Source: Phaeosaccion multiseriatum (taxonomy: Eukaryota; Protista; Ochrophyta, other classes). Taken from it: a stretch of DNA of 64,000 bases. The notes under the pieces were generated by a model that did no database searches, had not been told where the DNA came from, and was given only the letters and a program-made list of their open reading frames with translations. The DNA lies in NCBI GenBank assembly GCA_965112735.1, contig OZ218960.1, forward strand, positions 744,001-808,000, given 5' to 3'. Position 1 is the stretch's first letter, and every line of letters begins with the position of its first letter. This document shows, one piece after another, positions 1 to 64,000 of the stretch. The position numbers and the translations under genes were made by a program.

Positions 1-414
1 AGGAGCAGCTTGTTCGCCGCCCGATCCCAATGTACGGGTCAGCGGGGAAGCGGCCACCACCCGCAGGCTCACGATTAGGTCAGGGGCGCTCAGACTCGGC
101 CACCGTGGAGCTTGAGCTGGAGCTGAGAGCAGGGCCGAAGGAGGCAGAGGCAGGGCAGGGGTCAGGGCCAGGGTCAGATTCTGGCTTGAGCGCGGGAAAG
201 GCGATAGGTCGTGGGGGACAGGGGATGCTGCCCCCGCCCCCGCCCTTTTCGCCTGGTTCGGCCTATGCCGCCGCCTCAGCAGGGCGTCGACACGATAAGA
301 GGGGCGACATTCACAGCAAGTTTATGGGTCTGTTCACCAAGAGTCCCATACCCAAGGCCGTCACCCGACTCCCCGGCTACGAAGTGGGGGTTATGCGGCA
401 TGGGTACTCCCACT

Positions 415-457
<43 letters not shown>

Positions 458-3400
458 ACCGAGGGAAGGCGCTTCCCACGCCGCACGTGTCGACCGCACT
501 CCTGATGCTGCTGCTGGGACTGCTGCTCATCGTCTCGACGCTGATGAAGGGATGAACCCACCTGCCCTGGGGGAGGGGTTTCTCGGAAAGGGAAGAGGAA
601 AAAGACGGGGCGAGGGACAGGGAGGGGATCACATGGCTGGGGAAAGGGGGCAGGCTGGCATGCGGAGCTGGGGCAGTGGTGGAGAGGAACAAGCGACAAC
701 GAGGAGGGTTCAGGTGGGAGGGTGCAGAGGGGAAAGGCGTGAGGGAGGCAAGGGTAGGCAAGGTGGAGCGGTGAATGATGGTGTTGGCGACGGCTCGAAT
801 GGTGAGAGCACCAACACCGGCATGCGCCATGTCCGAGTGGAGGGAGAAGGGGGGCAGGAGCGCCGCGACGATGGTGGGGAACGAGCAGCTGGAGGAGGAG
901 AAGGAGGAGGGGCGGGCGGGGTAGGGCAGGCAGGACACGCGAGGTCTGCCACACACTCTGCGGTCAGGGCGTCTGGTCCGGCAGCACGCTCAAGGGATGG
1001 GACACATCTTGATGATGAAACTCCTCCTGTGGACCATGCTCCTTCATCTGTGGCCGGCTCCAGCGGGGCGGACTCGTTTGTCGAGGTCGATTCTGTCGGC
1101 GGTGATGGGGTTGTAGGTCTTGGAGGAGGCGATGGTGGTGCCGGGGACGATGAAGAGAACCCCATCCCTGGCTTGGTTCGAGCGGGCGGTGCAGAAGGGA
1201 ATGGGCGGGTTGCATCAGCAGCAGTGGCCAAAGGAGGAGCAAAGGCCGACGAAAGGGACGGGGAGCGAAGGAGGGCGGCGGAAGCTTCAGGTGCTCAGGA
1301 GGGAGTGGCTCCGCCCACCACGGCGGAAGGGAAGGAGGGGGCACAGGAGACACATGATGGTGCGCCGCAGTCGCCCCCGCCTCCATCGCCAGTCAGGAAG
1401 CTCATGCCGAGGAGGCAGTCGCTCCAAGAGAGCAAGAAAGATGGTGCAAGGAAGGCAGGGAAGGGTGGAGCTTCTGTGTCGAGAGGGGCGGCCGCTGGAG
1501 GAGTACCAGTGCCATTGGCAGAGGCGAAAGGAGCAAAGATTGACAGAACAGCAGCAGAGAAGGCGGCGGCGGCAGTGTTGGACGAAGCACAGGTGAGTGA
1601 ACATGCTTCCGCTGCCGCTTTGGGTGTCCTCTATGCCTCCCTCTCCAACCTTTCGCTCGGCTTGCGGCGCTGAGGCTGCTATTTGGACGAATACCGTCTC
1701 CACCCGTCCTTCCATTCTCACCCACACACCATCCCTCTTCTGGCAGTCTTTTACCTCACCCGACTTGTACCTCCATAACCTTTACGCTCTCCCCACCCCC
1801 GCCCCCTCCTCCCCCGCCCCCTCTGCCTTCCTCCCCTCCCCTTCCCCCATTCTGAATCCTCCCTTTAGGTGACCGGGAGGAGCGGCAGTGGTCAGCAGCT
1901 TGATAGGGGGGGGGGGAGGGGCGCCGGAATGGAGAGTGGAAAGAAGACGGGGAGAAGGAGAGGCCAAGATGGAGGAAAGAAGGGAGAAGGTGGGGTAAAC
2001 ATGGAGGATGGAGAGGAGGGGGACGAGCCACAGCCCAAGCGACGAAGGCAGCAGGAAAACAAAGGAGGAGGAGAGGAAAGCGCGTCGAGACGGCGGACCA
2101 GCACTGCTGAGAAGGGGAAAGGCTTGGCCAGAGAGGAGCAGAGGAAGGAGAGAAGCAGGGAGAAGAAGACAGAGAAGAAGGAGAAGGAGAGGAAGAAGAA
2201 GGGGGAGGAGAACGGAGGGGAACGCCCTGCGGAAGGTCCCGAGGAGGGACCCGATGAGGAAGAGGGTGGTAAAGTGGCACTGTCCGAGGCCGAGACTATC
2301 GCCGCTGCAGGGGCGGCCGCGGCGGCAATAGCTCTTCAGGAGGACAACCTGGACTCATCCACCGTCGCTGCTGCTGTATCACCAACTGCTACTTCTGCGG
2401 CAGCCGCTGCTGCTGTTGGTAGTGCGGCTTTTGCACGTAGTGTTGCGGGTGTTGTTGCTGCTGCTGCTGCTGCTATGGAGCCCTCGAGACGAGGCAAGAA
2501 GACTCCTTCCAAGGGCAAAAAGGCCCCGTGGCGGAGTCCGCGCAAGAGTGCCATGCCCACGACTCGGAGGAGCGCCCCTTTCGAGAGACCCTCCAGCACC
2601 ACCCGCTCTGCAGCGGCAAGAGCAGCAGCAGCAGCAGCTGCTGCTGCAGCAGGAGCAGTTGGTGGTACGGCAGGGGCAGCGGTAGGTGGTGATACAGCAG
2701 CAGTCGTCAAGGAGGGGAGCGACAGTGCGAATACACTCAAAGACTGCAGAACAAGCGGCAGCGGAGGCACCAGGAGCAATAGTAGTGGGGGAACGGCGAG
2801 AAACAGACAGAGTGGGGCGTTGCTAACAGTAGTAGGAGCAGCAGGAGGAGCAGGAGGAGGAGGAGGAGGAGGCGCGTCGCCGCCGCCATCGGAAACGGCT
2901 CAGTTGGGTAGGGGGAGAGGACGCAAGGCAGTGGGAGAGATCCCAAGGAAAGCAGCATCACCAATGCAGTCATCGGCGGGAAGTCCTCGGTTAGTAAGAC
3001 AAGCAGCAGCACCAGTTGGTGATACAGCAGCAGCAAATATGGCAAATTGGTTAGAGCCGCGGCCGGCAAGAGCAAGCGGAGAGCAAAAGGGAGAAGGAAG
3101 AGGTGGAGGACGAGAGGGAGGGAGGGAGGGGGTTGGCATGGCAAAAGGTAGAAGCAAGGACGCCCCGGTCAGTGTGCTGATGGGCACGGGAGAGGGCAAG
3201 AGTCTGCCCACTAAGGCCAAGGCCAAGGCTAAGGCGGGCCTCAGATCAGCGTCCAAGGGCGCCGTGCGGCGAAAGAGCCTGTTGGAGAAGGGAGACACGG
3301 TTCGGCAGCAACAGCAGCAGCAGCAGTTGGTGATTCAGCAGCAGGGAGGAGAAGGCAAAGGGCGGGAGGAAGCCACGCTCAGCGCTTCCTCTGCTGCCTC

Positions 3401-6079
3401 TACCACCGCTGCCGCAGCTGCCTCCCCCCTGCTGAAGACCCAGAAAGAGGTACCTTCCAACGTTGAAGGTGAGCAAAAGACGTCCCACCCACCCGCGCTC
3501 ACAAGCGTCGTTCACGTCGGGCATGTGGGTGGGCGACCGGTCCAATGCATTGCCAAGGGGACCGTCCTATACAAGTGTATCAGATAGAGAGTCTGCGCTC
3601 TGCCTGGTGACGGCGATGGTGATGATGAATTGACGCCCACACCTTCCCCCACCTCATACCTTCTCTCCCGCCGTGCTTGCTTGTTGTATGTTATGCAGGA
3701 TCAAGGGGAGAAAAGAGAGGAAAGGGAAAGAGGAAGGGTGCCACCAGTCCGGGGATACGGCCTGTCGCCGGAGACTCCCTTGATGCCCTCTCTTGCGGTG
3801 GCAGTGGTGTCGCGACAAAGCCGAGCGCCTCCTCCTCCTCCTCGTCGTCCTCGCTCACCAGCAAGAGCAGCAGCAGAAGCAGTAGAACCAGCAGAACCAG
3901 CGCGGATGGGCGACTGCGGACCGGGGGTGGCCGCACCAGTGGTACTGGTAGCAGTGGTAGTACGCGTGGGGCCAGCGCATCTACGACGGAAACCCTCTCG
4001 CCCCTGTCCACTTCGAGGCCTTCGTCGGGAGGGAAGGGACGGCAGCGAGGGCTGGCGGCATTGACGACATTGACGACTGGTAGCGTCTTAGGTCTTGCTA
4101 CGCCTTCGCCAAAGCGCGGAAACACGCCCCCTGCTGCTCGGACCAAATCTGCGAAAGGCTCGTCGTCCACTACTTCGCGTACAGCCACCACCCCTCCTGC
4201 TGCTGCTGCTGCTGCTGTATCACCAACTGGTGCTGCTGCTCCTGGTCGACTGGCTGTGGTTCAAACGGAGGAAAGCAAGAGAGGAGGAGGACGACCAGAA
4301 GAGGAGGCACGGGAAGGAGAAGGAAGAGGAGGAGCAAGGACCGGGAAAGAAGGGGCGGCGGGAGGGGGAGGAGGAACAGAAAAACATGTGTGGGAGAGCT
4401 TGAGGACGATGGCGAAGGCAGCAGCTGGCGACGACGAGGAGGAGGAGGAGGAGGAGGAGAAGAAGGGGGAGGAAAAGGAGAGAGGGGGGGGGGGAGGCAG
4501 TCGTGTGGAGCAACGGGGCCCTGAGATCGCTGCCGAGGTGGGGGAGGAGAAGCGAGAGCGAGAGGAAGGAGCCGAGGGAGGCAATGATGGCCCTGCACCG
4601 GGACGGCAGGTCAGAGACCGAAGGAGGTCAAAGCCGATGGCCACTCCTACGCCAGCAGCAGCCTCTCTGTCTCCCTCTACACCTACTGTACCTTCTGGAC
4701 CCTCCGCGTCGTCCAAGAGTAAGGCAACAACAGGGAGGCCCAGGGGGGGGGGGAGACCGAGGAAGAACCCTCCACTGTCTGTGCTGCAGCAGCAGCAGCG
4801 GCAGCAGCAGTTGGTGGTACAGCAGGAGCAACAGCAGCAGTCACAGCAGCAGGAGGAGGAGTCAAAGCCGGAGCTTGGTACGGTTGAGAAGAAGAGAAGG
4901 GGGAGGAAAGTGCAAAAGGAGAAGGAGAAGGAGAAGGGTGCTGTGGGTGCCAAGGGATCCGTCGGTGGTGACGCCAATCATATGCAGCAGGGGGGGGGGC
5001 TGAAGACACCGCGTAGGGGCCGCAAAGATGATGGTGATGATGATGATGATGATGATGATGATGAGATGGAAGAAGATGAGCTTGTCGTCAAACGCACAAG
5101 GAGTGGGCGGAAGTCCATGCCGGTGCTTGATTGGTGGAGAGGGCAGCGGCTGAGCCAGGACAGCGAGGGAGGCACTGCGGGAGTAGAGGACGGTACACCG
5201 GAACGTGGCTTGATGGGGGGGGGCAAAGGAGTCGTCAAGAGGAGGAAAGGGGGCAGGAAGGTGGAGACGGGCCAGGACGAGGACAGCGAACAGGAGAACA
5301 AGAATAAGAAGAGGAGGAGGAACAACAACAGCAAGAAGAAGAAGAAGCAGGAGGAGAAGGAGGAGGAGGAGGAGGAGGAGGAGGAGGAGGAGGAGGAAGG
5401 GGGAGGGCACGAGTATGAGGAGTCAGGTGATGGGCTGGGAAGGCCGTCATTGCGGAGGAGGCTAACGCGAGAGCGTGGCATTACAGCTGCCGTCCTCCCT
5501 ACCGGCGCCCCGCCCCCACCTGCTGCTGCTGCTGCTGCTGCTCCTGCCACCGGCAAGATGGCAGTCAATACTCGTGGGCGCTCTGCCGGTGGTAGTGGTG
5601 GTGGTGGTGGTGGTGGTGGTGTCGGTGGTGGTGCTGGCAGTGGGGGTAGCAGTGGGGGTAGCACGGTAATGGAGTGGACGGACGATGCCATTAGGGCCCT
5701 GAGCAAAGCGCATATGGCCACGGACACGAGAACGAGGAGCTTCTGGGCAGAGGTGGCGAAGCAGGTGGAAGGAAGGTGAGGGTTGACTTGAGTTGGGGGG
5801 GGAGGGAGGGAGGGAGGAGAGGGGAGAGGAGGGGAGGGAGGGAAGGAGAAGGAAGGGGAGGGGAGGGAGGAACAGTCGGAGGTCGAGGGGAGGGGTGGAG
5901 TGGGTGCTCTGGCACATTCTCTCTCGGAGCACATCTTGGCGTCAATTGATGGGAACGAACAGGAACGGGGCAGGCGTAGGCTTGCTGCCCCTGTGGTCTT
6001 CACACTTATCCTGTACACCGCATTGCCCTCCCCTCCTTGCCTTGCCGTACCCCGCCCTGTCGTTCGTTGTTTGCGATCG

Positions 6080-6110
<31 letters not shown>

Positions 6111-7286
6111 TTTGTCTTGTCTATGTTGTCGATTTGTTGTTTCAGGACCGCTCGTGAGTGTCAAGATCAGTGGTTTGCCAAGTTGGATATGCAAGCCACC
6201 GCAGCTCGATCGGGCAAAGGGACGGCAGCCAAAGGGGCAGGGAAAGGAAAAGGGAAAGGGGCAGCCAAAGGGAAAGGGAAAGGGGGAGAAAGGAAGGTCA
6301 AAGCTGAGGGTGACAAGCAGGGGGAGGAGGGTGTAGCAGACACAGCCACAGCAGCGCCAGCGACAAAGGGGGGGGCATCTGCTTGTGAGGCACTTGACAC
6401 CACGGAAGGAATAGGGGGGGTAGGAGGCGAGGGGAAGAAGGAGAAGAAGAAGGGCCTAAGCCTCGGCCGCCTCCAAACCAAGGAGAGAAGCAAGTTCCTC
6501 CAGACGCAGTTTACAGGCTCTGACGATCTCTTTGCCAAGACGCCGGTGGCGGCAAGAAAGAGGAAACGGGCACAGGCAATCAAGACGAGCGGCAACGAGA
6601 ATGAGAACGAGAGAGAGGACGAAGAGGGAGGGGCGGGGGAAGGGGCGTTGGCCTTCTACCGCGACGGGGGTGGGGAGTCCACGCTGCCCGATCTCACCCC
6701 CGTCCTGCCTACCACAGCCAAGAAGAAAGCCCGCCGCAGGGGCTTGCTGACTTCAGGGAGCGAGGGTGAAGAGGAGGAGGAGGAGGATGAGGAGGAGGAC
6801 GGGAGTGGACCGCGTGGTGGTCACAACCCCCGAGGGACGGCTGCTGCTGCTGGTGGTGGTGGAGGTGGTGGTAGCGTGGTGGATATCGCTGGCTACAATA
6901 GAGGAGTCAGCCGAACGTATATTGCAGCCGTGTCGAAGAAGCTCAATGCCAAGCCGGGAAGGGGGAGGGGAAAGAGAAAGACGGCACCAGGGAGGACCCA
7001 GAAGGACGCCATCGGAGGGGGGGGAGGACGCAAGGCTGGCGGTGGTGGTGGCGCCGCTACCAGTGTTGCGAGGTCTTTGGCGAAGGTCCGTGCGAAGGTC
7101 AAGGACACTTCGGAGGCAGGGGGTTTCCGTCTCAACGCTTCGGTGGCGCCCTCGGGACATGTCCACGTGGAGGCAGAAGCCGCCGAGAGTGATATGGAGG
7201 CGGAGGAGGAGAGGAGGGGCGGCAGTAGTAGTAGTAGTAGTAGTAGTGGTAACAGTAGTAGCAGTAGCAGTAGTGATGGTGAGTGA
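1..7286 (+). CDS. KNL2: KNL2/Mis18BP1-like centromere licensing protein (5' end outside window); exons <1-1592, 1869-3468, 3699-5775, 6146-7286
   Basis: The reading frame is open from the window start and the three GT-AG introns are phase-consistent. Motifs: CENP-C-like RTRSGRKSMPVLDWWRGQRL (~5093-5152); SANT/Myb domain EWTDDAIRALSKAH...FWAEVAKQVEGR|TARECQDQWF split by intron 5776-6145; FLQTQFTGSDDLFAKTP, resembling the DDFFSTTP motif of M18BP1. The SANTA domain is not seen and is expected upstream of the window. Confidence 0.75.
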
Positions 7287-7508
7287 AGCGAGAAGCGAGC
7301 GACACATGGATGGGTGGATGGACTGGATGGGTGGCAATGGATGGATCGCCCCCGAAGATGGGCAACTTATTCAGGGGATACGGCGAACAAACGAGCGGGT
7401 GAGGAGGGTAAATAACCGGGAGACCGGTGTTGTTGATACTCCATGGCACTGATCAATTTTTTATCTATTGATGACCGGTTTTGGTGGGGCGAGATGCCCC
7501 ACTCGGTG

Positions 7509-7570
7509 AAAGTGGGTATTTTTAGTACCCAATTTTTTTAAAAGTGGGTATTTTTAGTACAGTACCCAAT
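7509..7570. repeat. Duplicated 20-bp subterminal repeat AAAGTGGGTATTTTTAGTAC
   Basis: Exact copies at 7509-7528 and 7541-7560, with a TGGGTA...TACCCA dyad. Confidence 0.85.
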
Positions 7571-7708
7571 ATGGACCAGTAGCGCCCCTCCCCCCCCCCC
7601 TCCTTTTTGGTGTATCTCTCCCCTCCTCCTCCAAAATATACTACGCTATGATATGACGATTTAATGGTATTACCACGATAACAATGGTATTCATATTTAC
7701 AGACACAC

Positions 7709-8093
7709 TTAGTGTCCGTCCTCAATCATGCATGGCATACAGTAGTAGTCAAAATCGCCTTCCGCAAAACCCTTGCTGTCGCAAAACTCGACGGTGCACA
7801 TGTGGTGCACGAGGTTTCCACACGCTCTTTCGGATGGGCAGAGGAACAGCTTGACTTGCGAGGGCTTAGTACAGCCATACGAGCATGTGAAGGCCATGTC
7901 TCCCTCTCTCAAGCCGCCCAACGACGGCGCTGCTGACGCGGCAGCAGCGGCAGTAGCGGCCGCAGCGGCCGCATCAGAGGCAGCAGCAGAAGCAGCATCA
8001 GAAGCAGTACCAGTACCAGTACGCTGTTTTTTTTGGGCCCCCCTTCCCCCACCCCTTCCTCCTCGTCCTCCTCCGGCTCCGCCTCCTCCTGTT

Positions 8094-8130
<37 letters not shown>

Positions 8131-10772
8131 TGCTGCTGCCACCTCCCTCCTCGTCGTCCTCTGCACCGCTATCACCTCCATCCCCCTCCTTCGACTCGTC
8201 TGCACCAGTGCCACTTTCCTTCGCCCTCGCCCGCTTCGCCCGTTTTTTCGCGTCCGCCTGCTGCGCGCTCCATAAATTATACACGGTGGTCCACACCAGC
8301 TGATTGAAGCGGCGCTTGTGAGAATCAGAACGAGACTTGATGTCAAAGGCGTCTTTGACTGCGTCAAACATGCTTCGCGCTTCTTCAAGCGTCGGCTTGT
8401 CCTTCCAGAGCCCCTTTTCTTTCGCCGCGGATTCAATCGCACCCATCAAACAGCAAAATTTTGACATCCTTCGCTTCTCCGCCCTCCCCTGCACGTCTGC
8501 TGTCGTGAATTCTCGAAGGCGAGGAGTGCCTGTCATCCAAGCATCCCAAGCAGCGCGCACAGTGAAGCTAGGGACCTCAAAGTGCTCGGGAAGGGTATGC
8601 CACCGGCCGTTGTAGAGATACAGAGGTGGCTGATCTGCACCTGCACAAGAAGAAGAAGAGGGCGGGGCGCTGCTCGAACCCTCACCAAGGCCCAGAGTGC
8701 CTGCCTGGTGAGCCGCGAGAAGGTCGCTGAGCCCACTCTTAGAAAAGGCTGCGTCGAGGGTCGTCTGCAGGGCCCTGCTCACACCCAGACTGGTGACAGT
8801 GCCAGAGGCCTGTGCATTCTCCTCCAGAACGTCACGGATCAGCGTCTCCAAGTCGACCTTGATCGTCTGGCCCAACACCTCAAGCTTGCCGCCTAGAGAG
8901 GCCACGCTGTCCGCCACGACTTGGAATTGCCTCAGCTGCACGACGTGGTGAGGAATCCCGGTTGCAGAAATCTCGTCCGTCTCGTCCGGATACTTCAGCA
9001 CGACATGCTCTGAAAGGTCCGCCAGCAACCTTTGATCTCGGAAGAGCTGTGTCGTGAAAAGAGGGTGATTCTCCTGAAGAGTGCTGCGCAGAAAGCCGGC
9101 GTGGTACACCACACTGGCAAGACAGAATTCAGCCACCTTCCTCAATCTCAGCGGCACGTCCCTGAAGCAGCTCACAATGGCTCCCGCGAGCACGTCTTCA
9201 ATGCCCTCCTTCGCTGTGCCGTCCACCTTGAGGCGCTGAAAAAAGGGAGGAAGCAATGCAAACTCCTTCGCTGAGATGTTCGCGCCGGAGGCAGCCCGGC
9301 CCACATACTGATCTGCTGCATTGATGGGGTTGAAGTAGATGCCCTGCACGCCGGGAAGAGACCATCCCATTCGAAGTTGCACAGCAATTGGGTTGGGAGC
9401 AGCGGACGAGCCGCTTGTGACGTGCGAGGCAGCGCCCTTGCGCCCAGAATGAGTGCCGAGGTCCTCTGGAGTCAGCCCCATGCCTTCCAAAATGGACGAG
9501 TTCGCCGCCGCCGTACGTCTGAGGAAGCCGCAATACCTATCGTACTGATTGTTGCCAGCGAACAGCGCGTTCTTCTCAAAACCAAAGCTCAGGAGGTAAA
9601 CACCAAGCGCGAGGACGGGGCAGATCTCCGGCATGATTGGATTCGCGTAGACGTGGCGAGGATGTCGGGCCTTCTCTCCCAGCTGATCGCCCTTTTGCTT
9701 CCCAAAATAGACGCAGAGCGCGTCCCCCTTCCACTCGAGATGATCGAGACAAATCTCCACACAGTTGGTGGCGCGGCACATCAGATTCCAGGAGAGAACG
9801 AGGAAGGGGTGGCCAAAGGCGCCCTGTCTGTGCCCGTTCTCACAGACTGCCGAGCTCAGCATTGCTGCGATGTACACAAGCGAAGGAAACAGTGGCAACC
9901 AAAGACGGCGTCAGGGCTAGGAAGTGAGTGGGGGGCATTCAATGCATCAGCCACTTGTCTCCACCCACTCCACTAGTTTCCACTGTCCACTGACTCCACA
10001 CAGCTGGGAATTTACCTTTGGCAAGAGCGCGGTAGAGAGCGAACGGCATGGGAGCCTTCCCTTCTCTGACTTCGACATTTCCCTCCTGCTTCTCTCCTGC
10101 GATCGTCCTCTTCAGCCCCTTGGTGAGCGTCGCAAGGTCGCTTTGCAATTTGCGGTGCTGTTCCTCCTGATGGTAGTCTCTGTACAGATTGAAGAGTGCA
10201 GAGCGTTTCGACTGTGCACCGGCCTTGGATAAGCCCTTCGGCCCCTTCTTGACTTCAAGCAGCCACCCGAAGAACGCGTCGGCTGTCAGCAGATGGAACA
10301 GCAAAGGGTGCGGCGCCCGAGGTGCTTGGATCAAGTGTGCCTTCACCCGCTTCGTCCACTGCGCCTCAGCCTTCTTCTTGGCCTTTGCTTGGGCTTTCGC
10401 TGCTCTCGACACCTCAGCCGGCGTCTGCTGTGCCGCTGCAGTGGCACCACCCGCTCCGCCAGGTGCGGCGGCTGCTGCGGCTGCTGCTGCTCTCCTCTGT
10501 GCTTCCTCCTCTTCCCCATCTTCCCCGTCTTCCTCCTCTTCCCCTTCCGGTGGAGCAAATGCTGTCCTGAAGTCAGGGTCCAGAAGCTCCGGGTGCTTGC
10601 GGAAGAGGTATCGGATCAGCATGGTGGAGGCGCATGCATATCCACTTCTCGAGCGTGGGGCGATGGTGTTGTTTCGGAGGTTCTGAATCTGCTGCTGCTC
10701 TGCAGTAAGCGGTGCTTCTTCCCCCTCTGCTGCTGGTGCTTCCGGAACCGTAGCAACAGCGACGTCAGCCAT
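7709..10772 (-). CDS. Crypton tyrosine recombinase with C-terminal PHD-like finger, 970 aa; exons 10772-10016 and 9864-7709
   Basis: Two ORFs join in frame across a 151-bp GT-AG intron (10015-9865), giving ...LYRALAKAMLSSAV...GHPFLVLSWNLMCR. The catalytic set is intact: R (NLMCR), K (KQKGDQ), HxxR (DLGTHSGRKGAA), W (LRMGW), Y (GVQGIY). Confidence 0.88.
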
Positions 10773-10953
10773 GGTATGCTCTGTTCTCCTGCAAATTCAC
10801 GTGGGAGATGCCCCTCCCACCACTGGCATCAGCTGTTACAGCCGGGTATCGTCCGCGCAGCCGCTGCTCCTCTTACATAGCTGCCCTGTGCAAATATGCT
10901 GATGCTGTGAATGAATAAAAATCCATGTGGGGAGGGGGGGGAGAATGCCCCAC

Positions 10954-10989
10954 AACCAAAAAATATTGGATAACCAAAAAATATTGGAT
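10954..10989. repeat. Tandem 18-bp subterminal repeat AACCAAAAAATATTGGAT x2
   Basis: Exact copies at 10954-10971 and 10972-10989, with a CCAA...TTGG dyad. Confidence 0.85.
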
Positions 10990-11399
10990 AAAAAACTTGA
11001 AAAACGAGCATTTGTGGCCCATAAAATATCCAAAACCATAATTTCGTGGGGCAGGTGCCCCACATCACGGTACTATTAGACATACGGACTACAGAGAACT
11101 GAAATTAAATGTGATGAATCGACCAAAAATGATCTGCGAAGAATGCACACACCCTCGCACCCACTCACCACCATAGGACCATAAGACTCTGTGCCTTCAC
11201 CTCCCCATAAGACTCTCTATGTCTCCAGGTCCCTCGGTCAACGCGACGTGTGCAGGGGCGCCACTGCTCGCGAGCCTCTCCCTTCATCATGTGTCATGCA
11301 TGTGCGTGTGTGTGTGCGTGTGTGTGTGCGTGCGTGGGTGCGTACCAGCTTCTTTCTCAGGCACTGACCCACTGACCGTGTAAGTACACGACAAGCCCG

Positions 11400-13416
11400 C
11401 TATTGCGGCGACGGTGGCGGTAGCGGGGGTAGCATACCACAGTCTGTGATGACCACGGAACTTTTGGGGCTGTTGGCCACGCCCCCCACGGACATCTTGT
11501 CTATACGGTACAGCACGTCCGCCTCCTCCTCGTCCTCCACCCGCCCGAACGCAACGTAACGATCATCTGCCCATCCAGCGTCCCTGCCATGTGTGTATGT
11601 GTATGTGTGTGTGTGTATGTGTGTGTTTTATGCGTGTGTGTGTGTGCGTGTGTGTGTGCGTGTGTGTGTGTTGAGCTGTGAGATCCTTCCATCACAATAG
11701 GCGCGGAGAGAGACAGAGAGACACCGAAAGAGGAAGGGAGAGAGACAGGAGACAGACAGAGACACAAAGAGAGGGACGGAGGGATAGGAAGCGCACCTTT
11801 GTAGGTTGATAAAGAACCTTGAGTCCACCTTGCCGTCCAAGCCCCTCGCCATGCTCAGCAGGCCTCCTGCTCGATGCTGCTCAGGGGGTGGGGATACGGG
11901 AACACGCACACACACATACATACATGTTCACACACACACAAGCACACATACATACACAAGATAAAGGGCACGCCACCGAGGGTATACAAACGCAAGGGGG
12001 GCAGGACAGCAACGCGCGTTAGCTTGCTACGTGACATACACTTCGACACACACAAGCAGGGCACACTCGAAGCTGGGGTTAGAAAAGGGGGCGAGCGGCG
12101 CTCAAAGAGAACACTAGCCTCTCTCCTTAGGCTCTCTCCGTCGTCAGGGTACATCACTGGTCTCGCAGAAGCGACATACAGGAGAGGAGGAGTGGTGGTG
12201 GTGGTGGTATGTCAGCCCCTCCCCTCCCAGATGCACACACGTGCTTCGTAGAAGATCGAAGACCATGGCACGACCACCCTTCACCACCGAAGGGCCGCTC
12301 GCCTTCCCTCCTCTGGTGGGTGTACGGTTCGCAAAGCCACAGATGGCTGCGACTTGAGCTCTCGTAAGAGAGGTTTGACACTGAACAACAGTACACCCCG
12401 CCACGACTCCTCTTTCCTTCCACACCGTACCTTAATGTCATAGTTCTCGGGGTCGAAGGGCTCGCCTGTCGAAGAAGTTCCTGTTTTGGCCTTGCCCCCC
12501 CCCCCGATAGCTCCGGCCTGCATGCTGAGCCCTTTGACCACTCTATAAAAAGTGGTTCCCTTGTAACTCACTCCAGCGGGATTGTCTCCCGTAATTAGGG
12601 CCTCGAAATTGGCAACGGTAATCGGGGTAGCTTTGCCGTAGAGCTATGGTTATTGACAGACAGTAGCAATAGCAGCAGCAGCAGCAGTAGCAGCAGCAGC
12701 AGCGGCAGGAGGGAGGCAGGTATTGCGCAGGTTTGAAGTGGTCTTTTCTTGCGCTGGGATGCTGAGGTAGCTTGCCAGCTTCAACAAACCTCCTCCATCC
12801 ATTGCCCACTCACCTTGATCTTGATAGTACCGGCTTCCTTTCCATCAATTGCGATGGTCATGTAGGCCCTGCTGGTGACCTCCGGCTCTATCCAGCCCGG
12901 CATTTCCCCGCCCTTCACGTCTTTGGCTGGAATGGCGTTCTTGGCGGAATCGGGCTGGTTCGTGAGATTTAGGCCTTCTGCAGCAGATGCCGAGGGCGGC
13001 TGCGAGCCATTGAGACTACCACCGCTGTTCCAGACATGCCCTCCCACTAGTCCAGCAGCTGCAGCAGAGAGGACCTGGTCCACCATACGGCGGCGACTCA
13101 CTACTACACAACTCCCGCCCTGCCGTGCTCGTCTGTTCTGTGGCTGCTTGCGAGATTCGCTTCGCTCATTTCCAGCAGACCGCTCTGCCGCAGCAGCGCC
13201 TGCCGCACCGGAAACTGTAGGAACAATCCCCTCATCCCCTGCTGCCACCCCGCGCTTGAAGACGCTCGACGACAGCAGGCTTTGCTCTCGCTGTGTCTCG
13301 CGCGAATGCCCCCGCGCAGCTGACCGGAGAGAAGAAGACACTAGGGTAGGGGTGAAGGCATTCGTCTCGCTCGCTATCAGAGCACTGCACGCGAGGATCA
13401 CCGCAACTCTCGCCAT
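11400..13416 (-). CDS. Cyclophilin-type peptidyl-prolyl isomerase, plastid/thylakoid-lumen targeted, 359 aa; exons 13416-12814, 12643-12431, 11876-11797, 11583-11400
   Basis: Motifs: VTSRAYMTIAIDGKEAGTIKIKLYGKATPITVANF, SYKGTTFYRVV, GLLSMAR...SRFFI, WADDRYVAFGRV, VVITDCGML. The spliced length is 1080 nt and in frame. The N-terminal signal peptide is followed by NA|FTP, then an RR-hydrophobic-ASA segment. Confidence 0.9.
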
Positions 13417-13600
13417 GGCGTTTGAGAGTGATTCCTGTTGGAACGGTTGGTAAACCGCGCCGTCGCCAAAACCATATGTCAACTAAAAAACTCTACCACA
13501 CCACATCTTCAAACCCACACACACCCGACACACTGAGCAGCAAATTCCACACTCAGAGAAGCCGGGCAAGCAGAGAGCGGATAGCACAGGAGCTGCAAGC
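13417..13600. promoter_or_regulatory. Putative bidirectional promoter (cyclophilin / V-ATPase A)
   Basis: Only 184 bp separate the divergent ATGs. Inferred from position only. Confidence 0.55.
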
Positions 13601-15754
13601 ATGGCCTCGTTCGTGACGGACGAGACGGTGGTTGAGTCTGACTATGGCTATGTGTTGCGAGTGGCGGGGCCATGTAAGTGTCACACAGAGAAGAGATCTT
13701 CCCCAAGACGTACCAATCTTTCTTTCCATGCCAGCAGCGCCACCCTTGGCTGCAGCGGTGGCTGAAGAGGGTCATTCGGACTGCTGCAGTGATTGCCTGC
13801 CCTTCCTTGCCCGAAGTACAGTGTTTCTGCGGCTTGGGGGGGGCATTTGGAGGCTGGGGGGGAAGGATAAGGAGTCTGTGCTATCCTCCTGCTGTGGGCC
13901 CACCTACTTCCCTCGCTGACAGTAGCTGCTCCTGCTTTCGTATTGGCTCTCGCCCCGCCCCCCTCTTCCTTTTCGCCTACTACCACCGTATCTCCCTCCC
14001 CTCTGCAACCCCTCGCCTCCGACTGCGTGGCAACGATGATGTGGTGATGTGCACTAGTGGTCATTGCCGAGGGAATGTCAGGAGCCGCGATGTACGAGTT
14101 GGTGCGAGTCGGCTCCATGAAGCTCGTGGGGGAGATCATTCGGCTCGAGGGCGATACAGCCTCTATCCAGGCAAGGAGGGGAGCGGTGGGGGGGGTGCGA
14201 TTGGGGGAAGACAAATGGAGAGGGGAAGGAGGCGGCTGGAAAAGCGAGGGAGAGATAGAGAGTGGTGATATTCATTGAATGGCAACATTCGTCGTGGGTG
14301 GGAGGGAGGAGAAGAGAGGGGGAGTATGCTCGCACAAGTCAGAGAAGAGAGAGAAAGTACATTCGCTCACGCACTCCATCCCCCACCCCCCCCCCCCCCT
14401 CCTCCTCCTCCCCCTCCTCCTCCTCCTCCTCCTCTTCCTCCTCCTCCTCCTCCTCCTCCTTTCCCATCTTCCTCCTCCTCTACTTCCTCCGCCACCTCCT
14501 CCGCCACCTCCTCCTCCTCTTCCTCGTCGTGGTCGTCCTGCTGTTCCTGCCCTGTCTGCTGCAGGTGTACGAAGACACATCGGGATTGACTGTCGGTGAC
14601 CCCGTGCAGAGGAGGCGACAACCTCTTTCAGTGGAGCTGGGCCCAGGTGAGAGGGAAGAGAGAGAAGAGAGCATGCGGGCAGAGAAATCCATCCTTGTTG
14701 GCTTCTTACTGGAAAGTGTCCTATCAATTTGTGCCCTCCTCCCTCTTCTGTACAGCGAGTGTGTGCGTGTGTGTGTGTGTGTGTGATCCATGACTCTCTT
14801 GCCCAGCAATTTCTTGTCCAGAAATCACCTCTCGCGAAGCTTGCTCTGGACGAAATACAAGGAACGCAATCTACTTTGTCTTTCTCTCTCTCCCTTTCTC
14901 TCTCCTCGCTCCCTCCCTCTCTCTTGCCATCTCTATCTGCCTCTCTCTCTCCTCTCCCTCCCAACCCCTCTCTTTCTCTTTCTAACCTCTCTATCTTTTG
15001 TATCTCTCTCTCCATATCATACATACAGGCATCATGGGCACAATTTTTGACGGTATTCAGCGCCCTCTGGAGCACATCGCAGAGCTTGAAGGCGGCGTGT
15101 TCATCCCCAGAGGTATGGATATTCCCTGCCTCGATCAGAACAAGCAGTGGGAGTTCAAGCCGTGCAACTTCAGGGAAGGACAGGTGAGAGAGAGGGTAGG
15201 GGAGGAGGGGGGGGGGGGGGGGCAGGGAAAGGGGAAGGGGAGGGAGGGTTGCAAAGCTGGACACTTGCTCAGCTTGCTCCCTGAAATTCCTCACGCGTCC
15301 CCAAATCGAGCCCTCGACCCTAGTTGCTATTGTTGATTGTCTCAAGAAGGAAGTGGAGGGTAGGTCGACTTTTATACCAACCCAGCACCCCCTTGTATCC
15401 CTCTTCCCCACCCACCCATCCCCTTCTCTCCCTCACCCTCACCCTACCCCACCCACTCCCCGCCCCCTTCTCTCCCTCTCTCCCTCCCTCCCTCCCTTCT
15501 TCCCTCAGCCCATCACCGGCGGCGACATCTTCGGGACAGTGTACGAGAACGAATTGATTGAGAGTCACAAGATCATGTGTCCACCCAACATTTACGGAAC
15601 CGTCGTCAAGGTACGTGCGGTTTCGTCGGTTTCGGATTGGGGGAGCGTCCCAGCCCCATCACTGTGTTGGTGTAGAGGGTCTTGGGCGTCTGTAGCCTCC
15701 TTCGAGTTCCGGACTCTTTGACTCATGCTCCACAGTCGCTCATTTACCCATCAC

Positions 15755-15840
<86 letters not shown>

Positions 15841-18055
15841 TCGTGGCAGTCTCTCCGTGTTCTCTTTTGTGCAGCAGCAGTAGCACAGGAGTAGCACGGC
15901 AGTAGCAGCAGCAGCAGCAAGAGCAGCATAACTCTCTCTCTCATTCTCTCTCCCTCGTGTTGTCTCTTGTGTGCCCTCCCCTCCCTCCCCTGTGGCGCAG
16001 GTGTACGGTGAGGGAACGGATGGAAACGACCAAAGCACCGTATCAGACACAGTGCTAGAGGTGAGGTAGTAAGGAGGAGGGGGAGGAGGAGGAGGGGGGA
16101 AGGGAGAGGTATATACATAGGGGGCTCAGAGGCAAGAAGTCGCTGCTGGCGACCCTCCCCTCAACCGTCAATTGAGCGAGCGCGGAGGAGTGTATGGTGT
16201 CTTGGCTCGAAGCTACTGAATGCCGGAGGAGCTGAAGAGCTACGCCCATGGGTCGCCAACCATTTTTGGCTGACCGACTCGCTGACTCACTGACTTAACT
16301 GCACATGCATGGTCGTATGATGGTGATGGTGTGTGTGGTGTGGGACAAACATCACATCAACATAACAACAACGACAACAACAGGTCCAGAACGAGGCAAC
16401 AGGAAGGACGGAGAAGCTGAAAATGAGTCACTTTTGGCCCGTGCGAAAGCCCCGGCCGGTCGTGGAGAAGCTTCCAGGAAACGTGGCCCTCACGACGGTA
16501 CGTGGAGGGAGATGCTTGTTGTTTCACTGCCGTTGCACTGCCTGCTTGTGGAACGCTTATGTTACTGCTACTGGAGGGCGGGAAGGGAGCGCGTGAGCGA
16601 AGGAGGGGATGGAGGGAGGGAAAGGAAGGGAGGAGGGGAGGAAAGGAAGGAGGAGAAGGACAGACGCTTCACCCCACCCTCCCAGCTAGGTGCCCAGAGG
16701 ACTTTTAAGTGTCGCATGAGGGAAGTGTGCCCTGCTGTGCCCTGCTGTGCCCTTTGTAGAGGGATTGGAGCAGGGCAACACACCACTCGCACGCCGCGGC
16801 GAAGAGAAAGAGACCATCTTTTGTATACCGCCACGACGTCGTACTCACTCGATTCTCTATCCTTGTGTCCCTCAAATCTCTTTCTCCCTCCTTCTCCTCT
16901 CCCTCCCTCTCTCCCTCCCTCCACCCCCTCACCCCCGCACACCCGCACGCACGCATGCACAAAAGGGCCTCCGTGTGATCGACTCTCTCTTCCCCTCCGT
17001 GCTCGGCGGTACTTGCGCGGTCCCCGGTGCCTTCGGCTGCGGCAAGACCGTCATCTCACAGTCCCTCTCCAAGTTCTCCAACAGCGACTGCATCATTTAC
17101 GTGGGGTGCGGAGAGCGTGGCAATGAGATGGCGGAGGTGCTTGCCGACTTCCCCGAGCTGACCATCAATGTGGATGGTCGCGAAGTGGGCATCATGAACA
17201 GGACTGCCCTCGTCGCCAACACTAGTAACATGCCGGTGAGTGAGTGAGTGAGTGAGTGAGAGAGTGAGAGAGTGAGTGAATGAGTGGGTAAGTGAATGAG
17301 TGAGTGATGGTGGGTTTGAGCTGAAGTCCTACTGGATGGACCCCTTAGCGGTGTGAAAGTGTTTTCTTGTGTCGTCATGTGGTGCCAGGCCGTGCCATGC
17401 CGTGCCGTGCTGCGTCATGAATGGAGCGGAGCGCAAACTCACAGTCTCGCCCCTTTCTTCTCTTGTCCTCGGAAGGGCCCTCCATGCCCCCCTCCACCCA
17501 CCCACCCACCCACCTGCGTCTCTCCTCTCTCCGCCTCGTGCATGCATCCATCCCACCTGTACTATGCAAGTCAAGGGATGGGCTTGCAGTTGAAAGGTGT
17601 CTAGCGGCTTCTCATCTCCCTTCCTCCTTGCCTGCGTCGCCTGGCTCCCTGCCCCTCTTGTCTGTCTGTCTGCCTTCCCCCCTCCCTCCCTGTTTTCGTC
17701 CCCGTCTCTACCTGTCTGCCTCCCTGCCCGTATGCCTGCCTGCCTGCCTGCCTGCCTGCTGTGCCCTAATGAATCGCCAGGTGGCTGCTCGTGAAGCCTC
17801 CATTTACACGGGAATCACTCTCGCAGAGTACTTTAGAGACCAGGTCAGTGGTGTGAGGCGGGTGCGTTTGGCAGTGGTCAGTGGTGTCAGGTGCTGCTGG
17901 CAGTGGTCAGTGGTGTCAGGTGCTGCTGGCAGTGATCAGTGGCGTCAGGTGCTGCTGGCAGCGATCAGTGGCAGACCACTCGTGTGAACCTTCTATTTTA
18001 GCCTCGGGGACGAACACACCAAGGCAGTAAGAGACACACAAGGGGAGAAAGGGGC

Positions 18056-18091
<36 letters not shown>

Positions 18092-19384
18092 CGACCGATA
18101 GACAAAAGCCGTCGTCACGTTTGCCAATATCTTACCCGTCTTGCTTGTGCCGCAACTGCTTGTGCCCTTTTTGCGTGTGCCCTCCGTGCCTTGCTTGTGC
18201 TGCACTTGATGCTTGTACCTGCGATTGCTGCTATTGCTTGTGCCAGGGCCTGAATGTGTCCATGATGGCAGACTCCACCTCTCGATGGGCAGAGGCGCTG
18301 AGAGAGATCTCCGGGCGGTTGGGAGAGGTGAGAGACAGGAGGGAGGAAGGGAGGGGAGGGAGGGAGAGAAGGGAAGGAGGGAGAGAGAGGAGTGGCGGAG
18401 TGAGGGAGTGAGTGGAGGCACAGGTGCGGATTGAATGAACGAACAAACGAGGAAAGCCCTGTCATTCGCTGTTCTTTCCCCATGAACCCCCGTCAAGCAC
18501 TGCTGCGGCCGCCGCCGCCCCCCCCCCCCTCGTCCTTCCTCACACCCAGAGTGCTTACTTTCCACTCCGCCGCACTGTTCACACACACGCACACACACAC
18601 GCCACACACACACACACACACACGCACACACGCACACAGATGCCCGCCGACAGCGGGTACCCCGCCTACTTAGGAGCTCGTCTCGCCGCCTTCTACGAGC
18701 GCGCAGGCCGGGCGTCTTGCTTAGGGAGCCCTTCGCGAGAGGGCACGGTTTCCGTGGTCGGGGCGGTGTCCCCCCCGGGAGGCGACTTCTCAGACCCCGT
18801 GACTGCGGCCACGCTGAGCATTGTGCAGGTACTGTTCCCGTTCTTCCGTTCCAGTGTTCCACCTCGTTAGACCTTTACGTAACCGTTGTTGGACCCCCAC
18901 GAGATCCCAGATCATGTCCGATACTTAAAGTCGATACTGATATCGACATCGATGTATCAAATCCTAACTTGGCCCTTCTCTCATCTTTCAATACGATGGT
19001 GCAGGTGTTTTGGGGGCTGGATAAGAAGCTGGCGCAGAGGAAGCATTTTCCCTCGCTCAATTGGCTCATTTCTTACACAAACTACATGCGGTGAGTAGGC
19101 GTGTGTGTGCATGCGTGCGTACGTGCGTGTGTACGTGTGTGTGTGTGCGTGGTGTTCTGTGTGGTTGGTTCCTTGTCGTGTGTATTCTCCTGCTCTCTCT
19201 CTTCTCTCTTGCGTGTTTGTCTCGCGCTGTCTCTTCTCTCTTGCGTGTTTGTCTCGCCCTCCCCCCGCCTCTCTCTCTCTCTTTCTTCCATGTTCCTATC
19301 CCTCCCCCTCTCCCTGTCGGATACTCTTGTCAGGAGGGAACCCCAGCTGGCTTAGCAGGCGCTGACTCTCCTCTATCTTTCATC

Positions 19385-19421
<37 letters not shown>

Positions 19422-20870
19422 TCGTCGTCGTCCTCCCCCCTCCCCTTTCCCCCCTTCATACACACATACACACGTACCTTAACTATTCTCCTCTTCTGTT
19501 GCGGCAAATCCTCGCATCGATATGCATGTGTGTGTGTGGGTGGGTGCGTGCACTGCACATACATCAAATACCATCAGTGTGCTGGAGCCGTTCTTCAATG
19601 GCTATGACGAAGATTACTCCTCCCTGCGCACGCGTTGCAGAGAGATCTTGCAGCAGGACGATCAGCTGTCGGAGATTGTGCAGCTCGTGGGCAGGGACTC
19701 GCTCTCGGAGGATCAGAAGGTGAGGAGAACAGGGCACAGGTGTATGGGCAGGGCATAGGTGTGTGGGCAGGGCATAGGTGTGTGGGCAGGGCAGAGGTGT
19801 ATGGGCAGGGCAGAGGTGTATGGGCAGGGCAGAGGTGTATGGGCAGGGCAGGGCAGAGGTGTATGGGCAGAGCAGAGGTGTATGGGCAGGGCAGGGTAGA
19901 GGTATATGGGCAGGGCAGAGGTGTATGGGCAGAGTAGGGTAGAGGTATATGAGGAGGGGAGGACAGAGGTGTGTAAGTAAGGTAGAGGGTAGAGGTTGTG
20001 GTAGAGTAGGGCAGAGCAGCGCAGAGTAGAGGTGTATGGGCAGGGTAGAGGTATATGGCAGAGTGCAGCGCGGCAGGGCACCAGCTACGATCCCTAACAC
20101 GATCCATGTATCGATGCACACACACACACACACTCATAACAGGTGATTCTGGACACGGCTCGGATAATCCGCGAGGACTTCCTGCAACAGAACGCATTCA
20201 CAGATTACGACTACACCTGTCCGCTGTACAAGTCGTGCGGCATGCTCAAGAGCATCATCACCTTCTACAACTGCGCGCAGAAGGCCATCTCAGACTCGCA
20301 CGCCGAGTCCAAGGTGAGCTGGGGGGGGAGGGAGGAGGGAGGGAGGAGGGAGGGAGGGAGGGAGGGAGGGAGGGAGGGAAGGAAGGAGGGAGGAAGGGAA
20401 GGAGGGGAGGGAGAGAGGGAAGGAAAGGAAGGAGGGAGGGAGGGAAGAGGGAGGGAGGGAAGGAAGGAGGGAAGGAGGGGAGGGAGAGAGGGAAGGAGGG
20501 AGGAAGGGAAGGAGGGAGGGAAGAGGGAGGGAGGGAAGGAAGGGAAAGAGGGAGGGAGGCAAGGAAGGAAGGAGGAAGGGAAGGAAAGAGGGAGGGAGGG
20601 ACAGGCGATAGAGGCGTGCGCTGCTACAGGGTGGAAGGCGCAGGTGGATTCCGCTCCCCTGACGAAGCTGTGCTGGGGCTGTCGCTTCGCTGTGGTGTGT
20701 GCTGAGTGAGCAGGAGTGGTGACTTTTCGGGTGTGATGATTAATCTTTGGATTGGATTCCCCTTCATGACACGTGGGGCCCCTCATCGGGGGCCCTTCAC
20801 ATGACCGAGTATAGACTTATGTCTGACCCGTAAAAGGCGCCACAAGCAGCAGCACCAACACCACCACCAC

Positions 20871-20904
<34 letters not shown>

Positions 20905-21309
20905 TGGTACAGCAGCACGAGCATAAACAGCAGCAAGAGTAGGGGAAAGGAAGAGACCGTTCCCTCCTCGCCCTCGATTCTCGTTCCGTATGTCCCTGCT
21001 TTTCGTCCCATCGCCCCCAGCCTTCCACTCTGTTTGGCTCACGCTGTGCCCCCCCCCACACATGCACACCCCATACCCTATACCCCATTCTCCACACTCA
21101 CACCCCGTACCCTATACCCCTTTCTCCCACTCACTGACTCCCATCAGATCACCTGGGCGCACATCAAGACCACCATGGGCCCCTTGCTCGTCAAGGTGTC
21201 TGATGGAAAGTTCCAGGACCCGAAGATGCCCCGGGAAGTGAGCGAGAAGGAGTTCAACGGGCTCTGCGCAGAGATTGAGGAGGCCTTCCAGAGCCTAGAG
21301 GAGGACTGA
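13601..21309 (+). CDS. VHA-A: V-type H+-ATPase catalytic subunit A, 620 aa, 15 exons (13601-13673, 14058-14170, 14565-14646, 15029-15183, 15509-15610, 16001-16060, 16384-16497, 16966-17235, 17781-17843, 18247-18327, 18640-18828, 19005-19090, 19578-19719, 20143-20313, 21148-21309)
   Basis: Motifs: Walker [90 protein letters not shown]. The exons sum to 1863 nt in frame. Confidence 0.97.
17844..17972 (+). repeat. Intronic 29-bp minisatellite (GCAGTGGTCAGTGGTGTCAGGTGCTGCTG), ~4 copies
   Basis: A period of 29 is visible from 17871. The unit contains the sequence of the adjacent donor (GTCAGTGGTGT). Confidence 0.8.
19731..20060 (+). repeat. Intronic G-rich minisatellite (~19-bp AGAGGTGTATGGGCAGGGC)
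   Basis: Degenerate tandem copies fill most of VHA-A intron 13. Confidence 0.85.
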
Positions 21310-22545
21310 AGCAAAGCGTATCAAGTGGGGAAGCAGAGGCATAGCGGGGGGGGGGGGGATGGCAGCGCATGGGGAGGAGCGAGCCCAGGGGGGGACGGAC
21401 GCCGAGAGATGAGGGCATGTCGTCGCAATCGAAAGATGGATGTGCATGTGGGCGCGATAAGGGGGTGGTTTGAGTCATCGGCAAGTCATCGGCAGCAGGA
21501 CGAGGAGCAGTAGCACACGAGGAGGAGGGGAGGAAAGGTCGTCTGGCGTTTCAGAAAATTTGCTGCTTGGGTCTTTACATAGTCGAGGTCGAGATTGCGC
21601 ATGCGCGAGGATCGAGGCTCTAACGGGTAGCGGTATGGGCTGCCGTCGTGGAGGAGGCGCAGTCCAGAGGGGTGGGAAGGCGTGTGGAAGAAGAGGGAGT
21701 GGTGGAAGAAGGGCCCTCTGCTGAAGAAGGATGTGTTTGTGGGCTCTGTGGTGAGGCAGACACACTGGAAGGGCGGGTGTCGGAGGGTGGACGGGATGTG
21801 GCGGGGTACATGGATACACACACTCGCAGTAGGCCTTTTTCTCGCTCCGACCGGAACGATGGAAAGATGCCGAGTGGGTTTGTGTGTATGCCGCCCCCTT
21901 TCCCCTTCCCCCTACCCCACCCCTACCCCCGTTCCCCCATCCCCAACCCACCCTAGTCTCCTTGTCTCTGGAGGTATCACCTTTGGTACAGTAGGCTTTT
22001 GATCCATTTATAAATCACGTCGCTTTTTTGTTGCTTGCCTTTTTTTATTTTTTACGGACGCACTTCACGACAAGCCGGTCCTCTCACTTACATTTGGCGA
22101 CGGTGAATTATGAGGTTGTGTGCTTCGCGCAGAATTACTCGCGTCTCTCCATAATGCTTTCCTCCATTCCCTTCCTCTTCTTCTTCTGTCCTGCCATTTT
22201 CAGCTGTGAATCTTGAGGCGCCAGAGGGCACCCACTTGCTCAACATGGCATTATTCTGGTGTTGATGAGTAGCAGCTTGCGGCAGTCAAGAAAGAGGTAT
22301 GAGAGACTTGAGGACTGGGCAGGAGGTGCACGAGAGGAGCAAATTATTAAATTTCAACAAAAAGAGCAGCAGAGCTGCTGCTGCAGCAGCAGCAGCAGCA
22401 GCAAACAAGCAGCAACAGCAAGCAGCAGCAGCAAGCAGCAGCAGCGGCGGCGGAAGGCTTATAGAGCCCAAGATTAGCTTGGCGCCACCTCCTCCCAGCC
22501 CTTCTGCACAAACTGCCGCCGTGTCCATCGAAAGGGGCTGAAGGA

Positions 22546-23449
22546 ATGCACTCGGAAGGGAGCTTTGCTGGAGATGGAGCTGAAGATGAGGTTGATGCCC
22601 CAGGTGGGCAACAGCACGCAGAACCGTACAGCGGGGCGACTCGCGACGAGGTGAAGCATCAAAACCCGAATGTAGCAGCCTCACCACCACGACCACCACC
22701 TCCACCACCAGCAGAAGAAGAAGAAGAAGAAGATGGTGATGATGATGAAGAAGGAGACGAGCTCCCACCGCCTCCAATCCTTCCACCTCCGCTGCTGCCG
22801 CCACGGGCAATGCCAGCGTCTCGAGTCACCGCACCTCTCCCCTCCCCAACCGCCACCTCATCAGCCTCGTCCGTATCTGTGCCTGCTCCGGTGCCGGACT
22901 CTTTCTTCCGCGGCTGCTGCCAGGCCTTCGGATGCACCAACCACATCCAGAGCAAGGGCATGTGCTTTCGACACGGTGCGGTGGCCAAGAAATGCCGGGT
23001 GATAGGCTGTGAGAAGCGGGTGCAAAGTGGAGGCTGTTGCAGTCGCCATCGACAGTTCAAAATCAGTGCGAGCGATCGCGAGGCGGCGGGACAGGGCCCT
23101 ACTTCTATTGCTATAGCTATTGCTTCTGCTGCTGCTGCTCCTCGTCCTGACACCACGTGGTCTGCTGCACAGCCAGTGTCTGGTAAGGGTGGTGGTGGTG
23201 GTGGTGGTGGTGGTGGTGGTGGTGGTAGTGGCGGTGTTGGAGGTCATGGTGGTGGAGGTGGTGGCGGTGGTGAGGGTGGAGGAGGTGGGGGTTCTTTCGC
23301 TCCCTTCTCAACAACCGGGAACTACCGTTACCATCCGAGTGCTCGTGTTGGAGGAGGCTCACGGGCGAGGCAATTTCAACAACAAGAGCAGGAGCAAGTC
23401 CAATGGCAGCTTCAGCAGCAAGAAAAACAACAAGAAGAGCTACAACGCC

Positions 23450-23480
<31 letters not shown>

Positions 23481-23482
23481 GC

Positions 23483-23552
<70 letters not shown>

Positions 23553-23564
23553 CCAACAACAACT

Positions 23565-23610
<46 letters not shown>

Positions 23611-24353
23611 CTACAACAACAACAACAACAACTACAACAACAACTACAACAACAACAACAGCAACAGCAGCAGCAACACTACTATGATCAATATCACCAT
23701 CAACAACAACAGCAACTACTACAACAACAACTACAACAACAACTACCACCACCACCACCACCAGCACCACCACCACCTCGCCAAGCAGGAGAAAGCTCCA
23801 AGAGGATGAAGAAGACGTGTAGCGTGGAGGGCTGTCCCAGATTGGTGCAAGCCCGTAGCGTGTGCACCCGGCACGGCGCCCCCCGCCAGCGCTGCAGCTT
23901 CATCATTATGGATGGGTCACATTCCCCTTCACGTACATCTTCGCCGTCATCCAGACGTGTTAACAACGAGGACGAGGAGAGGGAGGGGGAGAAGGCAGAT
24001 GAGCGGTACGGCACCGGTGCCACTGGAGAAGGTGGAGGAGGCATCGGCGGCAGCGGCGGCGGCGAGAAGGAGAAGGGGGACAGCACTTTGTTGTCTAGGG
24101 GTCGGAGGTGCCCCAATCGAGTGCAGAGTAGAGGCGTGTGCTATCGGCACGGAGCGGCGCGCAAGACCTGCCGAGTGGACGGCTGTGAGAAGCTGGTTCA
24201 GAGTCGGGGAGTGTGTCTGAGGCACGGGGCAGCCTCACTGAGGCAGTGTCGGTACGTGGGGGGGTGCAATCGCACGGCGGTGAGACAGGGGGGGCTGTGT
24301 TCGAGGCATGGTGGGGGTGGTGATGGTGGTGGTGGTGGTGGTGGTGGTGGTGG

Positions 24354-24394
<41 letters not shown>

Positions 24395-24885
24395 GTGGGC
24401 GTGGGGGTGGGGGTGGTGTGGTCGGCAAGAGTGCTCGCTTTTGTAAAGTGGAGGGGTGTGTGAAGCTCACTCAGTCGAAGATGAACGGCATGTGCAAGAG
24501 GCACGCCAGGGTCAGAAGGGAGGAGCAGCAGCTCAGAGAGCAGCAGCTCAGAGAGCAGCAGCTCAGAGAGGAGCAATTGGCGATACAGCAGCAACAATTG
24601 GCGATACAGCAGCAACAGTGGCAGCAGCAGCATGGCACAGAGGAGCAACACCGGCAGAAGCAGCAGTATCACAGAGAGAAGGAGGAGCAGCCGTACAGAG
24701 AGGACCAGCAGAGTATCACACAGAGGGGAGCAGCAGCAGCAGCAGCAGCAGCAGTATCACAGAGACGAGGAGGGGCAGCCGTACGAGAGCAGCAGCACCA
24801 GCGCCATAGAGAGGAGGAGGAACAGCAGCACGACACAGAGGAGGAGGAGCCCCAGCAGCACCAGCAGCACCAGGGGGATGGGTGA
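22546..24885 (+). CDS. WRKY19-like (Cx4Cx8-10CxxHG) zinc-finger repeat protein with polyQ, probable transcription factor
   Basis: A 779-aa ORF with seven C...GC...Q..G.C..H(G) units, e.g. CRVDGCEKLVQSRGVCLRHG and CSVEGCPRLVQARSVCTRHG. The start codon is uncertain. Confidence 0.8.
23448..23742 (+). repeat. (CAA)n coding microsatellite (polyQ)
   Basis: About 290 bp of CAA with occasional CTA, CAG and CAC interruptions. Confidence 0.9.
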
Positions 24886-25727
24886 TGGGCGAGGGTGGGT
24901 GGGGGAGTCAGCAGCACCAGCACCGGCAGTGGCAGTTGGTGATACATCAGCAGTTGGGGATACAGCAGCAGTTGGTGATACAGCAACTGTGCGGAAAGCT
25001 CAGTGGTGGGGGTCTGCTGCGGGGAGATAACAGTCGTCGAGCCACGCGATGGGCGGAAGGGTATAGTCATGCATTTGAACGTTCCCTCCTTTCACTCTTT
25101 CATACTAACGATTCCGACACACGGAGCGCCACACGCCGCTAGCATATATTGACATATAGGAATCAACCTAAGAATGAAGTACGTGTGTGTGCGTGCGTGT
25201 GTCGAGGGCCCGCAAGGGATCCTTTCTATAGTTGGAACGTGGCGAAGCAGCAAGACAGAGAAGGAGGTACGTACGCTCTGTCTTAGCGTGACGCTCTAGC
25301 AAGATGGAGCAAGAGAGCGCGCCTCTGCTTGTGCGTCTCCCTGCACTGAGAACCCTGCTGAGAACGATCGTTGGAAGGCATCAGTGCTCCGTGTCGCAGT
25401 ATTATCCCTTTAGCCATAAAGTCCTTGTTGCTCTGAAGCGCCATCTGTGATGTGGTAGCGAACGGCTGAGCAAGGCATCCGTCCATAGCTAGTCCGTCTT
25501 CCCCTGCCTCCCCTCCTGACTGTTCTCCTCCAAGCTTGCGGTTCCAAGTGCGCTGTAACTGATCTGTCACTGTAACTGTAGAGCCCATCCACTGCCATCC
25601 GCACAGCCCCCCTCCCAGCTCCCGGAGTATGTATGGCTCTTAAAAAATGCTACAGCTTACTGCAGCACCTATTCAATGCCATCCACTGCCATCTGTATCC
25701 GCTGCTTTACTGCTCCCGTGCAGGAAC

Positions 25728-25875
25728 GAGAGTGAGTGGCAGAGAGGAGAGCTTCTTCGTCTCCTTGAGAGTGAGTTACAGAGAGGAGAGCTTCTTCGTC
25801 TCCTTGAGAGTGAGTTACAGAGAGGAGAGCTTCTTCGTCTCCTTGAGAGTGAGTTACAGAGAGGAGAGCTTCTTC
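25728..25875. repeat. 39-bp tandem repeat, ~3.8 copies
   Basis: AGAGAGGAGAGCTTCTTCGTCTCCTTGAGAGTGAGTTAC at 25741, 25780 and 25819, plus partial copies. Confidence 0.9.
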
Positions 25876-26041
25876 TTCTCCCCAAAGGACCGAGCGGGGT
25901 CTCTCTGCCTAACTTCTTCGCTCCCAGACCCCGCCGCTGCCTCATGGTCTCACAGCCTCACAGCCTCACTGCCTCGCTGCCTCACTGCCTCTTTTCCTTC
26001 TCGCTGCTTCACGACTGTACGCCCAGCGCAAGGGCGGCGCT

Positions 26042-26353
26042 CTACCCAAGTAGGCTACCCAAGTAGGCTACCCAAGTAGGCTACCCAAGTAGGCTACCCA
26101 AGTAGGCTACCCAAGTAGGCTACCCAAGTAGGCTACCCAAGTAGGCTACCCAAGTAGGCTACCCAAGTAGGCTACCCAAGTAGGCTACCCAAGTAGGCTA
26201 CCCAAGTAGGCTACCCAAGTAGGCTATCCAAGTAGGCTATCCAAGTAGGCTACCCAAGTAGGCTACCCAAGTAGGCTACCCAAGTAGGCTACCCAAGTAG
26301 GCTATCCAAGTAGGCTATCCAAGTAGGCTACCCAAGTAGGCTACCCAAGTAGG
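26042..26353. repeat. 13-bp tandem array CTACCCAAGTAGG x24
   Basis: 312 bp with period 13. Four units carry the CTATCC variant. Confidence 0.95.
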
Positions 26354-27045
26354 CTCCTGGTGTGAGCCGGCTCCACGGGGGGGGGAGAGGTGAGAGGGCA
26401 AACTCTCTCCCACACGTCGAAAAGTCGCATGGGCTCGGGCCCTCTCGTGTATGTCCCACGGGGAAGGTGCCCCACGGCATCTCGTGGGAGCTTTGCTGCT
26501 CGCTGCTCGCTGCCTCACACGGTACTTGCGGACTAGGAAGGAGGGGGCGCAGACCGATGATGGGGGCTCAGACCGTTCCGCGCCCTTTCCTTGATCCTGT
26601 GCCGTACGTTCCTCATCTTCCTCAGTGCATTCCCGTAACAGCCCATCCTTTCTCAGTCCCCACGGTCAGTCCCCCGATCAATCCATCCCCCGCCCCCCAG
26701 GGAGAGGTCGTGCCCGCCCTTCCATGGCCCCTGCTGCTCTTTTCAGCCCCCCCCCCCACACCGCACACAGCAGAATACCGAGGGAGGAGGGGAGGGGAGA
26801 GGGGGGAGTGGGTAGGGGGATGCTGCTTCGTCCCTGTATCGCGCTAGTCAAAGGAATGAATGGCACATAGGAGGCACTGCACCAGTTGGTGCTACAGCCA
26901 CAGGCGGTGACCACTGAGCCATGTAGGCCACATGAGCCCGCACACCTCTCCCCCCTCCGTTCGCTGTACCGCTGCAGCTGTGGTTGCCGCTGTGTGCAGA
27001 TCCTCTTCTCAACTGCCCCCCCCCCCCATCCCTCGCGCGCTCTCC

Positions 27046-29592
27046 TCATCCAGCTTCCCCTCCTCTTCCTCCCGCTTCCCCTCCTCTTCCTCCCGCTTCC
27101 CCTCCTCTTCCTCCCGCTTCCCCTCCTCTTCCTCCCCCTTCCTCTCCTCGGAAGACGTCTTCCCACTTGAGACTGAGGTAGTCTCCAAAGCTCATGCTGT
27201 TGATGTCCCTCCCTTGCGAGTTTACAAGCAGCGTGTTGTGCATGAGCTGCTCTCCCCCCATCTCCTCCTCCTCCTCCTCCCCGTCGACCGCCTCTTCCTC
27301 CCACGCCAAATACGCTTCAACCCCCGCCTCATCAGACTGTGGCTCTTCCCCCTGCCCCACGCCCTGCTCCTCTCGCCCCTGTCCCATGCAAGTCTCCTTC
27401 CCCTGCTGCTCCACTCGAAGCACTCTAGCCTCGTAGTTGGGGTAGTAGAAGAAGACGAAGCTGAGGCGCTCCGTGCCACCCCCCGGGGAGAGTACACGGT
27501 GCACGGGAGACTTGATACGACCCCCACTGGCGACGACGTGTAAAGGGAGGGAGGGGGAGAGAGGGTGGGAGAGTGAGGGAGGGAGGGGAGGGAGGGAGTG
27601 AGGGAGGGAGGATGGGAGGGAAGTACGCCGTACCTGACGAGAGAGAGGAAGTCTCCCGCGTTGACCACCAAGGCTCCCTCTATTGGGGGCACGTCCACCC
27701 ACTGCCGAGAGGAGGGCAGTTGGACCTTTGGAGGGGGGAAGGAGGGGAGGGGGAAGAGAGGACGAAGGGGGCATGGGAAGGAGTATCGTGATTCATGCTC
27801 AGCTGTAGGAGGGAGGCGCATGCACACGACAAGCACACACACAAGCAGATAGAGAGAGAGACAAGAGAAAGAGAGAAGAGAGAGAGAGAGAGAGAAAGAG
27901 AGAGGCTGCTTGCAGCACCTTGAGTTTCTGTGGGGGGGCAGGGATTGGACAGGGCCGGGAAGGGAAGCTGTGGAGGAGGAGGAGGAGGAGGAGGAGGAGG
28001 AGGGGGTGGGCGGGAGGGAGGTTGGGCTTTCCATCTTTCTGCGCCTACTTGGGGGTCCTCACACCCAATCACATCACCCACCTGCAGGCCTCCGGTGTCG
28101 TCTTGGAGAATCACGGTGAGAAAGCCCCTGCAAGGCGGCGAAAGGGAAAGAGGATGGAAAGGATCACAAAGTGGAGGTGTTGGTGATTCAGGTCGTGTGG
28201 GGTACTGCCTGCCCATATGCCTTGTTCATTGGGTCATTCGGCGGGCGCACCTGCCTCCTTATGCCTTTCTCTGCTTGAATCGATGCCTCCGCCCCTGCCT
28301 GTCTTTGCCTGCCTCTACCTGCCCAAACGGCTTTTTGACTCACCAGTCTGTGTGCGGAGAGGATCCGATTGTGCCGGTATCAGTCTCAGCTGCGGTGGGC
28401 TGCTCCCTCGCCCCATCTTCCGCCTTCTGCCCCCCGCCCAGGTTCACCTCCTTCTCCTCCTTCTGCTGCTGCTGCCGTGAAGCCTCCGTGTCTACAGCGT
28501 CGTTTTCAGGCCTTTGCCTGAAGTAGTGAAAGACTCGGAGCAGGGAGATGGTGTCGCCTCCCTCGCACAGAGACGGGAGGTACGTCTCATTGCTCCACAC
28601 GCCGCCCATGGACAGGCCGCGAGTCAAAGCTTCACTTACTCCCACGAGCGTATCAAATGTCTGAATGAGGACGATGGTAAAGCGGTTAGAAGGCGAGGCT
28701 CGGGCAGCTGCTCTACTGCCTTCGCCTCTGTGAATTGGACGGAGGTGTATTGGAGGACAAGAGATACAGTTCTTCTGCTCATCTACACTTGACGAACAAG
28801 CACACACATGCACACACACACGCACACACACATACAAAGCACACGCACACACACGCACACACACCTCGAGCATGTTTGCTCTCCAGGACATGGGAAGAAG
28901 CTCAGGAGAGGGCCACACGTTAGGGCCCTGCAGTTTGTTGAGGGGGGCGACGGCCTCGTCCCACGGGTAGCCGTAGGAAAAGGCCTCTTTCGTCTCGAGT
29001 GCATCGGATCCGCTGCAGGCACGGAGCAGGACATGCATTGCCATTTACGGTACCGCAAAGGGCAGCCCGTCGCAGGGAGAGGCAGAGTCAGAGAGAGATG
29101 GAGAGGGAGAGTCATGGAGAGATAGAGAGAAAGAGGGGAGGGACAGGAGAGAGTGACGGGTTGGGGAGGAGGAGAAGGGAGGGCACCAGTCAGATGCTTT
29201 CCGCTGGGCTTGACTTGCCTCTCCTCTCCATACGGTATGTAGCCCCGGGTCAGGCCACTGCCCCCGTCAAAGCGAAGGCGCTGCTTCTCCTCCTCTGGGA
29301 TATCGAAGAAGTCCCTCGCGTGTCGCAAGGCATTGTTCAACTCAGAGGTCGACTTGCCGTGGCCGACAACATAGAAGACGCCAAGCTCCTCGGCGGCAGA
29401 GGTCAAAGCACCCACGCAAGTAGTGCGGGCGGCACCACTGTCTACTTCCTGAGTGTTGCTCATGAGTGGAGAGATGTCGATGATGGGGATTGTTATTGCA
29501 CTTGCGAGCCCCGAAAGCACGAAAAGAGCACCCAGAGCAAGGTCTTGAAGATCATGTTTGAGAGCGCGTTTGCTCCGAGCGCAGCCACTCAT
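27046..29592 (-). CDS. 2-oxoglutarate/Fe(II)-dependent dioxygenase (IPNS/DIOX_N-like); exons 29592-29219, 29012-28865, 28660-28344, 28127-28082, 27725-27634, 27526-27046
   Basis: Motifs: IPIIDISPL, GVFYVVGHG, RGYIPYGEESG, GPNVWP, the HxD motif HTDWGFLTVILQD, VVNAGD, SPVHRV and the RxS motif ERLSFVFF. The introns are phase-consistent and the first is GC-AG. Confidence 0.9.
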
Positions 29593-29786
29593 CTATGAGG
29601 ACAAGAGCTTAGTCGATGATTGGAGAAGGGATATCGAGAAGGGGATATCAGAAGGGCGGGCCTACCTTCCGGGCGGGGGGGTGCGCGTGTTGGTGGTGTA
29701 TTATCACAGATGGCTTTGGTGTCTTAAGTCAATAAATAAGGCCCCGGCCGCAAGGGCGCAAGAAGAAAATCCACCGGCACAACAAA
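29593..29786. promoter_or_regulatory. Putative bidirectional promoter (dioxygenase / hydrolase)
   Basis: 194 bp between divergent ATGs. Inferred from position. Confidence 0.5.
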
Positions 29787-32700
29787 ATGGCGGGTTTAGC
29801 AGAGGAGGACGATCTTCTCTTTGGTGTTGTGGTGGAGAACTCGCCCCCGAGCACCAACTACTGGGTTAATGAGCGCGGCACGAAGCTGCATTTCCGGTGC
29901 TTCGTCCCGGATAATGTGAGTTGGGAGTGTCCCCCCTTTCTCACGGAAAAAGTTGTGCGTGTTCGTCCACCCCCCACCCCACCCTCCTGCTGGTCTTTTA
30001 TCCCCGAGAGAGACAGAGGGACGTTTGCAGACCAAGTCTCGGACCGCCTCACCTCCGCCCTACCGGCCCCACCTGCCTCCGTACCCTGCACCCTCTTTGC
30101 CCATCAGCCACGAGCGATCTTCTTCTTCTTTCACGGTGTGGGCGGGCACTCAAGCAGCGCCAACAAGGTGCGTGCCCTACCCCAAGTAGAAGTGGCCACC
30201 GCACCGTCCACCGTCGGCCACAAATCCCCATGTCTCGCAGCCTCCCTCCTCCTCTACAGCTCACCGCGGTGGTCGGGCTTATTTCTTTATTGAATATGGA
30301 TTGAAATGAATTGATCTATGTATTCTACAGATCGCCATGGGAAAGCACCTGGCAGACAAGGGCCTCGCAGCCTTCTTCCTCGAGGACGAGGGCCACGGCT
30401 ACAGCGATGGAGAGCGGTGCCACATTGGCAGCGCCGACTACCTCGTCGACGACTGCCTTAAGGTATGTGGGGTGTGTGGGATGGGGCGGCTCCCCGACGA
30501 CACCGAACACGCCTCTTCCCTCGTGTTCTCTGTCCCATGTCCTATCCATTACGCTCCCTGAAAGGCATGCAGGAATGCAGTGGTGAAGAGAACGGAGAGT
30601 GAAATCCCGTGTTCTCCATTCACCCTACCCCATAGTGCTACTTGCCGCGCTCTCCCCCCGTCCCTTCCCGTCCTATCCAACGAGCTAACCAACCAACCCA
30701 ACCTATCCCAACCCATCCCAACCCAACCAACCAACCAACCAACTGCCTTCCACTCCAGTTCATCGCCCTGGTGTGCGGTGGTTGTGGCACCACCGATAAT
30801 GCCATCAAGTGCAACTTTGAAGAGGGGATGTCCAAGAAGGGCGCAGAGGCTGTTAAACACCTGGTGAGAAATAGTCAGTCAGATACGGCATACATCACAC
30901 AGTTGCAAATTTCAGTTTTCAGCTGTAGTTTCAGTTTCGGTTTTTAGTTTCACTGGCCCAGCAGCCAGTGCTTGCCATCTCTCGGCACAGAAGGTATGGA
31001 CCCATCCACCCTTCTATGGATCCATCAGCCAGCTGGGGCAAGGTGGCGGACAGTCTTTCGTATACTTCTAACTATTCGCCCCTCACGCATTCCCTTTACC
31101 TTCCTGCCTTCCTCCTTCCTTCCTTCCTTCCTTCCTTCCTTCCTTCCTTCCTTCCTTCCTTCCTACCTACCCACCTACCTCCCTACCTACCCACCTACCT
31201 ACATACGTACCAACCTACCTACCTACCTACCTACCTACCTATCTACCTACGTACGTACGTACGTACGTACGTACCTCCCCACCTACCCACCTACCTACCT
31301 ACCTACCTACCTATCTATCCACCCCCCCACAGCCCTTCTTCTTGAGTGGCGAGTCGATGGGAGGCGGGCTGAGCATCCGCTGTGGTCTCTCCCTGCAAGA
31401 GGAGGGGCACATGCTCAAGCCACGCTTCAAGGGAGCTGTTCTTATTGCCCCTGCCATTGTTGGGAACATCCCCCCTGCCGTCGTCATCACCCTTCTCAAG
31501 TAAGTGCGTGCGTGCGTGCAATGACGCGTGATGAGAGAAATGTCGTCTATCTTAAATATCGACTGAAACTGGTTTGAAGCTGAGTATTTCATTTTCTTTT
31601 TCACTTACCCTTTCTCAACGGTGTACTCGTATCTCCTCATCTCACTACCACCACCACCACCCGCACCTTCCTTCAGATATGGAGTCGTGCCCTTCGCAAG
31701 CAAGCGAATGGTACCCTCTTTCCTCGAGTCTGTCAACAAACCGGAGGCGGTGGTACGTACGCTGTCTTATTTGATCTACATCTCCCTCTCACTGAGGCCC
31801 TTTCCTCCCGTGCCTCTCCCCTGCCCCTTCTCTTTTCCCCTTCACCCTCTCTCACCCCCCTTCCTTCCCTCCCTCCCTCCCTCCCTCCCTCCCTCCCTCC
31901 CTCCCTCCCTCCCTCCCTTCCTCCCTCCCTCCCTCCTGCCTTCCTCTCTCTCTACCTCCCCTCCTCTCCCCACCCACCCACTCAGTGGAGGACCGCTCAA
32001 GACCGAGCTCGAGTGGCTGCCGACCGCTGGGGCAAGCCCGGAGGCATCGGCTGGGGCCATAACATGAAGTTCGGAATGGGTTTAGCCCTTGTAAACCTCC
32101 TTGGTGAGCTCCAGAGCCGGCTGGGGGAGGTCAGTTTTCCCTTCATGCTCATGCAGGACCCGGAGGATGAGGTGAGTCTCCTTGGGCCTCGTTGGGCCCC
32201 CTCTTGCTACTACTACTCCCACTCCTCCTCCTTCTCCTCCTCCTCCTCCTCCTCTCTCCCCACCCAACTTCCACTCCTGCCTGCTGGCCTCTTACAGCCT
32301 GGCACACTGCCTGCTTCTACGGCCTGCTTCTGTCCTGCTCCTGCTGCTGCCTGCCGACATGAGGGGAGAGGAACTAAGACAGAAAGCGATGTGGGGGGAG
32401 GAACTAAGACAGAAAGCGATGTGTCTGTGTGTTCTGCTCTCCTCTCCTCCCTTCCCCTCCTCTTCACTCTTCTTTCCTCTCCCCTTCCCCTCCCCTCCGC
32501 TCTCCACAGGTTGTGCTCTTCAAAGGCGCAGAGATGCTTATAGAGAAGGCAGCGACACCCACCGAAGACAGGCACAGGTGCGTAGGCCCCTTCCCTCCGT
32601 CTCTCCCTCTCTCCATCACTCTGTCGGTCCGTCCCTTCGCACCCTCTCTCTCTCCCTCCCTGCATCCCTCCCTGCCCCCGATTCACAAGAGAAGTCTACC

Positions 32701-32859
32701 GTCATTTACAATGTGTAATCTGCCACCTACTGCCATCTGCTGACACCAATCAGGGAGGTGCACCGCATGGAGGGCGGACTGCATGACTTGGTGAGCAACG
32801 AGAACGAGGCGGTGCTCTCAAAAACCGTGGACTGGGTGGAGCACCACCTCAACCGTTAG
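29787..32859 (+). CDS. Alpha/beta hydrolase, monoglyceride lipase / lysophospholipase-like (Hydrolase_4), ~9 exons
   Basis: Motifs: FFFHGVGGHS, EGHGYSDGER, nucleophile elbow PFFLSGESMGG, AVLIAPA, PFMLMQDPEDEVV and GGLHDL. Stop TAG at 32857-32859. Confidence 0.88.
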
Positions 32860-32958
32860 AGGGCACCTCGGAGGAGGAGTTTATCATCGTCCTCCCCACG
32901 GGGAAGGGAGAAGGGGAGGAGGGGAGGAGGGGAGGAGCAGTCCACGTCGAGGAGAGAC

Positions 32959-33003
<45 letters not shown>

Positions 33004-34043
33004 CAGCGGTTGAGGGGGAGGGGCGAGTCGTGTCAGTCCGAGGACCGAGAGGAGGTGAGGTGGTGAGAACAGGAGGTGAGGGTGGCGGCGGCCAAGCAAG
33101 GTGTGGGGTGAACAAGAGGACGGGCACACACACACACACACACACCTGTGTAAGTAGTGTTTTTTTATTTTTGTACCTGCGGCGGCTTTTGTATGGCACA
33201 GTGGCTCCCTCCCCCCCCCCCCTAACTCTCCCTCCTCTTGGTGAGAGGGAGCGAAGCGAGGGCGTGATTGTCCCGTCTTGTTTTATGTGTTCAGAGTATA
33301 GTTAGTCGGCGTTTCGGGGAGAGGCAGGGGCAAGAAGGAGGCAAGCGGGCAAGTCTAGCGGCGATCAACCAACTCTCTTTCCCTTGCGGTCAGTTTGATT
33401 ACGAGCGCTACCGATGTGACGATGTCATCCTCAGTCTCTTGTAAGTACTGTGGTCGCCCACTTGCTGCAGAGAGGGGGAATGACAACGATGGAGGGTAGG
33501 CATAGGCATTCCATCCAGTGGTGAGGAGGGACACTGGGGATTGGCCTTGGAGGGTTGGGGGGCCCAATCTCCACCCCCCCCATAACACTTTCACTCAATA
33601 ATTATTAACAGTAAAATTTAGTTTTAAATTGAGTGTTAAATAAAGATAGAGATTAGAAGGAGGAAGTAGGCCGGCTGGCGCCGGCCAGAAGCAGGAAGCA
33701 GGCCGGTTGGCGCCGACCAGAACCAGGAACCAGGGTCGCCTCAGAAGTATTACATGATGTATTTTCAGGGGCATTATGCTTTCACCTTTCGCCCCCTCTC
33801 ACCCACACGCACACACACGCCCCACACTACTGAAACTTTTTTTGAATTTGAACTGGAGAAGCCATTGGGGGGATAATGGGAAAGGGCTGCTCCCTCCCCC
33901 CTCACTCTCACAGCGCACTCTCAAGAGGCCTCTTTCTCATTGCAGGCCACCTCTACGTCCAATTGCGCAAGCCTCTGTAGATCTGGGAAGGTTGTGGGAG
34001 AATAGCAAAGTCAGAGAGGGGAGAAGGGGGTGTGGGAACAACA

Positions 34044-34675
34044 ATGATGATTGTCGAGGGTCTGGTATGCGGCAGCGCCGCGCTGACTCTGATAGGATGG
34101 AACATAGCTGCGAACAAGACCAAAGCGGACGACGCTGCTGCTGTAGCAAAGGAGGAGGAGGGGGGGGAGGAGGAGGAATGGAAGCAGGCAAGGCCAAAAA
34201 TAATACACGAAGACCACGATAGCTCGTGGTTGCCGGCACATTGGCGAGCCAAGTCCCTGCAATTGGCGCGCGCATCTCAGCACCGCAGCCACGCCGCCTC
34301 CCGCGCCGTCCACCAGTCCAAGCAGCAGCCGCCGCTTCAGCCCATCCCCGAGGGTGACGAGGAGGGGGAAGTGGATGTTGATCAGGAGCGTCAAGAGGAG
34401 GATGAAGATCTGCGGAGAGAGGAAGAGCTACAGACAAAGAAGGCCCTCGCCATCGCCTTGGACCGCCTCGTCGACACCATCCGCGCTGAGGATGAGGAGG
34501 AGGAGGAGGAGGAGGAAGAGGAGAAGCAGCAGCAGCAGCAGCAGCAGCAGGACAAGAATGCCGCCAACGTCTCGACCACGCCTCCTTGCCCTACTCCACG
34601 TCAATGGGAGCACTTGCCCATTGTCGCGGGAGAGAGAGACGAGGATGACGATAGCGTCTTGTACGACAGCGATAT

Positions 34676-34716
<41 letters not shown>

Positions 34717-35213
34717 GACGCCGCGGCAGCAGCAGTGGGTTGTGGGGATGGGTGGGAGAGGAGGGAGGGACGGATGCGAGCTCCGCCTTCTCCCCCTGCT
34801 CCTCCATCTCCTCCTCGTCCTCATCCGGCTCTCCCAACCGCTCGGATTTCCTCGCAGACGGCGCGTTCTACGGTGCGGCGGCTGCCAACGGCCACCACCG
34901 ACGAAGAAGCCGCAGCCCCAACGCCTTGGACCAAGACGCCGCCTCGTCCGTCAGCAGCAGCAGCAGCAGCAGCAGGCTCAGCAAAAACGGCGGTGACGAC
35001 GACAGCACTGACTTCGCGACCGTGACTCTCGAGCAAGACGGGACGGAGGAGGATGAGGCACTGTGGGGGCAGTGCCAGTGGGAGCAGTGGTACGGGCAGC
35101 CGCTCCGAGTGCGCGTCGTCAGCGAGGGCGAGGAGGACGGGGCTGCGCCTTCCCCCGCCGCCGCCGTCAGGATCAACACCATTCCTTTCCCGCGGAGCGA
35201 CTACATGAGATGA
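34044..35213 (+). CDS. Hypothetical single-exon protein with N-terminal hydrophobic segment (389 aa)
   Basis: A long ORF with host-like GC3 codon usage and non-repetitive segments, beginning MMIVEGLVCGSAALTLIGWNIAA. No recognisable domain. Confidence 0.55.
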
Positions 35214-35542
35214 GAGTGAGAGGAGACGGCAGGGCTTGGCTTGCTCACGACTGACTGGCTGGCCGACCGGCAGAGGGCAGAGAAAGACATCACATGGGGG
35301 GGGGGGGGAGGGGGGGGGGCAGGGGGGCAGAAGATATGTAAGCACATGAGGGCCCGTGGAGGGCTTTCATCGTCTTTGCGCCCCTCACCCACCTCTGGGA
35401 GGGCACAGCTTCAGCTTCAGCTTCAGCTTCAGCTTCAGCGTCAGCTTCTCTTTGTCTAGAGGAGGCATATCGCGCCATCGCGCAAGCACGGCAGAGCTGC
35501 TCTGATACGAATTGGAGGGGGTGAGGGAGGGGATACGAGAGC

Positions 35543-35977
35543 AAGGATGGTGAACAACGGCGAAGCAGGTAACTGCGGAACGTCGGGGAACAGTTTTGAG
35601 TGACACACTCCAAGGGGGTGAGGAAGTATGGCCTTCGTACAAGACGCCACAGAAGGGGGGATTGAGGGAAGGATGGCGAACAACGGCGACGCAGGTAACT
35701 GCGGAACGTCGGGGAACAGTTTTGAGTGACACACTCCAAGGGGGTGAGGAAGTATGGCCTCCGTACAAGACGCCACAGAAAGGGGGGATTGAGGAAGGAT
35801 GGCGAACAGCGACACAGAAGGTAACTGCGGAACGTCGGGGAACAGTTTTGAGTGACACACTTCAAGGGGGTGAGGAAGTATGGCCTCCGTACAAGACGCC
35901 ACAGAAGGGGGAATTGAGGAAAGGATGGCGAACAACGGCGACGCAGGTAACTGTGGAACGTCGGGGAACAGTTTTGA
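35543..35977. repeat. 126-bp tandem repeat, ~3.5 copies
   Basis: AACTG(C/T)GGAACGTCGGGGAACAGTTTTGA recurs at 35571, 35697, 35823 and 35949. Confidence 0.92.
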
Positions 35978-36478
35978 ATGGTATACAGTACGCAGAGGGA
36001 GGGGGGGAAGGGCGACAAGAGAAACAGTATAACAAGCCACCCGCCGTAGACACACAGAGGAGGGAACGTACGTAAGTAAGTAAGTAAGTACGTACGTACA
36101 TACATGTGATGCAGGGATTCGTCGCTTGTAAGTAAAGCACACGAAGTAAAACGTAACGATGATAAGTACACCAAATAAAGAGTCAACTTAAAATAAAGAA
36201 AACCAATAAACCTTTGTCTGGCTGTTATAGCTGCGCATATATTACACATACAGTAATTATATATATGATATATATAAATATATATATACTTACTATATTA
36301 TATGTAGTGTGTAGGAGCGCTTCTATACGGCCGTCCGATACCGCCCTGGTGTGGTCAGCGGTGGGTGCGTGCGTCGCCCTACCCCATTCGTACGCGGTGC
36401 CTGTCACACCTCCTCCGGGGGGGCTGTTCCTCCGCCCTGTCCCGCGCCCCACCCCGCCCTCCTTGCCATTGCTGCTGC

Positions 36479-36577
36479 CCCAAACCCGAACAATTTTTAT
36501 CATTCGGTTGTCCCAAACCCGAACAAATTTGATCATTCGGTTGTCCCAAACCCGAACAAATTAAATCATTCGGTTGT
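36479..36577. repeat. 33-bp tandem repeat x3 overlapping the NAD kinase stop codon
   Basis: CCCAAACCCGAACAA-N5-ATCATTCGGTTGT at 36479, 36512 and 36545. Confidence 0.92.
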
Positions 36578-36955
36578 CATTGCGGCCCCCACCGCCGCCC
36601 TTGTTGCTAAAGGGCTGCTGCTTGACACGCACGTTAAAGCCCAGAGAACCGTCCAGACTGTCGAACCAATCGCCAGTGCTGTCGATCTTGCACACTGGGC
36701 AGGTGGGGCAGGAGGGGAAGGAGGGAGAGGAGGAGGAGGAGGAGGAGGAGGAGGAGGAGGAGGAGGAGGAGAAGGAGAAGGAGGAGAAGGAGGAGGGGGA
36801 GGAGATTGAGACCTTTCGACCTTCACATCCAGTCACCAGCACCTCGACACACAGTCTCGAGCACCTCGACACACGAGCAGACAGATGCACAAGATACACA
36901 CACAGACACACACACGCACGCACACACACACCCACACACACCCACACACACAGGC

Positions 36956-36988
<33 letters not shown>

Positions 36989-38725
36989 CACAGACAGACA
37001 GACAGACACACAGACAGACAGACAGACAGACAGACAGAAAGACAGACAGAAAGACAGACAGACAGACAGACAAGACATACCCGTGGGCACAGGATAGGCA
37101 CTTGTCTTGACGACGAGTTTGTCGCCTCTGCGGAGCATTTGCGATTGTCTCCCGTCAAAGCTCACGCGGCAGTCTGCTCGACCGTCTAAAGGCTGTGATG
37201 GGGGATAGCGGCGGGTGGAGTGGTGGATTGGTGGATTGGTGGATTGATGGATGGATTGATTGATTGGTCGGTTGGTTGGCGGGTCGTGACAGGTCAAGAG
37301 TAGAGTAGAGAGGCGGGGAGGAGGGAGGGAAGGAGGGAGGGAGGGAGGGAGGGAGGGAGGGAGAGGAATAGAAAGGCGGAGAGAGGGGGAAGCGAGAGAG
37401 AGGGGGAAGGGAGAGGAAAAGGCAGGGAGAGAGAGGAGGAGGACGAGTGAGAGAGGGCGCGAGAGAAAGAGGGCAAGAACGAGGGCGAGAACAAGAGGCA
37501 CACAAAGAGAAGTGCTTCCTATACCTCCCTCTCCCCCTCCCACTCACCACTTCGCAGCGCAGAATGACACTGTCTGGTAAGATGATGGGCCTAAAGGAGA
37601 GGCTGTGCGGGCAGATGGGCGTGAAGAGGATGGCAGGCACGGAGGGGTGCATCATGCTGCCTCCTGCTGACATACTGTAGGCCGTGCTACCTGCATTGGG
37701 GAGGAGGAGGAGGAGGAGGAGGAGGAGGGGGGGGGGGGGGGTGGTGGTAGGTGAGGGAGGTAGGGGGGAGGAGGAGGAGGAAGAGGAGGAGGAGGAGGAG
37801 GAGGAGGAGGAGGAGGAGGAGGAGGACTGGGCATGCAGCCGTGGTGGACAAGCTTATCTCCCCGCCTGTAGAGCCCTGTAGCACTGTGTCAAGCTCGTAC
37901 CTGTGGGTGTGGCTATAATGAGTCCGTCTGCCTGCACCGTGGTGAGGTGCTGATCGTCACAGAAGCACTCCAGATTGCTGTAACCACCGAGACAGGAGAG
38001 GGGAGGAGGGGGAGGAGAAGGGGTGGGTGGGAGAGGAGAGGAGTGAGTGGGAGAGGCAGCGAGGGGCAAGTGGGGACGAGGAGCGAGAGGAGAGACGACG
38101 AGAGTAGCGAGAGGGGGACTCAGCAGCTTTGAAGTTCAGTTTTAGGACACACACACGCACACACACGCACTCTCACCTGAGGTACGGGCTGTCTCCCCTC
38201 TCAATTACGATTTCGTTGAGCGCTCTGAAGGCCTGAGATACCGCCCCGTCGGGGGACTGGATGCGAGCAGTCAGGCGCATACGGAGGCTCACCTGTTGGT
38301 GATACGGTCGTTGGTTCGTTGGAGGGGGGGGAGGGGGGAGGGGAGGGAGAGAGGAAGGGAGAGAGAAAGAGAGAAGAGAGAGAGGGAGAGGGTGTGGGAG
38401 GGGGAAAGGGAGAGGGGAGAGGGGAGAGGGGAGAGGGGGGGGGGGGGAGAAGAGAGAGAAAGGCAAGAGAGGGTAAGCTCCCTCCGCGAAAAGCGCATGC
38501 AGGGATGGAGGGATAGATGAATAAGCCAGGGAGAGCTTCTAACATCCACACATTCCCTTGCTGTCCTTCCCTCCCAATACTCTTCTCCATCTCTGGTTTG
38601 TCTCTCTCTCTACCTCCCATTTTTCAACTCCCTTTTCGCTCCATCTCCCTCCATCTCTTTTATCTATCACCGCCCCGCCCCACGCACGCACACACACACA
38701 CATACACTCACACACACACACACAC

Positions 38726-38771
<46 letters not shown>

Positions 38772-40392
38772 CCACCTTAACATCCCCTGAGATGATCCTG
38801 AGCAGCTCTGCCCTGAGATGCTGAGCCGCGAAGGGCGTGAGGAAACCCATGGAGCCCAAATTGAAGCACACGTGAGGGGGGACCTCGCTCTGAAGAGGGC
38901 GTTAAGTAAGGGGCGCGTAGAAGGTACGTAAGAGGTACGTAAGGAGGTACGTAAGGAGGTACGTAAGAGTCGCGTGAGGCGTGACACAAGGAGGTACAAA
39001 GGGAGAACAGTTGGGGGATAAGAGGGGCAAGAGACAAACAATTAAGACTTTGAAGTGGACTGCGTCCCTCCCTTCCCTCATTCCTCCTCCTCCCCTCCCA
39101 CCCTCCCTCCTCCTCCTCCTCCTCCTCCTCCTCCTCCTCCTTCCCCTTCTCCTCCCCTCTCACCCTCCTCCCCTCCCACCCTCCCTCCTCCTCCTCCTCC
39201 CCCCTCTCCACTCACATGGAAGCAGTTGTTGGCATACATGAGCGTCCCATCCCCCCCAAGTGTCAACACGAGATCGACTTTTCGCACATCCTCTGTCTGC
39301 GGAACGAAGCGCCGGAGCTTCGATGAGGAGGAGGGAGAAGAAGAAGAAGAAGAAGAAGAAGAAGAAGAAGAAGAAGAAGAGGAGGAGGAGGAGGAGGAGG
39401 AGGAGGAGAAGGAGGAGCTCCTTTGTCCGCCCTGCTGCTGCTGCTGCCCATAGGCCTTCTGCTGACCAATTGACTGCTGCTGTGTAACAAACGAGGTCCT
39501 GCTATTCATACCGCGGCCATAGGAGCGAGATAAGGGGCGCGGTGGTGACACTATTCCTGGTCGTGGTCCTGCTACACCACCACCAACTGCTGCTGTATCA
39601 CCAACTGCTGCTGTATCACCAACTGGTCCTGTATTGGGGGCCAAATCCGGTGGCAGGACAGGCGCAGGGACAGTGGCCCTACGTGAGTCTCTGTGATGAT
39701 GGTGCCGCTGCAGCAATTGGTGATCCAGGCGCTCTCGCTGCTGTTGCTGCTCGTTCTTCTCCTGCGTCATGGCCTGATCTGCGTGCCTCACAAGGGCATC
39801 TTGGGTGCGTTCGAAGGCCGCGTCTTCCACGTATACGGTCTGGGGGTGCACACACACGCACACACAGAGACATACGCACGCACCCGCATAGACACCCCAC
39901 GCACACACATAGACACAAACACACAGAGAGAAGAGAAAGACACACATGCACCCACGCACGCACACGGACACACACATACACACATACACGCAACATACAT
40001 CAACGAGCATACGTTCAGCGTCACAGAACATGCATGACAAATGAGCGGAACAAGGTGCGGCTTGGTCACAGATGGCATCTCACGGCACATTCAATTCATA
40101 TACCTCATCCTCATCCTCCTCCTCCTCCTACTCCCCGTGTGGCAGTTACAGTGCCTCCCTCCCTCCCTCCCTCCCTCCTCTTCGTCCCTTACCATGGCCA
40201 GTTCGTCTTGCAGGAAGGTGATGACCTGCGCCACAAGAGGCAGCAGCGACTCATCCGGCTTCGTCACCACGAGGATGCGGCGAGGGGGGTGGTCCCAGCT
40301 CATCATCACCTACGCACACACGCACCCACATACACACGCACACACGAACCCGCACGCACCCACACACGCACACGGACACACACACACACATA

Positions 40393-40432
<40 letters not shown>

Positions 40433-41791
40433 TAAACACACACACGACATTACGTAAGAGATGTAAGTGCCTCATGCTCTTTTGGACGAAGACATTCAAG
40501 ACGAGGACTCCCGCCTTGCTCTCATCCTCCATCACTACCTCCCACTCCCACCCACCTGCGTGGATGCCGGGGTGGTGAATGCCATGTCTGGAGCTGAGAG
40601 CACCTCACAGCCCTCATTGTCGCAGCGGAAAAGTCGATACAGGTCCTGCGAATCGAGGGCATTGAAGGCCGCCTCGTCGAGGTTGTTGCCTTCTTGCTCG
40701 TCCCCTGCCTGTGCATCATTTGAGCTAGGCCCTCCATTGGAGAGAGGAGAGGAGGAGGAGGAAGAGAGGTCCCTCCCACCGTTCTGTCCACTACGGGCGG
40801 GGGCTTTTACAAAGCCGTCGCCAGCACCGCTGCTGTAGCCCCCCCCCCCCCCTCCTCCTCCTCCTCCTCCTCCTCCTGCTTCTCCAGAGCCAGAGCCAGA
40901 GGAGGGCAGTGCGGAGAGAGCTCCCCCTCCCCCCCCTCCCGAGCTGGAGCGATAGCGGGGCCGTCCACTACGCATCCCGTGGTGCCGCTGCTGCTGCCCG
41001 CGCTGACCAAGCACAGGCCTCGCTGTACTGGCGCTGCTACTGCTGAGTTCTGCTGAAGGCCGTAGGGAACTCTCGCTCCCTCCCCTCCTGCCGCTGCTGC
41101 TGCTGCTGCTACCACTGCCGCTGCTACTACTGGTGGTCTGTTTCACCTCGGGCACTGAGCTTCCCGGATGCCGCTTGTTAGAGTACCTTCGCCCCACAGC
41201 CCAGCCATCTTCGGAAGCTGCAGACTTGGCTGCGGCCTCTCTATACCGCTTGGCCTTCTCTGCGTAACTGTCACCACCCATGACGCTGTCGCTGCCCATC
41301 CTTTTCCTGCTTCCCTCCCCTTCTCCGTCTCCTCCCCCTCCCCCTCTGCAGGAGAGAATTCCTATGCACCTCCTTGTTCTGCTTCGATTGCACCCATCCC
41401 ACATCCCCCAACCGCTTTGTATTCTCCTTGCTCTTTCTCTCTCCAGACTGCTGCTCCTGCTGCTGCTGATGCCGCTATTGCTGCTTGCCGTACTTGCTGC
41501 CACTCCTCCCCTACTGGACGAGCAACTTATGTTGGTATGGGCGCCCACGAACCCCGGGTAGGCAGCCACCGCTCTACTTCTCCTGCTACTCCATCCCCCG
41601 CTCCTTCGACTGCTTCTGCTGCAACTGCTGCTACTACTGCTGCTACTACCGCTGCTGCCGCTGCTGCCGCTACTTATGCTGCTACTGCCGCCACTCTGCG
41701 ATGCCGTGACAGAGGTTAGTGCAGCCACGCCAGAGAGCAAAGCACATACTAGTGTTCCGTACACCGCCCGACTGCTTCTGCCACTGCTACA

Positions 41792-41824
<33 letters not shown>

Positions 41825-41881
41825 GCCGCTCCTTCGCCTCCTCCTGCTACTCTTGCTTCCTCCAGCAGAGACTACCGTCAT
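36561..41881 (-). CDS. NADK: ATP-NAD kinase; exons 41881-40556, 40309-40193, 39839-39216, 38889-38776, 38292-38177, 37977-37901, 37690-37548, 37192-37081, 36694-36561
   Basis: Motifs: [83 protein letters not shown]. The introns are phase-consistent. Confidence 0.93.
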
Positions 41882-42047
41882 TTCTCCTCGACTCTTGTTG
41901 CCTGCGGCGAGCTTTAAGAAGAAGGGGGAGATACATAGCAGCCTCTACTTTCTATATAGAGGGGCTCTATTTTACTTTTCGCCGCCCTTGGGTGCTCTCC
42001 CTCTTCCATAAAGAGCTTGTCGCTTGCGACACAAGCGACGCAGCAGC
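41882..42047. promoter_or_regulatory. Putative bidirectional promoter (NADK / SCY1-like)
   Basis: 166 bp between divergent ATGs. Inferred from position. Confidence 0.5.
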
Positions 42048-49944
<7,897 letters not shown>

Positions 49945-51109
49945 ACAGTGACACTCACTTTACTCACACTCAACTCACAATGACTCTTGAGGGTGTATTG
50001 CAAGTCATGTGTCCATAGCGTTGGCTAAAGAGTTTTTGTACTTACGTAGTTACTATTTATTATTTACAGTCAGTCAAGATCCCTCGGCTGTCACTCATCT
50101 CGGTCGATGATAAGAAGGTGAGACCATCACAATACCCCAACCTCGAACCGTTCCCCGAACCTTCCTCGCCAGGGTGTTAGGCACACCTATCATTCATCCC
50201 TCCCTCTCTCTCCTCTCCTGCTCTCTCTCTCTTGTGTGTGTGTGTGTCTCCTTTTCTCTTGGCTTGGGTTGCTCTGCTGTTGCATATGACTCCATCACGT
50301 GGGTGGCGCGTGCCATCTTCCTTCCCTTTCCTGCATACAGAGGAGGAAGTGAGCAAACCCTCCCAGCCGTGCCTTCACGAACATGAGAGAGACTTGCCTT
50401 CCTTCCCTCCACAACACAGCTGCCCTTTCCCTCACTGCATCTCCAGTTACGCCTCATCTTACGCCTTACGTACGCAAGCCTGGGATCATACGTACGCCTT
50501 ATCTTACGCCTTCGTAAGCAAGCCTGTCCTCCCCCACCACCGTAAGAGCGTTTGGTGGCACCAATCAATCCACAGGTGGAGGACGAGCGGGGATCCTCGG
50601 ATCCTCTGTCCTCTGTCACACACGGCCTGTCTTTTGACCTCTTTCACCACAGGACTGCTCGCACCGAGTCAGAATGTCAAAACCAGGCAGGCTTCGATCG
50701 CTGCCAGTGATCCGAATGCGATCGAAGCCGTGTGATGCGCTGTGAGACGCCCTCGTACCACCAACTGTGCAGGCAAAAGTGCAGCCGCCAACTAACCGAT
50801 GTAGCGGTCGGTGATGATGCCCTCGTGCCAGTGAGTGAGGAAGGGTCGTGCAACTAACAACAACTTGACAGAATGGCATGCAAAGGGAATGGGGCATCAT
50901 GGGGTCTGTCCTGTGTGCACCACTTTCTTTGTGGCGTGAAGCTTCTCCTCCTCTTCCCCTCTCTGCATGCAGGCATGTGCCGTTGGACTGCTGTTGGGCT
51001 GTGCGGCTCTGGGGTTTTGCGTCGGGTGCCGCTGTTGCTGGTGCTCTGCTACTGCTGCTGCTGCTGCTACTGCTGTTACTGCTGACACAGCTGTTACTGC
51101 TGTCACAGC

Positions 51110-51140
<31 letters not shown>

Positions 51141-51194
51141 TCTGCTGCTGTTGCTTCCACTGCTGTGGGCTGTTGCTGTTGCTGTTTCTGCCTG

Positions 51195-52284
51195 CTATGC
51201 GCTCCGGTGGGAGGGGAAGAGGAGGGGCCGGAAGAGCACCAGGATGGCCAGCATCCAGAGGCAGAAACATCCCCCCAATCGGAGGCGGTCCACCTGGCTG
51301 GAGAACAGCAGTTCCATCATCGCCCCTCCTTTGCTGCCCCACTTGAATATGAATTTCCGCTGGGAAAGGGGGTGGCGGGCGGGAGAGGTGGGGAAAGGGG
51401 GGAGAGGGTGAGGGAAAGGAAGCACAGCACACCACCTCGCCCTCCCCAGAGGCAACCCAATCTTCTCTACGTCGCCTTCCTTCTTAGAGAGAGAGAAAGA
51501 GAGAGAGAGACAGTTGCCCAGTCAGTCACAGAGATGGTCCGCCACCCGACCGTCGCGTCACGGCCCTGCTGAGAGATGCGTTTGCTCTCTTGCCCCCGTC
51601 GCTTGTTCGCTCACACACACACACACACACACATGTACACCCATACACACACACATGCACATGTACACACACATGCACGCACACACACATACACACACAC
51701 ATGCACACCCATACACACACACATGCACACACACATACATACATAGACACACATCCACGCACAAACACACACACACACACACACACACATGCACGCACAC
51801 AAACCCACACCCACCCACCCACACACGCAACCCTTGCCAGCAGCCCCCCAAGCAGCAGCCCCCCAAGCGGACTAGCATGGCTAGGGGCTTAATATATATA
51901 TATATATATATTATATTATATATATATATAAATTATATATATCTCACCTGCTGCACACCCCCCTCTATGTCGAGGCCGGTGAGGCGATTCACAGCCGCCT
52001 CTGCGCAGTCCTCCAGCCGAATGCCCCCCAGGCTGATGCCCATCTGAACGAGGGGGGGGGAGGAGGGCACGGAAGGAGACAGTATCGCATGTGGACATTA
52101 GTAGGTAGGAGGGACAGCATATGTGTAAGTACTGGGTGTCGGGATTTAGGGCGAGAGGAGGACGGGATTGATGGTTCGCAGGTAGGACGCACCTGAGCTT
52201 TGGCTTGCCTCTCCACGTCGTCCAGTATCTCCAGGCCGCCCAGCTCCTGCACAAACGCACATACACACGCACACATGCACACAT

Positions 52285-52320
<36 letters not shown>

Positions 52321-54016
52321 CACACACACACATACACACACATACACACACGCAAAGGTCCAAGGCAAGGCGAAACAAGCACGAGGCAGGTTGGACCGGG
52401 TCAGGGTCAGCGTCAGGGTCACAGTCAGAGGGGTCAGTCGGACACACCCACGCACGCACACACGCATGCACACTCACCCCTGACACGCGCAAACAAAATC
52501 TTCCCTTCTTTTGATATTTATTTGAGACGTAAGACCACTTGTACACACACACACCGCACCTTTATTCTTCCTGCCAGCACGGGATGGGCCGACGCATTGG
52601 CGAGGGCGGCGGTTGCGTAGCATCTTAGAAGCTTATCAGCCTTTGTGGTGAGGAAGTCTAAAAGACACTCGACGCCGTCGCAAAACAACTCGATGAAGGC
52701 CTGATGACACGAGAAAGAGAGAGACAGGGATGGAGGGAGGGAGGGAGGAGGTAAGAAGGAAGGGAGAGAAAGACAACTTCCTTCGGAGACAGATTTGAGA
52801 ATGGTGAACCACAGAAGACAACATTCTACTCTCCGCCCTCCCTTCCTCCCTCCCTCCCTCCCTCCCATTCCTCACGGACCTCATCCGTTAAAAACAAAGT
52901 GTCTGAGAAGGAAAGTAGGTTGGCCGCGGTGGCGGTGGACAGCAGCTGAAGCTCGTTATCCTGGGTGTCGAGAAGGTCCACCAGCGGCTCCACTAATCCC
53001 GCACGCACGCACGCCTGTGCTGTGGCTCCCTCCGCAGAGAGCGTCTGGAGAGCGGCGAGGAGCTCCCGTAGACAAGGCATTTCGCCCTCCCACTGCTGGA
53101 GGGCATCCACCAACACCAGAGGAATATTCGTGGGGGCCGCCTGTGGTGTGAGCAGAGGCGAGGAAGGGGAGGAGGAGGGAGGGGTGTGGGGGGAGGGGAG
53201 GAGGAGGAGGGTGAGGAGGAGGAGGAGGAGGAGGAGGAGGAGGAGGAATAGGAGGACAAACAGGTCCACGGAGGGGGGGGGGGAGAGAGGGAGAGAATCA
53301 GATTCAATTTTTAGCCCCTCCTTTCTTCACTACTCCTGCCGGCACTAACCAAAGGCCTGAGCTCATCATCCAGCATGAGCATCTTGACACCCCTCGCGGC
53401 GTAGGTCGCCACAGTGCGGTCATCGCTGGGCACGAGGTGGCACAACACGTGGGCCAGCGGACCGAAGCTCACCGGGGAGAAGGAGCTCTGTTCTCGTCAT
53501 GAAGACAGGGATAGGCAAGGGCCGCAGCAGCAGCGGGACGCATTAGTACAGAGTTAATGACAAGGCAAGGAAGCGAATGAGGTGACGATGGATACGCACA
53601 AACCATTGCCATGTTTTCCCATAGCAATCTCAGCATGCACTCTCCGCAGTTTAAGCCACAATCAAGGGCGAGCCGTCCTCCTCTCTGCGTAGTAATCACC
53701 TTTTCGACGAGTTTGCTGATCTCTACGGCGGCGTCCTTCTGGTCTGCCACAGAGTGGCTGTGCGCTAGGCGAATGACCCTTTGCAGAGCGTTGATGCCTG
53801 CCGGCGGGTGTAGGGAGGAGGAGGGAACAAAAAGAGAGGGGCGGGGAGCGGAGGAAGGAGAGGGAATGAGTCGCAAGCGAAGTGACTTCGGACAGAAGAA
53901 TCAGCAACAAGCGAGAGAGGGTAAGAGAGAGAGGATCGAGAGAGTGAAGCTCGCTCCGCGACTCCGCCAAACTGCTACTTCACACCTGAGCTTTCCTCTT
54001 CCCCAGCCCCATTCAT
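51195..54016 (-). CDS. Armadillo-repeat protein with C-terminal transmembrane segment; exons 54016-53986, 53797-53700, 53487-53350, 53140-52880, 52700-52560, 52246-52193, 52043-51948, (51566-51531?), 51359-51195
   Basis: ARM-like units [13 protein letters not shown]...TAANLL and [10 protein letters not shown]...[10 protein letters not shown]. The GT-AG introns are phase-consistent, and the protein ends in hydrophobic [13 protein letters not shown]. Confidence 0.7.
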
Positions 54017-54483
54017 GCCAGTACTAAGAGCAGCAGCAGCAGCAGTAGCAGAAGTAGTAAACTGAAGCAGCAAGAGGGGGCAAGAGGGGGCAAGAGGGGT
54101 GTCGCTTCTTTGCTTCTTGGCTTGATTTTTTGCCCTCTGGTGCCATCGGCGTCCCTCCTTCCCTCCTTCTCGTGATTGGGGGTGTGAAAGTGGGCTTTCC
54201 ATCCATCGATGACGACTTGACCTGGCACGGGCTACCTGCTACCGCGGTGCCAGCTGGCATGCTACCTGCTACCGGCCGGTTGCCAGTAGGATGCTACCGA
54301 GCATGCGTCGGTAGCACTTCAGGGGTCGATTTCGAGGATTCGAGGAAACCATTCCAGCTCATCTCGATGTGCTAAAATGCACATGTGTGTGGTCATCATG
54401 AATCGTTACAAGAGCTGAGGCGGCGAGATCGTCGCTGAGGTACGAGCAAGGAGGAAAAGGAGGGAGAGCGCTGTGGGGGGCAC

Positions 54484-54549
<66 letters not shown>

Positions 54550-54654
54550 TGCGTGTGTGCGCGTACGCGGCGACAGAAACCACCATGCATTACCCGAGAG
54601 CGACTCTACTATTCTACCATAGCTTGCTTGTCCGCCGCCCCCGCGCCGTGGCGG

Positions 54655-55364
54655 CTACTTCTTCTTCTTCCCTTTCTTGCCCTTCTTGTTCTTCTTCTCC
54701 TCCTCGGCCTTCCGCTCTGCCTCTGCTCTCTCCTCCTCCAATCGCTTCTTCTCCTCCTCCACCTGCACCTGTGCCTGGAATGCGTCCATCACCTGATGGA
54801 TCGTCAAGCGTGTAACGGTAGTGAACGGAAGGATTGGTAACGATGGTGAATGGAAGGATGGCAGGAGAAGGAGAAGGCGATGACGAAAGGAAGGATCGGT
54901 GGCGCGAGAAGAAGCCGCTGACAATACGTCCGAGAGTCGGAAGCAAGTACGTCATCAGTAAAGTAGTCTATCTCTTGCCCCTCCCGACCCTCTTCACCCA
55001 ACACCCTCCCAGTCCCTCCCTCCCAGTCCCTCCCTCCCTCCCTCCCTCCCTCCCTCCCTCCCTCCCTCCCTCCCTCCCGCCCTTCCTCCCTTCCGACCGT
55101 CCTCCAGCCAAACGCGCACCCCCCCCCCCCCCCCCTATACACACACACGCCACTCACGTCCATCCTCCTCGCCTCTGCCCGCATGACCCTTTGATCTTGG
55201 AGCCAAGCCTGTAGCTCTCTCTCCTTCTTGATCTCGTTGAACAGCTGCCTCTCTCGCCCGTCAATCTCGTCCTGTGCGGCCTGCTCCGCGCGCGACACCT
55301 CAAGACGTTGCTTGTATCTACGGTAGTTGGTGGTACACGCCGCAGTAGCAGCAGCAGCAGCAGC

Positions 55365-55402
<38 letters not shown>

Positions 55403-58308
55403 GTGAGTTCTCTTCCGTGCGTGTGTGTGTGCGTGCGTGTGTGTAGCGGCAAGACAAGCGTGGCTAGACCCCGTCTGCAGCCAGCCGTCAAGTCCAAAGA
55501 CCTCTCGCCCGTTCTCTCCCTCTAACCCTGCCTCACCCAACTGGAGAGACAAGACTATATACACGCCGTAACTAGTAAGGGGTAAGGCCTTCCCCTCTTT
55601 GCCTCACCTCCCCTCCCCTGCACCCTCCGCCCCACCCCCTGCCTTCTCCACGATTTGAGCTCACCTCTCTACGTTGTCGTCGAGTTTGTCAGTCACAGCC
55701 TGTAGATCGTCGTTCAGCATACCATTGTCACCCACATCCAGGAACGTGATGGTGTGGTTACTCTGGAAACCCCTCGCCAGTTCAGCTCCGCCCCTCCCAC
55801 CCAAACCACATCTGGTGCACAAGCGGGAAGGTTGCGAGAACGCACGCACACGCACACGCACACGTACACACACACGCATACACACACACGTACACACATA
55901 CACACATATATGCACACACACGCACGTACGCAGGTGTGGAAAGAAACAGGAGGCAAAGGGAGCAAGCAGGCGTGAGGGAGAGCGAGAAGGCTTTCCCTTC
56001 TCCTTTCTCACTATATATATACTGCAGAGGGGGGAGGGGGGCGATGGTGGGAGATGAGAGGCCTCCATAAAGCCGTCAAGGCACGACAAAGGAAGGAGAC
56101 AAAATCAAATCCAACTAAAGCTTACTGCGTTTACTGCGGTACTGCGGATGGATGGATACAGAGAGACTGAGAACGAAATCAACGACTGCCTTCCCCCCCC
56201 TCCTCCTCCTCCTCCTCCTCCTCCTCCTCCTCCTCCTCCTCCTCCTCCTCCCCAGTCACTCACTCACCTCCACAGGTTGAGCGAGGTAAGACACGTGTTA
56301 GTCCGGAGCATCTCCGCCAAGACCATCACCCCCGACAAGTCCTTGCCAATGGTCATGGGCCCTCCTCCGATGGCCTCTCCATTAGGGCCACTCCCCCGAC
56401 CATCTCGACCATCGCGACCGTCGGAGCCCGTGCCCCCGGAGCCTCCGTCCTTGCTGCTGCCGCTGCCGTCGCCGCTATTGCTACTGTTTCCGCCGCTGGA
56501 TGCTCCGCCAGCGCCGTCCCCATCTCCCCCCCCACCGCCGCCTCGGCCCGCCCTGAGACACACGACGCGAGAGCATGTTTGTTCAAGAGTAAGAAGAGTG
56601 TAGGAAAAGTGTCCCTCCTCTCTCCCTCCGGCTGTTTTGAAAGACGAAAAGATGGTATGCAGTATTCCCTTCCCTACGCTGCCCTGCCCTCCCTCTCCCC
56701 CTCCCCCTCCCTCCCTCCCTCCCTCCCTCCCTCCCTCCCTCCCTCCCTCCCTCCCCCTTACCTATAGCTCTTGGAGGTGAGTGGATTGCTCTCTAACGTG
56801 AGCTGCGTGAGGGTACTATTCTCCTTGAGCGATTCTCCAAAGGCGGCAAGGGTCTTGGGCCCCAGACAATTACCCTCCATTTCAAGCTTCCGCAACGATT
56901 TGTTACGCATGAGTAGTCGCGCCACGTACGCGCCCGCAAAGTCGTCGAGGCCGTTTCGAGAGAGGTCCAAACTCGTCAGGCTCGTGTTGGTCCACATGGC
57001 CTACTCGCCAGGGAGGGAGGGAGGGAGGGAGGGAGGGAGGAAGGGCGGGAGGGATGGGGCTCCTTAAGGACCTCTCAACTACCCACCTTGGACCACCTAA
57101 GCCCCTCCGACCTGCCGAAGGAGTACACAACATACGCCTAGGCACCTGCCAGACCACCACACCACACCACACCAACGCCCTCACCTTGGATAAGCATCTG
57201 GCAGTGATGCAGTTAACCTGTATCCGGGCCGTGGGTGGGGTGGCGTTTTGCTTGACCAGGTCCAGCCATGATGCCAGAATGTGGTCGGCCGAAACAGCGT
57301 CCTTCTCTTCTTGGAGCTTTGGGAAATAGGGTGGGGTGAGTGGGGGGAGGGAGGGAGTTGGTGATACAGAGGGAGGGAGCGATGGAGGTGACGTGGTGGT
57401 GTCATGTACGAATCCTATACTTGTGGGTGGAGGTGTGGGGAATACAGCTGGTGGACCAATCAAGGCGAACGGCAGAGGCGGTAGGAGCTCACGACGTCCA
57501 TGCCCACCCCTCTACCCTCTACCCACCTGCATTTCGAGCAGCGCTCTCTTTCTTTGCAAGCCTGCTTGCTGTGCTGCCACCTCCTTTTTCTCACGCTGTT
57601 GCCTGCGCACACGATGAGACAGTGACAAAGACTAGAAGGTTAGAGTACTCGAAAAGGATGAGCCATCAAGCCTCCCTTATGTCTCGATTGCGTGTGCTGG
57701 CTGGGATATGGGAGGGCCCTCTTCGCCTTTCGACAAAGCCCCAGCCCAGTCCCTGTCACTGCCAAGACCACTCTCTCTTCTGTTGAGGGAGGACGCTCAT
57801 TCCTCACTCACTTGATGAGATTCTCTACACATGACAAACTCCCTGCCCAGCCCCCGTCACTCACTACCAAGAGAGCCCTCCCTCCTGGATTGAGGGACAT
57901 TCAAATAACGACTTACTCGCTCACTTATGAGATTCACCCCACTCACGCAACTACTCTCACTCACTTGATGAGATTCTCTTTCTCCATCTGGAACTCCTCG
58001 TTCAAGATGACCTGCAGCGTCGCCACGTCCTGATCTCTGAAGCCGGTGGGTCGAATCTTACGCAGCTCGAGCTCCTCCACAATCCTGCCGTTGCTAAAAT
58101 CATTCGCGTCCATGGCTTGCAGCGCCGACGCGTCAAAGGAGTCGCCCCGATCTCTTCCTCTCCCACCCCCGCCCCCTCCTCCCCCGGCGCCGTACTCATC
58201 GTCCACCAACTCGTCGTCGATGTCGGGCATCATATCGTTCTCCATCTCTCTCCCTCCTCCCCCTCCTCCCCCCCCTCCTTGCTCGTCTTGCAAGCCCTCC
58301 CCGTCCAT
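54655..58308 (-). CDS. RNI-like leucine-rich repeat protein with coiled coil and Lys-rich C-terminus, ~8 exons
   Basis: Motifs: NTSLTSLDLSRNGL, NKSLRKLEMEGNCL, NSTLTQLTLESNPL, NTCLTSLNLWRCGL, NHTITFLDVGDNGM. It ends KKNKKGKKGKKKK, and the start is tentative. Confidence 0.82.
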
Positions 58309-58690
58309 CTCGACGACGTCTTTCCAGCTCTCGCTTACAAACCCTTCCTTCCTTTTTCAAGGCAGTCTACGCTGAAACGCCAAATACGTAACCTTACGTA
58401 CATTTTTGGGGGATTCTCCTCTCTTCTCCCTCTCAGCTTCTCTCTGTTGAGAAGCCTGCTCTACTCACCTGTATTGCTCTCCCCCCTGCTCTCCACTGCC
58501 TCTTGGCTCCAGGGGAGGGGGCGAATTCCCTACGGAGAGCAGAAACAAGGACTGTGGAGGGAAAAGAAGAACAAGAAGAACAAGAAGAAGGAAAAGGGAA
58601 GGGGGGGAGTTTGGAGGACCAGCGGCAGGAGCCCGGCCACGGGGGCCCGGCAGAGCACAGGGGGGAGAGGGAGCGGAGGGGAGGGAAATC

Positions 58691-61600
58691 ATGGATTCAT
58701 TTGATTCATTTCCCTCCTCGTATGGGTCCGAGACGATCGGCGCTGATGATAGTCGTCTCTCCTCCCATGACGTCTACGAGGAGGAGCTGGGCATACTGGT
58801 GGGGCTGGACCTCACTCTCCTTCTGGTCTTTACCACATTTCTTCTGTGGTACTATCGTTCCCCGTTGGTTCCCTGGGTGCTGTCCTTGTGTGTGGGCACG
58901 GCATGGTACCTGGGCTTTTGCGGAACCTTGCTCCTGCCAGCCGATGTGGCTGACGCGATGATCAATGGCAATGGACAAGGTGAGAGGCGATGAAGGGTCA
59001 TGGAGGCAGGATTGTCCTTCTATGAGGAGCGACTCGGCGCGCGCAATGTTGACCCCAGAGACGCCTAACTTCCGCTTCCGAGAGTTTCTGTGTGCTTTCG
59101 TCTAGCTACGCCCGAGTCTTGCCATGCCTTGGTCCAGGGCTTCATTCGCCACTAAGTGCCACTTTGTTGTTGCTGTGGTAGGACACACGCACTCGCACAC
59201 CGTCGCCCCAACTGTGCCCCCCCTCCTCCCCGCCTGACTACCCACTCCCTCTACGCTCTACTCGCCTCGCCGCACCTAATCAACAACAGGGAGCAGCAGC
59301 TGGGTGCTCTCGTGCTGGTACGCCATATACTGGTCCACCTTCCTTCTCTCGTGGGTGGTGCTGCCCGTGGCCAGGTATGTTAGTATGTCAGCGACAGAAG
59401 GGCTCCTGTCGCAGCCGCACAAGCATACACATGCACACAAACGCCGCACACAAACAACACACGCACACACACGCACCAAACAATGTACAATCGCCTCACC
59501 TCCTCCTCCTCGTCCTCCTCTTCAACTTCCTCTTCTTTCTCCCCCTCCTCTTCCTTCTCCTCCTCCTCCTCCTCCTCCTCCTCCTCCTCCTCCTCCTCCT
59601 CCTCCTCCTCCTCCTCCTCCTCCTCCTCCTCTCCTCCCCCTCCTCCTCCAATAACAACAACAGGAGTGCGTGGCATGCGGGCGAGCTGACGTGGAGGCTT
59701 CGCGTGAAGGCCGCCCTGCGCGACAACGTGCGACAGTACGTCATCATGGCTGTGGGAGGGTTGGTGGGGGTGGTCTATCTGCTTGCCTCGGGGCAGAGCG
59801 CCCTTGGAGACTTGAGCGGCCTCATTATGGCCTTGGGTAACACCTACGGACTGCTGGTACGGAGGAGGAGGAGGAGGAGGAGGAGGAGGAGGAGGAGGAG
59901 GAGGAGGAGGAGGAGGAGGGTTCTGGTAGGCCATGTATCCCCCCGCTGAGTGGAAACTCAAACTCAAACTCTCGCCTCCCGTGTCCCTTCCCCCGCCCCT
60001 TCTCGCCCTTGCGCGTATGCGCACATGGATTGCGTGTTGGTGGTATGTAAAACATACACATACGTCTTCGTCGTCAGCTGATCATCGTGCTGCTGGGGTA
60101 CGGCTTGGTGGAGATGCCCCGCAGCATGTGGCAACTGAGCTTCCTGCAGAACGAGCTCGACAGAATGTACTTTAGAGCCACTCAGGTAGGGTGGTATGGG
60201 TACAAGTAGCACACGTACGGTACCGCGGAGGAGGGTCTCTGCCTTGTGCTGCTCTCTGCTGTCTCCCCTCTGTACCCTTCCCTCAGCCCCCCCCCCCCCC
60301 CTCCTCTTTCTCTCCCCGCTTTGTGGCCCTCTCCAGCTCGACACAACGTTGTATGATGCCATCTTCGAGCTGGACGATGTCGATGTGTCGGTGGACAAGA
60401 TGCAGAGGAGAGTCGCTGCCCTTTCACCACACCAAAAGGTAAGAAGGACACAACATACGGACCGGTGCGCATGCCATGCAATACGTATCTTCAGCCTCTA
60501 TTTTGTCCCATCTCCCAAACTCCTTCGTCCTCTACCCCCTCTTACTCACTCATCCCCTCTTAATCCCTCTCCGTCCTTCCCTTTCCCTTCGCCCTTTCGA
60601 CCTCCCTCCCTTACTCACCCCTCACTCACTCCACCCCCCTCCCTCCTCTCCCTCCCATTCTCCATCTCCTCCCTTCTCTCTCTCTCCCTCCCTCTTTCTC
60701 AAGTTGGTGGACGGTGTGGAGGACCTAATGGTCTGCATACAACGCACTCGAGAAGACTTTGATTCCATGGGAATCGACAGATTCCAGGGACGGCAGCAGC
60801 AGCACGGCGGATCCGCAGCAGTTGGTGATACAGCTGGCAGAGGAGGAGGAGGAGGAGGAGGGGAGAGGGGAGGGAGGGGGAGAGGGATCCACAACATGAA
60901 TGGAGGAGGTGGAAGTAACAGCGCAGTGGACTTCAATGGTCTCCCCCCAACAGATGGCGACGACGTAACACGGCAACAACTCGTGGAGATGCACGCACAC
61001 CTACGCAGGGCCCAAGATCGTGTGACCATTGCTAAGCACAGTTGGGATGACTTGCTGAATGGGGTGGCTCGCTTGGAGCAGCTGAGAGACGGGTCTCTAC
61101 CTTACCCTCGCTCCACCTCCGGCCCGGGTTAGTGGACTTGAGGAAGGGGGGGAGGGGAGGGGAGGGGAGGGAGGGGAGAGGAGGGAAGGAGGAGGAGAGG
61201 GAGGAGTGGAGGATGTGTGTGTGTGTGTGTATGTGTGTGAGTGGGTGAGTGAGTGAAGGGCCCGGCCCCGCGCAAGATCACGATACGCTAATGATATTCC
61301 GCACGCCACAGCTTCCCTCTCTCTCTTTGGGGGGAGGGTGGATGTAGTCAGCTCTTCAGAGTTTGTGTTTTAAGGTCACAGTGTGTTCTTAAGTGTCTCG
61401 TCTAGCTCCTTGATATCTACTTTCTCTCTCTCACTCTCTCTCCTTCCCTCTCCCTCTCTCTCTCTCTTGTCCTCCCCCCTCTCTGCCTCTTCTAGATGCG
61501 AGCTTCTTCAGTCGAGTGTGGCACTTCCTGTATCTCCTCCTGCAACGCTTCTCCTGGTACTGGCAGACGAGTCTGTCTGGGAGGTATGTGGGGCGGCCTC

Positions 61601-64000
61601 AGAGGGAGGAAAGGGAGAGCAAGAGGTCCTCAGAGGGAGGGAACGGAGAGCAAGAGGGACGCAGGGCAGGGCAGGGCTGGGCAGGGCAGAGTGTAGAGGC
61701 ACATGGGCAGGGCAGGGTAGAGGTATATGGGCAGGGCAGAGGTATATGGGCAGGGCAGGGCAGAGGTATTTGGGCAGGGCAGCAGGAGAGTGTAGAGGTA
61801 CATGGGCAGGGCAGGGTAGAGCAGAGCAGAAGCATAGAGTAGCGTTGAGCAGGGTAGAGTGGATCAGAGCAGGGCAGGGTACAGTAGGGCAAGGCAGAGT
61901 AGAGCATGTTATTGACTTAATTGGAAGGGCAGAGTAGAGCAGGTGTTTTGCTTACGCTTGGGGCAGCCGCTTACCACTTGAGCTGTGGGTTAGCGCACGC
62001 TGACGTGTGGTCGCTGCTCTGGAGTGGTGAGAAGCACGAATGTGACTCTCTCACCCACCCACCCACCCATCCTTCACTTCCTCCATCCCTCACTCTCTTC
62101 CTTGCCTCCCTCACTCCCCTCCCTCTCCTCCCCCCCTCCCTCCTTCTGCTCCTCTTCGATACACAAGGTGCAATCGAGCTCTGTCTGTGGTGTGCTGCTG
62201 GCTGAGCGTGCTCATTCTATGGAGCGAAGTAGTAATTGGCGTTACAAGCTACAATCTGTCCCCCTTCGGACAGATCCTCAGAGGTGAGCAGGGTCTGGCT
62301 ATGGCACTTAAGACCCCCACCCACCCACCCACCCACCCACCCCCACACCCACCCCCCCACCCACCCTCACTCACCCACCCACCCGCTCGCCCACTCGCCA
62401 CCCACCCACCCACCCCGCCCGCCCCGCCCACCATTCCTGCCAATCAGTCCTGGGAAGTGCGACGCATCACACTGGGGAGAGCACCCCTGTCATACTGCAG
62501 GTTGCGGCGATGGTTCCCTTTCTATACATGTCTGTGTGTTGTTATAGGGCACTCTTTAAGATCAAACTCTTTGGAGAGTTCTCGCTCAAGCCGCGGCACC
62601 ACAGGTGAGTGAGTGAGTGAGTGAGTGAGTGAGTGAGTGAGTCAGACTTGTGCATAAACTTCTGTGATTGGTGACATCTGTGATGACCTTTGTTTTGTTT
62701 GTGGTCACATCCTTTCCATCTGTGGGGTAAAATATCTGTCCCTCTTTTGTCTGTCAATGAATGAGTTCATCCGAGTCAAGTCGGTCAGTCTATACACATA
62801 GTTTCTCTCCTCGCCTTTGCTTCGCTTCGAGCTCTCTCCTCACGTCTCTCTGTTTTCTTCGCCGCCCGTCTGCTTTTCTCTCTTTTCCTTCGCCCTCCCC
62901 TTTCTCTCCTTTCCCCGTCTTCTCTCTCTCTCTCTCTCTCTCTCTCTTATGTGTGCGTGTGTGTGTGCGCGTGCTTGCGTGTATGCAGCTTGCCCGGCCC
63001 CCTGTTGTTCAACGCACAGTACCTCTGTCGGCTTCAATTCTCGCTGGGCTACAACTACCTGCAAGTGCTCGGAGCAAGCAGCGGACGAGTCGTGTCCTTC
63101 ACGGCCTTCCAAGATGTACGTGCTTGCGTGGGCTTGCGCGCGCTTAGTTGCCCTCCCTTCGTCCCTCCCTTCTTCCTTCTCTCCCTCCTTCCTTCTCTCC
63201 ACCCCTCCCTCCCTCCTCCCTCCTCCCTCCCCCCCTCCTTCCCTCGCACCCTCCATCCCTCCCTCCCTCCCTCCATTCCCCCTTACGTACGTCGCACGGC
63301 TTTGCGTTCCCCGTTGTCCCCCTCCCGCCGCTATTCTCTAAATCCCTCCCAACGCACGGGCACACACACACATCACCACAACCACACCACAACCACACCA
63401 CAACCACACCACAACCACACCACAACCACACCACACCACACCACACCACAACCACACCACACCACACCACAACCACACCACAACCACACCACAACCACAC
63501 CACAACCACACCACAACCACACCACAACCACACCACAACCACACCACAACCACACCACAACCACACCACAACCACACCACATTCACACCACAACCACACC
63601 ACAACCACACCACACACATCACCACAACCACACCACAACCACACCACAACCACACCACAACCACACCACAACCACACCACAACCACACCACAACCACACC
63701 ACAACCACACCACAACCACACCACAACCACACCACAACCACACCACAACCACGCCGCAACCACACCACAACCACACCACAACCACACCACAACCACACCA
63801 CAACCACACCACACCACACCACAACCACACCACAACCACACCACAACCACACCACAACCACACCACACACATCACCACAACCACACCACAACCACACCCC
63901 AGGTTATGAGTGACATGGAGGTGGTGCCGCTGCTGGGCACGAGTTTCAATGTGTACGCCCCTCTAATGATGGTGGTGCTGTGCATCTTCACCTTCGGCAA
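58691..64000 (+). CDS. LMBR1-domain multi-pass membrane protein (LMBRD2-like), 3' end outside window
   Basis: Motifs: WYLGFCGTLLLPADV, WYAIYWSTFLLSWVVLP, MALGNTYGLLLIIVLLGYGLVEMPRSMW, LSVLILWSE, LLFNAQYLCRLQFSLGYNYL, VVPLLGTSFNVYAPL. Confidence 0.9.
61663..61905 (+). repeat. Intronic G-rich minisatellite, same family as 19731-20060
   Basis: Shares an identical 41-mer (61703-61743 = 19882-19922). Confidence 0.85.
63374..63897 (+). repeat. Intronic 11-bp minisatellite (CACCACAACCA)n
   Basis: About 520 bp of tandem units running up to the splice acceptor at 63901-63902. Confidence 0.92.

What the first reader, a model, noticed from the sequence alone, without database searches (positions are those of the whole stretch)
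7484..11063. Matching GTGGGGC-N4/5-GCCCCAC palindromes bracket the recombinase gene: candidate attL/attR-like sites
Seen: GTGGGGC-GAGAT-GCCCCAC at 7484-7502 and GTGGGGC-AGGT-GCCCCAC at 11046-11063, each a GC island in an AT-rich flank 200-290 bp from the CDS. Related half-sites cluster upstream of the ATG: GTGGGAG-ATGCCC-CTCCCAC at 10801-10820 (sharing GAGATGCCCC with the left site) and TGTGGGG...ATGCCCCACA at 10926-10954. Established: tyrosine recombinases act on inverted binding arms around a short spacer (lox/FRT/att), whereas Cryptons are usually described with only short terminal direct repeats. Inference: these are the enzyme's binding or crossover sites, defining a ~3.6-kb excisable unit, and the promoter-proximal copies could provide autoregulation. 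The 4-5 bp spacers are shorter than the usual 6-8 bp and differ from each other, so they may be binding rather than crossover sites.
Basis: partly seen in the sequence, partly recalled or inferred. Interest (0 to 1): 0.78.

Follow-up and report, generated by a model that had tools for sequence, protein, structure and literature searches.

The report
Subterminal palindromes of a Crypton transposon
The two matching palindromes are real and belong to a young, 34-copy tyrosine-recombinase ("Crypton") jumping gene of a stramenopile alga, but they lie 19 and 37 bases inside its true ends, so they are most likely docking sites for the recombinase, not the points where DNA is cut and rejoined; distant relatives have the same layout, which gives the first testable candidates for Crypton recognition sites.

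Summary
Observation confirmed: both palindromes are at the stated coordinates, and about 65 of the 67 such sites in the 67-Mb genome lie in copies of this element (control pattern: 1).

Interpretation partly supported. The mobile unit is 7465-11100 (3,636 bp), not 7484-11063. Twenty-nine copies (mean divergence 0.5%) share sharp ends: A-W-CT before ATTGATG on the left, and always GAACT on the right. A host repeat occurs empty 119 times with one AACT. Three filled copies carry AACT at both junctions. Strand exchange is therefore at the 2-4-bp terminal repeat, as expected for a Crypton, and the palindromes are subterminal.

The gene encodes a tyrosine recombinase: R-K-HxxR-W-Y are present and the model matches Flp at Z 16.1.

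New evidence: relatives only 35-55% identical in protein carry their own short palindromes or half-sites on both sides of the gene. Several use related words (GTTGGAG, GTTGGAC, GTGGGA). In the one other family with mapped ends, the distances to the ends are nearly the same (20 and 45 nt).

Best reading, about 0.6: family-specific recombinase-binding sites, analogous to arm-type or accessory sites. Binding and autoregulation are untested. First-stage readers noted the same palindromes on other copies.

The parts
7465..11100 (-). Complete Crypton-type element (3,636 bp); the gene is on the minus strand
   Evidence: Homology among at least 32 copies starts and stops here. There are 34 left ends and 33 right ends in the genome. 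Mean pairwise divergence is 0.52%.
7463..7466 (+). Left junction tetranucleotide ATCT. The A-W part comes from the target; the CT is invariant.
   Evidence: Across 29 copies: A at 25/29, then T18/A9/C2, then CT at 28/29.
11097..11100 (+). Right terminal AACT, forming a direct repeat with the left junction; the presumed crossover region
   Evidence: Invariant in 29/29 copies. The empty host repeat has a single AACT and the filled copies have AACT on both sides.
7484..7502 (.). Subterminal palindrome at the 3' side of the gene: 7-nt arms, 5-nt spacer, 19 nt from the element end
   Evidence: As single-stranded DNA, window 7465-7510 folds at -11.1 kcal/mol, z -4.6.
7513..7531 (.). TGGGTA-N7-TACCCA palindrome. 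It lies in the first unit (7509-7528) of a 20-nt direct repeat whose units start 32 nt apart.
   Evidence: (D1, I2).
7545..7568 (.). Second TGGGTA...TACCCA palindrome, with a 12-nt spacer
7709..9864 (-). Exon 2 (inferred): catalytic domain, the conserved C-terminal region, low-complexity Ala/Gly runs and a Cys/His-rich tail
   Evidence: ORF. Catalytic residues R42, K69, H150, R153, W179 and Y188 are conserved in homologues. Fold match to Flp Z 16.1, Ndc10 13.9, Cre 12.3.
9865..10015 (-). Intron (inferred): GT...AG, 151 nt, phase 1
   Evidence: Read together with the frames. The resulting spacing between the GKxP..LY motif and FGH matches homologues. The joined protein was not searched.
10016..10772 (-). 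Exon 1 (inferred): N-terminal SAM-like / core-binding region
   Evidence: ORF starting at ATG 10772. Weak Phage_int_SAM_4 match (E 0.043), with better matches in 3 homologues.
10801..10820 (.). Palindrome GTGGGAG-N6-CTCCCAC, 29 nt upstream of the ATG
   Evidence: I10; identical in 29/29 copies.
10926..10954 (.). TGTGGGG-N15-CCCCACA inverted pair
   Evidence: I11; conserved in all copies. No hairpin stability beyond shuffled sequence (z 0.03).
11046..11063 (.). Subterminal palindrome at the 5' side of the gene: 8-nt arms, 2-nt spacer, 37 nt from the element end
   Evidence: (I9).

Best explanation
The window holds one intact copy (7465-11100) of a young, many-copy Crypton-type DNA transposon whose only gene is a tyrosine recombinase.

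Shown: the element has no inverted termini. It ends in a short direct repeat, A-W-CT on the left flank and AACT as its last four bases. It inserts at a single AWCT in AT-rich DNA. One host repeat that contains AGAAACT is a hot spot.

Inferred: the element excises as a circle and integrates by conservative recombination within this 2-4-bp repeat, which is the standard Crypton model.

Shown: the two GTGGGGC palindromes lie 19 and 37 nt inside the ends. With three to four further GTGGG...CCCAC sites, they would all cluster around the junction once the element is circular.

Inferred, as the most likely mechanism: each palindrome binds a dimer of the element's own recombinase, or one of its extra domains. 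This high-affinity binding brings catalytic subunits to the weakly specific terminal crossover sequence and pairs the two ends. The closest analogies are the arm-type sites of lambda Int and Tn916 Int, and the accessory sites of other tyrosine recombinases. The palindromes are not the sites of strand exchange.
For: Ends and crossover:
- There are at least 32 full-length copies with unrelated flanks and sharp common boundaries.
- The empty host repeat has one AACT in 119 copies (control 0). Three independently filled copies have AACT at both junctions.
- There is no terminal inverted repeat (8/40 matches).

Recombinase:
- The catalytic R, K, HxxR, W and Y are all present and at least 90% conserved.
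- The AF2 model has pLDDT 91.9 and matches Flp at Z 16.1 and Cre at 12.3.

Site specificity:
- About 65 of 67 genome-wide sites are in element copies.
- None occurs in 60 kb of the window outside the element or in 84 kb of host flanks.

Comparative evidence:
- Relatives at 35-55% protein identity carry related palindromes about 200 nt after the stop codon, plus half-sites before the ATG. L046 has GTTGGAG (7 sites, 1.6 expected). L047 has GTTGGAC (6 sites, 0.62 expected). L056 shows the same pattern. Each perfect palindrome has p of about 0.001-0.004 by shuffling.
- Other relatives carry palindrome pairs of quite different sequence. Five of 65 loci have identical-arm pairs, against 0.01 expected.
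- In the P0019 family, six insertions map the ends, and matching palindromes lie 45 nt inside the 5' end and 20 nt inside the 3' end. The corresponding distances here are 37 and 19 nt.
- Isolated half-sites in direct repeat (L047, L056, L109) favour protein binding to duplex DNA over hairpins.
Against: - No binding or recombination experiment exists for any Crypton, so 'recombinase-binding' is an inference from anatomy and comparison.
- The 29 copies are too alike (0.5%) for conservation within the family to mean anything.
- Ends were mapped in only two families. In L046, L047, L056, L104 and L105 two palindromes lie about 94-106 nt apart on one side of the gene, and their position relative to the ends is unknown.
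- I found no convincing inverted core-type arms around the crossover in this element (best 6/9 with a 9-nt spacer).
- Which protein domain would read the heptamer is unknown.
- The positions, upstream of the ATG and about 200 nt after the stop codon, also fit transcriptional signals.
Confidence: 0.6

Rival explanations
1. The palindromes are themselves the crossover sites (attL/attR-like, as lox or FRT would be). Recombination between them would excise the 3.58-kb segment 7484-11063.
For: They are matching inverted arms around a short spacer at both sides of a tyrosine-recombinase gene.
Against: All copies carry the same 19 nt and 37 nt outside the palindromes, and homology stops sharply at 7465 and 11100. 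Empty and filled host-repeat sites place the junction at AACT. No solo hybrid palindrome footprints were found among the 34 left-end and 33 right-end matches. Arms of 7-8 nt with spacers of 2-5 nt are too short for the usual 6-8-bp staggered cleavage, and the two spacers differ.
Confidence: 0.03
2. The palindromes are expression signals of the element: a promoter or operator element upstream, and a 3'-end or terminator-type stem-loop in the transcript about 200 nt after the stop codon. They may be bound by the recombinase for autoregulation only, with no role in recombination.
For: Three sites lie within 29-291 nt upstream of the ATG. One lies 207 nt after the stop codon, a distance that recurs in relatives (roughly 145-335 nt). 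The stems are perfect and stable.
Against: The motif is almost absent from the rest of the genome, so it is not a host signal. The sequence differs between families while the layout and the distance to the element ends stay the same. The same word is used on both sides of the gene, which is unexpected for a promoter element paired with a terminator. Direct-repeat half-sites cannot form hairpins.
Confidence: 0.15
3. The palindromes act as folded single-strand hairpins recognised by the recombinase, as in integron attC or CTX-phage sites. The geometry recalls IS200/IS605: subterminal hairpins, a target tetranucleotide at the left flank, and a related tetranucleotide as the last bases of the element.
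For: There are subterminal perfect stems at both ends with no inverted termini. The left flank is AWCT and the element's last four bases are AACT. Identity at the junction is very short (2-4 bp), which is unusual for duplex tyrosine-recombinase crossover.
Against: The enzyme has a Flp/Cre-like fold, not an HUH fold. Relatives carry single half-sites and palindromes whose second copy is imperfect without wobble compensation. The stems are short (7-8 bp). No evidence of any single-stranded intermediate is available.
Confidence: 0.08
4. The palindromes are functionless passengers that are frequent only because the element is frequent.
For: Within this genome their conservation is uninformative, because the copies differ by only 0.5%.
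Against: Comparable matched palindromes recur in many distant relatives far above chance, at similar distances from the gene and from the element ends.
Confidence: 0.03

Closest known systems
Crypton DNA transposons, CryptonS group (Goodwin et al. 2003; Kojima and Jurka 2011, PMC3212892)
   Same: The only gene is a tyrosine recombinase with the full catalytic set. There is no reverse transcriptase, no DDE transposase and no inverted termini. The ends carry a short direct repeat that is the presumed crossover. The host is a stramenopile. [quoted passage not shown] Homologues occur in Phytophthora and in a diatom, where the protein is fused to a C48 peptidase.
   Different: The terminal repeat is only 2-4 bp (CT / AWCT-AACT), not the 5-6 bp, mostly TATGG, reported for CryptonS. 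The copy number (34) is high for a Crypton. The protein has an extra Cys/His-rich tail. Family-specific subterminal palindromes are not described in the Crypton papers I could search; Kojima and Jurka state that they found no conserved nucleotide sequences.
Lambda Int / Tn916 Int type systems with arm-type sites
   Same: Strong binding sites are set back from a weakly specific crossover. Several sites cluster around the junction of the circular form. As for Tn916, targets are AT-rich and there is little homology at the crossover.
   Different: Here the sites are short palindromes, not asymmetric arm sites. No separate arm-binding domain has been identified. The system is eukaryotic. Nothing has been shown biochemically.
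Cre-lox / Flp-FRT simple sites
   Same: The recombinase fold is closest to Flp (Z 16.1), and the sites have inverted arms around a short spacer.
   Different: lox and FRT have 13-bp arms around a 6-8-bp spacer in which exchange occurs. Here the arms are 7-8 bp, the spacers 2-5 bp, and exchange maps 19 and 37 nt away.
IS200/IS605 ends and integron attC sites
   Same: Subterminal hairpin-capable palindromes at both ends, no inverted termini, insertion next to a specific tetranucleotide, and no target duplication.
   Different: IS200/IS605 use an HUH enzyme and single-stranded DNA. attC stems are longer and carry extrahelical bases. Neither feature was seen here.

Membership tests
Crypton (tyrosine-recombinase DNA transposon) | Encodes a tyrosine recombinase with the catalytic R...HxxR...Y (plus K and W/H) | tested here: met
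   R42, K69, H150, R153, W179 and Y188 of the exon-2 protein are at least 90% conserved in 23-45 homologues. The fold matches Flp, Cre, Xer and lambda Int at Z 10-16.
Crypton (tyrosine-recombinase DNA transposon) | No reverse transcriptase or second transposase in the element | tested here: met
   The recombinase gene takes 3,064 of the element's 3,636 bp. Pfam finds nothing else in its product.
Crypton (tyrosine-recombinase DNA transposon) | No terminal inverted repeats or long terminal repeats | tested here: met
   The first 40 nt compared with the reverse complement of the last 40 nt give 8/40 matches.
Crypton (tyrosine-recombinase DNA transposon) | Short direct repeat at both termini, one copy in the empty target | tested here: met
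   AWCT on the left and AACT on the right in 29 copies. A single AACT in 119 empty host repeats; AACT on both sides in 3 filled ones.
CryptonS group | 5-6-bp terminal direct repeats, mostly TATGG | tested here: not met
   The ends are CTATTG... and ...GAACT. The repeat is 2 bp invariant and 4 bp at most.
CryptonS group | Conserved C-terminal region, no GCR1_C domain, relatives in oomycetes and diatoms | tested here: met
   The alignment continues about 350 residues beyond the catalytic domain, with conserved W, P and R columns. There is no GCR1_C hit in Pfam. Homologues occur in Phytophthora palmivora, P. megakarya and Chaetoceros.
CryptonS group | Clusters with Repbase CryptonS recombinases in a tree | not testable with these tools
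lox/FRT-type crossover site | Inverted arms of 11-13 bp around a 6-8-bp spacer in which strands are exchanged | tested here: not met
   Arms are 7-8 bp and spacers 2-5 bp. The junction lies 19 and 37 nt outside the palindromes.
Arm-type / accessory-site tyrosine-recombinase systems (lambda, Tn916) | Recombinase or a partner protein binds sites distinct from the core, and these sites are needed for the reaction | not testable with these tools
   Only the anatomy and its recurrence in relatives support this.
IS200/IS605 | HUH (Y1) transposase | tested here: not met
   The protein has the tyrosine-recombinase fold.

The most novel reading that the evidence does not exclude
The subterminal palindromes act as folded single-strand hairpins that guide a eukaryotic tyrosine recombinase to cut at a nearby tetranucleotide. 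This would be a eukaryotic counterpart of integron attC or IS200/IS605-style transposition. It would explain why only 2-4 bp are shared at the junction and why the element has no inverted ends.
Probability: 0.07. Interest if true: 0.9.

Novelty: new variant of a known kind. Interest (0 to 1): 0.55.

Why it matters
Cryptons are the least understood class of eukaryotic DNA transposons. No transposition, binding or excision experiment has been published. The reference survey (PMC3212892) states that no conserved nucleotide sequence could be found among them.

This work maps the ends of an apparently active family to the base, using natural empty and filled sites. It also shows that this lineage carries family-specific short palindromes at fixed distances inside both ends, in relatives as far apart as 35% protein identity.

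That gives concrete substrates for a first biochemical reconstitution: two 18-19-bp sites plus about 40-bp ends. It also gives a rule for finding Crypton ends in other genomes. If the sites are confirmed, each family would offer a matched recombinase and site pair from eukaryotes, which is of interest as a source of new site-specific recombination tools.

Tried and rejected
- Pfam on both exon products gave only a sub-threshold SAM-like hit. A profile of 23 homologues against PDB sequences found nothing relevant. The fold had to be shown by structure prediction and fold search.
- Conservation of the palindromes among the 29 copies cannot be tested, because the copies differ by only 0.5%.
- A search for core-type inverted arms around the circle junction found nothing convincing in this element (6/9 with a 9-nt spacer). 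In the P0019 family it was only suggestive (10/14 around an 8-nt spacer).
- I looked for short non-autonomous derivatives and for head-to-tail junctions in the genome and found none.
- The divergent or fragmentary copies at C1:2722862, C14:2353581 and C14:1474863 could not be read.
An 8-sequence alignment worked.
- A 4-bp target duplication was rejected. The right end is always AACT, while the left junction is ATCT in 18 of 29 copies.
- The 18-nt direct repeat at 10954-10989 is a tandem duplication private to this copy, not a family feature.
- The spliced protein was not assembled or searched.
Full report
**1. The observation**

GTGGGGC-GAGAT-GCCCCAC is at 7484-7502 and GTGGGGC-AGGT-GCCCCAC at 11046-11063. 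The window contains two matches to GTGGGGC-N4-6-GCCCCAC against 0.01 expected. The bare heptamer is not enriched (24 against 18.4).

In the whole 67.1-Mb assembly (22 contigs; the window is C11:744001-808000) the pattern occurs 67 times, against once for the reversed control. Nearly all sites carry one of the two spacers seen here and come in pairs about 3.54 kb apart.

The inner sites at 10801-10820 and 10926-10954 are also real. Two more palindromes with the same outer bases (TGGGTA...TACCCA) lie at 7513-7531 and 7545-7568.

**2. What the unit is**

A DNA search of the genome found at least 32 full-length copies at 98-99% identity. Homology begins at about 7464 and stops at about 11100. End-only searches find 34 left ends and 33 right ends. 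All are in full or nearly full copies, with no short derivatives.

Aligning 29 copies with their flanks gives sharp boundaries:
- The left flank reads A (25/29), then T/A/C (18/9/2), then CT, followed by ATTGATGACC.
- The right end is always ...CAGAGAACT.
- The flanks are AT-rich and otherwise unrelated to one another.
- Mean pairwise divergence is 0.52%, so the family is very young.

There is no terminal inverted repeat (8/40 matches).

**3. Natural empty sites**

Three copies (L013, L015, L023) lie at the same position of an abundant host repeat. Uninterrupted copies of that repeat happened to be in the fetched flanks. The pattern GGAATCACC-NN-AGAAACTGAAAG occurs 119 times in the genome, against 0 for the control.

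The empty form has a single AACT. The filled forms read ...AGAAACT|ATTGATG... on the left and ...AGAGAACT|GAAAG... on the right. One AACT in the target therefore becomes an AACT at each junction.

The right end is always AACT, while the left junction is ATCT in 18 of 29 copies. This is therefore not a 4-bp target duplication. It is what conservative recombination within a very short shared sequence would give (2 bp invariant, 4 bp at best), which is the Crypton model of Goodwin et al. and of Kojima and Jurka (PMC3212892).

Three independent hits among about 120 copies of a 23-bp motif, out of 29 insertions in 67 Mb, show real target preference. The target AGAAACT resembles the element's own right end, AGAGAACT.

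I verified this independently here.

**4. The gene**

On the minus strand an ORF starts at ATG 10772 and a second runs to the stop codon at 7709. I infer one intron (10015-9865, GT...AG, 151 nt, phase 1). This model gives the spacing seen in homologues between the GKxP..LY motif and the FGH motif, and a product of 970 residues.

- Pfam gives only a weak SAM-like hit in exon 1.
- The word search found 71 homologues at 27-48% identity. They come from marine and freshwater metagenomes, EukProt sets, Phytophthora, Hanusia, and a Chaetoceros protein fused to a C48 peptidase.
- The catalytic residues R42, K69, H150, R153, W179 and Y188 are present and conserved.
- An AlphaFold model of residues 1-346 (pLDDT 91.9) matches Flp (Z 16.1, 225 residues, 3.3 A), Ndc10 (13.9), Cre (12.3), Xer, Tn1549 Int and lambda Int. 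Foldseek ranks the same proteins first.

The product is a tyrosine recombinase, and the element meets the defining features of a Crypton. It differs from the published CryptonS description in lacking the 5-6-bp, mostly TATGG, termini.

**5. Where the palindromes lie**

- The left palindrome begins 19 nt inside the left end, which is the 3' end in gene orientation.
- The right palindrome ends 37 nt inside the right end, which is the 5' end.
- They are subterminal and are carried along with the outer 19 and 37 nt in every copy, so they cannot be the crossover points.
- No hybrid solo palindrome footprints were seen among the end matches.
- The assembly contains no head-to-tail junction.
- In a circular form, all six GTGGG-type sites would cluster in the roughly 570-bp non-coding stretch around the junction. 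The two main palindromes would lie about 72 nt apart, start to start.

**6. Comparative evidence**

Copies within the genome are too alike to be informative, so I looked at distant relatives.

Relatives carrying a related word (proteins 38-55% identical to one another and to this one):
- L046, on a 167-kb metagenome contig, has GTTGGAG seven times in 12 kb (1.6 expected). These include a perfect GTTGGAG-N4-CTCCAAC 199 nt after the stop codon and an imperfect copy 105 nt further on.
- L047 has GTTGGAC six times (0.62 expected). Three are direct copies about 100 nt before the ATG. One is a perfect palindrome and one an imperfect palindrome 95 nt further on.
- L056, the best protein hit, has two direct half-sites just before the ATG. 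A perfect GTTGGAC-N4-GTCCAAC lies 214 nt after the stop codon, and an imperfect one 106 nt further on.

Perfect palindromes of the class GTKGGNN-N2-6-NNCCMAC occur in each of these three loci (p about 0.001-0.004 each by shuffling). They occur nowhere in 60 kb of the window outside the element, nor in 84 kb of host flanks.

A scan of metagenome contigs gave 80 more relatives:
- Five of 65 loci of at least 2 kb (the 80 plus those fetched earlier) contain two or more perfect palindromes with identical 7-nt arms, against 0.01 expected.
- Others have pairs in a shifted register (L067, L083-L088).
- The words differ between families (for example TTAGGAC, ATCACGAAAC, CAAGGCA, TGGGGAG, GGTTCC, TCCGGA), but the layout recurs. 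There is usually one site 145-335 nt after the stop codon and one to three before the gene.

**7. A second family with mapped ends**

Six contigs carry the identical protein P0019 with different flanks, so they represent several insertions. Their common sequence ends in AT-rich targets with a 2-3-bp repeat.

This family also has a matching palindrome pair built on CCGG-N6-CCGG. One lies 45 nt inside the 5' end and the other is followed by 20 nt to the 3' end. The corresponding distances here are 37 and 19 nt. The geometry is the same and the sequence is different, as expected for sites that co-evolve with the protein that reads them.

**8. Mechanism**

Shown: the ends, the target, the recombinase fold and catalytic residues, the subterminal position of the palindromes, their restriction to the element, and the recurrence of the layout in relatives.

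Inferred: excision as a circle and exchange within AACT/AWCT; binding of the palindromes by the element's recombinase; and a role for that binding in bringing catalytic subunits to a weakly specific crossover and in pairing the ends. The closest analogies are the arm-type sites of lambda Int and Tn916 Int.

Half-sites in direct repeat in several relatives favour a protein reading duplex DNA over hairpin formation. I put this reading at about 0.6.

The rivals are:
- Expression signals or autoregulation only (0.15).
- Folded single-strand substrates of the attC or IS200/IS605 kind (0.08). The stems are stable as single-stranded DNA: -11.1 kcal/mol for window 7465-7510 and -7.9 kcal/mol for window 11040-11100.
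- Crossover within the palindromes (0.03, contradicted by the end mapping).
- No function (0.03).

**9. Comparison with what is known, and limits**

The two Crypton papers I could read describe only short terminal direct repeats. One says explicitly that no conserved nucleotide sequences were found. A full-text search for Crypton together with palindrome or recombination site found nothing relevant. Within the held library, therefore, the subterminal palindromes are undescribed. Subscription literature and Repbase entries were not searchable.

First-stage readers of this scan noted the same palindromes on other copies (s1-363051, s1-331681, s1-343486). No follow-up on them was visible to me.

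Limits:
- Nothing was tested biochemically.
- Ends are mapped in only two families.

**10. Verdict**

The element is a new variant of a known kind. Interest is moderate, and higher for transposon specialists, because it offers the first concrete candidate recognition sites for a Crypton recombinase.

Noticed in passing
L006:1324, L011:6344, L014:1288 (+ strand), L030:1324 (- strand); occupied in L013, L015, L023; genome-wide by pattern: An abundant host repeat of about 35-50 nt, containing GGAATCACC-NN-AGAAACTGAAAG and usually followed by GT-rich sequence, occurs at least 119 times. It is a hot spot for this Crypton: three independent insertions at the same AACT. What the repeat itself is (a transposon end, a regulatory motif or something else) was not worked out.
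   Followed up: partly
window 7709-7900 (minus strand): The recombinase ends in a Cys/His-rich tail laid out like a PHD finger (C-x3-C ... C-x5-C ... H-x2-C ... C-x2-C). None of the 22 aligned homologues has it. Other reports of this scan deal with it, so it was not examined further here.
   Followed up: no
window 10954-10989: The 18-nt tandem duplication (AACCAAAAAATATTGGAT, twice) is private to this copy. The other 28 aligned copies have a single unit.
   Followed up: yes
L048, L066, L085 (metagenome relatives): Some relatives were assembled as head-to-tail repeats: a 2,774-bp period at 100% identity over 2.4 kb (L048), 2,981 bp at 100% (L066), and 3,245 bp at 82% (L085). This fits circular forms or tandem arrays created by integration of a circle into a resident copy.
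   Followed up: partly
L104:168-282, L105:2135-2256, L127:902-1109, L047:3731-3843, L046:7251-7373, L056:2914-3041: In several relatives, successive palindromes are spaced 93-106 nt start to start, roughly nine helical turns. In L127 this spacing occurs twice in a row. The reason is unknown, and the ends of these elements are not mapped.
   Followed up: no
window 8054-8141 and 7565-7654: These are the most variable stretches among the 29 copies. One is a run of GCA/GCT triplets encoding poly-Ala inside the recombinase gene. The other is a poly-C/poly-T tract in the 3' non-coding region. They behave as microsatellite-like length variants, not as point divergence.
   Followed up: no
29 aligned copies (right end 11040-11100, and 10920-10930): The family splits into two sub-lineages, distinguished by a few linked substitutions: 16 against 13 copies at 11040/11064, and 16 against 13 at 10921/10926. 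This suggests two recent source copies.
   Followed up: no
L022 left flank: One copy lies directly beside TTAGGG-type repeats followed by a TA tract. This may be a subtelomeric or interstitial telomere-like site.
   Followed up: no

Follow-up and report, generated by a model that had tools for sequence, protein, structure and literature searches.

Does a eukaryotic DNA transposon of the Crypton class carry, at the very end of its recombinase, a finger through which integration is steered by chromatin? This question is raised by a gene of Phaeosaccion multiseriatum that lies within the window (the whole stretch of 64 kb of DNA that was analyzed), and that an earlier note, made from the letters alone, described as a Crypton tyrosine recombinase fused to a PHD-like finger. 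We take the recombinase, its mobility and the place of the tail in the element first, and then the nature of the finger.

The recombinase and its gene

The gene occupies the minus strand (10772-7709), and removal of one GT-AG intron (151 nt) leaves a frame of 2913 nt, amounting to 970 codons and a stop, with no internal stops, as the earlier note had proposed. The identical 151-nt skip (9864 to 10016, CT..AC on the plus strand) is present in contigs of two public runs, X5 and X6. In X5 the depth is 2337 at the skip and zero over the intron, and it drops approximately 7-fold immediately outside either end of 7694-10865, the profiles of X1 and X4 being flat there, so that X5, whose run type is recorded as "DNA?", behaves as RNA, this reading being taken from the depth profile. 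The signal from X6 (organism B, same study) is treated cautiously, because its depth is 2-5 versus 2337 in X5 and it may represent carry-over between libraries. The element is apparently transcribed, and the coverage by X5 extends over 7662-7970, finger included; the possibility raised earlier, of transcripts splicing out the tail or ending before it, finds no counterpart in any contig. Within 7465-11100, the other long open reading frames merely read simple sequence in antisense or out of frame, and no reverse transcriptase or DDE transposase gene is found.

The protein is an intact tyrosine recombinase and belongs to the CryptonS type, that of the stramenopiles, judged by homology, catalytic residues and fold, the assignment being made through the retrieved relatives and the published description. 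All of the catalytic residues announced in the earlier note (R, K, HxxR, W, Y; positions in Table 1) are invariant or more than 90% conserved in an alignment of 82 family sequences. The AlphaFold model of the catalytic domain (pLDDT 89.8) aligns with Flp (Z 14.9, 216 aa), Ndc10 (Z 12.8) and Cre (Z 11.7), the fold that had been anticipated; tyrosine recombinases, together with Ndc10, which derives from one, account for 46 of the top 50 Foldseek matches, and the closest Atlas shape clusters come from oomycetes and diatoms. The fold is revealed by structure comparison only, as the family profile retrieved no solved recombinase among PDB sequences. Likewise, Pfam searches of the whole ORF and of four separate pieces gave sub-threshold matches only (Phage_int_SAM_4, a weak match of exon 1 with E 0.04; DUF5524; DUF6197), and GCR1_C was absent from both the ORF and the pieces. 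The homologs number 155 at E<=1e-3, with a best identity of 39%, and include Phytophthora and diatom proteins; the exon 1 region (aa 1-252) is matched by 86 of 120 relatives.

The CryptonS of oomycetes and diatoms share with our element a single tyrosine-recombinase gene, the lack of GCR1_C, a stramenopile host, the motifs LGTHSxRKG, RxGW and VQxxY, and a conserved C-terminal region common to the Phytophthora and diatom proteins, as described by Kojima and Jurka (2011; PMC3212892). Flp of the yeast 2-micron plasmid, the best structural match, shares the Trp replacing the second His and the nucleophile Tyr, while possessing neither the CryptonS C-terminal region nor the finger, and in Ndc10/Cbf2 catalysis has been lost; both are only about 10% identical in sequence to the catalytic domain.

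Table 1. Coordinates of the features of the element, in window positions.
Feature	Position	Strand	Remarks
Left end of mobile unit, CTATT	7465..7469		At the gene's 3' side; contigs of X1, X4 and X5 stop or diverge before 7462-7465
Subterminal palindrome GTGGGGC-GAGAT-GCCCCAC	7484..7502		Left side
Two exact 20-nt direct repeats (AAAGTGGGTATTTTTAGTAC)	7509..7560		In AT-rich 3' UTR
Exon 2	7709..9864	-	Stop codon 7709-7711 included
C-terminal Cys/His module, PHD-like	7712..7885	-	aa 913-970; C4HC3 order
Low-complexity linker	7922..8251	-	aa 791-900; basic patch, acidic run, poly-Ala, RGG repeats, second basic patch
Conserved C-terminal region of CryptonS-type proteins	8252..8659	-	aa 655-790; matched by 86 of 120 relatives, including Phytophthora
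Tyrosine-recombinase catalytic domain	8987..9864	-	aa 253 to about 545
Nucleophile Y429	9335-9337	-	Family alignment; W-to-Y spacing 9 residues
Catalytic residue W420	9362-9364	-	Family alignment
Catalytic residue R394	9440-9442	-	Family alignment
Catalytic residue H391	9449-9451	-	Family alignment; H391-x2-R394
Catalytic residue K310	9692-9694	-	Family alignment
Catalytic residue R283	9773-9775	-	Family alignment
Intron	9865..10015	-	151 nt, GT..AG; exact skip in contigs of X5 and X6
Exon 1	10016..10772	-	aa 1-252; N-terminal SAM-like/core-binding-type domain, interrupted by acidic and Ala-rich insert
18-nt tandem duplication	10954..10989		5' region; single unit in other copies (18 letters left out in X4, X5)
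Subterminal palindrome GTGGGGC-AGGT-GCCCCAC	11046..11063		Near the gene's 5' side
Candidate right-end CTATT	11073..11077		Same letters as left-end CTATT

Ends and copies of the element

The window holds one copy of a young, multi-copy, mobile Crypton. At least four unlike left flanks are joined at 7462-7465 in the contigs, besides the window's own, and the word depth of the element is in the thousands, a picture far from the single syntenic copy that the earlier note would have taken as a sign of domestication. Only two coding sites distinguish the window copy from the common form. The right end probably falls in the stretch from 11064 to slightly beyond 11100; one X5 contig stays identical through 11100. 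The GC content of 7465-7708 is 0.44, and no long terminal repeats were found. Crypton termini are short (5-6 bp) direct repeats, mostly TATGG. TATGG is not seen at the ends of our element, which differs from known CryptonS also in possessing palindromes with 7-bp arms near both ends, and in a copy number that appears high, most Cryptons being low-copy. The palindrome pattern occurs exactly twice in the window, where no match is expected (100 shuffles). The palindromes were considered as crossover sites and rejected, as their spacers differ in both length and sequence (GAGAT versus AGGT).

The C-terminal tail

As to the tail, the homology of the relatives stops at aa 780-788, within about 25 residues of their own ends, and beyond this point the window's copy continues for an extra 180 aa after the conserved end of CryptonS proteins, with a low-complexity linker of 110 aa followed by a Cys/His module of 58 aa. 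No relative aligns with the linker (aa 791-900), in which the acidic, Ala and Gly stretches and the patches KKRAKRAR and QKKQR are present as first described. The cluster at 7730-7885 translates into C913-x3-C917-x10-C928-x5-C934-x4-H939-x2-C942-x18-C961-x2-C964, thus bearing out the C4HC3 order, and Cys residues are concentrated there (8 in the 70-aa tail versus 13 in the remaining 900 aa). A relaxed C4HC3 pattern, relaxed after the sequence was seen, has a single match in the six frames of the 64-kb window, the tail module itself, and shuffling of the same 62 residues yields it in 0.02% of cases.

The multi-copy mobile element contains the Cys/His tail as a genuine and integral part, and the tail is apparently transcribed. 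It belongs to the element because it is positioned inside the left end (244 bp from 7465, where the contigs diverge into different flanks), has the same depth in contigs as the element body, shows a coding-type GC3 (0.69, like the catalytic domain, with codon likelihood best in the frame of the gene) and is covered in the RNA-like run. An AT-rich UTR follows directly after the stop codon. None of the 120 retrieved relatives has a comparable tail, and no description of such a tail on a Crypton was found in the literature searched, in agreement with the expectation that the fusion would be neither common among Cryptons nor already described. Judging from these relatives, the tail appears to be a lineage-specific addition to a CryptonS recombinase.

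Whether the finger is a PHD is a harder question. The canonical PHD spacing is C-x2-C-x(8-25)-C-x(2-4)-C-x(4-5)-H-x2-C-x(12-46)-C-x2-C, and the eight ligands of the tail follow this order, four of the spacings fitting and two departing from it (C-x3-C in the first pair, C-x5-C in the second). No Pfam family, PHD (PF00628) and related ones included, matches the 70-aa tail or the 729-aa ORF at E<=10. Compared with PDB sequences by phmmer, the tail retrieved no PHD chain and two chance matches only; an exhaustive HMMER search through 1.84 billion representative proteins revealed no homolog, two matches being rejected as repeat-driven and in unrelated proteins; and a word-indexed search with the tail alone gave no homolog and one candidate without a score. 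A tblastn match of the tail at 36.5 kb was discarded as simple sequence with no finger, and a 30-mer from the finger was not found in metagenome contigs. As no homolog was found, no alignment of the tail could be built, and its single-sequence AlphaFold model is unreliable (pLDDT 44). In terms of protein-language-model features, PHD clusters are the nearest (0.84-0.90, versus 0.76-0.77 for RING and UBR), with the caveat that 0.90 is also reached by 4-10% of shuffled proteins, and that the shared features number 164 where true family members usually have 170. The C3HC4 RING pattern fails on the tail, and RING clusters score 0.76. Readers of H3K4me3 usually have a Trp between the fourth Cys and the His; none is present between C934 and H939, while F911, Y915, and F926 are found in the tail. 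The PHD-like label thus survives in ligand order and language-model features, and finds no backing from Pfam, canonical spacing or the structural model. That the finger reads histone tails and thereby steers integration of the tyrosine recombinase is rather unlikely; if it does, this would be the first chromatin-guided Crypton, a natural site-specific recombinase tethered to a chromatin mark.

Possible roles of the tail

The explanation that we consider reasonably probable is of an autonomous CryptonS-type DNA transposon of approximately 3.6 kb, present in many near-identical copies in a photosynthetic stramenopile, with the finger tail as a putative zinc-binding add-on. Its single two-exon gene encodes a core-binding-type N-terminal domain, a catalytic domain of the Flp/Cre fold with R-K-H-R-W-Y, the helical CryptonS C-terminal region, a disordered linker of about 110 aa with basic NLS-like and RGG patches, and last, a predicted zinc-binding module of 58 aa, of the PHD-type C4HC3 ligand order. 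Movement would proceed by excision and integration, through site-specific recombination by the tyrosine recombinase at a short core (Goodwin model), and the subterminal GTGGGGC-N4/5-GCCCCAC palindromes, given their differing spacers, would serve as protein-binding rather than crossover sites. The tail may act as a cross-brace zinc finger tethering the recombinase to a partner on chromatin, an accessory role that would be equivalent to that of the domains occupying this position in the relatives P0092 (Ulp1), P0049 and P0053 (both OTU-like). Chromoviruses, with chromodomain Ty3/Gypsy integrases, are alike in idea, in that their integration enzyme ends in a chromatin reader borne on a flexible segment, but they involve another enzyme class and another reader, and chromodomain targeting has experimental support in chromoviruses, while here the tethering is hypothetical. 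Some CryptonS members bear an added Ulp1 (C48) protease (PMC3212892). One further example is presented by the Ginger1 and Mutator-like transposases, which carry the same small set of accessory modules, OTU, Ulp1 or PHD, at the C-terminus, one Ginger1 family having both Ulp1 and PHD (Bao et al., 2010; PMC2836005). However, these are DDE transposases whose PHD is recognized by standard profiles, whereas our element encodes a tyrosine recombinase with a finger not recognized by Pfam. Another is CryptonF-1_cRei of Chlamydomonas, an active algal Crypton with a rising copy number and a 5-bp core common to the element end and the target, which, in contrast, belongs to the CryptonF group with GCR1_C, and to which no finger is attributed in the text consulted (Lopez-Cortegano et al., 2023; PMC9977147).

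An alternative that we hold to be doubtful, though deserving of attention, is that the tail, while a zinc finger, is of a different functional kind and no histone reader, either a module binding the palindromes or repeats in DNA, as arm-binding domains do in phage integrases, or a RING variant acting in the SUMO/ubiquitin pathway. RING-CH fingers likewise have the C4HC3 order, and both ends of the element bear palindromes or repeats that would require a binding protein. The missing PHD HMM match and the missing Trp are in line with such a finger, as are the Ulp1 or OTU domains that relatives have in its place and the pairing of Ulp1 with PHD in Ginger1 and MULE transposases (PMC2836005). However, with the PHD families excluded, RING and UBR clusters reach only 0.76, versus 0.84-0.90 for PHD, the C3HC4 pattern is lacking, and for DNA binding the protein already has two candidates, its N-terminal domain and the conserved CryptonS C-terminal region.

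It is also conceivable, but improbable, that the tail is a functionless recent accident, either a host-gene fragment that was captured or former flanking sequence entered by read-through, hitchhiking on the burst of copies. The tail is without a homolog in protein searches, the linker is simple-sequence DNA, open by composition, and in one X5 contig the linker side is connected, at 8240, with an unlike upstream sequence, which could be the donor gene; moreover, the copies are nearly identical, leaving no time for selection on the tail to show. Against this, an ordered pattern of eight ligands, very rare by chance, is located at the very end of the frame, the GC3 of the tail is of the coding type, the AT-rich UTR starts right after the stop codon, and the family already carried the tail while it amplified to many copies. 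Crypton recombinases have been repeatedly domesticated and fused to zinc fingers (ZMYM genes; PMC3212892), but a Crypton-derived host gene (compare ZMYM, KCTD1, and Ndc10) that is no transposon is a most improbable reading and is rejected because of the multiple flanks, along with the very high depth, the complete catalytic set and the palindromes that bracket the gene.

What appears to be new here is the PHD-like tail on a CryptonS recombinase, the CryptonS kind itself being known already. Returning to the favored reading, of a zinc-binding add-on, modules of the OTU, Ulp1, and PHD types recur at the same C-terminal position, and other transposon classes have acquired them independently. This recurrence suggests that such elements share a need for contact with chromatin or with the SUMO/ubiquitin system during transposition. 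If the finger directs integration, it would be of interest to designers of targeted recombinases. To our knowledge, no class of eukaryotic DNA transposons is less well understood than the Cryptons, whose activity has been directly seen only in Chlamydomonas. The family described here is young, multi-copy and apparently expressed, with an intact recombinase, and it therefore offers a good system for studying Crypton movement.

Gene and family of the recombinase

On the minus strand, two open frames (10772-9939 and 9898-7709) are joined by removal of a 151-nt GT..AG intron (10015-9865), and the spliced frame of 2913 nt, comprising 970 codons and a stop, contains no internal stops, as the earlier note had read it. 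The full catalytic set claimed for the tyrosine recombinase is likewise borne out, with R283, K310, H391, R394, W420 and Y429 all present and invariant or nearly so in a family alignment of 82 sequences (A1; consensus LGTHSxRKGAA ... LRAGW ... VQDRY). With the exon-2 protein as query, 155 relatives were found (top identity 39%), including Phytophthora, Aphanomyces, diatom and chytrid proteins, along with many metagenomic proteins of about 700 aa. Most of the latter are encoded on contigs of just 2.3-3.1 kb, approximately one element in length, as would be expected of collapsed repeats or circular forms in assemblies.

Neither Pfam nor a profile run against PDB sequences recognizes the family. 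For aa 253-800, AlphaFold with A1 as input gave a confident model (pLDDT 89.8, pTM 0.84), and of its 50 best Foldseek matches, 46 are either tyrosine recombinases or Ndc10, itself derived from a recombinase. In VIA-align, Flp scores Z 14.9 (216 aa, 3.4 A), followed by Ndc10 (12.8), archaeal Xer (11.8) and Cre (11.7), which settles the fold of the catalytic region as the one anticipated. By shape, the closest ESM Atlas clusters come from oomycetes and diatoms, followed by a diatom cluster that has GCR1_C. CryptonS elements are stramenopile Cryptons that lack GCR1_C and possess a conserved C-terminal region (Kojima and Jurka; PMC3212892), which here is aa 655-790; this segment and the N-terminal exon are each matched by 86 of 120 relatives.

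The Cys/His tail beyond the linker is coding; its GC3 is 0.69 versus 0.70 for the catalytic domain, the untranslated region that follows has a GC of 0.44, and codon likelihood is highest in the recombinase reading frame. Eight Cys fall within the 70 tail residues versus 13 in the remaining 900. Both the Crypton assignment and the fusion of recombinase and tail are real.

Features in and around the element, and relatives with other C-terminal modules
Feature	Position or identifier	Strand	Remark
Eight-ligand Cys/His cluster, within the last 58 residues	7730-7885	-	translation of the spliced frame
Palindrome	7484-7502		spacer GAGAT
Palindrome	11046-11063		spacer AGGT
Long low-complexity ORF, 3' end flanks the element	5793-7286	+	
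ORF resembling a cyclophilin fragment (FYRVVKG motif), flanks the element	12281-12571	-	
Relatives with Ulp1/C48 or OTU-like after the conserved end point	P0092, P0049, P0053		from the exon-2 protein search

Splicing, copies and ends of the element

Contigs of four public sequencing runs (X1, X4, X5, X6) were aligned to 7450-11100. X1 and X4, genomic since their contigs reach 254 kb, keep the intron, and contigs of X5 and X6 skip precisely these 151 nt. The label of X5, 'DNA?', is only a guess; the run behaves as RNA, because it assembles into a small total of 34 Mb with no contig longer than 14 kb, lacks the intron (zero depth, versus 2337 for the joined contig), and drops approximately 7-fold in depth directly outside 7694-10865 on both sides, with no such fall in X1 or X4. 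If X5 is taken as RNA, the gene is transcribed and its predicted splicing takes place. The finger is covered without mismatches by an X5 contig (7662-7970), and no joint skipping the tail was reported among the aligned contigs, none of them showing the loss of the tail that the earlier note had named as a refuting outcome. No single contig spans the simple sequence of the linker (7971-8158), so a continuous transcript across body and tail is presumptive. One X5 contig agrees with the linker side as far as 8240, exactly the start of the linker at aa 794, and differs beyond it; this could represent another subfamily or the donor of the tail. In X6, from organism B, the element is present at >99% identity but at a depth of 2-5, whereas X5, from the same study, reaches 2337, and this signal may reflect carry-over or bleed-through between libraries rather than a second host species.

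On the left, contigs either end at 7465 or part before 7462-7465 into four or more unlike flanks; the repeat unit therefore ends there, 244 bp past the stop codon, and the element is mobile and multi-copy, not a single domesticated copy. Another copy, on an X1 contig with a loose end at 7462, adjoins telomere-like sequence, its left flank carrying TTAGGG-type repeats (GGGTTAGGGTTA). Depth on the tail equals that on the body in X1 and X4, thus the finger is common to the whole family and not confined to the window locus. Only two private non-synonymous changes separate the window copy from the form in the four runs, and the copies are therefore very young: K962M (7737), within the final CxxC of the finger, and P558H (8949), within the family-wide GIPPH motif. 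These may leave the window copy slightly impaired.

The window contains exactly two occurrences of the palindrome GTGGGGC-N4/5-GCCCCAC, against a chance expectation of none, and, since the two spacers differ, these are more likely binding sites than crossover sites. The 3' UTR contains two exact 20-nt repeats, and the 5' region an 18-nt tandem duplication private to some copies. CTATT is found at the left end and again at 11073-11077, in line with what the Crypton model, with a 5-bp core at each junction, would predict, and the second site is a candidate right end; an X5 contig is identical onward to 11100, past this site. Situated between the 3' end of a plus-strand ORF and a minus-strand ORF, the element occupies a convergent intergenic region, not a promoter.

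Identity of the finger

The earlier note described the tail as a PHD-like C4HC3 cluster, and of this the position and the ligand order stand (C913-x3-C917-x10-C928-x5-C934-x4-H939-x2-C942-x18-C961-x2-C964). Strict textbook PHD spacing fails, and Pfam gives no match at E<=10. Four of the six spacings are canonical. A C4HC3 pattern relaxed after the tail had been seen matches the tail alone when the window is translated in all six frames, and 0.02% of shuffles of the tail residues. No match was obtained in a PDB sequence search, no true homolog among 1.84 billion representatives, and none in a word-indexed search; AlphaFold failed on the tail (pLDDT 44) because no alignment was obtainable. Local motifs include a hydrophobic run ahead of the third Cys, V-H-x-x-C and a terminal Y-x-C-x-x-C. 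In a protein-language-model search, all named clusters among the nearest matches are PHD (0.84-0.90, on a scale where 4-10% of shuffled proteins reach 0.9); with the PHD families removed, another PHD family (0.77) is followed closely by RING and UBR (both 0.76). The positive evidence for a PHD is thus confined to ligand order and spacings, local motifs and this search, and a PHD-type cross-brace fold appears reasonably probable. Readers of trimethyl-lysine usually possess a Trp between the fourth Cys and the His ligand, and none is present between C934 and H939. That the finger reads histones and guides integration, as the earlier note had suggested, seems unlikely.

Accessory modules at the C-terminus

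In the relatives, homology ends at query aa 780-788, no more than 25 residues from their own C-termini, and a Cys-rich tail is found in none of 120, so the fusion is not common among them. Longer relatives possess other modules beyond this point. One example is a diatom relative with a Ulp1/C48 domain (128 bits, a strong match). Another is presented by two relatives with an OTU-like domain (20-22 bits, slightly below the cut-off); no mention of OTU on a Crypton was found in the literature searched. The Crypton accessories known as of a 2026 paper are DDE (MarCry), C48 peptidase and HTH (PMC13465315), and no paper linking a Crypton to a PHD finger was found, leaving the recombinase-finger architecture without a description in the literature searched. 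The DDE transposases of Ginger1 and Mutator-like elements (PMC2836005) bear the same set of C-terminal add-ons as the Crypton relatives: OTU, Ulp1 and, in a single family, a PHD. Taken together, the modules of the Crypton relatives, Ginger1 and Mutator-like elements mark the C-terminus of transposition enzymes as a recurrent docking place, and here it is a tyrosine recombinase to which a finger has been added, at the terminus where accessory modules recur.
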